Of a DNA stretch of 64,000 nt, positions 1 to 64,000 are shown piece by piece (positions within the stretch are counted from its first letter, which is position 1; every line of letters starts with the position of its first letter). Source of the DNA: Escherichia coli (lineage in GTDB: Bacteria; Pseudomonadota; Gammaproteobacteria; Enterobacterales; Enterobacteriaceae); assembly GCF_046105845.1 (NCBI RefSeq), contig NZ_CP151004.1. The stretch is one strand, 5' to 3'. The position numbers were made by a program, and so were the translations under genes. Under the pieces are notes generated by a model. That model searched no databases, had not been told where the DNA came from, and worked only from the letters and a program-made list of their open reading frames with translations.

Positions 1-10508: not shown

Positions 10509-11711
10509 ATGCGCATCCTTCACACCTCAGACTGGCATCTCGGCCAGAACTTCTACAGTAAAAGCCGCGAAGCTGAACATCAGGCTTTTCTTGACTGGCT
10601 GCTGGAGACAGCACAAACCCATCAGGTGGATGCGATTATTGTTGCTGGTGATGTTTTCGATACCGGCTCGCCGCCCAGTTACGCCCGCACGTTATACAAC
10701 CGTTTTGTTGTCAATTTACAGCAAACTGGCTGTCATCTGGTGGTACTGGCAGGAAACCATGACTCGGTCGCCACGCTGAATGAATCGCGCGATATCATGG
10801 CGTTCCTCAATACTACCGTGGTCGCCAGCGCCGGACATGCGCCGCAAATCTTGCCTCGTCGCGACGGGACGCCAGGGGCAGTGCTGTGCCCCATTCCGTT
10901 TTTACGCCCACGTGACATTATTACCAGCCAGGCGGGGCTTAACGGTATTGAAAAACAGCAGCATTTGCTGGCAGCGATTACCGATTATTACCAACAACAC
11001 TATGCCGATGCCTGCAAACTGCGCGGCGCTCAGCCTCTGCCCATCATCGCCACGGGACATTTAACAACTGTGGGTGCCAGTAAAAGTGATGCCGTGCGTG
11101 ACATCTATATTGGCACGCTGGACGCGTTTCCGGCACAAAACTTTCCGCCAGCCGACTACATCGCGCTTGGGCATATTCACCGCGCGCAGATTATTGGCGG
11201 CATGGAACATGTTCGCTATTGCGGCTCCCCCATTCCACTGAGTTTTGATGAATGCGGTAAGAGTAAATATGTCCATCTGGTGACATTTTCAAACGGCAAA
11301 TTAGAGAGCGTGGAAAACCTGAACGTACCGGTAACGCAACCCATGGCGGTGCTGAAAGGCGATCTGGCGTCGATTACTGAACAGCTGGAACAGTGGCGCG
11401 ATGTATCACAGGAGCCACCGGTCTGGCTGGATATCGAAATCACTACTGATGAGTATCTGCATGATATTCAGCGCAAAATCCAGGCATTAACCGAATCATT
11501 GCCTGTCGAAGTATTGCTGGTACGCCGGAGTCGTGAACAGCGCGAGCGTGTGTTAGCCAGCCAACAGCGTGAAACCCTCAGCGAACTCAGCGTCGAAGAG
11601 GTGTTCAATCGCCGTCTGGCACTGGAAGAACTGGATGAATCGCAGCAGCAACGTCTGCAGCATCTTTTCGCCACAACGTTGCATACCCTCGCAGGAGAAC
11701 ACGAAGCATGA
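10509..11711 (+). CDS. sbcD: DNA hairpin nuclease subunit SbcD (Mre11-like)
   Basis: ORF 10467..11711; ATG at 10509 gives [18 protein letters not shown]..., the known SbcD start; calcineurin-like phosphoesterase motifs. Confidence 0.93.
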
Positions 11712-14700
11712 AAATTCTCAGCCTGCGCCTGAAAAACCTGAACTCATTAAAAGGCGAATGGAAGATTGATTTCACCCGCGAGCCGTTCGCCAGCAACGGG
11801 CTGTTTGCCATTACCGGTCCAACCGGCGCGGGAAAAACGACCCTACTCGATGCCATTTGTCTGGCGCTGTATCACGAAACTCCGCGCCTTTCTAACGTTT
11901 CACAATCGCAAAATGATCTCATGACCCGCGATACCGCCGAATGTCTGGCGGAAGTGGAGTTTGAAGTCAAAGGTGAAGCGTACCGTGCGTTCTGGAGCCA
12001 GAATCGGGCGCGTAACCAGCCGGACGGTAATTTGCAGGTGCCACGCGTTGAGCTGGCGCGCTGTGCCGATGGCAAAATTCTCGCCGACAAAGTGAAAGAT
12101 AAGCTGGAACTGACGGCGACGTTAACCGGACTGGATTACGGGCGCTTCACCCGTTCGATGCTGCTTTCGCAGGGGCAATTTGCTGCCTTCCTGAATGCCA
12201 AACCCAAAGAACGCGCGGAATTGCTCGAGGAGTTAACCGGCACTGAAATCTACGGGCAAATCTCGGCGATGGTTTTTGAGCAGCACAAATCGGCCCGCAC
12301 AGAGCTGGAGAAGCTGCAAGCGCAGGCCAGCGGCGTCGCGTTGCTCACGCCGGAACAAGTGCAATCGCTGACAGCGAGTTTGCAGGTACTTACTGACGAA
12401 GAAAAACAGTTACTTACCGCGCAGCAGCAAGAACAACAATCACTAAACTGGTTAACGCGTCTGGACGAATTGCAGCAAGAAGCCAGCCGCCGTCAGCAGG
12501 CCTTGCAACAGGCGTTAGCCGAAGAAGAAAAAGCGCAACCTCAACTGGCGGCGCTCAGTCTGGCACAACCGGCACGAAATCTTCGTCCGCACTGGGAACG
12601 CATCGCAGAACACAGCGCGGCGCTGGCGCATACTCGCCAGCAGATTGAAGAAGTAAATACTCGCTTACAGAGCACAATGGCGCTTCGCGCGAGCATTCGC
12701 CACCACGCGGCGAAGCAGTCAGCAGAATTACAGCAGCAGCAACAAAGCCTGAATACCTGGTTACAGGAACACGACCGCTTCCGTCAGTGGAACAACGAAC
12801 TGGCGGGTTGGCGTGCGCAGTTCTCCCAACAAACCAGCGATCGCGAGCATCTGCGGCAATGGCAGCAACAGTTAACCCATGCTGAGCAAAAACTTAATGC
12901 GCTTGCGGCGATCACATTGACGTTAACCGCCGATGAAGTTGCTACCGCCCTGGCGCAACATGCTGAGCAACGCCCACTGCGTCAGCGCCTGGTCGCGCTG
13001 CATGGACAGATTGTTCCCCAACAAAAACGCCTGGCGCAATTACAGGTCACTATCCAGAATGTCACGCAAGAACAGACGCAACGTAACGCCGCACTTAACG
13101 AAATGCGCCAGCGTTATAAAGAAAAGACGCAGCAACTTGCCGATGTGAAAACCATTTGCGAGCAGGAAGCGCGCATCAAAACGCTGGAAGCTCAACGTGC
13201 ACAGTTACAGGCGGATCAGCCTTGTCCTCTTTGTGGTTCCACCAGCCACCCGGCGGTCGAGGCGTATCAGGCGCTGGAACCAGGCGTTAATCAGGCCCGG
13301 CTATTAACGCTGGAAAACGAAGTGAAAAAGCTCGGTGAAGAAGGTGCGGCGCTACGTGGGCAACTGGACGCCTTAACGAAGCAGCTTCAGCGTGATGAAA
13401 ACGAAGCGCAAAGCCTCCGACAAGATGAGCAAGCACTTACTCAACAATGGCAAGCTGTCACGGCCAGCCTCAATATCACCTTGCAGCCACAGGACGATAT
13501 TCAACCGTGGCTGGATGCACAAGATGAGCACGAGCGCCAGCTGCGGATACTCAGCCAACGGCATGAATTACAAGGGCAGATTGCCGCACATAATCAGCAA
13601 ATTATCCAGTATCAACAGCAAATTGAACAACGCCAGCAGCAACTCTTAACGGCATTGGCGGGTTATGGACTGACATTGCCACAGGAAGATGAAGAAGAGA
13701 GCTGGTTGGCGACGCGTCAGCAAGAAGCACAGAGCTGGCAGCAACGCCAGAACGAATTAACCGCGCTGCAAAACCGTATGCAGCAGCTGACGCCGATTCT
13801 GGAAACGTTGCCGCAAAGTGATGAACTCCCGCACAGCGAAGAAACTGTGGCGCTGGAAAACTGGCGGCAGGTTCATGAACAATGTCTCGCATTACACAGC
13901 CAGCAGCAGACCTTACAGCAACAGGACGTTCTGGCGGCGCAAAGTCTGCAAAAAGCCCAGGCGCAGTTTGACACCGCGCTACAGGCCAGCGTCTTTGACG
14001 ATCAACAGGCGTTCCTTGCGGCGCTAATGGATGAACAAACACTAACGCAACTGGAACAGCTCAAGCAGAATCTGGAAAACCAGCGCCGTCAGGCGCAAAC
14101 GCTGGTCACTCAGACAGCAGAAGCGCTGGCACAGCATCAGCAACACCGACCTGACGGGTTGACTCTCACTGTGACGGTGAAGCAGATTCAGCAAGAGTTA
14201 GCGCAAACTCACCAAAAGTTGCGTGAAAACACCACCAGTCAGGGCGAGATTCGCCAGCAGCTGAAGCAGGATGCAGACAACCGTCAGCAACAGCAAACCT
14301 TAATGCAGCAAATTGCTCAAATGACGCAGCAGGTTGAGGACTGGGGATATCTGAATTCGCTAATAGGTTCCAAAGAGGGCGATAAATTCCGCAAGTTTGC
14401 CCAGGGGCTGACGCTGGATAATTTAGTCCATCTCGCTAATCAGCAACTTACCCGGCTGCACGGGCGCTATCTGTTACAGCGCAAAGCCAGCGAGGCGCTG
14501 GAAGTCGAGGTTGTTGATACCTGGCAGGCAGATGCGGTACGCGATACCCGTACCCTTTCCGGCGGCGAAAGTTTCCTCGTCAGTCTGGCGCTGGCGCTGG
14601 CGCTTTCGGATCTGGTCAGCCATAAAACGCGTATTGACTCGCTGTTCCTTGATGAAGGTTTTGGCACGCTGGATAGCGAAACGCTGGATACCGCCCTTGA

Positions 14701-14851
14701 TGCGCTGGATGCCCTGAATGCCAGTGGCAAAACCATCGGTGTGATTAGCCACGTTGAAGCGATGAAAGAGCGTATTCCGGTGCAGATCAAAGTGAAGAAG
14801 ATCAACGGCCTGGGCTACAGCAAACTGGAAAGTGCGTTTGCAGTGAAATAA
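11708..14851 (+). CDS. sbcC: DNA hairpin nuclease ATPase subunit SbcC (Rad50-like)
   Basis: 1047 aa; Walker [10 protein letters not shown], long Gln-rich coiled coil, CPLC zinc hook, C-terminal ABC signature LSGGESF; start overlaps sbcD stop by 4 nt. Confidence 0.95.
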
Positions 14852-14976
14852 CTATTCAGCAGGATAATGAATACAGAGGGGCGAATTATCTCTTGGCCTT
14901 GCTGGTCGTTATCCTGCAAGCTATCACTTTATTGGCTACGGTGATTGGTAGCCGTTCTGGTGGTTGTGATGGTGGT

Positions 14977-16161
14977 ATGAAAAAAGTCATTTTATCTTTG
15001 GCTCTGGGCACGTTTGGTTTGGGGATGGCCGAATTTGGCATTATGGGCGTGCTCACGGAGCTGGCGCATAACGTAGGAATTTCGATTCCTGCTGCCGGGC
15101 ATATGATCTCGTATTATGCGCTGGGGGTGGTGGTCGGTGCGCCAATCATCGCACTCTTTTCCAGCCGCTACTCACTCAAACATATCTTATTGTTTCTGGT
15201 GGCGTTGTGCGTCATTGGCAACGCCATGTTCACGCTCTCTTCGTCTTACCTGATGCTCGCCATTGGTCGGCTGGTTTCCGGCTTTCCGCATGGTGCATTT
15301 TTTGGCGTCGGCGCGATCGTGTTATCGAAAATTATCAAACCCGGCAAAGTCACCGCCGCCGTGGCGGGGATGGTTTCCGGGATGACAGTCGCCAATTTGC
15401 TGGGCATTCCGCTGGGAACGTATTTAAGTCAGGAATTTAGCTGGCGTTACACCTTTTTATTGATCGCTGTTTTTAATATTGCGGTGATGGCATCGGTCTA
15501 TTTTTGGGTGCCGGATATTCGCGACGAGGCGAAAGGGAAGCTACGCGAACAATTTCACTTTTTGCGCAGCCCGGCCCCGTGGTTAATTTTCGCCGCCACC
15601 ATGTTTGGCAACGCAGGTGTGTTTGCCTGGTTCAGCTACGTAAAGCCATACATGATGTTTATTTCCGGTTTTTCGGAAACGGCGATGACTTTTATTATGA
15701 TGTTAGTTGGGCTAGGGATGGTGCTGGGGAATGTGCTAAGTGGCCGGATTTCAGGACGTTATTCACCACTGCGCATTGCGGCAGTAACTGACTTTATTAT
15801 TGTGCTGGCACTGCTGATGCTCTTTTTCTTCGGCGGCATGAAAACAACGTCGCTTATTTTTGCATTTATTTGTTGCGCGGGATTATTTGCCCTTTCAGCA
15901 CCACTGCAAATATTGTTACTGCAAAATGCCAAAGGCGGAGAGTTATTAGGTGCCGCAGGTGGGCAAATAGCGTTTAACCTCGGTAGCGCCGTCGGCGCAT
16001 ATTGCGGTGGTATGATGCTGACGCTGGGGCTGGCATATAATTACGTGGCGCTGCCTGCCGCCCTGCTTTCGTTTGCTGCGATGTCGTCGTTGCTGCTGTA
16101 TGGTCGCTATAAGCGCCAGCAAGCGGCGGATAGTCCGGTGCTGGCGAAACCACTGGGGTAG
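14977..16161 (+). CDS. araJ: MFS transporter AraJ
   Basis: ORF 14893..16161; ATG at 14977 gives MKKVILSLALGTFGLGMAEFG..., matching the 394-aa AraJ. Confidence 0.9.
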   Translation: MKKVILSLALGTFGLGMAEFGIMGVLTELAHNVGISIPAAGHMISYYALGVVVGAPIIALFSSRYSLKHILLFLVALCVIGNAMFTLSSSYLMLAIGRLVSGFPHGAFFGVGAIVLSKIIKPGKVTAAVAGMVSGMTVANLLGIPLGTYLSQEFSWRYTFLLIAVFNIAVMASVYFWVPDIRDEAKGKLREQFHFLRSPAPWLIFAATMFGNAGVFAWFSYVKPYMMFISGFSETAMTFIMMLVGLGMVLGNVLSGRISGRYSPLRIAAVTDFIIVLALLMLFFFGGMKTTSLIFAFICCAGLFALSAPLQILLLQNAKGGELLGAAGGQIAFNLGSAVGAYCGGMMLTLGLAYNYVALPAALLSFAAMSSLLLYGRYKRQQAADSPVLAKPLG

Positions 16162-16187
16162 ATTACTGTCACGGTGCGCGTTGCTTA

Positions 16188-16292
16188 TTGCCGGATGAGG
16201 CGTGAACGCGTTATCGGCCTGCGGTTCCGGCACATTTTGCAGGCCTGATAAGACGCGGCATCGCATCAGGCATGATGCGCCAATTGCCTACG
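16188..16292. repeat. REP/BIME element between convergent araJ and mak
   Basis: tgccggatgaggcgtgaacgcgttatcggcctgc and aggcctgataagacgcggcatcgcatcaggca resemble E. coli REP consensus. Confidence 0.7.
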
Positions 16293-16296
16293 TTTT

Positions 16297-17205
16297 TTAC
16301 TCTTGTGGCCATAACCACGCAGCGCCGCGTACGCCGCTGGAATCACCGTGCTTCGCCTTACGCACCGGCGTTTCACATTCGCCGCCGAAGACAAATTGTT
16401 TAATCAACTGCGGAACCGTTTGATATAAACGGTCTACATTGCTCATCCCGCCCCCCAGGACAATCACATCCGGATCGAGAATATTCACGACATGTGCCAG
16501 CGATTTTGCCAGCCGCAGCTCGTAGCGACGCAATGCCAGTTCCGCTACCGGATCGCTTTCTTCAACCAGGCGGATAATTTCACTGCCTTTCAGCGCATGT
16601 CCGCTCAAACGACGATAATCCGTCGCGAATCCCGTGCCCGAAATAAAGGTTTCAATACAACCTTGTTTACCGCAATAACAAGGGACTTCCTCGCGATAAC
16701 GCAGTTCGTCTTCGTCCATCCACGGTAGCGGATTGTGTCCCCACTCACCTGCCGTGCCATTGCCGCCGATATGCGCCCGCCCATTGAATGCCACGCCCGC
16801 GCCGCATCCCGTGCCGATAATCACGGCAAATACCGTCTGCGCTCCCGCTGCCGCGCCATCTACCGCTTCTGAAACCGCCAGACAGTTGGCGTCATTTGCC
16901 AGCCGCACTTCCCGCTGCAACCGCGCGCTTAAGTCTTTATCGAATGGCTGACCGTTGAGCCAGGTTGAATTGGCATTCTTCACCACGCCGGTGTAAGGCG
17001 AAATTGAGCCAGGAATGCCCATACCTACCGTTCCGCGCAGCCCTGTCGCCTGCTCCGCCATATCAACCAACGTGGCGATCGTTTCAATAGTCTGCCGGTA
17101 ATCATCACGCGGCGTGGGCAGACGATGGCGGTACAACTGCTCCCCTGCATCGCCCAGTGCAATCACTTCAGTTTTGGTGCCGCCTAAATCGATACCTATA
17201 CGCAC
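16297..17205 (-). CDS. mak: Fructokinase/manno(fructo)kinase Mak (ROK family)
   Basis: ORF 16297..17343; GTG at 17205 with AGGAG Shine-Dalgarno gives [18 protein letters not shown]..., matching the 302-aa Mak. Confidence 0.9.
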
Positions 17206-17329
17206 GGTACTCTCCTTATTTTTTTCAATATCAATAGCGTAGAGACGGACAACTGGATTGGCAATGCAAGGCCGCCGACAATTCGTTATCATGCCCGCTA
17301 AATTTAACGACAAGGCCGTGGAAATTATC

Positions 17330-18241
17330 ATGCTGTGGTTCAAAAATTTAATGGTTTACCGTCTTAGCCGCGAGATTTCGTTGCGTGCAGAAGAGATGGA
17401 AAAACAGCTAGCCTCGATGGCATTTACCCCATGCGGCAGCCAGGACATGGCGAAGATGGGCTGGGTTCCTCCGATGGGATCGCACAGCGATGCGTTAACG
17501 CACGTTGCCAATGGTCAAATTGTTATCTGCGCGCGCAAAGAAGAAAAAATCCTCCCGTCTCCGGTGATTAAACAGGCGCTGGAAGCGAAAATCGCCAAAC
17601 TGGAAGCGGAACAGGCGCGTAAGCTGAAGAAAACCGAAAAAGATTCGCTGAAAGACGAAGTGCTGCACTCTCTGCTGCCACGTGCTTTCAGCCGTTTTAG
17701 CCAGACAATGATGTGGATCGACACGGTTAACGGTTTGATTATGGTGGACTGCGCCAGTGCCAAAAAAGCGGAAGATACGCTGGCATTACTGCGTAAAAGC
17801 CTGGGGTCGTTACCGGTTGTACCATTGAGCATGGAAAACCCGATTGAACTGACGCTGACCGAATGGGTACGCTCCGGCAGCGCGGCACAGGGCTTCCAGC
17901 TGCTTGATGAAGCCGAGCTGAAATCACTGCTGGAAGATGGTGGAGTGATCCGCGCGAAGAAACAAGATCTGACCAGCGAAGAGATCACCAATCACATTGA
18001 AGCCGGAAAAGTGGTGACTAAACTGGCGCTCGACTGGCAGCAGCGCATTCAGTTTGTGATGTGCGACGATGGTTCGCTCAAGCGTCTGAAGTTCTGCGAC
18101 GAGCTGCGCGATCAAAACGAAGATATCGACCGTGAAGATTTCGCCCAGCGTTTTGATGCCGATTTCATCCTGATGACTGGTGAACTGGCAGCGTTAATTC
18201 AAAACCTGATTGAAGGATTAGGTGGCGAAGCACAACGTTAA
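17330..18241 (+). CDS. rdgC: Recombination-associated protein RdgC
   Basis: ORF 17258..18241; ATG at 17330 gives [18 protein letters not shown]..., the known 303-aa RdgC. Confidence 0.93.
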
Positions 18242-18260
18242 TTGCTGATTTACCTTTAAT

Positions 18261-18297
18261 GCCGGATGCGACGCCTGCCGCGTCTTATCCGGCGTAC
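18261..18297. repeat. REP element downstream of rdgC
   Basis: gccggatgcgacgcctgccgcgtcttatccggcgtac matches REP consensus. Confidence 0.7.
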
Positions 18298-18398
18298 GAA
18301 GCCACACCAGGCATATAATTATTCGCTACGGCGGGCAATAATTTTTAGCGCAGCAATATTATGCGTTTTACGCTGTAACTTGCTCCATGGGCGTTGTG

Positions 18399-18680
18399 TC
18401 ATTGTTTTTCCTCAAGCCGGTGACGCGCTTCACTGCGAATTTTCCGCGTTGCCCCGGTTTTCACTAAATCACGTAACAGCGAAAGATCGGGTTGATCGAC
18501 AAATAAGAGTAATGATGGATCCTCTTTTAACCACATCGTTTTCACATCGGCAGCCAACTGTGGATTATTAATAACCAACGCCCGATCCTGAGGCTCAGTC
18601 AATGCCGTTAACAACGACGCCGGGGTATGTGCGTTGCGCAATGCCGTTTGGCGCAAATGATCATTGCGACTTTGCAGCAA
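18399..18680 (-). CDS. Small hypothetical protein at the position of K-12 ykiA; coding status uncertain
   Basis: 93-codon ORF with TTG start only; no in-frame ATG near the 5' end; sits where K-12 ykiA lies between rdgC and ppnP. Confidence 0.3.
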   Translation of the reverse strand: MLQSRNDHLRQTALRNAHTPASLLTALTEPQDRALVINNPQLAADVKTMWLKEDPSLLLFVDQPDLSLLRDLVKTGATRKIRSEARHRLEEKQ

Positions 18681-18887
18681 TGCACGCCACCATTCATCAT
18701 CTGATTTATCTTTTATCGTAGCCAGTTCCGCAAAAATATCTGGGGATCTTCGCTGATATTTATATCAACCTTGATGAATTATGAATATATCGGAAATCGA
18801 AAAAATCCCAGCAAAGGAAATATTATTATGGGTTAAAGAGAGGACATTTCAGAAAAATGCCCTCCCGTTCAAGGGGAAGGCGAGGAA

Positions 18888-19172
18888 TTACAGATAGCGG
18901 CACAGATAAGAGGTGGGTTCGGCAACTTGCAGATGAAACTCGCTGTGACCGGGAACATTAAACACCGAACCGGCTTCATACACCTGCCAGTCGGTCGCGT
19001 CAGGCAGTAACACATTCAGCGCACCACTGATTACCGTCATCTCTTCAGGCTCAGCGGTGCTGAAGGTGTATTCGCCTTCAACCATAACACCCACGCTGGC
19101 GCGACCAGTGCTGCTGCTGGAAAAGCCGATCGATTTCACTTTGCCTGAAAAGTACTCATTACTTTGAAGCAT
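18888..19172 (-). CDS. ppnP: Pyrimidine/purine nucleoside phosphorylase PpnP (YaiE)
   Basis: 94 aa, [37 protein letters not shown]...; matches recalled YaiE/PpnP. Confidence 0.92.
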
Positions 19173-19243
19173 AAACTGGCCCTGTCTGGTAGTTGAACAT
19201 CTACTTCACTATAGGGGCCAGAGGCGCTGGCTGTCACGCAAAA

Positions 19244-19921
19244 TTACACCAGTAATTCCGCAGCCAGCCGTGCAATCAATACGTTAGACAGCAAGACAGG
19301 AACATCGAGCTGTTTTTGCAGTAAATCGCGATGACGCTGGTTAAATCCCAAACAATCCAGCATGATGACATCTGCGCCTTTCGCCAGTAATTCTTTCCCG
19401 GCATCAATGATTTTTTGTTCTGAATCATGAATGGGGTTACCCAATGAAAATACCGGCGGTTTCTGCAAAATTTGCCATTTTTGCGCCTGAACGGTCAGCA
19501 ACTCCTCAACCGGTACGATAACCCCTACCTGATGATCTTCAACAATAGAGGAAACCAGCGGTGGCAATATCCGCGACGGCTCAAGAAAGATCGTATTACG
19601 CGCAGTCATACTACTAATGTTTGCCGTACTCATTAATATAATGACGTCGTAGCCCTGATTATCGAGCACTTCAACCACACCTTGCAGGTCACGCTCTACT
19701 TTGCGACGCGAAACATGGGCCAGATGGTTGTCATTTAATAATGTGAGAATTGTGTCTTCGCCTGCTTCTGGCGCGTACTCCGCCATCACTTCTTCGCGGC
19801 TTAACTTCCCCAGCAGGCTATGATGGGAAATATTATCTTCGTCAATGTATTCTGTCAGGAGCGGCAAAACTTCCTGCATAGGTACAATGCCGATGGTCAG
19901 GATCGCCAACGACGCACTCAT
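19244..19921 (-). CDS. aroM: AroM protein
   Basis: 225 aa, [30 protein letters not shown]...; position after yaiA-aroL. Confidence 0.9.
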
Positions 19922-20178
19922 TGTTCTTCCACCTTACTTTTATTTCGTCGTTAATTACCGGGCAAGCGCTAAGCACCACTGCTGACACTTACCTGTGCTA
20001 CAAATGACAAAAAGCGTAGCAGCAGACCTACACGGCATAATGTAAAGATTCCAAATGATTCCAGTAATGGATTGTTATTGTTTAATATTCTAATTATTTG
20101 AAAAACATGAATTGTGAAAAATGTGACGCAGATCCCTTGTGGTGGCACTCAGAATCCCTTCCGAGCAGTCTGATGCGG

Positions 20179-20379
<201 letters not shown>

Positions 20380-20419
20380 TTATTTCACGGGATGAACGTT
20401 AAGTATAGGCGCTCGAAAA

Positions 20420-20944
20420 TCAACAATTGATCGTCTGTGCCAGGGCACTGCGAATTTCAGAAATCACCTGGCTGGGTTCGTTTGTTGCGTCGATGATAAT
20501 ATGCGCAACTTCGCGATAAAGCGCATCGCGTTCTTCCAGCACTTCCTGAACTTCTTCGCTCAGCGGTTTCCCCGTTAAGGTTGGCCGTAAATCTTCTTCC
20601 GGTGCAGCTTGCAGTCGGTTAACCAGGACTGATACTGGCGCACACAAATAAACCACGATCCCGTTATTTTGCATAAAGTGACGATTAAATTCCGTCAGGA
20701 TAATGCCGCCGCCTGTAGCGATAACGGTGGATGGCGCAGTTACCGCTTCCAGCGCCGCCGTTTCTCTGGCGCGGAATCCCGCCCACTCTTCCCTTTCGAC
20801 GATCTCCGCGACCGTCATATTGAGCTGTGATTGCAACCACTGATCGGTATCGACAAACCGACGGTTAAGCGAATCGGCAAGGGCCATTCCGACCGTTGTT
20901 TTACCACAGCCCCGAGGCCCGATCAGAAAAAGAGGTTGTGTCAT
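20420..20944 (-). CDS. aroL: Shikimate kinase II AroL
   Basis: 174 aa, [36 protein letters not shown]...; P-loop shikimate kinase. Confidence 0.95.
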
Positions 20945-21107
20945 CGTGGGTTTTCCCCAATAGGTCGCAATGCGGCGAAAGCCGGTGTCATGAGAATAGC
21001 GATCATACCATCAAACTAGTACAATTTCGATTGTAAAGAAAAAATTCCACTTAAAGTGAAAATCTCAATACATCCCTTACTATACCAATAAATATTCAAG
21101 AATGAAG

Positions 21108-21125
21108 TGTAAATAATAAATTACA
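21108..21125. promoter_or_regulatory. Candidate TyrR box upstream of aroL
   Basis: tgtaaa-taataa-attaca fits TGTAAA-N6-TTTACA with one mismatch; aroL is a known TyrR/TrpR target; weaker TGTAAA half-site also at 21032. Confidence 0.4.
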
Positions 21126-21126
21126 T

Positions 21127-21585
21127 TTAGCCACGACTACGTTGCACTTCCAGCCACCACTTCTCCAGCTCCGCGGCAAAGGCCTGGCGGTCACGTTGTG
21201 AAAGGCTATCTGGTCCCCCGGTCTGGATCCCACTGGCGCGTAAGGTATCCATAAAATCGCGCATCGTCAGGCGCTCACGAATGGTCGCTGGCGTGTAACG
21301 TTCGCCGCGTGGATTAAGCGCCGCCGCGCCTTTCTCGATGGCTTCAGCAGCCAAAGGAATATCTGCGGTGATCACCAAATCGCCAGCTTCACACTGCCGG
21401 ACAATTTCGTTATCGGCAACGTCGAAACCTGCCGCGACGCGCAGCGTTCGAATTAATCGCGAAGGCGGTACGCGTAAACTCTGGTTTGCTACCAGTACCA
21501 GCGGCATCTGCATACGTTCAGCCGCGCGATACAAAATCTCTTTAATTACATTGGGACACGCGTCGGCATCCACCCAAATTGTCAT
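21127..21585 (-). CDS. yaiI: UPF0178 protein YaiI
   Basis: ORF 21127..21705; internal ATG at 21585 gives [24 protein letters not shown]..., the known 152-aa YaiI. Confidence 0.88.
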
Positions 21586-21704
21586 AAAGTCATCCCTTGT
21601 TGGGTAATTCTCTATTGTGTCGCGCTTTTGCCTTCCGGCATAGTTCTGTTTATGCTTCTGCCAGCGATTATCAAAACAATGAATTTCACGGCAGGAGTGA
21701 GGCA

Positions 21705-22514
21705 ATGGAAAAGAAAATCGGTTTTATTGGCTGCGGCAATATGGGAAAAGCCATTCTCGGCGGTCTGATTGCCAGCGGTCAGGTGCTTCCAGGGCAAATC
21801 TGGGTATATACCCCCTCCCCGGATAAAGTCGCCGCCCTGCATGACCAGTTCGGCATCAACGCCGCAGAATCGGCGCAAGAAGTGGCGCAAATCGCCGACA
21901 TCATTTTTGCCGCCGTTAAACCTGGCAGCATGATTAAAGTGCTTAGCGAAATCACCTCCAGCCTGAATAAAGACTCTCTGGTCGTTTCTATTGCAGCAGG
22001 CGTCACGCTCGACCAGCTTGCCCGCGCGCTGGGCCATGACCGGAAAATTATCCGCGCCATGCCGAACACTCCCGCGCTGGTTAATGCCGGGATGACCTCC
22101 GTAACGCCAAACGCGCTGGTAACCCCAGAAGATACCGCTGATGTGCTGAATATTTTCCGCTGCTTTGGCGAAGCGGAAGTAATTGCCGAGCCGATGATCC
22201 ACCCGGTGGTCGGTGTGAGCGGTTCTTCGCCAGCCTACGTCTTTATGTTTATCGAAGCGATGGCCGACGCTGCCGTGCTGGGCGGGATGCCACGCGCCCA
22301 GGCGTATAAATTTGCCGCTCAGGCGGTAATGGGTTCCGCAAAAATGGTGCTGGAAACGGGAGAACATCCGGGGGCACTGAAAGATATGGTCTGCTCACCG
22401 GGAGGCACCACCATTGAGGCGGTACGCGTACTGGAAGAGAAAGGCTTCCGTGCCGCAGTGATCGAAGCGATGACGAAGTGTATGGAAAAATCAGAAAAAC
22501 TCAGTAAATCCTGA
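21705..22514 (+). CDS. proC: Pyrroline-5-carboxylate reductase ProC
   Basis: ORF 21597..22514; ATG at 21705 gives [25 protein letters not shown]..., the known 269-aa ProC. Confidence 0.95.
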
Positions 22515-22530
22515 TGACTTTTGCCGGACG

Positions 22531-23646
22531 TCAGGCCGCCACTTCGGTGCGGTTACGTCCGGCTTTCTTTGCTTTGTAAAGCGCCAAATCTGCCGATTTC
22601 AACCACTCACGATAGTGACTCATTTGTGGGTTCAGCGGCGCAACCCCCACACTAATCCGTAATGTTACCTGTGGCGTATTCGGCAGACGTAATGTATTTA
22701 GCCCTTCATGCACTCGTAACATGGCGGTAATGGCGCTCTCAGCTGGCGTACCGGACATGATTACCGCAAACTCATCGCCGCCAAACCGACCAATCACATC
22801 GCTACCGCGCAGGGTTATTTGTAACTGTCGGGTAAGCGCCACAATCGCTTCATCGCCCACATCATGGCCCCAGGTATCGTTGATGCTCTTGAAATGGTCG
22901 ATATCGATAATCAGTAATGTCGCATCGCGGTTATGCCGCCGACAGTTATCAAATTCATTGCGTAACATAGTTTCCCAATGACGTCGGTTATACACGCCCG
23001 TCATACCGTCGCGGGTACTCATGACCTGCAACCTGCGTTTATGTTCCGCCAGTTTAGTCGCCGTCTGGTAGCTGACCCAGCCAAACAGCAGAGGATAAAT
23101 GACGATAATGGGAAGGGAGAGCCACCATTCCAGCGGCGCACTATTGAACGACACGGTGATGCCCGTCAGTTCGAGGGTGACAAGGCAGGAAACCACCATC
23201 AACACCAGACCCGCGACAAACAGACGGGGGCCGCCTGCCCCCATCAAATTCAGACACATAATCATCAACATCGCGGTGGAAGGCAGCACGTTTACGCCCA
23301 TTACGCCTACCCACATTCCCGCTAATACTGCATCGGTTTTTAAGTTGTAAATTTCCCGGCTAAGCGGATCGACGGCCCTGCTCGCTATCTGCCAGGCTAA
23401 ATGCGGCCAGACGAACGCCCAGCCAACCAACACCAGCCACCACCAGCCCGGCGGCGGGTGCGAAACCAGCGTTGAAGCAATCGGTAAGAACATGCCAGCC
23501 AGGCCAACCGCGCGGGGTAGTCTGACGCGACGGGCGAAGCGCAGCCCGGATCGCTGATGTTCGTTTTGAGGAGTTAAAGGAGGTTCCTCCCCATGCGCCG
23601 CCGCTTTTTTGAAAAAATTTTCATCATTCATTATTTTTGGGAACAT
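22531..23646 (-). CDS. dgcC: Diguanylate cyclase DgcC (AdrA/YaiC), membrane MASE2 plus GGDEF
   Basis: 371 aa; N-terminal membrane segments; C-terminal GGDEF domain with RFGGDEF motif. Confidence 0.92.
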   Translation of the reverse strand: MFPKIMNDENFFKKAAAHGEEPPLTPQNEHQRSGLRFARRVRLPRAVGLAGMFLPIASTLVSHPPPGWWWLVLVGWAFVWPHLAWQIASRAVDPLSREIYNLKTDAVLAGMWVGVMGVNVLPSTAMLMIMCLNLMGAGGPRLFVAGLVLMVVSCLVTLELTGITVSFNSAPLEWWLSLPIIVIYPLLFGWVSYQTATKLAEHKRRLQVMSTRDGMTGVYNRRHWETMLRNEFDNCRRHNRDATLLIIDIDHFKSINDTWGHDVGDEAIVALTRQLQITLRGSDVIGRFGGDEFAVIMSGTPAESAITAMLRVHEGLNTLRLPNTPQVTLRISVGVAPLNPQMSHYREWLKSADLALYKAKKAGRNRTEVAA

Positions 23647-23747
23647 TCAGAAACAATTTTCCCAAATTATAGAGACGGGGCTAAAGGCAGAAGTATGAAA
23701 TTTCGGGTGAGCCATTTTCGTAGCTCACCCGTTAGCACTATCAGGTA

Positions 23748-24068
23748 TCAGGCGGCTTTCTTGAGGCAGGCGCTCATAAACTTATTACGATCATCACCTT
23801 TCAGAGATTGTTGCGTTGCTTGATTATTACATTCGCGCATCTTTTGCTGCTGTGGCGTCAAACTTTTTTCACCAGGCGCAGACTTGCTGTTCTTCAGGCA
23901 ATCACTCATGTAGGTCTTACGAGCATCCCCTTTCAACGCCTGCGCCGTCGCCTGCTGATTACAGGAGGTCATACGCTGTTGTTGCGGGGTTAAGGTTCTC
24001 TCGGCAGCGCCGACGGTGGTTAAAAAAACCAGACCGAAAAGCAAGGTAACCAGTAATGTTATTTTCAT
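23748..24068 (-). CDS. psiF: Phosphate starvation-inducible protein PsiF
   Basis: ORF 23748..24086; known PsiF starts MKITLLVTLLFGLVFLTTVGA (signal peptide); two internal ~34-aa repeats. Confidence 0.9.
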   Translation of the reverse strand: MKITLLVTLLFGLVFLTTVGAAERTLTPQQQRMTSCNQQATAQALKGDARKTYMSDCLKNSKSAPGEKSLTPQQQKMRECNNQATQQSLKGDDRNKFMSACLKKAA

Positions 24069-24186
24069 AGCACCATCCCTCTTCATGTTTTAACCATGAG
24101 CGTGTGCGCCCGTGATCTGCCATTAAGTCTGGTTGCTAACAGCAAAAAAACCACCCGACAGCGAAAATTCACCGCCGGGCGCGGTT

Positions 24187-25602
24187 TTATTTCAGCCCCA
24201 GAGCGGCTTTCATGGTGTAGAAGAGATCGGTCTGGTCGGTCAGTCCAACGACATTGGCAGCATGTGGGCCATACGCTGCAATACGCAACTGACTGCCGGT
24301 ATGTTCTTGTGAATCCTCTTCGGAGTTCCCGTAACTCATCACCATCACTGCGCCATCTTTTGTATTTAGCGCCTGGGTGAGGCCCGGCGCTTTGGTGTCC
24401 GGCGCGACAATCTGGCTGGCGTGGGCGTGATCAGCGGTGACTATGACCAGCGTGTTGCCATCCTTTTTAGCGAATTCCAACGCCCGTTGTACGGCTTCGT
24501 CGAGATCGACCGTCTCGCCAATTTGCCCACAAGGATTCGCAGCGTGATCCTGTTTATCGATTGATGCACCTTCAACTTGCAGGAAAAAGCCTTTCTCATT
24601 TTTACTCAACAATTCAATGGCTTTGTCGGTCATCTGCGCCAGGGTCGGTACGCTGTCATTACGTTGCGGATTAGGCGTACAGGTAACTGCGGGCTTGTCG
24701 ATATTGCCGTGGTACGTTGCTTTCGGTCCTAGCCAGCGCACTGGCATATTGCCGTCAGCAAACAGTCCTAGCAGGGGTTTTTGCTGGTTCGCTTCCGTCA
24801 CCGCATTTAGCGAGGCAGCATCACTCACCAACTGATAACCACGCGCCTGTGCCTGTTCACGCAGCGTTTTTCCCTGCCATTCACCGGCGGTTGCCGTTTC
24901 AGCAAAGGTTTTTGCGCCGCCGCCAAGCGTAACATCGGCACGAGCGTTAAGCAGCTGTTCGGTAATCGATCCTTTCCCGCCTTTTTCTAGCGTGTTACCC
25001 GTACATTTTTCACTGGTCACGCTCGGACCGTAGCATTTGCGCGAGGTCACATGCGACACCAGCGCAGCGGGCGTAGCATCCTGCAACTCTGCGGTAGAAA
25101 CGTTACCGGTCGCCAGACCTGCGGCTTTTGCCATTTCCAGAATCGTTGGGTGATCTTTTTCGTGAATATCGACGCCCAGCGCGCCGTTATAGGTTTTGAC
25201 ACCAGTTGACCAAGCGGTTGCTGATGCAGCCGAGTCGGTGACGTAGTCCGGTTTGCCGGTTTTTTTATTCAGCGCATAGTGAGTGTATTGCCCGGTAAGC
25301 GGTAATGCATCGATACCTTTAAAAAAGCCGCCCGCACCTTCGGCATAATTGCGTGCAGCAGTAATTTCCGAGTCCCCCATCCCATCGCCAATCAACAAAA
25401 TAATATTTTTGGCAGGTTTATCGCTAAGAGAATCACGCAGAGCAGCGGTCTGATCCCCCGTTAAGCGGCGAGCACCGCCGGGTGCAGTAATATCGCCCTG
25501 AGCAGCCCGGTTTTCCAGAACAGGCATTTCTGGTGTCCGGGCTTTTGTCACAGGGGTAAACAGTAACGGTAAGAGTGCCAGTGCAATAGTGCTTTGTTTC
25601 AC
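24187..25602 (-). CDS. phoA: Alkaline phosphatase PhoA
   Basis: ORF 24187..25644; GTG at 25602 with GGAG Shine-Dalgarno gives [29 protein letters not shown]..., the classic PhoA signal peptide and mature N-terminus. Confidence 0.96.
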
Positions 25603-25664
25603 TTTATTTTCTCCATGTACAAATACATTAAAAAATAAAAACAAAGCGACTATAAGTCTCGGCC

Positions 25665-25682
25665 GTGACAGCTTTATGACAG
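25665..25682 (-). promoter_or_regulatory. Pho box of the phoA promoter
   Basis: Minus-strand ctgtcataaagctgtcac, ~60 nt upstream of phoA start; matches the known phoA Pho box apart from one base. Confidence 0.75.
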
Positions 25683-25702
25683 CTGTTGAAAAGATTAACT
25701 TT

Positions 25703-25963
25703 TTACTGACGAGGATGCTTCAATAACTTCTTTACATAATTGCGCAGCAGCTCCGTATCGTCGTCAGGAATGCTGGCATCGGGCTTTACCTCGTACAGCG
25801 CCCCCTCTACCTGATCAATCAACCTCTGTTGGTCATTTTGCGCCATATTGCGAAGCATTGCAGTGACGATAATCTCCAAAGCTTCTACCTGCGCGCACAG
25901 TTCTTTCGACTCTTCTTCTTTTTGGGCAAGCTTAAATAACAACTCAGCAATGAGATTTTTCAT
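25703..25963 (-). CDS. iraP: Anti-adapter protein IraP (inhibits RssB-mediated RpoS degradation)
   Basis: 86 aa, [40 protein letters not shown]...; matches recalled IraP (YaiB). Confidence 0.92.
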
Positions 25964-26424
25964 GTCTGTATTTCCTTATCCAAAGTATGGAGAAGTTAAC
26001 ATTATGTTTCACAACTTCATAGTGTCTGGAAGTATTATTTTTATGACAAAGGAAATACTTTGCGCAAATATTTTTTGTTTGATTACCAGCGAAACGTTTC
26101 TCTTATTTAAATAATTACCCTCACAAAATATAGGCTTTTAATTATCAACCTTTATTATAAATAAAAGTTATGAAATATATTCTCTTCGTTAACTTATAAT
26201 TAAGAGAAAAAACTCACTGCATGGCCATTTAAGCCAGGAATAAATTAGCTTCCCGTTCATCATTTTTGTGATCTTGCGCACATCATTGAGATAACGCACT
26301 TTCTTCACCAGTACGTTGCACGCTTTGTCAGCAGAAGATTGCAACATTCTGTCAGAAGGCCGCGAATCCCCCGTTTTGTCGTGGTAATGTATGCACTTTG
26401 TGTTAGACGGGATAGGTTTTTAAG

Positions 26425-27519
26425 ATGGAAAAACTGCGGGTAGGAATCGTTTTTGGTGGTAAATCAGCGGAACATGAAGTGTCTCTGCAATCGGCAAAAA
26501 ACATTGTCGATGCCATTGATAAAAGTCGCTTCGACGTTGTGCTGCTGGGCATTGATAAACAAGGGCAATGGCACGTCAGCGATGCCAGCAATTATCTGCT
26601 AAATGCAGACGATCCTGCCCATATTGCGTTGCGCCCTTCGGCGACCAGCCTTGCGCAGGTGCCTGGTAAACATGAACATCAGCTTATCGACGCGCAAAAC
26701 GGTCAGCCGTTGCCGACGGTGGATGTCATTTTCCCGATTGTCCACGGTACGCTGGGCGAAGATGGTTCCTTGCAGGGAATGCTGCGGGTCGCCAATTTAC
26801 CGTTTGTAGGTTCTGATGTTCTGGCTTCAGCGGCCTGTATGGATAAAGATGTCACCAAACGTCTGCTGCGCGATGCCGGGCTGAACATTGCGCCATTTAT
26901 TACCCTGACGCGCGCTAATCGTCACAACATCAGTTTTGCCGAAGTGGAGTCTAAACTGGGGTTACCGCTGTTTGTAAAACCAGCTAATCAGGGCTCTTCT
27001 GTTGGTGTCAGCAAAGTAACCAGTGAAGAACAGTACGCAATTGCCGTCGATCTGGCGTTCGAGTTCGACCATAAAGTGATCGTTGAGCAAGGGATCAAAG
27101 GTCGTGAGATCGAATGCGCAGTTCTGGGCAACGACAATCCGCAAGCCAGCACCTGTGGCGAGATCGTACTAACCAGCGATTTTTATGCCTACGACACCAA
27201 GTACATTGACGAAGATGGCGCGAAAGTGGTAGTTCCGGCAGCCATTGCGCCAGAAATCAACGATAAGATCCGGGCGATTGCCGTTCAGGCTTATCAGACG
27301 TTGGGATGCGCAGGCATGGCGCGTGTAGACGTGTTTTTAACCCCAGAGAACGACGTGGTGATCAACGAGATCAACACACTGCCTGGCTTCACCAACATCA
27401 GTATGTATCCGAAGCTGTGGCAAGCCAGCGGTCTGGGTTACACCGACCTGATCACCCGTTTGATTGAGCTGGCGCTGGAGCGTCACGCTGCGGATAACGC
27501 ATTGAAAACCACAATGTAA
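26425..27519 (+). CDS. ddlA: D-alanine--D-alanine ligase A
   Basis: 364 aa, [38 protein letters not shown]...; ATP-grasp. Confidence 0.95.
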
Positions 27520-27542
27520 TTTTTAAATGCCCGATAATATTC

Positions 27543-27755
27543 TTATTGGGCGTTTTCAGTTTCTTCATCGCGACGACGAATAATCAGCCCCGCCAGCCAG
27601 AAACTAATCACCCACGTCACCAGACCGACGGCATAGGTCTGCCAACCTTTTGCTTCAAATCCCAGTAAACCCACCACGCCATTAAGAATGAATATAAGGC
27701 CAATGGCGAACGCATAGTAGTGCCAGTCACGGCGGATTTTTACAGGCAAGTTCAT
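27543..27755 (-). CDS. yaiZ: Small inner-membrane protein YaiZ (70 aa)
   Basis: ORF 27543..27887; internal ATG at 27755 gives a 70-aa two-helix membrane protein MNLPVKIRRDWHYYAFAIGLIF..., matching K-12 length and position next to ddlA. Confidence 0.75.
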   Translation of the reverse strand: MNLPVKIRRDWHYYAFAIGLIFILNGVVGLLGFEAKGWQTYAVGLVTWVISFWLAGLIIRRRDEETENAQ

Positions 27756-28014
27756 GGCAGCTCCGTTAACGAAAAACAACATCCTTGCATATTCTGCAAC
27801 ATCCGTCTGTGCCGTAGACAACATTTCCGTAATTGTTAATAAATTTAACTTAAGGTTGTCATTTTGTGACTCACGACGAAGATTCACGCTTCGGGAATAT
27901 TCCCAACATCAATTTACCATGATTCTGATATTGACAATCTTAATGACCTGTCAGACTTGCCATAAGCCGCTGGTATCACACCAGAAGAGAAGCAGATGAC
28001 TTCCGGAGGTTTTT

Positions 28015-28323
28015 ATGGCTGATTTCACCCTGTCAAAATCGCTGTTTAGCGGAAAATATCGCAATGCCTCTTCAACGCCTGGCAATATTGCCTATGCGTT
28101 GTTTGTGCTGTTTTGCTTTTGGGCTGGGGCGCAATTGCTGAACCTGCTAGTGCATGCGCCCGGCGTCTATGAGCGTTTAATGCAGGTCCAGGAAACAGGT
28201 CGCCCACGGGTGGAAATTGGTTTAGGTGTCGGCACCATTTTCGGGCTGATCCCGTTTTTAGTTGGCTGCCTCATTTTTGCAGTAGTGGCGCTATGGCTGC
28301 ACTGGCGACATCGCCGCCAGTAA
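28015..28323 (+). CDS. yaiY: Inner-membrane protein YaiY (102 aa)
   Basis: 102 aa, [33 protein letters not shown]...; length and position match K-12 YaiY. Confidence 0.8.
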
Positions 28324-28380
28324 GATTTACTTGCCAGATAGGACCTAAAACGCTTTATCTGGCATGACATTCCTGTTTGA

Positions 28381-29475
28381 TCACTGTTTCATACAACGCG
28401 CCCGCCGTTCGTCTACGCGCTTCGCAAACCAGGCCGTAGTCAGGTTGCGGGTGATTTTCGGGCTTTCCAGTTGAATGCCAGGCAACATTTCGCGGGGTAG
28501 TGATTTACCCGTTTTCGCTTCGGCAAGTTGATAAACTTTCTTGTACAGCGCCGTCTCCTCAAAAGAGAAGCTGTCCCCTTTCTCTAACTGGCGGCGAATT
28601 TCACTGTCGCTCATCCCCAGTTTTCCCGCCAGTTTGCGCGTTGCCAGTTCGGTTTTCCCGGGCTCTTTACTGTCGTAACGAATTAAATCACCGTCCAGTG
28701 CCAGCTTCACGCCGCTGGCCTTACTGACCGCGTTCTGAAACGCGGCATTACGGCTGGCGTACCAGCCAGCGTTAAAATCAGCAAAACGGTATATCGGCGC
28801 GCTATAGCTGGCGGGATAATTCAGTAAATGGTAAGTACCAAACCACAACCCGCCGCGACGACTGAAGACTTCCTGACGGACTGTACCGTCCATTTTCCAC
28901 GGATATCCTTTGGTATGCTGTTCGGCAAAAGCAATGCTGACCTGCATCGGCCCACCGGTGCGCACCGGATTAAGCGAACCAAACAACGTCTGCCCCATTG
29001 GCACCATGCTGATCAGATCGTCAAAAATCGCGCTCAATTGCTTTTCTGTACGCACCGAATCTAACCGTTCGCTATAGCTTTTGCCGTTTGGCGATTTGAT
29101 TTTTAGCGCGGTATGCACCAGAAAAGCAGGAATGTGCATCCGTTCAGCACGACGGTCAATCTCTTGCCAGGCGATCTTGCTTAAGCCCGGAACGGCCGGA
29201 TCTGCCTGATAATTTGACTCCTGCTGCGCCACCGCCAGCACCGAGCAGACGTTTTCCAGCGTCGGTGCCAGCCCCTGACTTTCAAACGTGGTGGCGAGAT
29301 CTTTCGCCCAGGCATCGCGGTCTTTCACGCTCGCAGGCATCTTCTGCCGCACGACGCTCGCCACATCTATCGCTTTTTCGCCCTTTTTCAACGGTTGCGG
29401 AGCCTGATTACTACACCCCGCTAAAACCAGAACCGCCAACAATGACAGCGAAGATAGATGATTGACGCGCGACAT
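28381..29475 (-). CDS. yaiW: Outer-membrane lipoprotein YaiW (DUF1615)
   Basis: 364 aa with lipoprotein signal MSRVNHLSSLSLLAVLVLAGCSNQ; immediately downstream of sbmA as in K-12. Confidence 0.9.
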   Translation of the reverse strand: MSRVNHLSSLSLLAVLVLAGCSNQAPQPLKKGEKAIDVASVVRQKMPASVKDRDAWAKDLATTFESQGLAPTLENVCSVLAVAQQESNYQADPAVPGLSKIAWQEIDRRAERMHIPAFLVHTALKIKSPNGKSYSERLDSVRTEKQLSAIFDDLISMVPMGQTLFGSLNPVRTGGPMQVSIAFAEQHTKGYPWKMDGTVRQEVFSRRGGLWFGTYHLLNYPASYSAPIYRFADFNAGWYASRNAAFQNAVSKASGVKLALDGDLIRYDSKEPGKTELATRKLAGKLGMSDSEIRRQLEKGDSFSFEETALYKKVYQLAEAKTGKSLPREMLPGIQLESPKITRNLTTAWFAKRVDERRARCMKQ

Positions 29476-29487
29476 TACTTCTCCTTT

Positions 29488-30708
29488 TTAGCTCAAGGTA
29501 TGGGTTACTTCCTGAATTTTGTCACCATCCAGCTCATGTTCAAAGCTGCGCAGACGTTTGTAGATAGACATCAACTCAACCAGTGTGGTCCATGAGTTAA
29601 TCAGGTACTGGAAAGCTCCGCGAACCTGACCAAAAACGTTGGTAATCTGCGTCATCAGGCCGAGCGTAATCGTACCGGCAACAATTGACGGAAACAGCAA
29701 GAACAAACCGAAAACGTTATCGACCTGCAAATAGAGAATGCGGGCGATGTTGAAATACATATAGTGAAAATAGAGGCGGAAATAGTTTTTCCGTACGGCG
29801 CTAAACAGCTCGCGTACCGTAGGCGGCGTCGCGCGCGTGGCATCGTCTTCACCATAAACCAGCTCTTTACGGTAGGCAGCCTCTACACGCTGGTTTTTAA
29901 ACTCCAGCCCCGGCAGTTTGATCCCTACCACTGCCAGTAATCCGGTCCCCATCAGCGACCAGACGATAGCGGCAATCACCAGACCATACGGAATGTGCCC
30001 GACAATCGGCAGCTCCGGCACATGCGCGGAGAGCGTTACCAGCACCGGCAGGAAGGCGATCAACGTCATGATAGCGTTGATAAAGCTGACGCCCATATTC
30101 TCCAGCGTTGAAGCAAAACGCATGGTGTCTTCCTGCACACGTTGGGCGGCACCTTCGATATGACGCAGTTGTTGCCAGTTCGCCATGTAATATTCGTTCA
30201 TCGCTGTACGCCAGCGGAACACGTAGTGACTGACAAAGAAGTTGTTCAGCACACTGATCACTACCGCGATCAGCGCAATCCCCAGAAAGACGCCCACTTC
30301 GCGGTAAAATTGTTCGATGGTGACTTTATGCGGCGAACTTAGCGCGGTTTGAATCAGATCATAGAACGGCGCATACCAGGCGTTGACGGCGACCCCGACT
30401 TCCACCAAAAACCAGGTGACGAAGATGATCAGTGCAGTACCGAGTATTGACCAGTATTGCCAACGATGCGGGCTGTAGATAAACCAGAACAATGCAAAAA
30501 GTCCTACGCAAACAATGTAGTAAGCGTAAAAAATCAGGAAATCCAACGACCAGAAACGTGCAGCGCTAATCGGGATCTGCCCGGAAGCTCCGGTGATACG
30601 CGCCACCCAGTCACCCCCACCTGCTTGCCAGAAGATAACGGCAATCAATGCCCAAACGAAGGCCGAGAGAAAAAACGTTCCCGGCTTTGGGAAAAAAGAC
30701 TTAAACAT
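29488..30708 (-). CDS. sbmA: Peptide antibiotic/antimicrobial peptide transporter SbmA
   Basis: ORF 29488..30714; known SbmA starts [24 protein letters not shown]...; 406 aa. Confidence 0.94.
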
Positions 30709-31059
30709 ATGCACTCCTGCTAACTTCTTATCGTTTTAACAACTGCTGTGTATTAACCGCATGACCGCTACAAAGCGTCAGCCAAATGAAACCGCCCATT
30801 GTGACCCATAGCAAGGCGCTTAGTTCGCCAGCCTGACCATAAGAATTGTTTCGACGGATTTCACAAACCAAAGATTGTTTACATAAGCGGATTAACACGC
30901 GCAGGATCACAAATGCAGGCATTAGTGAGCAGGAAAAAGATCGTGTTTACGCGCCGTTACGTTTTTAACACTATTATTGCACTAATTCGCCCTTTGCAAT
31001 CCATCAATGAGTAGTATAAATACGCTCAGTTACCTTCATTCAATCTATGGACACCACCG

Positions 31060-32217
31060 TTGAAACGTAGTCTGCTTTTTTCTGCCGTGCTGTGTGCGGC
31101 GTCATTGACCTCCGTCCATGCGGCGCAGCCTATCACTGAACCGGAGTTTGCCTCTGATATTGTCGATCGTTATGCCGATCATATTTTTTACGGCAGCGGT
31201 GCCACGGGGATGGCGCTGGTAGTTATCGACGGTAACCAGCGCGTCTTTCGTAGTTATGGCGAAACGCGACCTGGTAATAACGTTCGCCCGCAGCTGGACT
31301 CGGTCATACGTATTGCTTCCCTCACCAAGCTAATGACCAGTGAGATGCTGGTGAAATTGCTCGACCAGGGGACCGTGAAGTTAAACGATCCGCTAAGTAA
31401 ATATGCTCCGCCAGGCGCACGCGTACCGACTTACAATGGGACGCCCATTACGCTGGTGAATCTGGCAACCCATACCAGCGCCCTGCCCCGTGAACAGCCC
31501 GGTGGCGCGGCACATCGTCCGGTGTTTGTCTGGCCGACGCGCGAGCAACGCTGGAAATACCTTTCCACAGCCAAACTAAAAGCCGCGCCGGGCAGCCAGG
31601 CCGCGTACTCTAACCTTGCGTTCGACCTGCTGGCAGATGCACTGGCGAATGCGTCCGGCAAGCCTTATACCCAGTTGTTTGAAGAGCAGATTACCCGTCC
31701 ATTGGGGATGAAAGACACCACCTACACCCCCTCGCCGGATCAGTGCCGCCGTTTAATGGTTGCTGAGCGTGGTGCCAGTCCGTGCAATAACACGCTGGCG
31801 GCAATTGGCAGCGGCGGAGTCTATTCCACTCCTGGCGATATGATGCGCTGGATGCAGCAGTATTTGTCATCTGATTTTTATCAGCGCAGTAACCAGGCAG
31901 ATCGCATGCAGACGTTGATTTATCAGCGAGCGCAGTTTACAAAAGTGATTGGCATGGATGTCCCCGGCAAAGCGGATGCGCTTGGTTTAGGCTGGGTATA
32001 TATGGCCCCGAAAGAGGGTCGTCCAGGGATTATTCAGAAGACAGGTGGTGGTGGCGGTTTCATTACCTATATGGCGATGATCCCGCAGAAGAACATTGGC
32101 GCATTTGTGGTGGTCACTCGTTCGCCATTGACGCGCTTTAAAAATATGAGCGATGGCATCAATGACCTGGTGACCGAACTGAGCGGGAATAAACCGTTGG
32201 TCATCCCCGCGTCCTGA
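31060..32217 (+). CDS. ampH: D-alanyl-D-alanine carboxypeptidase/endopeptidase AmpH
   Basis: 385 aa with signal peptide; class C beta-lactamase-like fold with SxxK motif (IASLTK). Confidence 0.94.
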   Translation: MKRSLLFSAVLCAASLTSVHAAQPITEPEFASDIVDRYADHIFYGSGATGMALVVIDGNQRVFRSYGETRPGNNVRPQLDSVIRIASLTKLMTSEMLVKLLDQGTVKLNDPLSKYAPPGARVPTYNGTPITLVNLATHTSALPREQPGGAAHRPVFVWPTREQRWKYLSTAKLKAAPGSQAAYSNLAFDLLADALANASGKPYTQLFEEQITRPLGMKDTTYTPSPDQCRRLMVAERGASPCNNTLAAIGSGGVYSTPGDMMRWMQQYLSSDFYQRSNQADRMQTLIYQRAQFTKVIGMDVPGKADALGLGWVYMAPKEGRPGIIQKTGGGGGFITYMAMIPQKNIGAFVVVTRSPLTRFKNMSDGINDLVTELSGNKPLVIPAS

Positions 32218-35892
<3,675 letters not shown>

Positions 35893-36414
35893 TTGTCATC
35901 CCTCCTCAGGGACGTAATAAGTTGATCCATCAATTATCAATGCATAGAAAACATATTATGTTTCGCGCTAACGATTATGCTGCGTTACAGACGAATGGTT
36001 CAATTATTCTTTCCCCTAAGTCCGAATGTGGACATATATAATTTATGGAGAAAAATACACACCGAATTGATAAAAACACCATATTTCAATATGTTGCAGA
36101 TAATGTTATTTTTGAAACATACGCATCATAAATATCACAAACACAAACCAGACAAACATCCTATCAATATGCAACAAAGTTTTAATTATTCAATTTATAG
36201 CAGCAAAACCAAACCCCAAAAATAATAACCAAGAACTATAAATAAAAATTAAAAATATTTTCAGTGAATATGAAATTATTGCTGTTTCTATTACAAAGAT
36301 GTCCTGGCCTCTCTTCCATTCTCTTCTTGTCAACATCGCGACAACTTTCGTAAAACATCCCCACCCTGCTTCAGGTATACTATGCCCCTCGATTCCACAA
36401 ACATCAGGCAGACC

Positions 36415-37389
36415 ATGACAGACTTAATCCAACGCCCTCGTCGCCTGCGCAAATCTCCTGCGCTGCGCGCTATGTTTGAAGAGACAACACTTAGCCTTAA
36501 CGACCTGGTGTTGCCGATCTTTGTTGAAGAAGAAATTGACGACTACAAAGCCGTTGAAGCCATGCCAGGCGTGATGCGCATTCCAGAGAAACATCTGGCA
36601 CGCGAAATTGAACGCATCGCCAACGCCGGTATTCGTTCCGTGATGACTTTCGGCATCTCTCACCATACCGATGAAACCGGCAGCGACGCCTGGCGGGAAG
36701 ATGGACTGGTGGCGCGTATGTCGCGCATATGCAAGCAGACTGTGCCAGAAATGATCGTCATGTCAGACACTTGTTTCTGTGAATACACTTCTCACGGTCA
36801 CTGCGGTGTGCTGTGCGAGCATGGCGTCGACAACGACGCGACTCTGGAAAATTTAGGCAAGCAAGCCGTGGTTGCAGCTGCTGCAGGTGCAGACTTCATC
36901 GCCCCTTCCGCCGCGATGGACGGCCAGGTACAGGCGATTCGTCAGGCGCTGGACGCTGCGGGCTTTAAAGATACGGCGATTATGTCGTATTCGACCAAGT
37001 TCGCCTCTTCCTTTTATGGTCCGTTCCGTGAAGCTGCCGGAAGCGCATTAAAAGGCGACCGCAAAAGCTATCAGATGAACCCGATGAACCGCCGCGAAGC
37101 GATTCGTGAATCACTGCTGGATGAAGCCCAGGGCGCAGACTGCCTGATGGTTAAACCAGCTGGAGCGTACCTCGACATCGTGCGTGAGCTGCGTGAACGT
37201 ACTGAATTGCCGATTGGTGCGTATCAGGTGAGCGGTGAGTACGCGATGATTAAGTTCGCCGCGCTGGCGGGTGCTATAGATGAAGAGAAAGTCGTGCTCG
37301 AAAGCTTAGGTTCGATTAAGCGTGCGGGTGCGGATCTGATTTTCAGCTACTTTGCGCTGGATCTGGCTGAGAAGAAGATTCTGCGTTAA
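36415..37389 (+). CDS. hemB: Porphobilinogen synthase (delta-aminolevulinate dehydratase) HemB
   Basis: ORF 36382..37389; ATG at 36415 gives [27 protein letters not shown]..., the known 324-aa HemB. Confidence 0.95.
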
Positions 37390-37429
37390 TGATCATTATG
37401 CCGGGTTATCCCAACCCGGCATTTCCTCT

Positions 37430-38281
37430 TCACCCCGCCCGATAAAACGGTTTATCCCCAAGGATCGTCGCCCGATGCATAATCCGCCGCTGTGGCAGGT
37501 AATCCGCATTGGCATAGTGCTGAGTCACGCGATTATCCCAAATCGCAATATCATTCGGTTGCCAGCGCCAGCGCACCTGAAACTCCGGTTTGGTGATATG
37601 GGCAAACAAAAAACTTAACAAGGCTTCGCTCTCTTTCTCGCTCACATCAACAATTCGCGTAGTAAAGCCTTCATTCACAAACAGCGCCTGTTTACCGCTC
37701 ACCGGATGCGTTCGCACCACCGGATGTAGCAACGGCGGGTTTTTCGCGACCGCCTCGCGCCAGCGTTGATGTTCCTCCTCGGTTTTGCGGTATTTGTATT
37801 CCGGGAACGATTTACGGAAATCATGCTCCGCACGCAGCCCGCTCAGCAGCTGGCGGAAGGGAACAGAGAGCGCCTCATAGGCCGCAATACCGCTGGTCCA
37901 GAGCGTATCACCGCCGGTCGAAGGTAACTCTTTAGCTGCCAGAATCGCCCCTGCGGGTGGCGTTTCAATAAATGTCACATCGGTATGCCAGTTGTCGTTA
38001 TCTGGCGGATTATCGTTATGGGTATCCAGCACGATGATCTCGTCAACCCCTTCGGCATGAGGGTAAACAGGGTGAATATGCAGTTCGCCAAAACGCTGGG
38101 CCAGCGCGCGTTGCTGCAGCGGCGTAATGGCCTGTTCACGCAGAAACACCACCTGATGGCGCAGTACCGCATGGTAAAGCTGTTCAAACTGGTTATCACT
38201 TAACGGGCGCGTCAGGTCGGCACCCGTAATTTGTGCGCCAATATACGGCCCCAGCGGGGTAATGCTCAGACGTTCACTCAT
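37430..38281 (-). CDS. tauD: Taurine dioxygenase TauD (alpha-ketoglutarate dependent)
   Basis: 283 aa, [39 protein letters not shown]... Confidence 0.95.
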
Positions 38282-39105
38282 TGTACTTCTCCATGCCAGG
38301 GCGTCAGGCGGCGCTGTAACGCGCGCAGACCCAGTTCTAAAAGAAAGGCGATAATCGCAATCACCGCGATCCCCGCCAGCACCACGTCAGTCGCGAGAAA
38401 TTCACCCGCTGACTGAACCATAAATCCTAAACCGCGCGTCGCGGCAATCAGCTCCGCCGCCACCAGCGTAGACCAGCCCACACCCAGACCAATACGTAAT
38501 CCGGTGAGGATTTCCGGCAGCGCGCCGGGCAAAATGACAAACCACAGCACCTGCGCACGGCTGGCACCCAGAGACTGGGCGGCACGAATGCGAACCTGCT
38601 GCGCGCTTTTCACCCCCGCCAGCGCCGACATCGCCACCGGTGCAAAAATCGCTAAATAGATCAGTAAGATCTTCGAGGTTTCACCAATACCAAACCAGAT
38701 CACCATCAGCGGCAAATACGCCAGCGGCGGCACCGGGCGATACAATTCAATTACCGGATCCAGAATGCCGCGCACCGTCGGGCTTAGTCCCATGGCGATC
38801 CCGACCGGAATGCCGATCAACACCGCCGCAAGTAGCGCCAGCATAATGCGCGTCAGGCTGGCTGCCAGATGCTGCCACAGGGTGGCGTCCATAAATCCCT
38901 GCGGCCCGGCAATGGTGAGCAGTTTTGCCAGTACCTGTTGCGGTGGCGGCAAAAACAGCGGGCTAATCAGGTGCAGCGCCGCGACTGCCCACCATACAGT
39001 GAGCAAAATCGCTAACGTGCCAATGCTTAAGGTCACCTGACGCGAGAGCGGCCAGCGCCATTTCAGCCGACGCGAATGCAGTTTTTCATTAATGAGCACA
39101 CTCAT
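38278..39105 (-). CDS. tauC: Taurine ABC transporter permease TauC
   Basis: 275 aa polytopic permease; overlaps tauD start and tauB stop by 4 nt. Confidence 0.94.
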
Positions 39106-39869
39106 GAGAATGCCTCCCGTTGCTCAAATACGCGGCTTAAAACATATTCGCGCATGGCGATGAATTGTGGATCGGACTTGATGCTGCGGCTCGGTTCCCC
39201 GGCAACAAAGCGGCGGGCGAAGTTGAGCGGCAGCCGCTCCAGCACGCGGCCTGGGCCGGGTGAAAGCAGAACCAGTTCAGTCGCCATAAACACCGCTTCT
39301 TCTATATCGTGGGTAATCAACAGCACCTGCTTGCCCGTCTCCTGCCAGAGTTTCAGCAGCAGGGTTTGCATCTGGTCGCGGGTGAAGGCGTCCAGCGCAC
39401 CAAACGGTTCATCGAGTAATAACAGCTGGGGATTTGCCGCCAGCGCGCGGGCAATCCCCACCCGCTGACGTTGACCGCCGGAAAGCTGCCAGATGTAGCG
39501 TTTTTCTGCCCCTTCCAGCCCCACTTTTTTCAGCATCTGGTGCGCGATTTCCAGTCGCTGCATTTTCTCAACACCTGCCAGTTGCAGGCCGAACGCCACG
39601 TTGTCCCGTACATTGCGCCACGGTAGCAGCCCTTCATTCTGAAAAACTACGCCACGCTCTGCTCCCGGCCCCTCAATGCGTTTGCCCGCCAGTTGAATAC
39701 TGCCGTGCTGATAAGGCACAAAACCGGCAATCAGATTCAGCAGGGTGGTTTTACCGCAGCCGGACGGCCCCAGCACCACCAGTAGCTCACCGCTTTCCAG
39801 CGTCAGGTTGATATCTTCCAGTGCCGGTTTGCCGCCATAATCGGCGTAAAGATGAGAGATTTGCAGCAT
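39102..39869 (-). CDS. tauB: Taurine ABC transporter ATP-binding protein TauB
   Basis: 255 aa; Walker [10 protein letters not shown] and ABC signature LSGGQRQRV. Confidence 0.95.
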
Positions 39870-39881
39870 CTGCGCCTCCTT

Positions 39882-40844
39882 TTATTGCACGAAGCGCGAG
39901 GTCACGTACTGGCTGTAATCATTCGCTACAGCCGGGACTTTGCCCTGCTCTTTCAAAAACTGCGCGGTGTCGATGATCGCTTTGTTCACCGGTCCGGTCA
40001 GTTCTGCCGTTTGCTGCTGCGGCGTCAGATAGGTATTCCCCTTCACCAGCCCCGGAACGTCACCTTCAGGTACGCCGCTTAAACGCGCCAGCTTGCTGAT
40101 GTTTTCCGGCTGTTTCAGCCACGCGTCTGGGTTAGCAATGTACGGTTGCTGAGCATCGATGGCGCTTTTAGCGAACGCTTTCACGACCTCTGGATGTTTC
40201 TCGGCAAAATCTTTGCGCACCACCCAGACGTCCAGCGTCGGCGCACCCCACTGCCCGACCTGTTCAGAATCGGTCAGCACCTTGCCGTCTTTTTCCAGGG
40301 CGTTAACCGCCGGTGCCCAGACATAAGCACCATCAATGTCTCCCCGTTGCCATGCGGCGATAATCGCGGGTGGCTGCAGGTTCACTATCTCCACTTGTCC
40401 GGGTTTTATACCCCAGTGTTTCAGCGCCGCCAGCAGGCTGTAGTGGGTGGTGGAGATAAACGGTACGGCGATGCGTTTGCCAATGAGATCTTCCGGTTTG
40501 CTGATAGTTTTCTTTACCACCAGCGCTTCGGAGTTACCCAGTTTTGACGCCAGTAAGAAGACTTCAATCGGCACCTGTTGGCTGGCTGCCACCGCTAATG
40601 GGCTGGAACCGAGGTTACCGATTTGGACATCGCCTGAAGCCAGCGCCCGCACGATGCTGGCTCCGCTGTCAAACTTACGCCAGTCCACCGTCGCCCCGCT
40701 CTCTTTAGCAAAGGTGTTATCAGCCTGAGCCACTTTCGCCGGTTCAGCGGAGGTTTGATAGGCCACGGTGACGTTCACCGCCTGTGCCTGAAAAGCGATG
40801 AATGCCAGTGCGGCAAGAAGTGTGTTACGCGATGAAATTGCCAT
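39882..40844 (-). CDS. tauA: Taurine ABC transporter periplasmic binding protein TauA
   Basis: 320 aa with signal peptide MAISSRNTLLAALAFIAFQAQA. Confidence 0.94.
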   Translation of the reverse strand: MAISSRNTLLAALAFIAFQAQAVNVTVAYQTSAEPAKVAQADNTFAKESGATVDWRKFDSGASIVRALASGDVQIGNLGSSPLAVAASQQVPIEVFLLASKLGNSEALVVKKTISKPEDLIGKRIAVPFISTTHYSLLAALKHWGIKPGQVEIVNLQPPAIIAAWQRGDIDGAYVWAPAVNALEKDGKVLTDSEQVGQWGAPTLDVWVVRKDFAEKHPEVVKAFAKSAIDAQQPYIANPDAWLKQPENISKLARLSGVPEGDVPGLVKGNTYLTPQQQTAELTGPVNKAIIDTAQFLKEQGKVPAVANDYSQYVTSRFVQ

Positions 40845-41450
40845 GATTGTCTGCTCCCCTGTCTTGTTATGGGAGCAGTATTCGCGGACAAAAGAATTTG
40901 ATAAAAGAATTAATCATTATGGGCAATACGTTTTTATTCTTAGCAAAAAAATGGCAAACGATAGATTAGTTATGCATGTATCTACCATGTTAAGACTTAG
41001 TAAGCTGTGATTCAGCATGGATGTGAATAAATAATCAAATAGTTCGTTTTCTTATTTACCATTGACCACATGAATGAATAGATGAGCCATCAAGAAACCA
41101 TTCAGATTTTATATAAAACAGCCCTCATACAATGTCAGTATTTTATATATCATTCACTTAATGAATAAATATAAAATAGTTCACAAAGATATTTTTTAAA
41201 TGCAATTAATTGACAAACTAAATCACATCTAAATACAATATATAAAACAAAATTACCATGTATGCTAAGCAAACAAACATTTAACATATGATATACATAA
41301 ATAAAATCTGTCTCCCTAAAGCCCCGTAGGTTATTAAATAACCATTATTTTTAAGGGTTATTTTTTTTAACAGTATGCTTTTTTAGCATCTGAGGATGTT
41401 GCAGTTGGCTACTGTTCTGCGTTCGCCAGGTTTTCTGCATAATAATTAAA

Positions 41451-42137
41451 ATGGAGTGTCATGAATTGGATAAGGTTTTAACTTCTGCGTTGCATTCTTC
41501 CGAGAAAAAGAGGAAAGGTATCCTTGCGATTGGCGCACATCCTGACGATATAGAATTAGGTTGTGGCGCATCGCTTGCTCGACTTGCGAAAAAGGGAATT
41601 TATATCGCAGCCGTTGTCATGACTTCCGGTGATTCTGGTGTAAATGATATTATTGACCGCCATGAAGAATCACGCGAAGCATTAATGATGTTGGGTTGCG
41701 CGCAAACAATACATCTTAATTTTGCCGACACTCGTACCCATTTGCAGCTCAATGATATGATTTCCGCCCTGGAAGACATCATTAAAAATCAAATTCCTTC
41801 TGATGTTGAAATCATGCGGGTATATACCATGCATGATGCCGACCGCCATCAGGATCATCTTGCTGTTTATCAAGCTTCAATGGTTGCCTGCCGAACTATT
41901 CCACAAATTCTCGGCTACGAAACCCCAAGCACCTGGCTTTCATTTATGCCTCAGGTTTTTGAATCCGTTAAAGAAGAATATTTCACAGTCAAACTTGCTG
42001 CATTAAAAAAACATAAAAGCCAGGAACGACGCGATTATATGCGTCATGATCGCCTGCGTGCAGTTGCACAATTTCGCGGGCAACAGGTCAATAGCGATCT
42101 GGGTGAAGGCTTTGTAATTCATAAAATGATTCTTTGA
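41451..42137 (+). CDS. yaiS: PIG-L/LmbE-family deacetylase YaiS; exact start uncertain
   Basis: AHPDD(x)E(x)GCG motif (ILAIGAHPDDIELGCGAS) typical of LmbE-like N-acetylglucosaminyl deacetylases; the 228-aa ORF may over-extend the 5' end relative to the shorter K-12 annotation. Confidence 0.8.
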   Translation: MECHELDKVLTSALHSSEKKRKGILAIGAHPDDIELGCGASLARLAKKGIYIAAVVMTSGDSGVNDIIDRHEESREALMMLGCAQTIHLNFADTRTHLQLNDMISALEDIIKNQIPSDVEIMRVYTMHDADRHQDHLAVYQASMVACRTIPQILGYETPSTWLSFMPQVFESVKEEYFTVKLAALKKHKSQERRDYMRHDRLRAVAQFRGQQVNSDLGEGFVIHKMIL

Positions 42138-42146
42138 GCAAATTGC

Positions 42147-43343
42147 ATGAAAACCTGGATATTTATCTGTATGTCCATAGCAATGTTGCTATGGTTTTTA
42201 AGTACGCTAAAACGTAAACCCAGTCAAAAGAAAGGCTGTATTGACGCAATTATACCTGCTTATAACGAAGGCCCGTGTCTGGCACAGTCACTGGATAATC
42301 TGCTGCGTAACCCTTATTTTTGCCGGGTAATTTGCGTAAACGACGGCTCCACGGACAATACCGAAGCGGTCATGGAGGAAGTCAAACGCAAATGGGGCGA
42401 CCGCTTTGTTGCCGTCACGCAAAAAAATACCGGTAAAGGTGGTGCGCTGATGAATGGCCTCAATTACGCCACCTGCGACCAGGTTTTTTTAAGTGATGCC
42501 GACACCTATGTTCCGCCCGATCAAGACGGAATGGGCTATATGCTGGCAGAAATTGAGCGCGGTGCCGATGCCGTAGGCGGCATTCCCTCTACTGCGTTGA
42601 AAGGCGCGGGTCTGTTACCACACATCCGCGCGACCGTAAAGTTGCCGATGATTGTTATGAAGCGCACGCTACAGCAGCTCGTGGGCGGCGCACCGTTTAT
42701 TATCAGCGGTGCCTGCGGGATGTTCCGTACTGATGTATTGCGTAAGTTCGGTTTCTCAGATCGTACTAAAGTCGAAGACCTTGATCTCACCTGGACATTG
42801 GTGGCAAACGGCTACCGTATTCGGCAGGCGAATCGCTGCATCGTATACCCACAGGAATGCAACAGCCCGCGTGAGGAGTGGCGTCGCTGGCGGCGTTGGA
42901 TTGTGGGCTACGCGGTCTGTATGCGCCTGCATAAAAGACTTTTATTTAGCCGCTTCGGTATCTTCAGTATATTTCCTATGCTGTTGGTTGTGCTTTATGG
43001 CGTTGGGATTTATCTCACTACCTGGTTTAATGAATTCATCACCACCGGGCCGCATGGTGTGGTGTTGGCAATGTTTCCGCTTATCTGGGTCGGCGTAGTT
43101 TGTGTTATTGGTGCTTTTAGCGCCTGGTTTCATCGTTGCTGGTTGTTGGTGCCTTTAGCGCCGCTTTCCGTTGTGTATGTATTATTAGCTTATGCCATCT
43201 GGATTATTTATGGACTTATTGCCTTTTTTACTGGACGCGAACCTCAGCGCGACAAACCCACCCGCTATTCCGCACTGGTGGAAGCGTCAACCGCTTATTC
43301 CCAACCTTCTGCTACAGGAACTGAAAAACTATCTGAAGCTTAA
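42147..43343 (+). CDS. yaiP: Family-2 glycosyltransferase YaiP, membrane-anchored
   Basis: 398 aa; N-terminal transmembrane segment, GT-A motifs (DGSTDNT ... SDADTY), C-terminal transmembrane helices. Confidence 0.88.
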   Translation: MKTWIFICMSIAMLLWFLSTLKRKPSQKKGCIDAIIPAYNEGPCLAQSLDNLLRNPYFCRVICVNDGSTDNTEAVMEEVKRKWGDRFVAVTQKNTGKGGALMNGLNYATCDQVFLSDADTYVPPDQDGMGYMLAEIERGADAVGGIPSTALKGAGLLPHIRATVKLPMIVMKRTLQQLVGGAPFIISGACGMFRTDVLRKFGFSDRTKVEDLDLTWTLVANGYRIRQANRCIVYPQECNSPREEWRRWRRWIVGYAVCMRLHKRLLFSRFGIFSIFPMLLVVLYGVGIYLTTWFNEFITTGPHGVVLAMFPLIWVGVVCVIGAFSAWFHRCWLLVPLAPLSVVYVLLAYAIWIIYGLIAFFTGREPQRDKPTRYSALVEASTAYSQPSATGTEKLSEA

Positions 43344-43902
43344 TGTTAAAGAGAAAAACATTCAGATTGCAGACCAGGTAATTATTGATGAAACTGCAGG
43401 TGAAGTTGTTATCGGCGCGAATACCCGTATTTGTCATGGTGCCGTTATTCAGGGTCCGGTAGTGATTGGCGCAAACTGCCTGATAGGTAATTATGCGTTT
43501 ATTCGTCCTGGCACAATAATCAGCAATGGCGTAAAAATTGGTTTTGCCACCGAAATTAAAAATGCGGTTATTGAAGCGGAAGCAACGATTGGTCCGCAAT
43601 GCTTTATCGCCGACTCGGTAGTTGCAAACCAGGCATATTTGGGCGCACAAGTACGTACCAGTAATCATCGTCTGGATGAACAGCCCGTGTCTGTTAGAAC
43701 TCCAGAGGGAATTATCGCTACCGGATGCGATAAATTAGGTTGTTATATCGGGCAGCGTTCACGCCTTGGCGTACAAGTTATTATTTTGCCTGGGCGAATT
43801 ATTTCCCCGAACACGCAACTTGGCCCGCGCGTGATTGTAGAACGTAATTTACCTCCCGGAACTTATTCACTCCGACAAGAACTTATCCGTACAGGAGATT
43901 AA
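43192..43902 (+). CDS. yaiX: Hexapeptide-repeat (LbH) acyltransferase YaiX, intact; start uncertain
   Basis: Left-handed beta-helix repeats (VIGANTRICHGAVIQGPVVIGANCLIGNYAFI...); longest frame overlaps yaiP 3' end by 152 nt with no in-frame ATG after the overlap; K-12 yaiX is an IS2-disrupted pseudogene. Confidence 0.7.
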   Translation: MPSGLFMDLLPFLLDANLSATNPPAIPHWWKRQPLIPNLLLQELKNYLKLNVKEKNIQIADQVIIDETAGEVVIGANTRICHGAVIQGPVVIGANCLIGNYAFIRPGTIISNGVKIGFATEIKNAVIEAEATIGPQCFIADSVVANQAYLGAQVRTSNHRLDEQPVSVRTPEGIIATGCDKLGCYIGQRSRLGVQVIILPGRIISPNTQLGPRVIVERNLPPGTYSLRQELIRTGD

Positions 43903-43903
43903 A

Positions 43904-44677
43904 ATGATAAAACGGACGTTATTAGCGGCGGTCATTTTTAGCGCATTGCCCGCTTATGCCGGGTTAACTTCCATTACCGCGGGCTACGATTTTACCGATT
44001 ATTCTGGCGATCATGGCAACCGTAATTTAGCGTATGCTGAACTGGTGGCGAAAGTTGAAAACGCAACGCTGCTTTTTAATCTTTCCCAGGGGCGTCGTGA
44101 TTATGAAACTGAACATTTCAATGCCACTCGCGGTCAGGGTGCGGTCTGGTATAAATGGAATAACTGGCTGACAACCCGAACGGGTATTGCCTTTGCGGAT
44201 AATACGCCGGTCTTTGCCCGCCAGGATTTTCGTCAGGATATTAACCTGGCACTGTTGCCAAAAACGCTTTTCACGACCGGTTATCGCTACACGAAATATT
44301 ACGATGATGTCGAAGTCGATGCCTGGCAAGGCGGCGTATCACTCTATACTGGCCCGGTGATCACCAGCTATCGCTATACCCATTATGACTCCAGCGATGC
44401 AGGTGGTAGTTACAGCAATATGATTTCCGTGCGTCTGAATGACCCGCGCGGCACTGGTTATACGCAACTATGGCTAAGCCGCGGAACAGGTGCTTACACC
44501 TATGACTGGACGCCAGAAACACGCTACGGCAGCATGAAGAGCGTCAGTTTGCAACGTATTCAACCGCTGACTGAGCAACTTAATCTCGGGCTGACGGCAG
44601 GTAAAGTGTGGTACGACACCCCAACCGATGATTATAACGGTCTGCAACTTGCAGCCCATCTGACCTGGAAATTCTGA
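43904..44677 (+). CDS. yaiO: Outer-membrane beta-barrel protein YaiO
   Basis: 257 aa with signal peptide MIKRTLLAAVIFSALPAYA and C-terminal ...HLTWKF beta-barrel signature. Confidence 0.9.
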   Translation: MIKRTLLAAVIFSALPAYAGLTSITAGYDFTDYSGDHGNRNLAYAELVAKVENATLLFNLSQGRRDYETEHFNATRGQGAVWYKWNNWLTTRTGIAFADNTPVFARQDFRQDINLALLPKTLFTTGYRYTKYYDDVEVDAWQGGVSLYTGPVITSYRYTHYDSSDAGGSYSNMISVRLNDPRGTGYTQLWLSRGTGAYTYDWTPETRYGSMKSVSLQRIQPLTEQLNLGLTAGKVWYDTPTDDYNGLQLAAHLTWKF

Positions 44678-44789
44678 TTCCTTCTGCCGCCCGCTATCCG
44701 GGGCGGCCTTCCCTGCCGATTAGCCCCACCCCCTTTCCTCTTTGTTTTCCGACCACATTCACCGGATAAATTTTATTCTCCAGTGTTAT

Positions 44790-44838
44790 ATACTATAGGG
44801 GGGTATGTATTGACATATAGAATACCCCCCTATAGTAT
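44790..44838 (+). promoter_or_regulatory. frmRAB promoter/operator: inverted repeat with G6/C6 tracts overlapping -35/-10
   Basis: atactataggggggtat (44790-44806) and atacccccctatagtat (44822-44838) form a 17-nt inverted repeat flanking ttgaca; lies 27 nt upstream of frmR ATG; consistent with an FrmR (CsoR/RcnR-family) operator. Confidence 0.6.
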
Positions 44839-44864
44839 ATTGCATGCAGATGATGAGGTGCGAA

Positions 44865-45140
44865 ATGCCCAGTACTCCGGAAGAGAAGAAAAAGGTCCTT
44901 ACTCGAGTTCGTCGTATTCGGGGGCAAATTGATGCTCTGGAACGGTCGCTGGAGGGTGATGCCGAATGCCGTGCCATACTCCAACAGATCGCTGCCGTTC
45001 GGGGCGCGGCTAACGGGCTGATGGCAGAAGTGCTTGAAAGCCATATCCGGGAAACGTTTGACCGAAATGACTGCTACAGCCGCGAAGTCAGCCAATCCGT
45101 TGACGACACTATTGAACTGGTTCGTGCCTATCTTAAATAG
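44865..45140 (+). CDS. frmR: Formaldehyde-responsive repressor FrmR
   Basis: ORF 44844..45140; known 91-aa FrmR starts [31 protein letters not shown]... at 44865. Confidence 0.92.
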
Positions 45141-45144
45141 CTGA

Positions 45145-46284
<1,140 letters not shown>

Positions 46285-46375
46285 TTTCCCGCAGGTTTAC
46301 CCGTCCAGTTCAGACGGGGTTCTTAATACTCTCCCCGGGCAGCCGTCCGGGGGATTAACCGTGAGATAATGACTG

Positions 46376-47209
46376 ATGGAACTCATTGAAAAACATGCCA
46401 GCTTTGGCGGCTGGCAAAATGTGTATCGGCATTATTCCCCATCACTGAAATGTGAAATGAATGTCGGCGTCTATCTCCCACCAAAAGCCGCAAGTGAAAA
46501 ATTGCCGGTGTTGTACTGGCTTTCAGGGCTGACTTGCAACGAGCAGAATTTCATTACTAAATCGGGGATGCAACGTTACGCGGCTGAGCACAACATTATT
46601 GTTGTTGCGCCGGACACCAGTCCGCGAGGCAGTCATGTCGCAGATGCTGACCGTTACGATCTCGGGCAAGGTGCCGGGTTTTACCTGAACGCAACGCAAG
46701 CGCCGTGGAATGAACATTACAAAATGTATGACTATATCCGCAACGAGCTGCCGGATTTAGTGATGCAACATTTTCCGGCAACGGCCAGAAAGTCTATCTC
46801 AGGTCATTCTATGGGCGGGCTGGGCGCACTGGTGCTGGCGTTACGTAACCCAGATGAATATGTCAGCGTCTCGGCGTTTTCGCCCATTGTCTCCCCATCG
46901 CAAGTACCGTGGGGACAGCAAGCCTTTGCCGCATATCTTGGTGAAAAAAAAGATGCCTGGTTGGATTACGACCCGGTGAGTCTTATTTCACAAGGTCAAC
47001 GCGTTGCGGAAATCATGGTTGATCAGGGATTGAGTGATGATTTTTACGCAGAACAGCTGCGGACTCCAAATCTTGAAAAGATCTGCCAGGAGATGAATAT
47101 CAAGACGTTAATCCGTTATCACGAGGGTTATGATCACAGCTATTATTTTGTCTCCAGTTTTATTGGCGAGCATATTGCCTACCACGCCAATAAACTGAAT
47201 ATGCGTTAA
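46376..47209 (+). CDS. frmB: S-formylglutathione hydrolase FrmB
   Basis: 277 aa esterase D-family protein with GHSMGG nucleophile motif. Confidence 0.94.
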   Translation: MELIEKHASFGGWQNVYRHYSPSLKCEMNVGVYLPPKAASEKLPVLYWLSGLTCNEQNFITKSGMQRYAAEHNIIVVAPDTSPRGSHVADADRYDLGQGAGFYLNATQAPWNEHYKMYDYIRNELPDLVMQHFPATARKSISGHSMGGLGALVLALRNPDEYVSVSAFSPIVSPSQVPWGQQAFAAYLGEKKDAWLDYDPVSLISQGQRVAEIMVDQGLSDDFYAEQLRTPNLEKICQEMNIKTLIRYHEGYDHSYYFVSSFIGEHIAYHANKLNMR

Positions 47210-47235
47210 TAATAGTGCACGACTGCCGGATGCGG

Positions 47236-47323
47236 CGTAAACGCCTTATCCGGTCTACGGGTGGCGCGGGAATTTGTAGGCCTGATAAGACGCGTCAGCG
47301 TCGCATCAGGCATCTGCGCACGA
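47236..47323. repeat. BIME (two REP units) downstream of frmB
   Basis: tgccggatgcggcgtaaacgccttatccggtctac and aggcctgataagacgcgtcagcgtcgcatcaggca. Confidence 0.75.
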
Positions 47324-47334
47324 CTTATCTATGT

Positions 47335-47874
47335 TTACCACATCAAATCATCAGGCACTTTGAAGTCGGCATACGGGTCGTCTTCATCCTGCTCTTCGGC
47401 ACTGAGCGCGCTGTGCAACACAATACTGCTGGCATCACGCTGAGCAATTTTATCGGCAACGCTGGCGGGAATAATGGCGTATTCACCTTCGCTATTGTTA
47501 TCGACCAACAAGCGGGCAATCGCCAGACGACCATTAATCAACTGCGCTTGTGTGAGCTTATCGACAAAAATCTTCTTAATCAGATTACCGTCAGTGAAGT
47601 TAAAACCAATATCGCCATTGGCAATGGTGATTCGGTTCATTTCAATGAGCTGCTTCACCTGGGCTTTATATTCTTTCGCCAACGCCGCTTGTTTTTGCTG
47701 TTCGCTAAGCTGTTTATCACGCTCAAGCTGTGCCTTTTTATTTTCTTCTACCGCCGCCCGAGCTTCACGCGCCTGAACGCGCGATTTTTTCGCCGTTCTC
47801 TCGACCTTCGCCGCTTTTTTGCTGGTGACTAATCCTGCTTTGAGCAACTGCTCTTGTAAGGTAAGTTTTGCCAT
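47335..47874 (-). CDS. yaiL: DUF2058 protein YaiL
   Basis: ORF 47335..47886; known 179-aa YaiL starts MAKLTLQEQLLKAGLVTSKKAAK... Confidence 0.88.
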   Translation of the reverse strand: MAKLTLQEQLLKAGLVTSKKAAKVERTAKKSRVQAREARAAVEENKKAQLERDKQLSEQQKQAALAKEYKAQVKQLIEMNRITIANGDIGFNFTDGNLIKKIFVDKLTQAQLINGRLAIARLLVDNNSEGEYAIIPASVADKIAQRDASSIVLHSALSAEEQDEDDPYADFKVPDDLMW

Positions 47875-47975
47875 CTTTGTTTCCAAACCCGCTGAATAAT
47901 TTTTAGCGAGTATACCTGTAAACGCCGTAGGTGTATTGGGGGCAAGTCCCTTTCGCCCCTACTTAATAAGGCGCG

Positions 47976-49187
47976 TCAGGCATCGGCGCACGGCTGCATT
48001 CGTGATCTCCGGCTCATCAAAATAAACACTGCCAGGCCGGCAACAAGAATACCCGGCGCAGAAGCGGCCATTACGCCAACCGTGCCAGTGCCTAATGCCA
48101 GCATTTTCCCGGCCAGTAACGGACCGCTCATAGCCCCCAGACGCCCTACCGCCACGGCTGTTCCCACACCTGTTGCGCGGATCTGCGAACTGTAAAACAA
48201 CGGTGCCAGGGCATACAAAACGCTTTGCCCACCTGTCGCAAACAACCCCGCGACGAATCCCGCCAGCAACATACCGTTAAATGACGACACCGTTCCCAGC
48301 GCCAGCAGCGAAGCTAACATGCCGCTATAAATCAGTAGCGACATGGTTACTGGACGCAGCTTATCCATCAATGCGCCCAACATTAACGTCCCGCTTGCCG
48401 CCCCCATTTGCAGGGCAAACATCACCCCTGCCGCCTGCGATGGCTGGAATCCTTGCTCCACCAAAAGCAGCGGTAGCCAGTTGATCAACATGTAGACCAC
48501 CAGCAGAGTGAAGAAATAACACAACCACAGCAGCAGCGTCGCGGTGGCCGTTTCTGGCGCAAATAAGGCACGCAGTGGTGGCGCGGCCTGTTTTTCGCCA
48601 GCGAAAACCACCGACTCTGGCAGCCAGCGCATTAATAGCGGCACCAGAATCAACGGCACCACACCACCTACCCAAAACACCGTTTGCCATGCTAAGTTTG
48701 CCCCCGCGAAACCCAGTGTCGCCGCCAGCGCCGCGCCAATGGGGACACCGCAATACATCAGGCTCACTGCCGTCCCACGAAAACGTGGCCCCGCGGCTTC
48801 AGACGTCAGGGCGATCAGATTCGGCAACGCCGCCCCCAGCCCGACACCGGTCATCAGTCGCGCAAAGACCAGTGAGGGGAAATCCCAGGCAATCGCCGTT
48901 GCCAGTGAGAACAAACCAAACAGCGCAACTGAGCCAATCAAAATGCGCTTGCGACCATAACGGTCCGCCAGCATTCCGCCAACCAACGCGCCGGGTAGCA
49001 AACCGAGTATTCCGGCGCTGAATATCCAGCCCATTTGCATTTTATCGAGTGCGAAAGCCTGGGCGATGCCACCCGCCGCAATGCCAGCCGCCTGAAGATC
49101 CAGCCCTTCCATCAGAGCGACCAAAAAACAAAGCCCGATAGTCAGCATCAGGCGGGATGAAGATGATGAAGGGGTACGAGTCGACAT
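47976..49187 (-). CDS. mhpT: 3-(3-hydroxyphenyl)propionate MFS transporter MhpT
   Basis: ORF 47976..49256; ATG at 49187 gives MSTRTPSSSSSRLMLTIGLCFLVALMEG..., matching the 403-aa MhpT. Confidence 0.9.
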   Translation of the reverse strand: MSTRTPSSSSSRLMLTIGLCFLVALMEGLDLQAAGIAAGGIAQAFALDKMQMGWIFSAGILGLLPGALVGGMLADRYGRKRILIGSVALFGLFSLATAIAWDFPSLVFARLMTGVGLGAALPNLIALTSEAAGPRFRGTAVSLMYCGVPIGAALAATLGFAGANLAWQTVFWVGGVVPLILVPLLMRWLPESVVFAGEKQAAPPLRALFAPETATATLLLWLCYFFTLLVVYMLINWLPLLLVEQGFQPSQAAGVMFALQMGAASGTLMLGALMDKLRPVTMSLLIYSGMLASLLALGTVSSFNGMLLAGFVAGLFATGGQSVLYALAPLFYSSQIRATGVGTAVAVGRLGAMSGPLLAGKMLALGTGTVGVMAASAPGILVAGLAVFILMSRRSRMQPCADA

Positions 49188-49279
49188 AAGATGAACCTCG
49201 TTGCGAGTGCAGGTGAATCGCGACTGATACATTGCCAGCCGCGTAATCAGAACCATTTAATGACTGCCTACGGGCGAAA

Positions 49280-49318
49280 TGTAGGCCGGACAAGACGTTT
49301 ACGCCGCATCCGGCAGTC
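49280..49318. repeat. REP element between mhpT and mhpE
   Basis: tgtaggccggacaagacgtttacgccgcatccggcagtc. Confidence 0.7.
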
Positions 49319-49362
49319 GTGCTGGGATGGGCATACAAAATGCACGTTCTCGGCAGTCATCA

Positions 49363-64000: not shown

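Follow-up and report, generated by a model that had tools for sequence, protein, structure and literature searches.

Seven REP units, arranged as two inverted pairs and three singles, at five intergenic gaps of an Escherichia coli chromosomal window

The Y and Z units of the Escherichia coli REP family (Stern 1984; Gilson and Bachellier; Ton-Hoang 2012, PMC3333891) are the closest described relatives of the elements analysed here, which resemble them in their length of 34–38 nt, in being imperfect palindromes with an internal mismatch (GCC(G/T)GATGCG...CTTATC(C/A)GGCCTAC), in their extragenic position and in their many copies per genome. Such units also occur combined as BIMEs: BIME-1 joins z1 and y through a long, IHF-binding L linker and is found in single copy, and BIME-2 joins z2 and y through short linkers and is found in tandem, with a copy number that differs from strain to strain (PMC3333891). 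The passage of PMC1187871 that cites Bachellier 1997 reports length polymorphism of BIME-2 between isolates.

Against this background, the seven units described below depart from canonical E. coli REPs in that four lack GTAG, one lacks a stem and the unit beside rdgC is a Z/Y hybrid. With BIME-2, as seen in the rayT arrays and in the K-12 mhpE-mhpT array, they share the inverted Y/Z arrangement, a 16–17 nt linker, a step of ~100 bp, strain-variable copy number and head-to-head flanks such as GCGCACGAC; unlike those arrays, the paired loci hold one motif each and only a single REP is left at the mhp locus. With BIME-1 (RIP/RIB) they share the single Y + Z pair at the 3′-ends of transcription units, but have neither the long L linker nor the IHF consensus. 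A further likeness is to Pseudomonas REPINs and other RAYT-associated REP doublets (PMC2817692), in which, as here, the inverted doublet is the likely mobilisable unit and the genome holds a RAYT gene. Unlike Pseudomonas REPINs, the present REPs belong to a different sequence family and no RAYT gene lies in the DNA analysed. Pseudomonas REPINs were reportedly described by Bertels and Rainey in 2011.

The window, by which we mean the whole 64-kb stretch of DNA under analysis, is E. coli chromosome from queA to cynT, reversed in orientation relative to K-12 MG1655 (roughly 361–425 kb). A sequence-only reading made earlier had assigned its synteny and gene names, which proved correct when checked against the K-12 and MEW annotation, and had listed REP-like palindromes at five gaps; all five hold REP units, and the list is complete for the window. 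Strain MEW matches the window at 100% identity locally and at 95–99% elsewhere, with several indels. Since the window differs from every genome fetched, gene boundaries were taken from its own ORFs and compared with those annotated in MEW and K-12. By these ORFs and the annotation, all seven REP units are strictly extragenic, lying between annotated CDSs; four form inverted Z–Y pairs at araJ/mak and frmB/yaiL, and three are singles at rdgC/ykiD, mhpE/mhpT and lacY/lacA. The motif TGCC(G/T)GATGCG...CTTATC(C/A)GGCCTAC can be read at each of the five sites. The coordinates first given for the sites were accurate at four of them, with frmB shifted by about +12 nt (47236–47323 vs 47224–47312), and the term BIME, applied to the whole set, fits the two inverted pairs, the remaining three sites being single REPs. 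The features are listed here by position, with strand meaning the strand on which the GTAG-first form reads.

16189..16222, minus strand: degenerate Z-type REP, araJ/mak (profile 14.0 bits, E = 2.6e-3, partial match)
16223..16238, no strand: 16-nt tail-to-tail linker GGTTCCGGCACATTTT, araJ/mak (length as in the K-12 linkers here, sequence nearly the same)
16239..16272, plus strand: partly decayed Y-type REP, araJ/mak (profile 23.6 bits, E = 2.5e-6)
16284..16291, no strand: TTGCCTAC, possible vestige of a REP tail beside the mak stop codon (also in K-12)
18260..18297, minus strand: single REP between convergent rdgC and ykiD (profile 30.5 bits, E = 1.7e-8)
47224..47258, minus strand: canonical Z-type REP with tail GGTCTAC, frmB/yaiL (profile 38.1 bits; Z2 pattern with 2 mismatches)
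47259..47275, no strand: 17-nt tail-to-tail linker GGGTGGCGCGGGAATTT, frmB/yaiL (rare here, typical of the mhpE/mhpT array)
47276..47312, plus strand: canonical Y-type REP, frmB/yaiL (profile 42.7 bits; literature Y pattern with 0 mismatches)
49265..49280, no strand: TGCCTAC and the 9-nt GGGCGAAAT, possible vestigial REP tail and linker (abuts the GTAG of the mhp unit)
49281..49315, plus strand: single Z-type REP, mhpE/mhpT (profile 40.7 bits; Z2 pattern with 2 mismatches)
62327..62361, minus strand: single Z-type REP, lacY/lacA (profile 36.2 bits; Z2 pattern with 3 mismatches)

Family membership was assessed with an nhmmer profile trained on 200 kb of K-12 DNA from four regions far from the counterpart of the window (the rayT REPtron, malE-malF, hisJ-hisQ and gltP-yjcO). 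Briefly, units were gathered by their tail motif and the profile was iterated on the training loci only, ending with 40 units; this number in 200 kb reflects high copy number in regions selected for known REPs. The K-12-trained profile recovered all seven units of the window (42.7, 40.7, 38.1, 36.2, 30.5, 23.6 and 14.0 bits); six had E ≤ 2.5e-6, and the full range of E-values was 2.7e-12 to 2.6e-3. Beyond these seven units nothing in the 64-kb window scored, the next best match having E = 0.06. The sequence-only reading had named a REP profile scan as its check, with poor scores counting as refutation, and the scan run with this independent profile did not refute it. Three further candidates, at 60566–60580, 59774–59788 and 63012–63027, gave E ≥ 0.06 with the K-12-trained profile and were taken as noise, as was a fourth at 28331–28363, with E ≥ 0.06 under a profile derived from units of the window itself, which is circular and does not count as evidence. 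A scan of the entire window against Rfam at gathering thresholds returned no match, which says little since, to our knowledge, Rfam has no REP family; REP features are likewise not listed in the current RefSeq annotation of K-12.

Pattern searches gave a concordant picture for four of the units. Consensus patterns, allowing ≤3 mismatches, matched three times in the Z form (47225–47254, 49285–49314 and 62328–62357) and once in the Y form (47280–47311), and literature patterns, comprising the capitalised conserved positions only of the K-12 Y and Z2 sequences in Table 1 of Nunvar 2010 (PMC2817692), matched the same four units. Furthermore, in megablast searches at a strict word size, the BIME part of the frmB query was found at a median of 15 places per genome in other genomes. 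We conclude that the seven units (34–38 nt, of the Y and Z types, three solitary and four in two Z-linker-Y pairs) are almost certainly members of the E. coli REP family. They are, as had been said of them, ordinary elements from a textbook repeat family.

The type of the two pairs was judged from their geometry. One alternative holds that they are BIME-1 (RIP/RIB) elements whose role is IHF binding between the REPs, and each locus does carry a single Z–Y pair in the window strain, as BIME-1 occurs (PMC3333891). This assignment is nevertheless very unlikely: the units are inverted Z–Y pairs whose tail-to-tail linkers measure 16 nt at araJ/mak and 17 nt at frmB/yaiL, not the length of a long L; the IHF consensus WATCAANNNNTTR has no match on either strand of any of the five gaps; and the tandem copies found at these loci in other strains are BIME-2 or atypical behaviour. 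In the K-12 REPtron, the BIME-2 arrays beside rayT have tail-to-tail linkers of 16 nt, head-to-head linkers of 11–12 nt and a period of 101. The short linkers, the lack of WATCAANNNNTTR and this REPtron-like geometry point to single BIME-2-type motifs. Within the window there are no tandem BIME copies, with one motif at each paired locus, and we class the araJ/mak and frmB/yaiL pairs, on the basis of sequence, as single BIME-2-type motifs, not arrays, with their Z units typed to the level of Z.

Comparison with K-12 and with a wider set of strains revealed variation in copy number at three of the gaps. The araJ/mak gap is 135 nt long with one pair in the window and 244 nt with two pairs in K-12; the frmB/yaiL gap is 125 nt with one pair and 223 nt with two pairs, respectively; and the mhpE/mhpT gap is 175 nt with one REP and 577 nt with nine units, the latter consisting of one degenerate Z and four Y–Z motifs of 101 bp. 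To describe this variation more broadly, ranked matches across 5,426 genomes were sampled at even steps, giving 58 full-length matches per locus. Among the 58 at araJ/mak, 31 had a single pair, 16 were longer by 109 bp and 11 by 133 bp. At frmB/yaiL, the counts were 33 single, 23 double, one triple (TUM13936, confirmed) and one with an IS1 insertion. The widest range was found at mhpE/mhpT, where 32 showed no added length, 7 were at +99, 3 at +202, 3 at +302 and 13 at +402 bp, equivalent to one to four additional motifs; of the 5,426 genomes, 503 lacked any match to the mhp locus. The window allele carries the commonest copy number at each of the three BIME loci in these samples, and from strain to strain the paired loci gain or lose ~100 bp at a time. 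The strain comparison that the sequence-only reading had asked for has thus been run, with copy-number polymorphism, as expected, at three BIME loci, and REP/BIME variation explains why three intergenic gaps differ in length by ~100 to 400 bp among strains. Both the REP elements and polymorphism at the level of the locus are already documented, and knowledge of REPs is unchanged by these observations.

The araJ/mak pair is eroded. Compared with the intact O157 allele, its Z unit has lost the CTAC/GTAG tetranucleotide through a 3-nt deletion and carries two stem-breaking substitutions, and in its Y unit GTAG has become GCAG and a deletion has removed 4 nt from the loop and inner stem. The 701-nt stretch around the pair has matches in 5,424 of 5,426 complete E. 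coli genomes, 29 of them at ≥99% identity. When this stretch is set against the intact single pair of O157:H7, there are 19 differences, 13 of which are concentrated in the pair (91 nt), corresponding to a divergence of ~14% in the pair and 1% in the flanks. On these comparisons, the pair is classed as a rare decayed allele. In predicted folding, the araJ-side Z unit does not surpass its shuffles (z = -1.3 and +0.1), and its Y partner takes a middle position (z = -1.7 and -3.2); since the Z unit barely passes as a REP and lacks a fold, there may be at most one working hairpin at this locus.

Of the single units, that between rdgC and ykiD combines an outer stem like that of Z with an inner stem like that of Y, a kind of hybrid that occurs elsewhere in K-12; its gap is 77 nt long in both the window and K-12, with one base difference, outside the REP. 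The lacY/lacA gap is similarly conserved, at 65 nt in both, with an identical REP portion. The mhp unit is flanked by the stop codon of mhpE (49363) and the start of mhpT (49187), two minus-strand genes. Beside it, the stretch at 49265–49280 is also present in K-12 and is not significant alone; nor is that at 16284–16291, which has no profile match. Together, these TGCCTAC remnants look like possible vestigial tails left by an earlier array contraction.

In the frmB/yaiL pair, both units are canonical and the linker is the unusual part. The usual linker of this gap, present in K-12 and in five of six other alleles fetched, is of the type A(C/T)TTC(G/A)C(C/T)CG(T/C)(A/C)A(G/A)(C/G)C, for example ACTTCGCCCGTAAGCC. 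A 40-nt probe centred on GGGTGGCGCGGGAATTT matched in 8 of 5,426 genomes, with one mismatch each; one of these matches is the frmB/yaiL gap of isolate SC418, and the three others inspected lie in the mhpE/mhpT array. The loop of the Y unit is also of the mhp type, and the Z tail GGTCTAC is that of K-12's own frmB copy. The mhpE/mhpT array is located 2 kb from frmB/yaiL in the opposite orientation and is a single REP in the window strain. An origin of GGGTGGCGCGGGAATTT by inversion of the common linker was considered and set aside (only 9 of 17 positions match by eye). The pair therefore looks like a mosaic with the mhp array, for which ectopic gene conversion would be the simplest reading. That the mosaic arose instead from a recent, RAYT-catalysed transfer of a BIME in vivo seems improbable to us; if it did, the pair would record in nature a BIME mobility so far shown in vitro only.

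A bipartite hairpin was predicted for all units, the araJ-side Z unit being degraded. Five of the seven are predicted to fold on both strands into an outer stem, an internal mismatch, an inner stem and a loop of 4–5 nt, with free energies from -17.6 to -25 kcal/mol and z from -3.3 to -5.9 in the orientation that reads TGCC(G/T)GATG first. Individual values were z = -5.2/-5.9 for the frmB/yaiL Y unit, -4.7 for the rdgC/ykiD unit (-25.0 kcal/mol), -3.9 for the frmB/yaiL Z unit, -3.8 for the lacY/lacA unit and, in the transcript orientation, -3.3 for the mhp unit. Hairpins of this kind could be read as Rho-independent (intrinsic) terminators of the flanking genes rather than as a repeat family: the units are GC-rich hairpins just past stop codons, three times between convergent genes. 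Such a reading is extremely unlikely, however, because no unit is followed by a T-run and a terminator scan of the window places no site on any of them, which argues that they are not intrinsic terminators; because the units share a sequence of 30–40 nt with one another and with other places in the genome, as terminators do not; and because real terminator-like hairpins in the window, such as that at 63013–63042, differ from them. The weakest alternative, that the palindromes are chance products of GC-rich intergenic DNA, has next to no probability: the araJ-side unit does fold like shuffled sequence and a census of the 64-kb window found 146 windows of 45 nt folding at or below -18.5 kcal/mol, but 100 dinucleotide-preserving shuffles gave no pattern match (expectation 0.00 for the consensus and for the literature patterns) vs 3–4 observed, and the profile trained elsewhere reached an E-value of 2.7e-12, so that it is refuted by the shuffle and profile tests. 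Given the number of comparably stable windows, hairpin stability alone is not distinctive and describing the gaps as hairpin-rich says little by itself, and it is family membership that identifies these units as REPs.

The tetranucleotide GTAG is intact in three of the seven units (both frmB/yaiL units and the mhp unit) and is replaced by GCAG in both araJ/mak units, by GTAC in the rdgC/ykiD unit and by GTTG in the lacY/lacA unit; variants of GTAG are likewise found among accepted K-12 REP units. Binding and cleavage by TnpA-REP in vitro require GTAG, and the stem mismatch is needed too (PMC3333891), so the four units without the canonical tetranucleotide are probably past RAYT recognition. 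By analogy, the araJ/mak pair and the rdgC and lac units are likely relics without mobility, which the genome keeps or tolerates as RNA hairpins.

The positions of the REPs also bear on gene annotation. It had been proposed that they support trimmed starts for both mak and lacA, and the two cases turned out differently. The longest lacA ORF (62333–62995, 220 aa) starts at an ATG within the REP head GGATGCGG, and the annotated protein has 203 aa with a start at 62384. Since the longer ORF starts inside the REP hairpin, the REP argues against it: an ATG at 62333 buried in a repeated hairpin is implausible as a start, and the proposal holds for lacA. A second in-frame ATG lies at 62375, 9 nt upstream of 62384 (MIAMNMPM...), where K-12 has GTG, and the REP does not discriminate between these two starts. 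The mak gene lies on the minus strand at 16297–17205, convergent with araJ, and the REP pair sits past both stop codons. The alternative mak start, giving a 348-aa ORF vs the 302-aa annotation, falls at 17205–17343, ~0.9 kb from the REPs; lying beyond the mak stop codon, these REPs are uninformative on where the gene starts, and the claim fails for mak. More generally, recognition of REPs guards against over-extended ORF calls such as the 220-aa lacA, and explains spurious small ORFs such as those at 15946–16266 (minus strand) and 62305–62487.

What these REPs might do can be addressed by analogy with REPs elsewhere. REP hairpins stabilise upstream mRNA, and an effect tied to the stop codon follows a 15-nt rule (PMC12306157). 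All five sites are downstream of at least one stop codon, with the following distances from stop to stem.

lacY, 9 nt; frmB, 15 nt; rdgC, 17 nt; yaiL, 23 nt
mak, 25 nt; ykiD, 25 nt; araJ, 28 nt; mhpE, 48 nt

If transcribed, whether at a 3′-end or between cistrons, a REP hairpin would block 3′-to-5′ exonucleases and thereby stabilise the mRNA upstream, and a REP ≤15 nt from the stop codon could stall the terminating ribosome and lower the output of the upstream gene. At 9 nt, lacY is a candidate for the REP-dependent down-regulation of translation described in published work, and frmB, at 15 nt, is a marginal one; our literature search found no link of a REP to lacY-lacA. The stalling rule does not apply to araJ, mak, rdgC, ykiD, yaiL or mhpE (17–48 nt), whose REPs may act as 3′ stabilisers at most. 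In addition, BIME-2 is a transcription-independent site of gyrase binding and cleavage, with Y cleaved more than Z2 (PMC6379681), and the BIME-2-type pairs of the window might accordingly serve as preferred gyrase sites, mainly in their Y units; with one BIME motif per locus, any gyrase effect in the window should be small. Finally, the spread and amplification of REPs are attributed to RAYT/TnpA-REP (PMC3333891, PMC2817692), and the present units would have spread and been amplified by the same REP-associated tyrosine transposase, encoded in K-12 by rayT, a gene that lies outside the 64-kb window.

Several other features of the window were recorded. Between lacA and cynX, on the minus strand at 63013–63042, a perfect hairpin with a 13-bp stem is followed by a T-run and is terminator-like for cynX; its arm TGTCGGATG resembles a REP head, but the hairpin, with a profile E of 0.25, does not qualify as a REP. 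Just upstream of frmR, at 44791–44835, lies a strong inverted repeat (TACTATAGGGGGGTAT...ATACCCCCCTATAG) that is presumably part of the promoter/operator region of frmRAB. Of all 45-nt hairpins in the window, the most stable (-32 kcal/mol) is at 3052–3096, within a segment between acpH and malZ (1540–3129) that has no K-12 counterpart and in which MEW is annotated with a hypothetical protein. Strain-variable segments are found at 34230–36143 and 40900–43500, and the yaiT/ehaB autotransporter region shows 82–85% identity to K-12. The window carries neither the IS3 and IS2 of K-12 nor the IS200 and IS1 insertions of MEW. In strain PKF8 (NZ_CP156813.1), a copy of IS1 is inserted in the BIME-containing frmB/yaiL gap, which fits the reported role of REPs as targets of insertion sequences (PMC1525189).

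Follow-up and report, generated by a model that had tools for sequence, protein, structure and literature searches.

A common, consensus-matching base in the phoA Pho box of Escherichia coli that differs from the K-12 allele

Does the Pho box upstream of phoA in this E. coli DNA really differ from that of K-12, and would the difference alter how PhoB reads the site? The sequence-only reading of the window (the whole 64-kb stretch of DNA analyzed here) had claimed that the box departs by one base from the K-12 sequence, had described this as a strain polymorphism inside a well-characterized activator site that could slightly tune phoA induction, and had named direct alignment to K-12 as the check. 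The box, CTGTCATAAAGCTGTCAC, occurs a single time in the window, at positions 25665 to 25682 on the minus strand (its plus-strand reading is gtgacagctttatgacag), and 100 dinucleotide-preserving shuffles gave no match to it with up to two mismatches permitted. Alignment of the minus strand of window positions 25560 to 25990 with MG1655 (NC_000913.3) returned CTGTCATAAAGTTGTCAC as the K-12 box. The sequences are not identical: one T/C difference separates them, as had been claimed, and the K-12 box assumed in that reading proved correct, since the T form stands in the reference genome and is also printed in three papers (PMC3465305, PMC8601176, and PMC10294691). The variant base lies at position 25671 (G on the plus strand and C on the phoA strand, where K-12 has T, at position 401678 of NC_000913.3). 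Within the box it is position 12, where the downstream 7-mer begins, directly 5' of the second TGTCA tract. It is the sole difference from K-12 in the 100-nt spacer between iraP and phoA (99 of 100 bases identical); the full 431-base alignment holds five differences, this one included. The identity of the site, the reality of the difference, and the population frequency given below are direct observations.

Read along the minus strand, the locus runs from iraP (25963 to 25703, assigned by alignment with K-12 iraP) across the 20 nt that separate its stop codon from the box (25682 to 25665), then through the 10 nt GGCCGAGACT to the -10 hexamer TATAGT (25654 to 25649), the Shine-Dalgarno sequence GGAG (25614 to 25611, identical to K-12), and the GTG start codon of phoA at 25602. 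The box lies 80 nt upstream of this GTG, and its center is 71.5 nt upstream of the start codon, the same distance as is listed for the K-12 box (PMC3465305). The coding sequence (24187 to 25602, minus strand) specifies a 471-residue alkaline phosphatase that is identical to K-12 PhoA at 465 of 471 positions, and psiF follows it, as in K-12. The six residue differences from K-12 are A183S, A195V, P201T, and A204T, which cluster between residues 183 and 204, plus S267A and E381D; the exact window protein is widespread in public assemblies (641 index blocks).

The box has the organization of a PhoB site. Two direct 7-bp CTGTCAT-like repeats, CTGTCAT and CTGTCAC, stand in an 11-bp register on either side of an A/T-rich 4-bp gap (AAAG), with both TGTCA tracts intact. 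Together they occupy the -35 location of a promoter without a -35 consensus. No -35 hexamer is present, and a sigma-70 promoter scan called no -35/-10 pair for phoA, an absence that is expected because the promoter is PhoB dependent and the box replaces the -35 element; TATAGT itself is invariant across the aligned Escherichia species. When the site is extended to the 22-bp footprint defined in earlier work (PMC4447250), it spans 25661 to 25682 on the minus strand and comprises the 11-bp repeats CTGTCATAAAG and CTGTCACGGCC. The last four bases of the footprint, GGCC, form the G/C-rich minor-groove segment to which the low affinity of this site has been attributed (PMC4447250), and they are unchanged between the window and K-12.

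The orthologous K-12 box is bound by PhoB in ChIP-chip (PMC3465305) and ChIP-seq (PMC10294691, with a peak at 401676 of NC_000913.3) experiments, and binding of PhoB~P has been observed by EMSA (PMC4447250). Given the 99 spacer bases shared with this experimentally bound site, the window element is assigned, by orthology, as the PhoB-binding site of the phoA promoter. Its cognate activator is encoded in the window as well: phoB (9630 to 10319, minus strand), adjacent to phoR, specifies a PhoB with a conserved DNA-binding domain that is identical to the K-12 protein at all 229 of 229 residues, so the difference between the two strains acts, if at all, purely in cis. A scan of the window for the Pho box consensus, with up to three mismatches permitted, gave 4 matches where 0.25 was expected, among them the phoA box (one mismatch) and two overlapping boxes in the phoB promoter (10372 to 10400, minus strand; TTTTCATAAATCTGTCATAAATCTGACGC), whose sequence is as published for phoB (PMC3465305, PMC10294691). 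Rfam and tandem-repeat scans across the whole window found nothing.

Comparison with the published consensus, CTGTCAT-A(AT)A(TA)-CTGT(CA)A(CT) (PMC3465305), ranks the window allele above that of K-12. The window allele agrees with it at 17 of 18 positions, G11 being the sole miss, versus 16 of 18 for K-12. By this measure it is K-12, and not the window, that departs from the consensus at position 12, where C yields the 7-mer CTGTCAC and fits CTGT(C/A)A(C/T). With C in place, both half-sites carry the perfect 8-bp repeat AGCTGTCA in the 11-bp register.

To place the two alleles within the species, we counted them among 5,426 complete RefSeq E. coli genomes, the phoA region being present in 5,418 to 5,420 of these. 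In the final counts, made with a shifted 31-mer that avoids polymorphic flank sites, 616 genomes (11.4%) carry C, 4,746 (87.5%) carry T, and some 56 could be assigned to neither. A more restrictive 31-mer centered on the SNP gave 565 and 4,668, respectively; polymorphism in the flank just 3' of the box kept about 187 others out of both classes. Strains named ST69 and ST70 are among those with C, as is IAI39, whereas K-12, CFT073, and O157:H7 have T; the reference strains with C are of phylogroups D and F and those with T of A, B2, and E. At least three 3' flanks (GGCCGAG, GGCTGAG, and GGCCCAG) accompany the C allele, which is therefore not confined to one haplotype. These counts, together with the K-12 alignment, support the description of the base as a strain polymorphism inside a well-characterized PhoB activator site, a description that needs refining on four points: the box lies on the minus strand, K-12 is the strain off consensus at position 12, the C allele is common and probably ancestral, not private, and a change in affinity, judged from engineered phoA boxes, shifts onset and expression at low PhoB~P but leaves the fully induced level as it was (PMC4447250). 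The C allele is plainly visible in hundreds of public genomes and is an ordinary, common allele of a known element. In the literature searched, no paper contains the C-allele 18-mer, and a keyword search on natural variation in this box gave nothing relevant.

Further natural polymorphisms lie directly 3' of the box (window positions 25655 to 25664 and their homologs), in or beside the 22-bp footprint. Flank variants at these positions include GGCCAAG in ECONIH1, GGCTGAG in MS 57-2, and GGCCCAG in GCA_949767255.1. The C-to-T change in GGCTGAG raises the A/T content of the segment tied to affinity in PMC4447250. The IAI39 genome is inverted in the phoA region.

Which of the two bases came first was addressed by an outgroup survey, in which a PhoA protein scan with one genome per species returned 80 loci. 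Of five non-coli Escherichia representatives, four have C at position 12, namely E. albertii, E. whittamii, and two entries that bear the E. coli label but are just 90 to 92% identical to the window and were counted as non-coli. The fifth, Escherichia sp. E1V33, has T. Because C is found in four of five other Escherichia and has a D/F distribution within the species, C is probably the ancestral state and T the derived majority allele; recombination at the locus and the independent T in E1V33 keep this polarity from being certain. At a greater distance, the recognizable orthologous phoA boxes of 67 enterobacterial species have C in 30, T in 17, G in 13, and A in 7 at this position, while their TGTCA tracts are almost invariant.

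The same position is weakly constrained across the regulon. In the 59 motif-bearing sites of the ChIP-seq table (PMC10294691), position 12 is C in 29, A in 13, T in 13, and G in 4, which amounts to 0.27 bits; in the other regulated promoter sites, it is C in seven of nine. Weight matrices, the scores of which are a rough proxy only for binding energy, were built from the site tables of both the ChIP-chip (PMC3465305) and the ChIP-seq (PMC10294691) studies. We relied on the latter because its authors argue that many of the ChIP-chip peaks are not genuine (PMC10294691). With phoA left out, the ChIP-seq matrix assigns +0.98 to C and -0.26 to T at position 12, a preference of about 1.2 bits for C, and the score of the phoA box rises from 19.4 bits with the K-12 T to 20.6 bits with C (pstS, 23.3 bits; phoB, 21.3 bits). 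The noisier ChIP-chip matrix favors C over T by 0.4 bits only.

What such a preference might mean for expression can be gauged from engineered promoters. The K-12 phoA box binds PhoB with low affinity (Kd of 0.59 uM by EMSA), and phoA boxes engineered to have 2- to 5-fold higher affinity advanced onset by up to about 5 min and were more active at low PhoB~P, while all variants reached the same level at the wild-type PhoB concentration (PMC4447250). Reading the approximately 1.2-bit preference against these boxes, we infer both the direction and the size of the effect: a modest gain. A slight tuning of phoA induction by position 12, as had been suggested from the sequence, is thus plausible. 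The effect of C versus T could also be nil because position 12 is among the least informative positions of the motif. Conceivably, the change from T to C could even lower affinity, and the sign of the effect is not certain, since the base adjoins the A/T-rich minor-groove segment, in which A/T pairs raise PhoB affinity (PMC4447250).

The reading that we favor, with a probability of roughly 0.85, is that the phoA Pho box of the window holds a common, probably ancestral, consensus-matching C allele, that regulation is qualitatively as in K-12, and that the affinity for PhoB would be modestly raised. The qualitative equivalence is expected because nothing has changed in either TGTCA tract, the spacing, TATAGT, or PhoB. 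In this mechanism, the box stands in for a -35 element, with 10 nt between it and TATAGT. Upon phosphate starvation, a phosphorylated PhoB dimer would occupy the two direct TGTCA-containing repeats and recruit sigma-70 RNA polymerase. With C at position 12, the affinity for PhoB~P would increase by about 2-fold at most, such that phoA might be switched on slightly earlier and be expressed somewhat more strongly at subsaturating PhoB~P, with full induction unchanged.

Nearly as likely as a small effect, and a little short of even odds, is that the base is a strictly neutral lineage marker, with C and T tracking ancestry and recombination at the phoA locus without measurable consequence. The low information content of position 12 and the occurrence of all four bases among orthologous enterobacterial boxes are in keeping with neutrality, as is the spacer as a whole, where one difference in 100 nt does not exceed the approximately 2% background divergence from K-12; moreover, full induction stays the same even when affinity is altered 5-fold (PMC4447250). 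The preference for C in bound sites (29 of 59, and seven of nine regulated promoters), where it is also the classical consensus base, argues the other way, and small changes in affinity measurably shifted onset (PMC4447250). At the opposite pole, the T of most E. coli, or the C of D/F-type lineages, may have been selected to reposition phoA temporally within the Pho regulon. The distribution of the allele has phylogenetic structure, with C in ST69/ST70 strains and IAI39 but T in K-12, CFT073, and O157; T recurs independently in Escherichia sp. E1V33, and box affinity correlates with onset timing (PMC4447250). However, a neutral marker would show the same phylogenetic structure, the haplotypes of the phoA region are mosaic, and the predicted effect is small. 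We regard such adaptive tuning as possible but unsupported, and improbable. The broader proposition, a functional cis-regulatory polymorphism that would bring alkaline phosphatase earlier in D/F-type and related lineages and later in A/B1/B2/E, with the derived T favored in the lineages that dominate sequenced E. coli, appears just as doubtful.

Two explanations that bypass PhoB fare worse. Sigma-70 promoters have the -35 consensus TTGACA and need a spacing of 16 to 18 nt. Read directly from the sequence, TTGTCA in the K-12 box matches this hexamer at five of six positions and the C allele reduces the match to four, so that the base could alter basal, PhoB-independent transcription. Yet TTGTCA lies just 11 nt from TATAGT, no -10-like hexamer occurs 16 to 18 nt downstream of it, and the promoter scan calls nothing here; we rejected a -35-like role on this spacing and consider it very unlikely. 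Action at the level of RNA, through the conversion of a G-U into a G-C pair in a 6-bp hairpin (CAGCUG...AGCUGU) of any iraP read-through transcript, is scarcely credible. The minimum free energies predicted are -19.6 kcal/mol (window) and -17.2 kcal/mol (K-12), with an identical hairpin in both, but neither fold beats shuffled sequence (z scores of -1.5 and -0.9, respectively), on which ground the role was rejected. In addition, no terminator-like site was detected on the minus strand, and the phoA transcript should lack the hairpin segment because its start is expected downstream of the -10 hexamer. Finally, we give virtually no credence to an error, whether in the sequencing or assembly of the window or in the K-12 sequence assumed for comparison. 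The former is excluded because the identical allele is carried by 616 complete genomes, as well as by further draft assemblies, and the latter by NC_000913.3 and the three papers that print T.

Other observations concern the window at large. Measured over positions 4001 to 34000, it is approximately 98% identical to K-12 versus 88 to 92% to other Escherichia species and belongs to E. coli proper, about equidistant (98.1 to 98.6%) from K-12, CFT073, ST70, and IAI39. The 5,426 complete genomes yielded no close relative (best, 98.1% over 24 kb), and two draft assemblies, GCA_949767255.1 and GCA_011751345.1, are closer (99.1 to 99.4% over 7.4 kb); the lineage of the window may be deep or rarely sequenced. 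Between acpH and malZ lies a 1.6-kb islet (1541 to 3128) that is not in K-12, occurs at 90 to 97% identity in 1,127 of the 5,426 genomes, and is annotated as hypothetical. Its open reading frame (1807 to 2943, minus strand) specifies a 378-residue protein with a subthreshold match to the EspG Pfam model (E value of 0.03; 13 bits versus a cutoff of 25), and IAI39 has a hypothetical gene at the same location. The queA-acpH intergenic stretch (735 to 956) gave no K-12 alignment at the blastn threshold used, while the flanking genes are 95 to 97.5% identical. A yaiT/ehaB-type autotransporter gene (34387 to 37390) is uninterrupted, whereas the K-12 copy has an IS3 insertion; it is 83% identical to K-12 versus 99.3% to strain ET474 over the stretch from 34 to 36 kb, a divergence that we read as a mosaic or allelic-replacement pattern. 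Positions of approximately 40000 to 42000, on the yaiS/yaiP side of tauA, are 86 to 93% identical to every reference compared, versus a background of about 98%. One copy of an approximately 109-bp intergenic unit is present at 47217 to 47325, where the K-12 mhpE-mhpT spacer has four to five tandem copies, and copies related to this unit occur in the mak-araJ spacer; a search of the whole window gave no tandem arrays.

The phoA Pho box is among the best-studied of activator sites, and a natural allele of it is of little importance in itself. The K-12 phoA promoter is, however, widely used in reporters, biosensors, and expression vectors. The promoter of these constructs carries a nonconsensus base, and the natural C might be worth trying as a slightly more sensitive variant. 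As a natural single-base variant, it also offers a simple probe of whether variation in box affinity within a species alters the timing order of the Pho regulon, for which it is useful because, in K-12, phoA has a low-affinity box and comes on late among the genes of the regulon.

Set against known systems, the closest counterpart of the window box is that of K-12, which is orthologous, is placed identically with respect to iraP, TATAGT, and the phoA start, shares 17 of 18 box bases, and differs by the T at position 12. The boxes of E. albertii (CTGTCATAAAGCTGTCAT) and E. whittamii (TTGTCATAATGCTGTCAT) agree with the window in the C at position 12, the -10 hexamer, and the spacing; differences from it fall at positions 1, 10, and/or 18 and in the flanking bases. 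The pstS box (CTGTCATAAAACTGTCAT), a perfect-consensus site of high occupancy, shares with the window phoA box both C-initial 7-mers, the TGTCA tracts, and the 11-bp register. Unlike the pstS box, that of phoA has G at position 11 and the GGCC extension tied to low affinity (PMC4447250), and its matrix score is 20.6 versus 23.3 bits. In the engineered promoters phoA*Mid and phoA*Hi (Gao & Stock 2015, PMC4447250), the promoter is the same and variation is confined to the PhoB site; they illustrate how affinity, the time of onset, and activity at low PhoB~P depend on the box. By comparison, the natural allele exchanges one base, C for T, at the repeat boundary, and its gain in affinity is a predicted one.

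Follow-up and report, generated by a model that had tools for sequence, protein, structure and literature searches.

The intact yaiS-yaiP-yaiX-yaiO cassette of Escherichia coli, a candidate minimal system for a GlcNAc-derived surface glycan

What do the four consecutive genes yaiS, yaiP, yaiX and yaiO of Escherichia coli make? We addressed this question in a 64,000-nucleotide stretch of contig NZ_CP151004.1 (assembly GCF_046105845.1), hereafter the window. An initial annotation had read the genes as a surface glycan or lipid modification and export module with no known product; the latter statement still stands, and the former is supported here by gene order, purifying selection, and family and fold evidence. 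The list of open reading frames places the four genes on the same (plus) strand, exactly at the positions originally noted, among the following features:

40845-41450, AT-rich spacer between the divergent tauA and yaiS (606 bp, 29.7% G+C)
41189-41253, plus strand, conserved promoter island with the candidate yaiS promoter inside
41466-42137, plus strand, yaiS, 223 aa from TTG 41466 (GGAG 9 nt upstream), or 228 aa with ATG 41451
42003-42122, minus strand, antisense small ORF equivalent to K-12 ykiC, overlapping the yaiS 3' end
42147-43343, plus strand, yaiP, 398-aa integral-membrane family-2 glycosyltransferase of the synthase type
43210-43902, plus strand, yaiX, 230-aa left-handed beta-helix protein (frame open from 43192)
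43904-44677, plus strand, yaiO, 257-aa outer-membrane protein
44686-44707, plus strand, G+C-rich hairpin without U-tract, 9 nt 3' of the yaiO stop

Stops and starts had been described as nearly abutting, which is true of yaiS-yaiP (gap of 9 nt) and yaiX-yaiO (1 nt; an AGGAG is placed 8 nt before the yaiO ATG) but not of yaiP and yaiX, which overlap instead. The overlap amounts to 134 nt with the yaiX start at ATG 43210, which is backed by homologue alignment, and to 23 nt with a RefSeq-style start; positions 43210-43343 hold the yaiP 3' end as well as yaiX, both frames being coding. Comparison with K-12 confirmed that yaiX, disrupted there by IS2, is intact in the window, and revealed a CAG-to-TAG amber in K-12 yaiS that the window gene does not carry. 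K-12 thus has two lesions, neither of which is present in the window, and the cassette of the window is therefore fully intact. The amber allele occurs in 355 genomes (the top matches listed being K-12 laboratory strains) and CAG in 2212, while the exact window proteins are present on hundreds of E. coli contigs. The exact 223-aa YaiS is found on 73 E. coli contigs; for YaiX, exact 230-aa and 193-aa forms both occur in this species. As a separate observation, the first 280 nt of yaiS belong to a divergent allele, and near 41745 there is a mosaic junction. The antisense ORF at 42003-42122 encodes 39 aa with one substitution relative to K-12 YkiC; ykiC itself is entered in an annotated small-ORF table (PMC6001520).

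All complete orthologous loci examined have the order yaiS-yaiP-yaiX-yaiO, with frames that abut or overlap, amid unrelated flanks. They come from Salmonella, Citrobacter (one strain of which holds two copies), Superficieibacter, Acinetobacter, Stenotrophomonas and Lysobacter, as well as Pseudomonadota and Alphaproteobacteria MAGs and IncF/IncI plasmids. Junctions of 14 nt or 1-4 nt are conserved across distant taxa and plasmids, and the four-gene order recurs down to 24-35% YaiO identity; on the short contigs that carry the most distant YaiO sequences (24-31% identity), the beta-helix gene and an upstream ORF still directly precede yaiO. Because the same genes recur in the same order in every orthologous locus examined, the four-gene arrangement is not due to chance. 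The tiny YaiO family accounts for 118 clusters out of 1.84 billion representatives, and yaiO adjoins a beta-helix gene in every locus examined. Copies on conjugative plasmids lie near genes for adhesins and toxins (LT/ST enterotoxins, CNF2, fimbriae). The dN/dS values of the four genes range from 0.03 to 0.25 (0.08-0.23 against a plasmid copy and 0.03-0.13 against Citrobacter) and stay well below 1 in comparisons within E. coli as well; judged from these ratios, all four genes are under purifying selection.

Upstream of the cassette, the very AT-rich region of about 600 bp is just as originally described, its G+C content comparing with 56% in tauA and 51% in the whole window. The spacer is highly variable among E. 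coli strains, with the exception of the promoter island, which upon alignment is near-identical in the window, K-12 and SCU-102 while its flanks diverge. A consensus scan detected a candidate sigma-70 promoter of yaiS (11 of 12 consensus positions), with a -35 element TTGACA at 41210-41215, an 18-nt spacer and a -10 element TACAAT at 41234-41239, about 220 nt upstream of the yaiS start. The same TTGACA-18-TACAAT has been assigned to yaiS from RNA polymerase holoenzyme binding in vitro, and the K-12 spacer carries an H-NS mark in genomic SELEX (PMC3946193) and is catalogued as a 'promoter island' (PMC3661553). We infer H-NS binding in the window strain too, whose spacer differs from that of K-12 outside the promoter island. 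Within the cassette, the scan found neither an internal near-consensus promoter nor a convincing terminator, internal promoter-like and terminator-like matches being at or below the level given by shuffled sequence. No clear terminator was found 3' of yaiO either: the hairpin at 44686-44707 (-16.8 kcal/mol) is not significant (z-score -1.3) and is absent from the calls of the terminator scan; the unit may end there. One upstream promoter and the conserved junctions (9 nt, overlap, 1 nt) indirectly suggest a single operon, and the fixed order, purifying selection and single upstream promoter support the view that the four genes act as one functional module.

Profile searches bore out all four families proposed for the products (PIG-L, membrane GT2, left-handed beta-helix and YaiO outer-membrane barrel). 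YaiS displays the hallmarks of a PIG-L/LmbE zinc deacetylase: PF02585 is recorded on all orthologues, the metal and catalytic motifs (AHPDD and HxxH) are invariant as GAHPDD and DRHQDH, and a C-terminal H.SQ..R.Y..FRG..E.F is conserved. It aligns over its full length with diacetylchitobiose deacetylases (E 1e-12); it falls below the cut-offs for the BshB1, BshB2, MshB and Mca equivalogs and is therefore not one of those enzymes. Upon inspection, neither YaiS nor YaiX has a signal peptide or a hydrophobic N-terminus, and both belong to families of cytoplasmic enzymes; with no export signal on either, neither qualifies as a periplasmic polymer-modifying enzyme. By motif and alignment, YaiS is a cytoplasmic PIG-L/LmbE-type de-N-acetylase, closest to the diacetylchitobiose deacetylases.

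YaiP combines the D, DxD, ED and Q(R)xxRW motifs of synthase-type GT2 enzymes with a transmembrane region; NDGSTD, DAD, VEDLDLTW and RWRRW are invariant in 26 homologues, and the tail GxEPxRDKPxRY is likewise invariant. Its best NCBIfam match is PgaC/IcaA (residues 22-286), with a score of 102.4 bits, far below the cut-off of 422.3 for the equivalog TIGR03937, and a PgaD-like gene is absent from every cassette. An hhalign comparison with E. coli PgaC (probability 99.4%, E 8e-22) gave 30% identity over the catalytic domain and brought the D, DxD and ED motifs into register, with RWRRW opposite PgaC QRLRW. The NodC profile TIGR04242 gave 29.4 bits (cut-off 550), with only residues 24-125 aligning. 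In the AlphaFold2 model, a single membrane helix at the N-terminus is joined by three to four at the C-terminus; the model matches hyaluronan synthases in the PDB with TM-scores of 0.61-0.64 (Foldseek); in AFDB, the fold matches beta-monoglucosyl-diacylglycerol synthases (0.73), PgaC (0.72) and IcaA (0.67). The Pfam GT21 match is weak (E 1e-7). An assignment to the polyprenyl-phosphate glycosyltransferases was considered and rejected: TM-scores to GtrB, ArnC and DPMS are 0.33-0.38, ArnC scores 34 bits against a cut-off of 529, and the cassette has no GtrC- or ArnT-like GT-C partner beside it. Judged from its sequence and its model, YaiP belongs with the synthase-type GT2 enzymes, such as PgaC and the hyaluronan synthases, and not with the lipid-carrier transferases of the GtrB/ArnC type. 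A Pfam scan of YaiP for a c-di-GMP receptor module returned GT2-type domains only, and the precomputed Pfam labels across cassettes comprise only PIG-L, GT2, beta-helix and YaiO, with no c-di-GMP module recognised; a cryptic c-di-GMP site, for example in the YaiP tail, is possible.

YaiX had been called a hexapeptide-repeat acyltransferase, and the structural half of this name holds: 157 residues align with the GlcN-1-P N-acetyltransferase domain of ST0452 (E 1e-22) as a GlmU-like left-handed beta-helix, and an N-terminal segment with a conserved WW is common to the homologues. Every family member keeps the equivalents of GlmU R333, K351 and N377, the Arg, Lys and Asn that bind the sugar phosphate. 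The enzymatic half fared less well: at the position of the catalytic His (GlmU H363, ST0452 H308), 13 family members have an invariant proline, Pro135, and no histidine is invariant anywhere in the family alignment. Since YaiX lacks the canonical GlmU catalytic histidine, its 'acyltransferase' chemistry is not secure. YaiO consists of a signal peptide of about 19 residues and a confidently predicted 14-stranded beta-barrel with very short loops, which resembles the oligosaccharide channels CymA and OmpG and in the model has no FadL hatch domain; it matches TIGR04390/PF19413 over the full profile (184.3 bits, cut-off 32). The families and predicted folds are indicative of a surface glycoconjugate derived from GlcNAc and of a channel in the outer membrane.

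The reading that we prefer, with a probability of about 0.5 for the whole, is that the intact cassette makes a GlcNAc-derived adhesive polysaccharide, exported to the surface by a minimal synthase-dependent route, and that it is horizontally mobile, self-contained and normally silenced in E. coli. Repair of yaiX in K-12 has been reported to cause YaiP-dependent vegetative cell clumping (PMC3531124). In the inner membrane, YaiP would act as do PgaC, its homologue, and the structurally related hyaluronan synthases: using a UDP-sugar on the cytoplasmic side, it would build up a polymer of an N-acyl-hexosamine and thread the chain through the membrane. YaiS and YaiX lack export signals and would therefore work in the cytoplasm, before translocation. 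What they would most likely edit, we infer, is the N-acyl group of an activated sugar or primer: YaiS would strip the acetyl from a GlcNAc unit, YaiX would re-acylate or otherwise handle the resulting glucosamine phosphate or nucleotide, and the polymer would carry free or non-acetyl amines. The plug-less barrel of YaiO would let the chain cross the outer membrane. One strong sigma-70 promoter in the AT-rich, H-NS-bound spacer would drive the unit in E. coli, where it would normally be silent, its expression leading to clumping.

Several points speak against this reading. The membrane helices predicted for YaiP number only four or five or so, and its polymer channel is putative; its motif appears as RxxRW, not QxxRW, and its modelled fold matches monoglucosyl-diacylglycerol synthases as well as PgaC and IcaA. 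The usual substrate of the PIG-L enzymes known so far is a single GlcNAc on an aglycone, not a polymer, and a polymer threaded out during synthesis would leave cytoplasmic YaiS and YaiX without access to it. In YaiX, the catalytic His is replaced by the invariant Pro. Unlike all characterised synthase-dependent systems, the cassette has no c-di-GMP receptor, TPR scaffold or periplasmic modifying enzyme; the lack of a clear terminator 3' of yaiO also counts here, and the product of the cassette has never been detected.

A serious rival, possible though distinctly less probable, is that the cassette makes a small N-acyl-glucosamine glycolipid or lipo-oligosaccharide and no long polymer. At the cytoplasmic face, a membrane lipid or primer would receive one or a few GlcNAc from YaiP, YaiS would remove the N-acetyl, YaiX would N-acylate the freed amine, and YaiO would let the amphiphile reach or cross the outer membrane, by analogy with NodC/NodB/NodA, with PIG-A/PIG-L/PIG-W, and with GlcNAc transfer, deacetylation and N-acylation in teicoplanin. 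A lipid or short oligosaccharide at the membrane face would be the natural substrate of cytoplasmic YaiS and YaiX, and YaiS has as its best solved relatives enzymes that take the acetyl group off the non-reducing GlcNAc of chitobiose, the same reaction as that of NodB. The one plus three to one plus four helices of YaiP resemble the NodC topology, its RxxRW variant is that of glucosylceramide synthase, and the similarity to monoglucosyl-diacylglycerol synthases (TM-score 0.73) and the GT21 match count on the same side. However, in sequence YaiP stands far nearer to PgaC/IcaA (102 bits, with residues 22-286 aligned) than to NodC, where the 29 bits come from the N-terminal part alone; among solved structures, processive hyaluronan synthases match it best; YaiO is devoid of the FadL hatch domain; and YaiX has no recognisable catalytic base. 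Nor does the cassette encode an inner-membrane exporter or flippase (such as a NodIJ-like ABC transporter) or a periplasmic carrier, so that a lipid product would have no encoded route to YaiO.

The integrity of the window cassette might instead be incidental, the chromosomal locus of E. coli being an evolutionary relic, silenced, often broken and idle here. We regard this as improbable: dN/dS is well below 1 for all four genes, within E. coli too, the amber is confined to 355 genomes as against 2212 with CAG, hundreds of contigs carry the exact window proteins, the promoter island is conserved within an otherwise fast-evolving spacer, and conjugative virulence plasmids keep capturing intact copies. 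A relic would nonetheless accord with the two lesions of K-12, the yaiS of SCU-102 annotated as a pseudogene, insertions of IS1, IS2 and IS3 in sampled genomes, the absence of the locus from about 9% of complete E. coli genomes and, reportedly, from O157:H7, and the H-NS binding and AT-rich 'promoter island' reported for the spacer. Strict co-occurrence, fixed order and conserved junctions across distant taxa and plasmids weigh against the remaining reading, already disfavoured and very improbable, in which unrelated genes happen to be neighbours, with YaiP as a bactoprenol-phosphate sugar transferase acting in LPS or O-antigen modification, YaiO as a general porin, and YaiS and YaiX as metabolic enzymes. 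In its favour, the N-terminal GT-A domain of YaiP weakly matches ArnC, GtrB-like and DPMS enzymes, but the TM-scores to GtrB, ArnC and DPMS reach only 0.33-0.38, no GT-C partner adjoins the cassette, and yaiO, of a tiny family, is always beside a beta-helix gene in the loci examined.

The preferred reading, a synthase-dependent polysaccharide, can be set beside several known systems. YaiX shares with GlmU and ST0452 the left-handed beta-helix and the invariant Arg, Lys and Asn equivalents, but has Pro for the catalytic His, no nucleotidyltransferase domain and its own N-terminal WW segment. NodC-NodB-NodA offers an analogous series of membrane GT2 GlcNAc synthase, de-N-acetylation and N-acylation, all on the cytoplasmic side; beyond the GT2 superfamily fold of YaiP and NodC, however, no Yai protein is of a Nod family (NodB being of the CE4 type and NodA having a fold of its own), and the cassette lacks a NodIJ exporter and has an extra outer-membrane barrel. 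Class I hyaluronan synthases (Chlorella virus and Xenopus HAS) and the minimal cellulose-synthase-like PcManGT, the best solved matches to the YaiP model, polymerise and translocate a GlcNAc-containing chain with a single polypeptide; identity is 14-19%, YaiP has fewer membrane helices and RxxRW for QxxRW, and HAS needs no dedicated outer-membrane protein or tailoring enzymes. NfrA/NfrB, the exopolysaccharide system known as the phage N4 receptor, likewise pairs a GT2 synthase with an outer-membrane protein, is cryptic in E. coli and makes an N-acetyl-hexosamine polymer; the likeness is one of description. NfrB has a c-di-GMP-binding domain, NfrA is a large protein combining TPR and barrel, and neither is known to have PIG-L or beta-helix partners. 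From PgaABCD/IcaADBC, which make PNAG, the cassette differs in having no PgaD, in the score of YaiP (102 against 422 bits), in a cytoplasmic PIG-L deacetylase instead of a periplasmic CE4 lipoprotein, in its additional beta-helix protein and in having no recognised c-di-GMP module. Yet YaiP is a true sequence homologue of PgaC, and the logic of synthase, de-N-acetylase and outer-membrane beta-barrel is the same, with cell aggregation as the expected phenotype.

Four co-oriented genes of the window, yaiS, yaiP, yaiX and yaiO (the cassette), lie within the E. coli tau/yai/frm locus and are laid out as follows:

39882-40844, minus strand: tauA, left flank of the cassette
40845-41450: spacer between tauA and yaiS
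41451 or 41466 to 42137, plus strand: yaiS, open reading frame for a PIG-L deacetylase
42147-43343, plus strand: yaiP, open reading frame for a membrane family-2 glycosyltransferase (GT2)
43192-43902 (open frame), plus strand: yaiX, open reading frame for a GlmU-like beta-helix protein
43904-44677, plus strand: yaiO, open reading frame for an outer-membrane barrel
44844 onward, plus strand: frmR, right flank of the cassette

The cassette is a discrete and strongly conserved unit across Gammaproteobacteria and in at least one Alphaproteobacteria metagenome-assembled genome (MAG). The order PIG-L, GT2, beta-helix, YaiO, on one strand and with abutting frames, is kept in all the loci named here, which are examples and not a census: in Salmonella (on an island with a PapB-type regulator, CcdAB and an integrase), Citrobacter braakii (adjoining hemB), Acinetobacter (downstream of rpoBC), a genome of 4.35 Mb, metagenomic contigs with an MvaT-type neighbour, Stenotrophomonas (where gene calling missed yaiO), Lysobacter, Superficieibacter, and Pseudomonadota and Alphaproteobacteria MAGs. 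An overlapping beta-helix gene precedes yaiO even where YaiO is only 24-31% identical to the window protein. Scanning a genome collection with a YaiP alignment yielded at least eight true orthologous loci, E. coli not being among the matches listed; among those matches a wide gap separates the orthologues (at least 60% identity) from the next GT2 proteins (at most 32%). Purifying selection acts on the cassette genes, dN/dS between the window and Citrobacter being 0.03-0.13 for all four, and between the window and the copy on the CNF2 Vir plasmid NZ_AP024124.1 0.08 for yaiP, 0.19 for yaiX and 0.23 for yaiO.

Conjugative plasmids have repeatedly captured the cassette, which there neighbours genes for enterotoxins, CNF2, CdtB and fimbrial adhesins. 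It is present in 49 PLSDB records, 33 of them predicted to be conjugative and three of them mislabelled chromosomes, and is carried by IncI and IncF plasmids. Intact but divergent copies lie between eltAB (plus ST) and an AraC-regulated chaperone-usher fimbrial operon on ETEC contigs, 4 kb from cnf2 on the Vir plasmid, near fimbriae and flanked by IS elements on the pig STEC plasmid NZ_CP041427.1, and between Pef-like fimbriae and cdtB on the Salmonella diarizonae plasmid CP075145.1. Two complete cassettes occupy different contigs of Citrobacter braakii ATCC 51113 (YaiP 81% and 79% identical to that of the window), which points to independent acquisitions. The three mislabelled 'plasmid' records, 4.8-4.9 Mb in size, are evidently E. 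coli chromosomes, and one of them, NZ_CP134663.1 from a gull, encodes a YaiP 99.7% identical to that of the window. The regulators flanking the cassette vary by host and include PapB-type, PerC and MvaT-type H-NS-like proteins, a LuxR-type response regulator with a histidine kinase, and a single-domain response regulator; the cassette may plug into the local regulation of each host.

Although intact copies are under purifying selection, the locus varies within E. coli and frequently carries lesions. As the initial annotation had stated, yaiX is split by IS2 in K-12. A further difference lies in yaiS, whose codon at 42021-42023 is CAG in the window and TAG in K-12, so that K-12 YaiS is cut to 185 aa and loses the C-terminal block H.SQ..R.Y..FRG..E.F, which is invariant across the YaiS family; K-12 thus carries two lesions and the window none. 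Exact matches to a 61-mer with the amber codon were found in 355 complete genomes (the best among the matches listed being K-12 laboratory strains) and to the CAG version in 2212. Proteins identical to those of the window are encoded on 660 E. coli contigs for YaiP, 887 for YaiO, 756 for YaiX and 73 for the 223-aa YaiS. About 495 of 5426 complete E. coli genomes gave no cassette match, IS1, IS2 or IS3 insertions are present among the genomes sampled, and YaiO alleles range down to 53% identity. The window yaiS is itself a mosaic with a sharp junction, its first 280 nt (41466-41745) being 80% identical to the comparison strains K-12 and SCU-102 and the remainder (41746-42137) 99-100%. The spacer upstream is likewise a different allele, and the Vir-plasmid copy displays the same pattern, with 63% protein identity for YaiS and 94-98% for the other three genes. 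On the minus strand, 42003-42122 holds the antisense 39-codon frame ykiC, annotated in K-12 and included in a table of small ORFs (PMC6001520); it is intact here with one substitution, and the amber/CAG polymorphism of yaiS is synonymous in its frame. An antisense RNA within yaiP has also been mentioned (PMC4666370).

The near-abutting frames reported initially hold for yaiS and yaiP (9 nt apart) and for yaiX and yaiO (1 nt apart, with an AGGAG Shine-Dalgarno sequence), whereas yaiP and yaiX overlap. Judged from the sequence, yaiS most likely starts at TTG 41466, because GGAG lies 9 nt upstream, the codon aligns with the K-12 GTG, and the upstream ATG frame of K-12 is closed by TAA; ATG 41451 was rejected on the first and last of these grounds. 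For yaiX the most likely start is ATG 43210. The N-terminal segment M-D/E-x4-LP...N...WW is common, by alignment, to the homologues from Salmonella and from the 4.35-Mb genome, and homologues outside enterics start with MWW; the RefSeq-style start (193 aa) was judged too short, as the conserved WW segment would be lost. With ATG 43210, the 134 nt at 43210-43343 are read in two frames, as the C-terminal extension of YaiP and as the N-terminus of YaiX, a double coding that stems from the 25 residues by which enteric YaiP is extended at its C-terminus. At six non-enteric loci, exactly 14 nt are shared between the beta-helix gene and the end of the GT2 gene.

The AT-rich spacer of about 600 bp noted earlier was confirmed: it measures 606 bp, with 29.7% G+C against 56% in tauA and 51% in the window, the four cassette genes being at 43-50%. 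A consensus scan found a sole near-consensus promoter, TTGACA-18-TACAAT at 41210-41239, located in a 65-nt island of the spacer that is almost invariant between strains while the remainder varies. The same hexamers were assigned to yaiS by RNA-polymerase holoenzyme binding in a study that also places an H-NS mark on the K-12 spacer (PMC3946193), and that spacer has been catalogued as a 'promoter island' (PMC3661553). Within the module the scan detected no near-consensus promoter, and promoter-like and terminator-like matches did not exceed their number in shuffled sequence. A hairpin 3' of yaiO was dismissed as a terminator, being weak and not significant. Searching 40700-44900 against Rfam with E up to 1 returned meaningless miRNA matches only, and hence no riboswitch or known RNA in the yaiS leader of about 220 nt. 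Further downstream, a perfect 13-nt inverted repeat at 44794-44834 (TATAGGGGGGTAT ... ATACCCCCCTATA) overlaps the promoter-like TTGACA-17-TAGTAT of frmR (44810-44838) and is presumably the FrmR operator.

The Pfam content of YaiP consists of GT2-type domains, and its best NCBIfam match is PgaC/IcaA, far under the equivalog cut-off. A profile of 26 homologues matched E. coli PgaC, the PNAG synthase, with 99.4% probability and 30% identity: NDGSTD is aligned, DAD corresponds to DGD of PgaC, VEDLDLTW to TEDIDISW, and RWRRW falls at QRLRW. In the AlphaFold2 model (pLDDT 79.8, pTM 0.79), a single helix at the N-terminus precedes a GT-A domain, RWRRW lies on an interface helix, and the C-terminal part forms three to four membrane helices. 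A PDB sequence search reached generic GT-A domains only, the closer matches coming from a fold search, in which hyaluronan synthases (TM-score 0.61-0.64) and the minimal synthase-like PcManGT were the best solved structures; TM-scores with GtrB, ArnC and DPMS were 0.33-0.38. Outside its own family, the AFDB matches of YaiP are PgaC, IcaA and archaeal GT2 proteins, and beta-monoglucosyl-diacylglycerol synthases match equally well. Invariant aromatic or polar residues occur in the membrane helices (W314, H329, Y344, Y349, W352), and the tail GxEPxRDKPxRY that follows the last of these helices (residues 363-374, window 43233-43268) is likewise invariant, matching the catalytic core in conservation; it might dock YaiS or YaiX or have a part in regulation.

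YaiS carries the PIG-L motifs and lacks an export signal; among solved structures it is closest to archaeal diacetylchitobiose deacetylases, with an alignment that spans its whole length, and next closest to LmbE and BshB proteins. YaiX is homologous to GlmU and to the GlcN-1-P N-acetyltransferase domain of Sulfolobus ST0452. An invariant proline occupies the position of their catalytic histidine, and the YaiX family alignment contains no invariant histidine; the equivalents of GlmU Arg333, Lys351 and Asn377, which we take to be sugar-phosphate ligands, are invariant. YaiO matches TIGR04390 with 184 bits and is predicted to fold into a plug-less barrel of 14 strands joined by minimal loops (pLDDT 93.7). 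Strand periodicity, although ambiguous in phase for several strands, would place 11 positive and 8 negative residues in the lumen, along with many Tyr, Thr, Gly and Arg. The free-standing YaiO family is small, with only 118 clusters (50% identity) out of 1.84 billion representatives, and in one publication yaiO figures as an 'orphan' gene of E. coli that serves for PCR identification.

Taken together, these data support a core composed of a predicted synthase-type membrane GT2 using a GlcNAc-type donor, two cytoplasmic partners from families that remove or add N-acyl groups on glucosamine, and a dedicated predicted outer-membrane channel that completes the route. The product could be a secreted polymer, to which we assign a probability of about 0.5. 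This reading is favoured because YaiP is closest to PgaC by sequence and to hyaluronan synthases by structure, because a synthase that also translocates its product would account for the lack of a separate inner-membrane exporter in the cassette, and because the YaiO barrel falls in the size class that passes oligosaccharides. YaiS and YaiX would then edit the activated sugar or a primer, since enzymes in the cytoplasm would have no access to a threaded polymer, and the ligands retained by YaiX would agree with such a role. The cytoplasmic location of both partners is explained more naturally if the product is a short N-acyl-glucosamine glycolipid or lipo-oligosaccharide, made along the lines of Nod factor, GPI or teicoplanin, and the match of YaiP to diacylglycerol glycosyltransferases, its weak GT21 match and its RxxRW variant point the same way; such a product would nevertheless leave transport to YaiO without explanation, and we consider it the main rival, though somewhat unlikely.

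The only phenotype recorded, YaiP-dependent clumping after repair of yaiX, dates from 2012 (PMC3531124) and is compatible with a surface adhesin. PADLOC matched none of YaiS, YaiP, YaiX and YaiO to a known anti-phage system. The most far-reaching proposal would be a previously unrecognised glycoconjugate pathway. In it, a PgaC/HAS-like membrane synthase would cooperate with the PIG-L and beta-helix proteins in the cytoplasm to build either a lipo-oligosaccharide based on N-acyl-glucosamine or a hexosamine polymer with unusual N-acylation, which a dedicated minimal 14-stranded pore would export; the cassette, spread by conjugative plasmids, would help ETEC, NTEC, Salmonella and Acinetobacter to colonise or aggregate. 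We regard this reading as unlikely.

In agreement with the initial annotation, our literature search found no paper naming a product for the locus, nor any account of the cassette, of where it occurs or of its copies on plasmids; what is already known is the gene annotations and the 2012 mention of clumping. A four-gene unit stands without an assigned product in E. coli, the best-studied bacterium. If it makes an adhesive hexosamine glycan, the cassette would be a candidate colonisation factor in human and animal pathogens. Curated cut-offs exclude it from the Pga, Ica and Nod locus types alike. It would work like the synthase-dependent exopolysaccharide systems, but differs from them in that no c-di-GMP module, TPR scaffold or periplasmic modifying enzyme was recognised and that YaiO has 14 predicted barrel strands instead of 16-18. 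A system making an adhesive hexosamine glycan in this way would join those for cellulose, PNAG, alginate, Pel and Nfr as a new, minimal type of architecture, with cytoplasmic instead of periplasmic tailoring and a pore free of a scaffold domain.

Follow-up and report, generated by a model that had tools for sequence, protein, structure and literature searches.

The inverted repeat described here lies in a 64-kb stretch of E. coli DNA (hereafter the window), between a gene whose product is identified by Pfam as YaiO and the three genes of the frmRAB operon. The first gene downstream of the repeat, frmR (44865..45140, + strand), encodes a 91-aa formaldehyde-responsive repressor of the CsoR/RcnR family (PF02583, E = 3e-23). 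It is annotated as FrmR in RefSeq, and its product is identical over the full length to the protein of PDB entry 5LBM ('Transcriptional repressor FrmR'). On the same strand follow frmA (45175..46284), the second gene of the operon, which encodes S-(hydroxymethyl)glutathione dehydrogenase (a zinc alcohol dehydrogenase according to Pfam), and frmB, also named fghA (46376..47209), the third gene, which encodes S-formylglutathione hydrolase (an esterase according to Pfam). When a 701-nt query around the repeat was compared with 5426 complete E. coli genomes, matches were found in 5416 of them, and the features under the match were yaiO, frmR and frmA. The gene order in a best-matching record is yaiP, a gene for an LbetaH-domain protein, yaiO, frmR, frmA and fghA (frmB), with yaiL and mhpT on the opposite strand.

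The annotated frmR start codon at 44865 gives a protein that begins MPSTPEE. It is preceded at a distance of 4 nt by the Shine-Dalgarno-like sequence GAGGTG (44855..44860, + strand), which is invariant in Escherichia, and it places at position 2 the proline that is required for formaldehyde sensing by FrmR (PMC5146963). A longer open reading frame of 98 aa that begins at ATG 44844 (44844-45140) was rejected as the frmR coding sequence: it is an artefact of choosing the longest ORF, with an ATG located at or upstream of the predicted transcription start. On the yaiO side, a G+C-rich hairpin (GCCGCCC-GCTATCCG-GGGCGGC) is found at 44686-44707, 9 nt past the yaiO stop codon. This hairpin has no T tract after it and was not called by the terminator scan; it may serve as a terminator that lacks a T tract, or stabilise the end of the yaiO mRNA.

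The original prediction, made from the DNA alone, drew attention to a pair of perfect reverse-complement arms 15 nt apart, with a ttgaca -35 hexamer between them. Both parts of this description are correct. The 17-mers ATACTATAGGGGGGTAT (44790-44806) and ATACCCCCCTATAGTAT (44822-44838) are perfect reverse complements, and a repeat finder shows that perfect pairing reaches 2 nt farther out on each side, such that the arms are slightly longer than first described (19 nt each, at 44788..44806 and 44822..44840, both given for the + strand). The 15 nt between them (44807..44821, + strand) read GTATTGACATATAGA and contain TTGACA at 44810-44815; the centre of the repeat is at 44814. In an exhaustive scan allowing loops of up to 40 nt, this is the longest perfect inverted repeat of the window, the runner-up having arms of 13 nt. 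The longest arms in 20 simulated 64-kb sequences (Markov-1 model) measured 9-13 nt, compared to the 19 nt observed, and an analytical estimate from base composition gives approximately 1e-5 repeats with perfect arms of at least 19 nt expected per window. A chance origin of the repeat is ruled out by these two results. The window contains two G6 runs and four C6 runs, and the repeat holds one of each.

The repeat overlaps the only sigma-70-like promoter detected upstream of frmR. TTGACA is followed after 17 nt, within the 16-18 nt spacing typical of this promoter class, by the -10-like hexamer TAGTAT (44833..44838, + strand), which is identified by consensus match only; the two hexamers agree with the consensus at 10 of 12 positions and are the sole match in 44600-45000 on both strands. 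An alternative -10 element, TATAGT, is present at 44831-44836 with a spacing of 15 nt. As predicted, the downstream arm overlaps the -10 region: both candidate elements fall inside it, and the arm takes in the final 11 nt of the spacer together with the entire -10 element. A divergent promoter on the mirror-image arm was also considered and was rejected, as the scan gave a promoter on the + strand only and yaiO, the gene upstream, reads in the same direction.

Judging from the position of the -10 element, transcription would start at 44843..44845 (+ strand). This zone agrees with the report of Denby et al. 2016 (Sci Rep 6:38879, PMC5146963), who place the centre of the repeat at -29 from a frmRAB transcription start that is itself described as 'predicted'. 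No experimentally mapped frmRAB transcription start was found in the literature searched. Because the predicted start lies downstream of the repeat, the repeat would not be part of the frmR mRNA.

The position of the start bears on whether the repeat acts as a nucleic-acid structure, either as an RNA hairpin on transcripts reading through from yaiO (a terminator or stabiliser) or as a DNA cruciform. A 71-nt segment containing the repeat folds far better than shuffled controls, both as RNA (-35.4 kcal/mol, z = -7.2) and as DNA (-18 kcal/mol, z = -6.0), but scores of this kind are automatic for any perfect inverted repeat. There is no T tract past the stem, the scan returned 0 terminator-like sites, and no Rfam family came near its gathering score: the best was a eukaryotic miRNA hairpin at 26.4 bits, against a threshold of 84 bits. 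The repeat therefore qualifies neither as an intrinsic terminator nor as a curated structured RNA. Moreover, frmR promoters with a single box or with direct boxes (discussed below) cannot form a hairpin, and it is the box motif rather than the pairing of the arms that is conserved. We consider it very improbable that the repeat functions through its fold.

Each arm of the repeat is a small dyad in its own right, ATAC-N9-GTAT, that includes a G6 or C6 run; no third such site is present in the 64-kb window. Box 1, the distal FrmR box (ATAC-TATAGGGGG-GTAT, 44790-44806), is contained in the upstream arm and stops 3 nt short of the -35 hexamer, while box 2, the proximal FrmR box (ATAC-CCCCCTATA-GTAT, 44822-44838), is contained in the downstream arm and covers promoter spacer and -10 element. 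The two boxes are arranged head to head with their centres 32 bp apart. Their nine central bases are asymmetric (TATAG followed by GGGG in box 1, and the complement in box 2), and the long perfect palindrome arises because two asymmetric boxes are placed head to head. The unit recognized by FrmR is each 17-bp ATAC-N9-GTAT box with its own flanking dyad and not the long repeat, which is a lineage-specific by-product of the two head-to-head boxes.

Both boxes show the hallmarks of a type I site of the CsoR/RcnR family, for which we used the definition given in PMC5146963: a G/C tract (approximately 3-8 bp) with short, AT-rich inverted-repeat flanks. They overlap the promoter of the operon that encodes the cognate PF02583 repressor, and the motif is kept upstream of orthologous regulators.

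The boxes could instead be targets of another regulator, the most obvious being the paralogous Ni/Co sensor RcnR, which is 40% identical to FrmR and whose sites have a G tract and the TACT-N7-AGTA frame in common with the FrmR boxes. The operator of E. coli rcnR-rcnA (Iwig and Chivers 2009) resembles that of frmR in that a single promoter contains two boxes of type I, each reported to bind one tetramer. However, neither FrmR box matches the RcnR consensus TACTGGGGGGNAGTA, even with up to 3 mismatches allowed, and the arrangement of the sites is different. In K-12, the rcnR-rcnA boxes are direct repeats (TACTG6-7NAGTA) located 20 bp apart start to start, with the G6-7 tract abutting TACT; the FrmR boxes lie in inverted orientation at a distance of 32 bp, and in these it is the C tract that abuts (A)TAC(T), with the TATA segment on the other side. 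Published data also point to FrmR, as its binding is specific and expression of the operon is constitutive in an frmR stop mutant (PMC5146963). An assignment of the boxes to RcnR or to another regulator is extremely improbable.

The prediction that the repeat has the architecture expected of the FrmR operator at the formaldehyde-detoxification promoter is borne out, both by the frmR gene downstream and by the work of Denby et al. 2016, who describe the same element at the same locus. In Fig. 6a of that paper, Pfrm of E. coli K-12 contains a 'large inverted repeat centred at -29' that is made up of two ATAC/GTAT-flanked type I FrmR sites. The operator reading is right but already published, and the checks proposed with it (FrmR binding with and without formaldehyde) have largely been carried out in print (PMC5146963). 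E. coli FrmR (EcFrmR) binds a PCR fragment of K-12 Pfrm with a Kd of ~220 nM in BLItz assays, compared to ~3600 nM for the control promoter PydhY. Formaldehyde abolishes this binding and dissociates pre-formed complexes, and transcription of frmRAB in vitro is inhibited by FrmR and relieved by formaldehyde (PMC5146963). Along with the stop mutant mentioned above, these experiments establish the binding of FrmR to Pfrm, its release by formaldehyde and the resulting control of transcription both in vitro and in vivo.

The literature also shows that transplanted boxes are sufficient for repression. A 2024 study (PMC11127321) cites ATACN9GTAT as the FrmR site and reports FrmR-dependent repression of the J23100 promoter after insertion of one box in front of the -35 hexamer and a second within the spacer. 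The same study reports that repression was lost in a truncated PfrmR in which both boxes were intact, so the boxes alone may not suffice in the native promoter.

FrmR of Salmonella has been characterized by Osman et al. (2015, 2016). As in E. coli, the Salmonella frmR promoter (frmRAPro) contains a C tract with T/A-rich inverted-repeat flanks; mutation of one of these flanks abolishes binding, and it is in Salmonella that dependence on the AT-rich flanks has been shown. Formaldehyde directly weakens the Salmonella FrmR-DNA interaction. The two systems differ in that the 33-bp Salmonella frmRAPro probe has a single C6 site, to which two FrmR tetramers bind (K ~1e-7 M), whereas E. coli has two boxes 32 bp apart. 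Unlike E. coli, Salmonella is without frmB. Two tetramers on a single 33-bp site are not easily reconciled with one tetramer per box. For E. coli Pfrm, one tetramer per site has been modelled only (PMC5146963), and a 1:1 model was used to fit the BLItz data, which therefore do not fix the number of tetramers on the double site.

Neither a stoichiometry for the E. coli double site nor a base-resolution footprint of EcFrmR on the two boxes was found in the literature searched, including Denby et al. 2016, although the sort-seq data of Rohlhill 2017 may map them. Literature searches (post-2018) for a structure of DNA-bound FrmR or of another CsoR-family complex gave no result, and a PDB sequence search with FrmR returned the protein-only entries 5LBM and 5LCY.

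We next consider how widely the boxes are conserved. A set of 80 loci encoding FrmR relatives (52-100% identity) was collected from contigs representing one genome per species; a frmA homologue is located directly downstream of frmR in 76 of them. Boxes were counted as ATAC-N9-GTAT, with no more than 1 mismatch, within 150 nt upstream of frmR. At least one box is present in 75 of the 80 loci, which are drawn from the Gamma-, Beta- and Alphaproteobacteria, and three of the five loci without one (L067, L074 and L078) carry an N8 variant. Box density is 8.7 per kb upstream of frmR versus 0.16 per kb in the remainder of these loci, an enrichment of approximately 55-fold. The consensus of the 33 distinct proximal boxes is ATAC-T-CCCC-(T/C)AT-A-GTAT, which corresponds to a TACT-N7-AGTA frame with the C tract promoter-distal.

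Most lineages have the promoter-proximal box only. A single box is found in Rhizobiales, Burkholderiales, Xanthomonadales, Pasteurellaceae and Tatumella. In the first four of these groups, the box is the same ATACT-CCCC-(T/C)AT-AGTAT motif in the orientation of box 2, just upstream of frmR-frmA; in many cases this box shares the final base of TTGACA (in Rhizobiales, it directly adjoins TTGAC), and there is neither a distal box nor a long inverted repeat. Among the 80 loci, two boxes are confined to Enterobacterales, Aeromonas and Deefgea, where they are spaced 32-35 bp start to start. The order is head to head in most two-box promoters, and there box 1 matches the reverse complement of box 2 at 13-17 of 17 positions; the Erwinia boxes are direct, and those of Deefgea are inverted in the opposite sense. 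Across lineages, this identity ranges from 10 to 17 of 17. Arm-to-arm covariation was considered as a sign of selection on the long palindrome and was set aside as weak, since both boxes follow one asymmetric consensus. On this distribution, the ancient and nearly universal part of the operator is the promoter-proximal box, whereas the distal box, and with it the conspicuous long palindrome, has been added in particular lineages (Enterobacterales, Aeromonas and Deefgea). The G6/C6 run is confined to Escherichia, and even in this genus box 2 of E. albertii reads ATACTCCCC.

Several loci in this collection have unusual arrangements. Three loci, from a Citrobacter freundii MAG, Klebsiella grimontii and Maribrevibacterium harenarium (L007, L010 and L012, respectively), have near-identical frmR genes (~91% identity to E. 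coli), no frmA within 1.5 kb downstream and a distal box with an N10 core. In these, frmR is followed by ~660 nt of apparently non-coding DNA and then by an ORF whose N-terminus resembles, by eye, that of an iron-type alcohol dehydrogenase. That unrelated genera have this arrangement in common suggests a mobile element. In six Xanthomonadales loci from Lysobacter and others (L035, L036, L037, L054, L057 and L079), the box ATACTCCCCCCCACTATG overlaps the frmR start codon as assigned by tblastn, which implies that the frmR mRNA is leaderless or that the start has been misplaced. Plasmid 1 of Edwardsiella anguillarum (L009) carries an frmR-frmA cassette with a perfect 17-nt two-box palindrome (ATACTATAGTGGAGTAT / ATACTCCACTATAGTAT), and cassettes of this type are near-identical in Enterobacter and Morganella. 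Plasmids also account for 31 of the E. coli matches obtained with the 701-nt query. The regulated frmR-frmA cassette appears to be horizontally mobile.

Within Escherichia, conservation follows the boxes and the promoter hexamer. In 10 Escherichia sequences including K-12, 37 of the 38 arm positions and all of TTGACA are invariant (box 1 and its arm without exception), while 5 of the 9 other spacer positions vary. The difference between arms and spacer is significant by Fisher's test (p = 5e-4), a value that is only indicative as the sequences are related. Invariant arms around a variable spacer indicate constraint on the boxes and promoter hexamers and not on the loop, as an operator predicts.

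The promoter of this strain is itself a variant. Both 19-nt arms and TTGACA are identical to those of K-12 MG1655, and a single spacer base differs: position 44808 is T in the window versus C in K-12 and most E. coli. The 95-nt promoter region is at least 99% identical to that of the window in only 4 of 4891 matching genomes, with most at 96.8%. The Pfrm spacer allele of this strain is a rare one.

In the region preceding the first arm (window positions ~44740-44787), the approximately 17 nt next to the arm (ATTCTCCAGTGTTAT) are also conserved across Escherichia species, and this flank may be part of the promoter or operator. Farther upstream, homology breaks abruptly in M15, AR_0086, E. albertii and others, and the 701-nt query is covered over less than 80% of its length in ~1000 of the 5416 matching genomes. 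By these alignments, the yaiO side is a variable junction.

Based on these observations and the published experiments, we conclude with a probability of roughly 93% that the repeat is the operator of the frmRAB promoter Pfrm, composed of two 17-bp type I boxes, with FrmR occupancy blocking RNA polymerase and formaldehyde releasing the repressor. In the proposed mechanism, tetrameric FrmR would sit on the boxes when formaldehyde is absent, probably with one tetramer per box in E. coli. Box-bound FrmR would presumably occlude RNA polymerase, keeping frmR, frmA and frmB off and making frmR autoregulated. Formaldehyde would then cross-link Pro2 to Cys35 between FrmR subunits and remodel the DNA-binding face, and the remodelled protein would leave the DNA, allowing the promoter to fire.

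A variation on this mechanism is that the head-to-head boxes nucleate a higher-order complex, in which one tetramer bridges the boxes using both of its faces or the DNA is wrapped with the help of upstream DNA; symmetry and spacing would then be functional. Bridging was raised explicitly by Denby et al. 2016 (PMC5146963), as the FrmR boxes lie much farther apart than RcnR sites. A complex of this type would explain why repression is lost in the truncated promoter that keeps both boxes (PMC11127321), a result suggesting that upstream DNA matters, and it is consistent both with the conserved ~17 nt upstream of the first arm, though homology breaks farther up, and with the recurrence of the head-to-head order in most two-box promoters of Enterobacterales. 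Against it, box spacing differs between the two-box lineages (32-35 bp), so that helical phasing is not fixed, the boxes of Erwinia and Deefgea depart from the head-to-head order, and one box is enough in most lineages. The shared orientation in Enterobacterales may simply have been inherited from a common ancestor. We regard a bridged or wrapped complex as unlikely, and favour separate occupancy of the two type I boxes by FrmR.

The present case shows that a real regulatory element can be recognized from raw sequence alone. As the operator had already been published, nothing conceptually new is added to its description, and the added value of this analysis is modest and comparative, consisting of the conservation of the boxes and their distribution among lineages. 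For E. coli itself, the repeat is the switch that controls formaldehyde detoxification, and it has found wide use in synthetic methylotrophy as a biosensor for formaldehyde.
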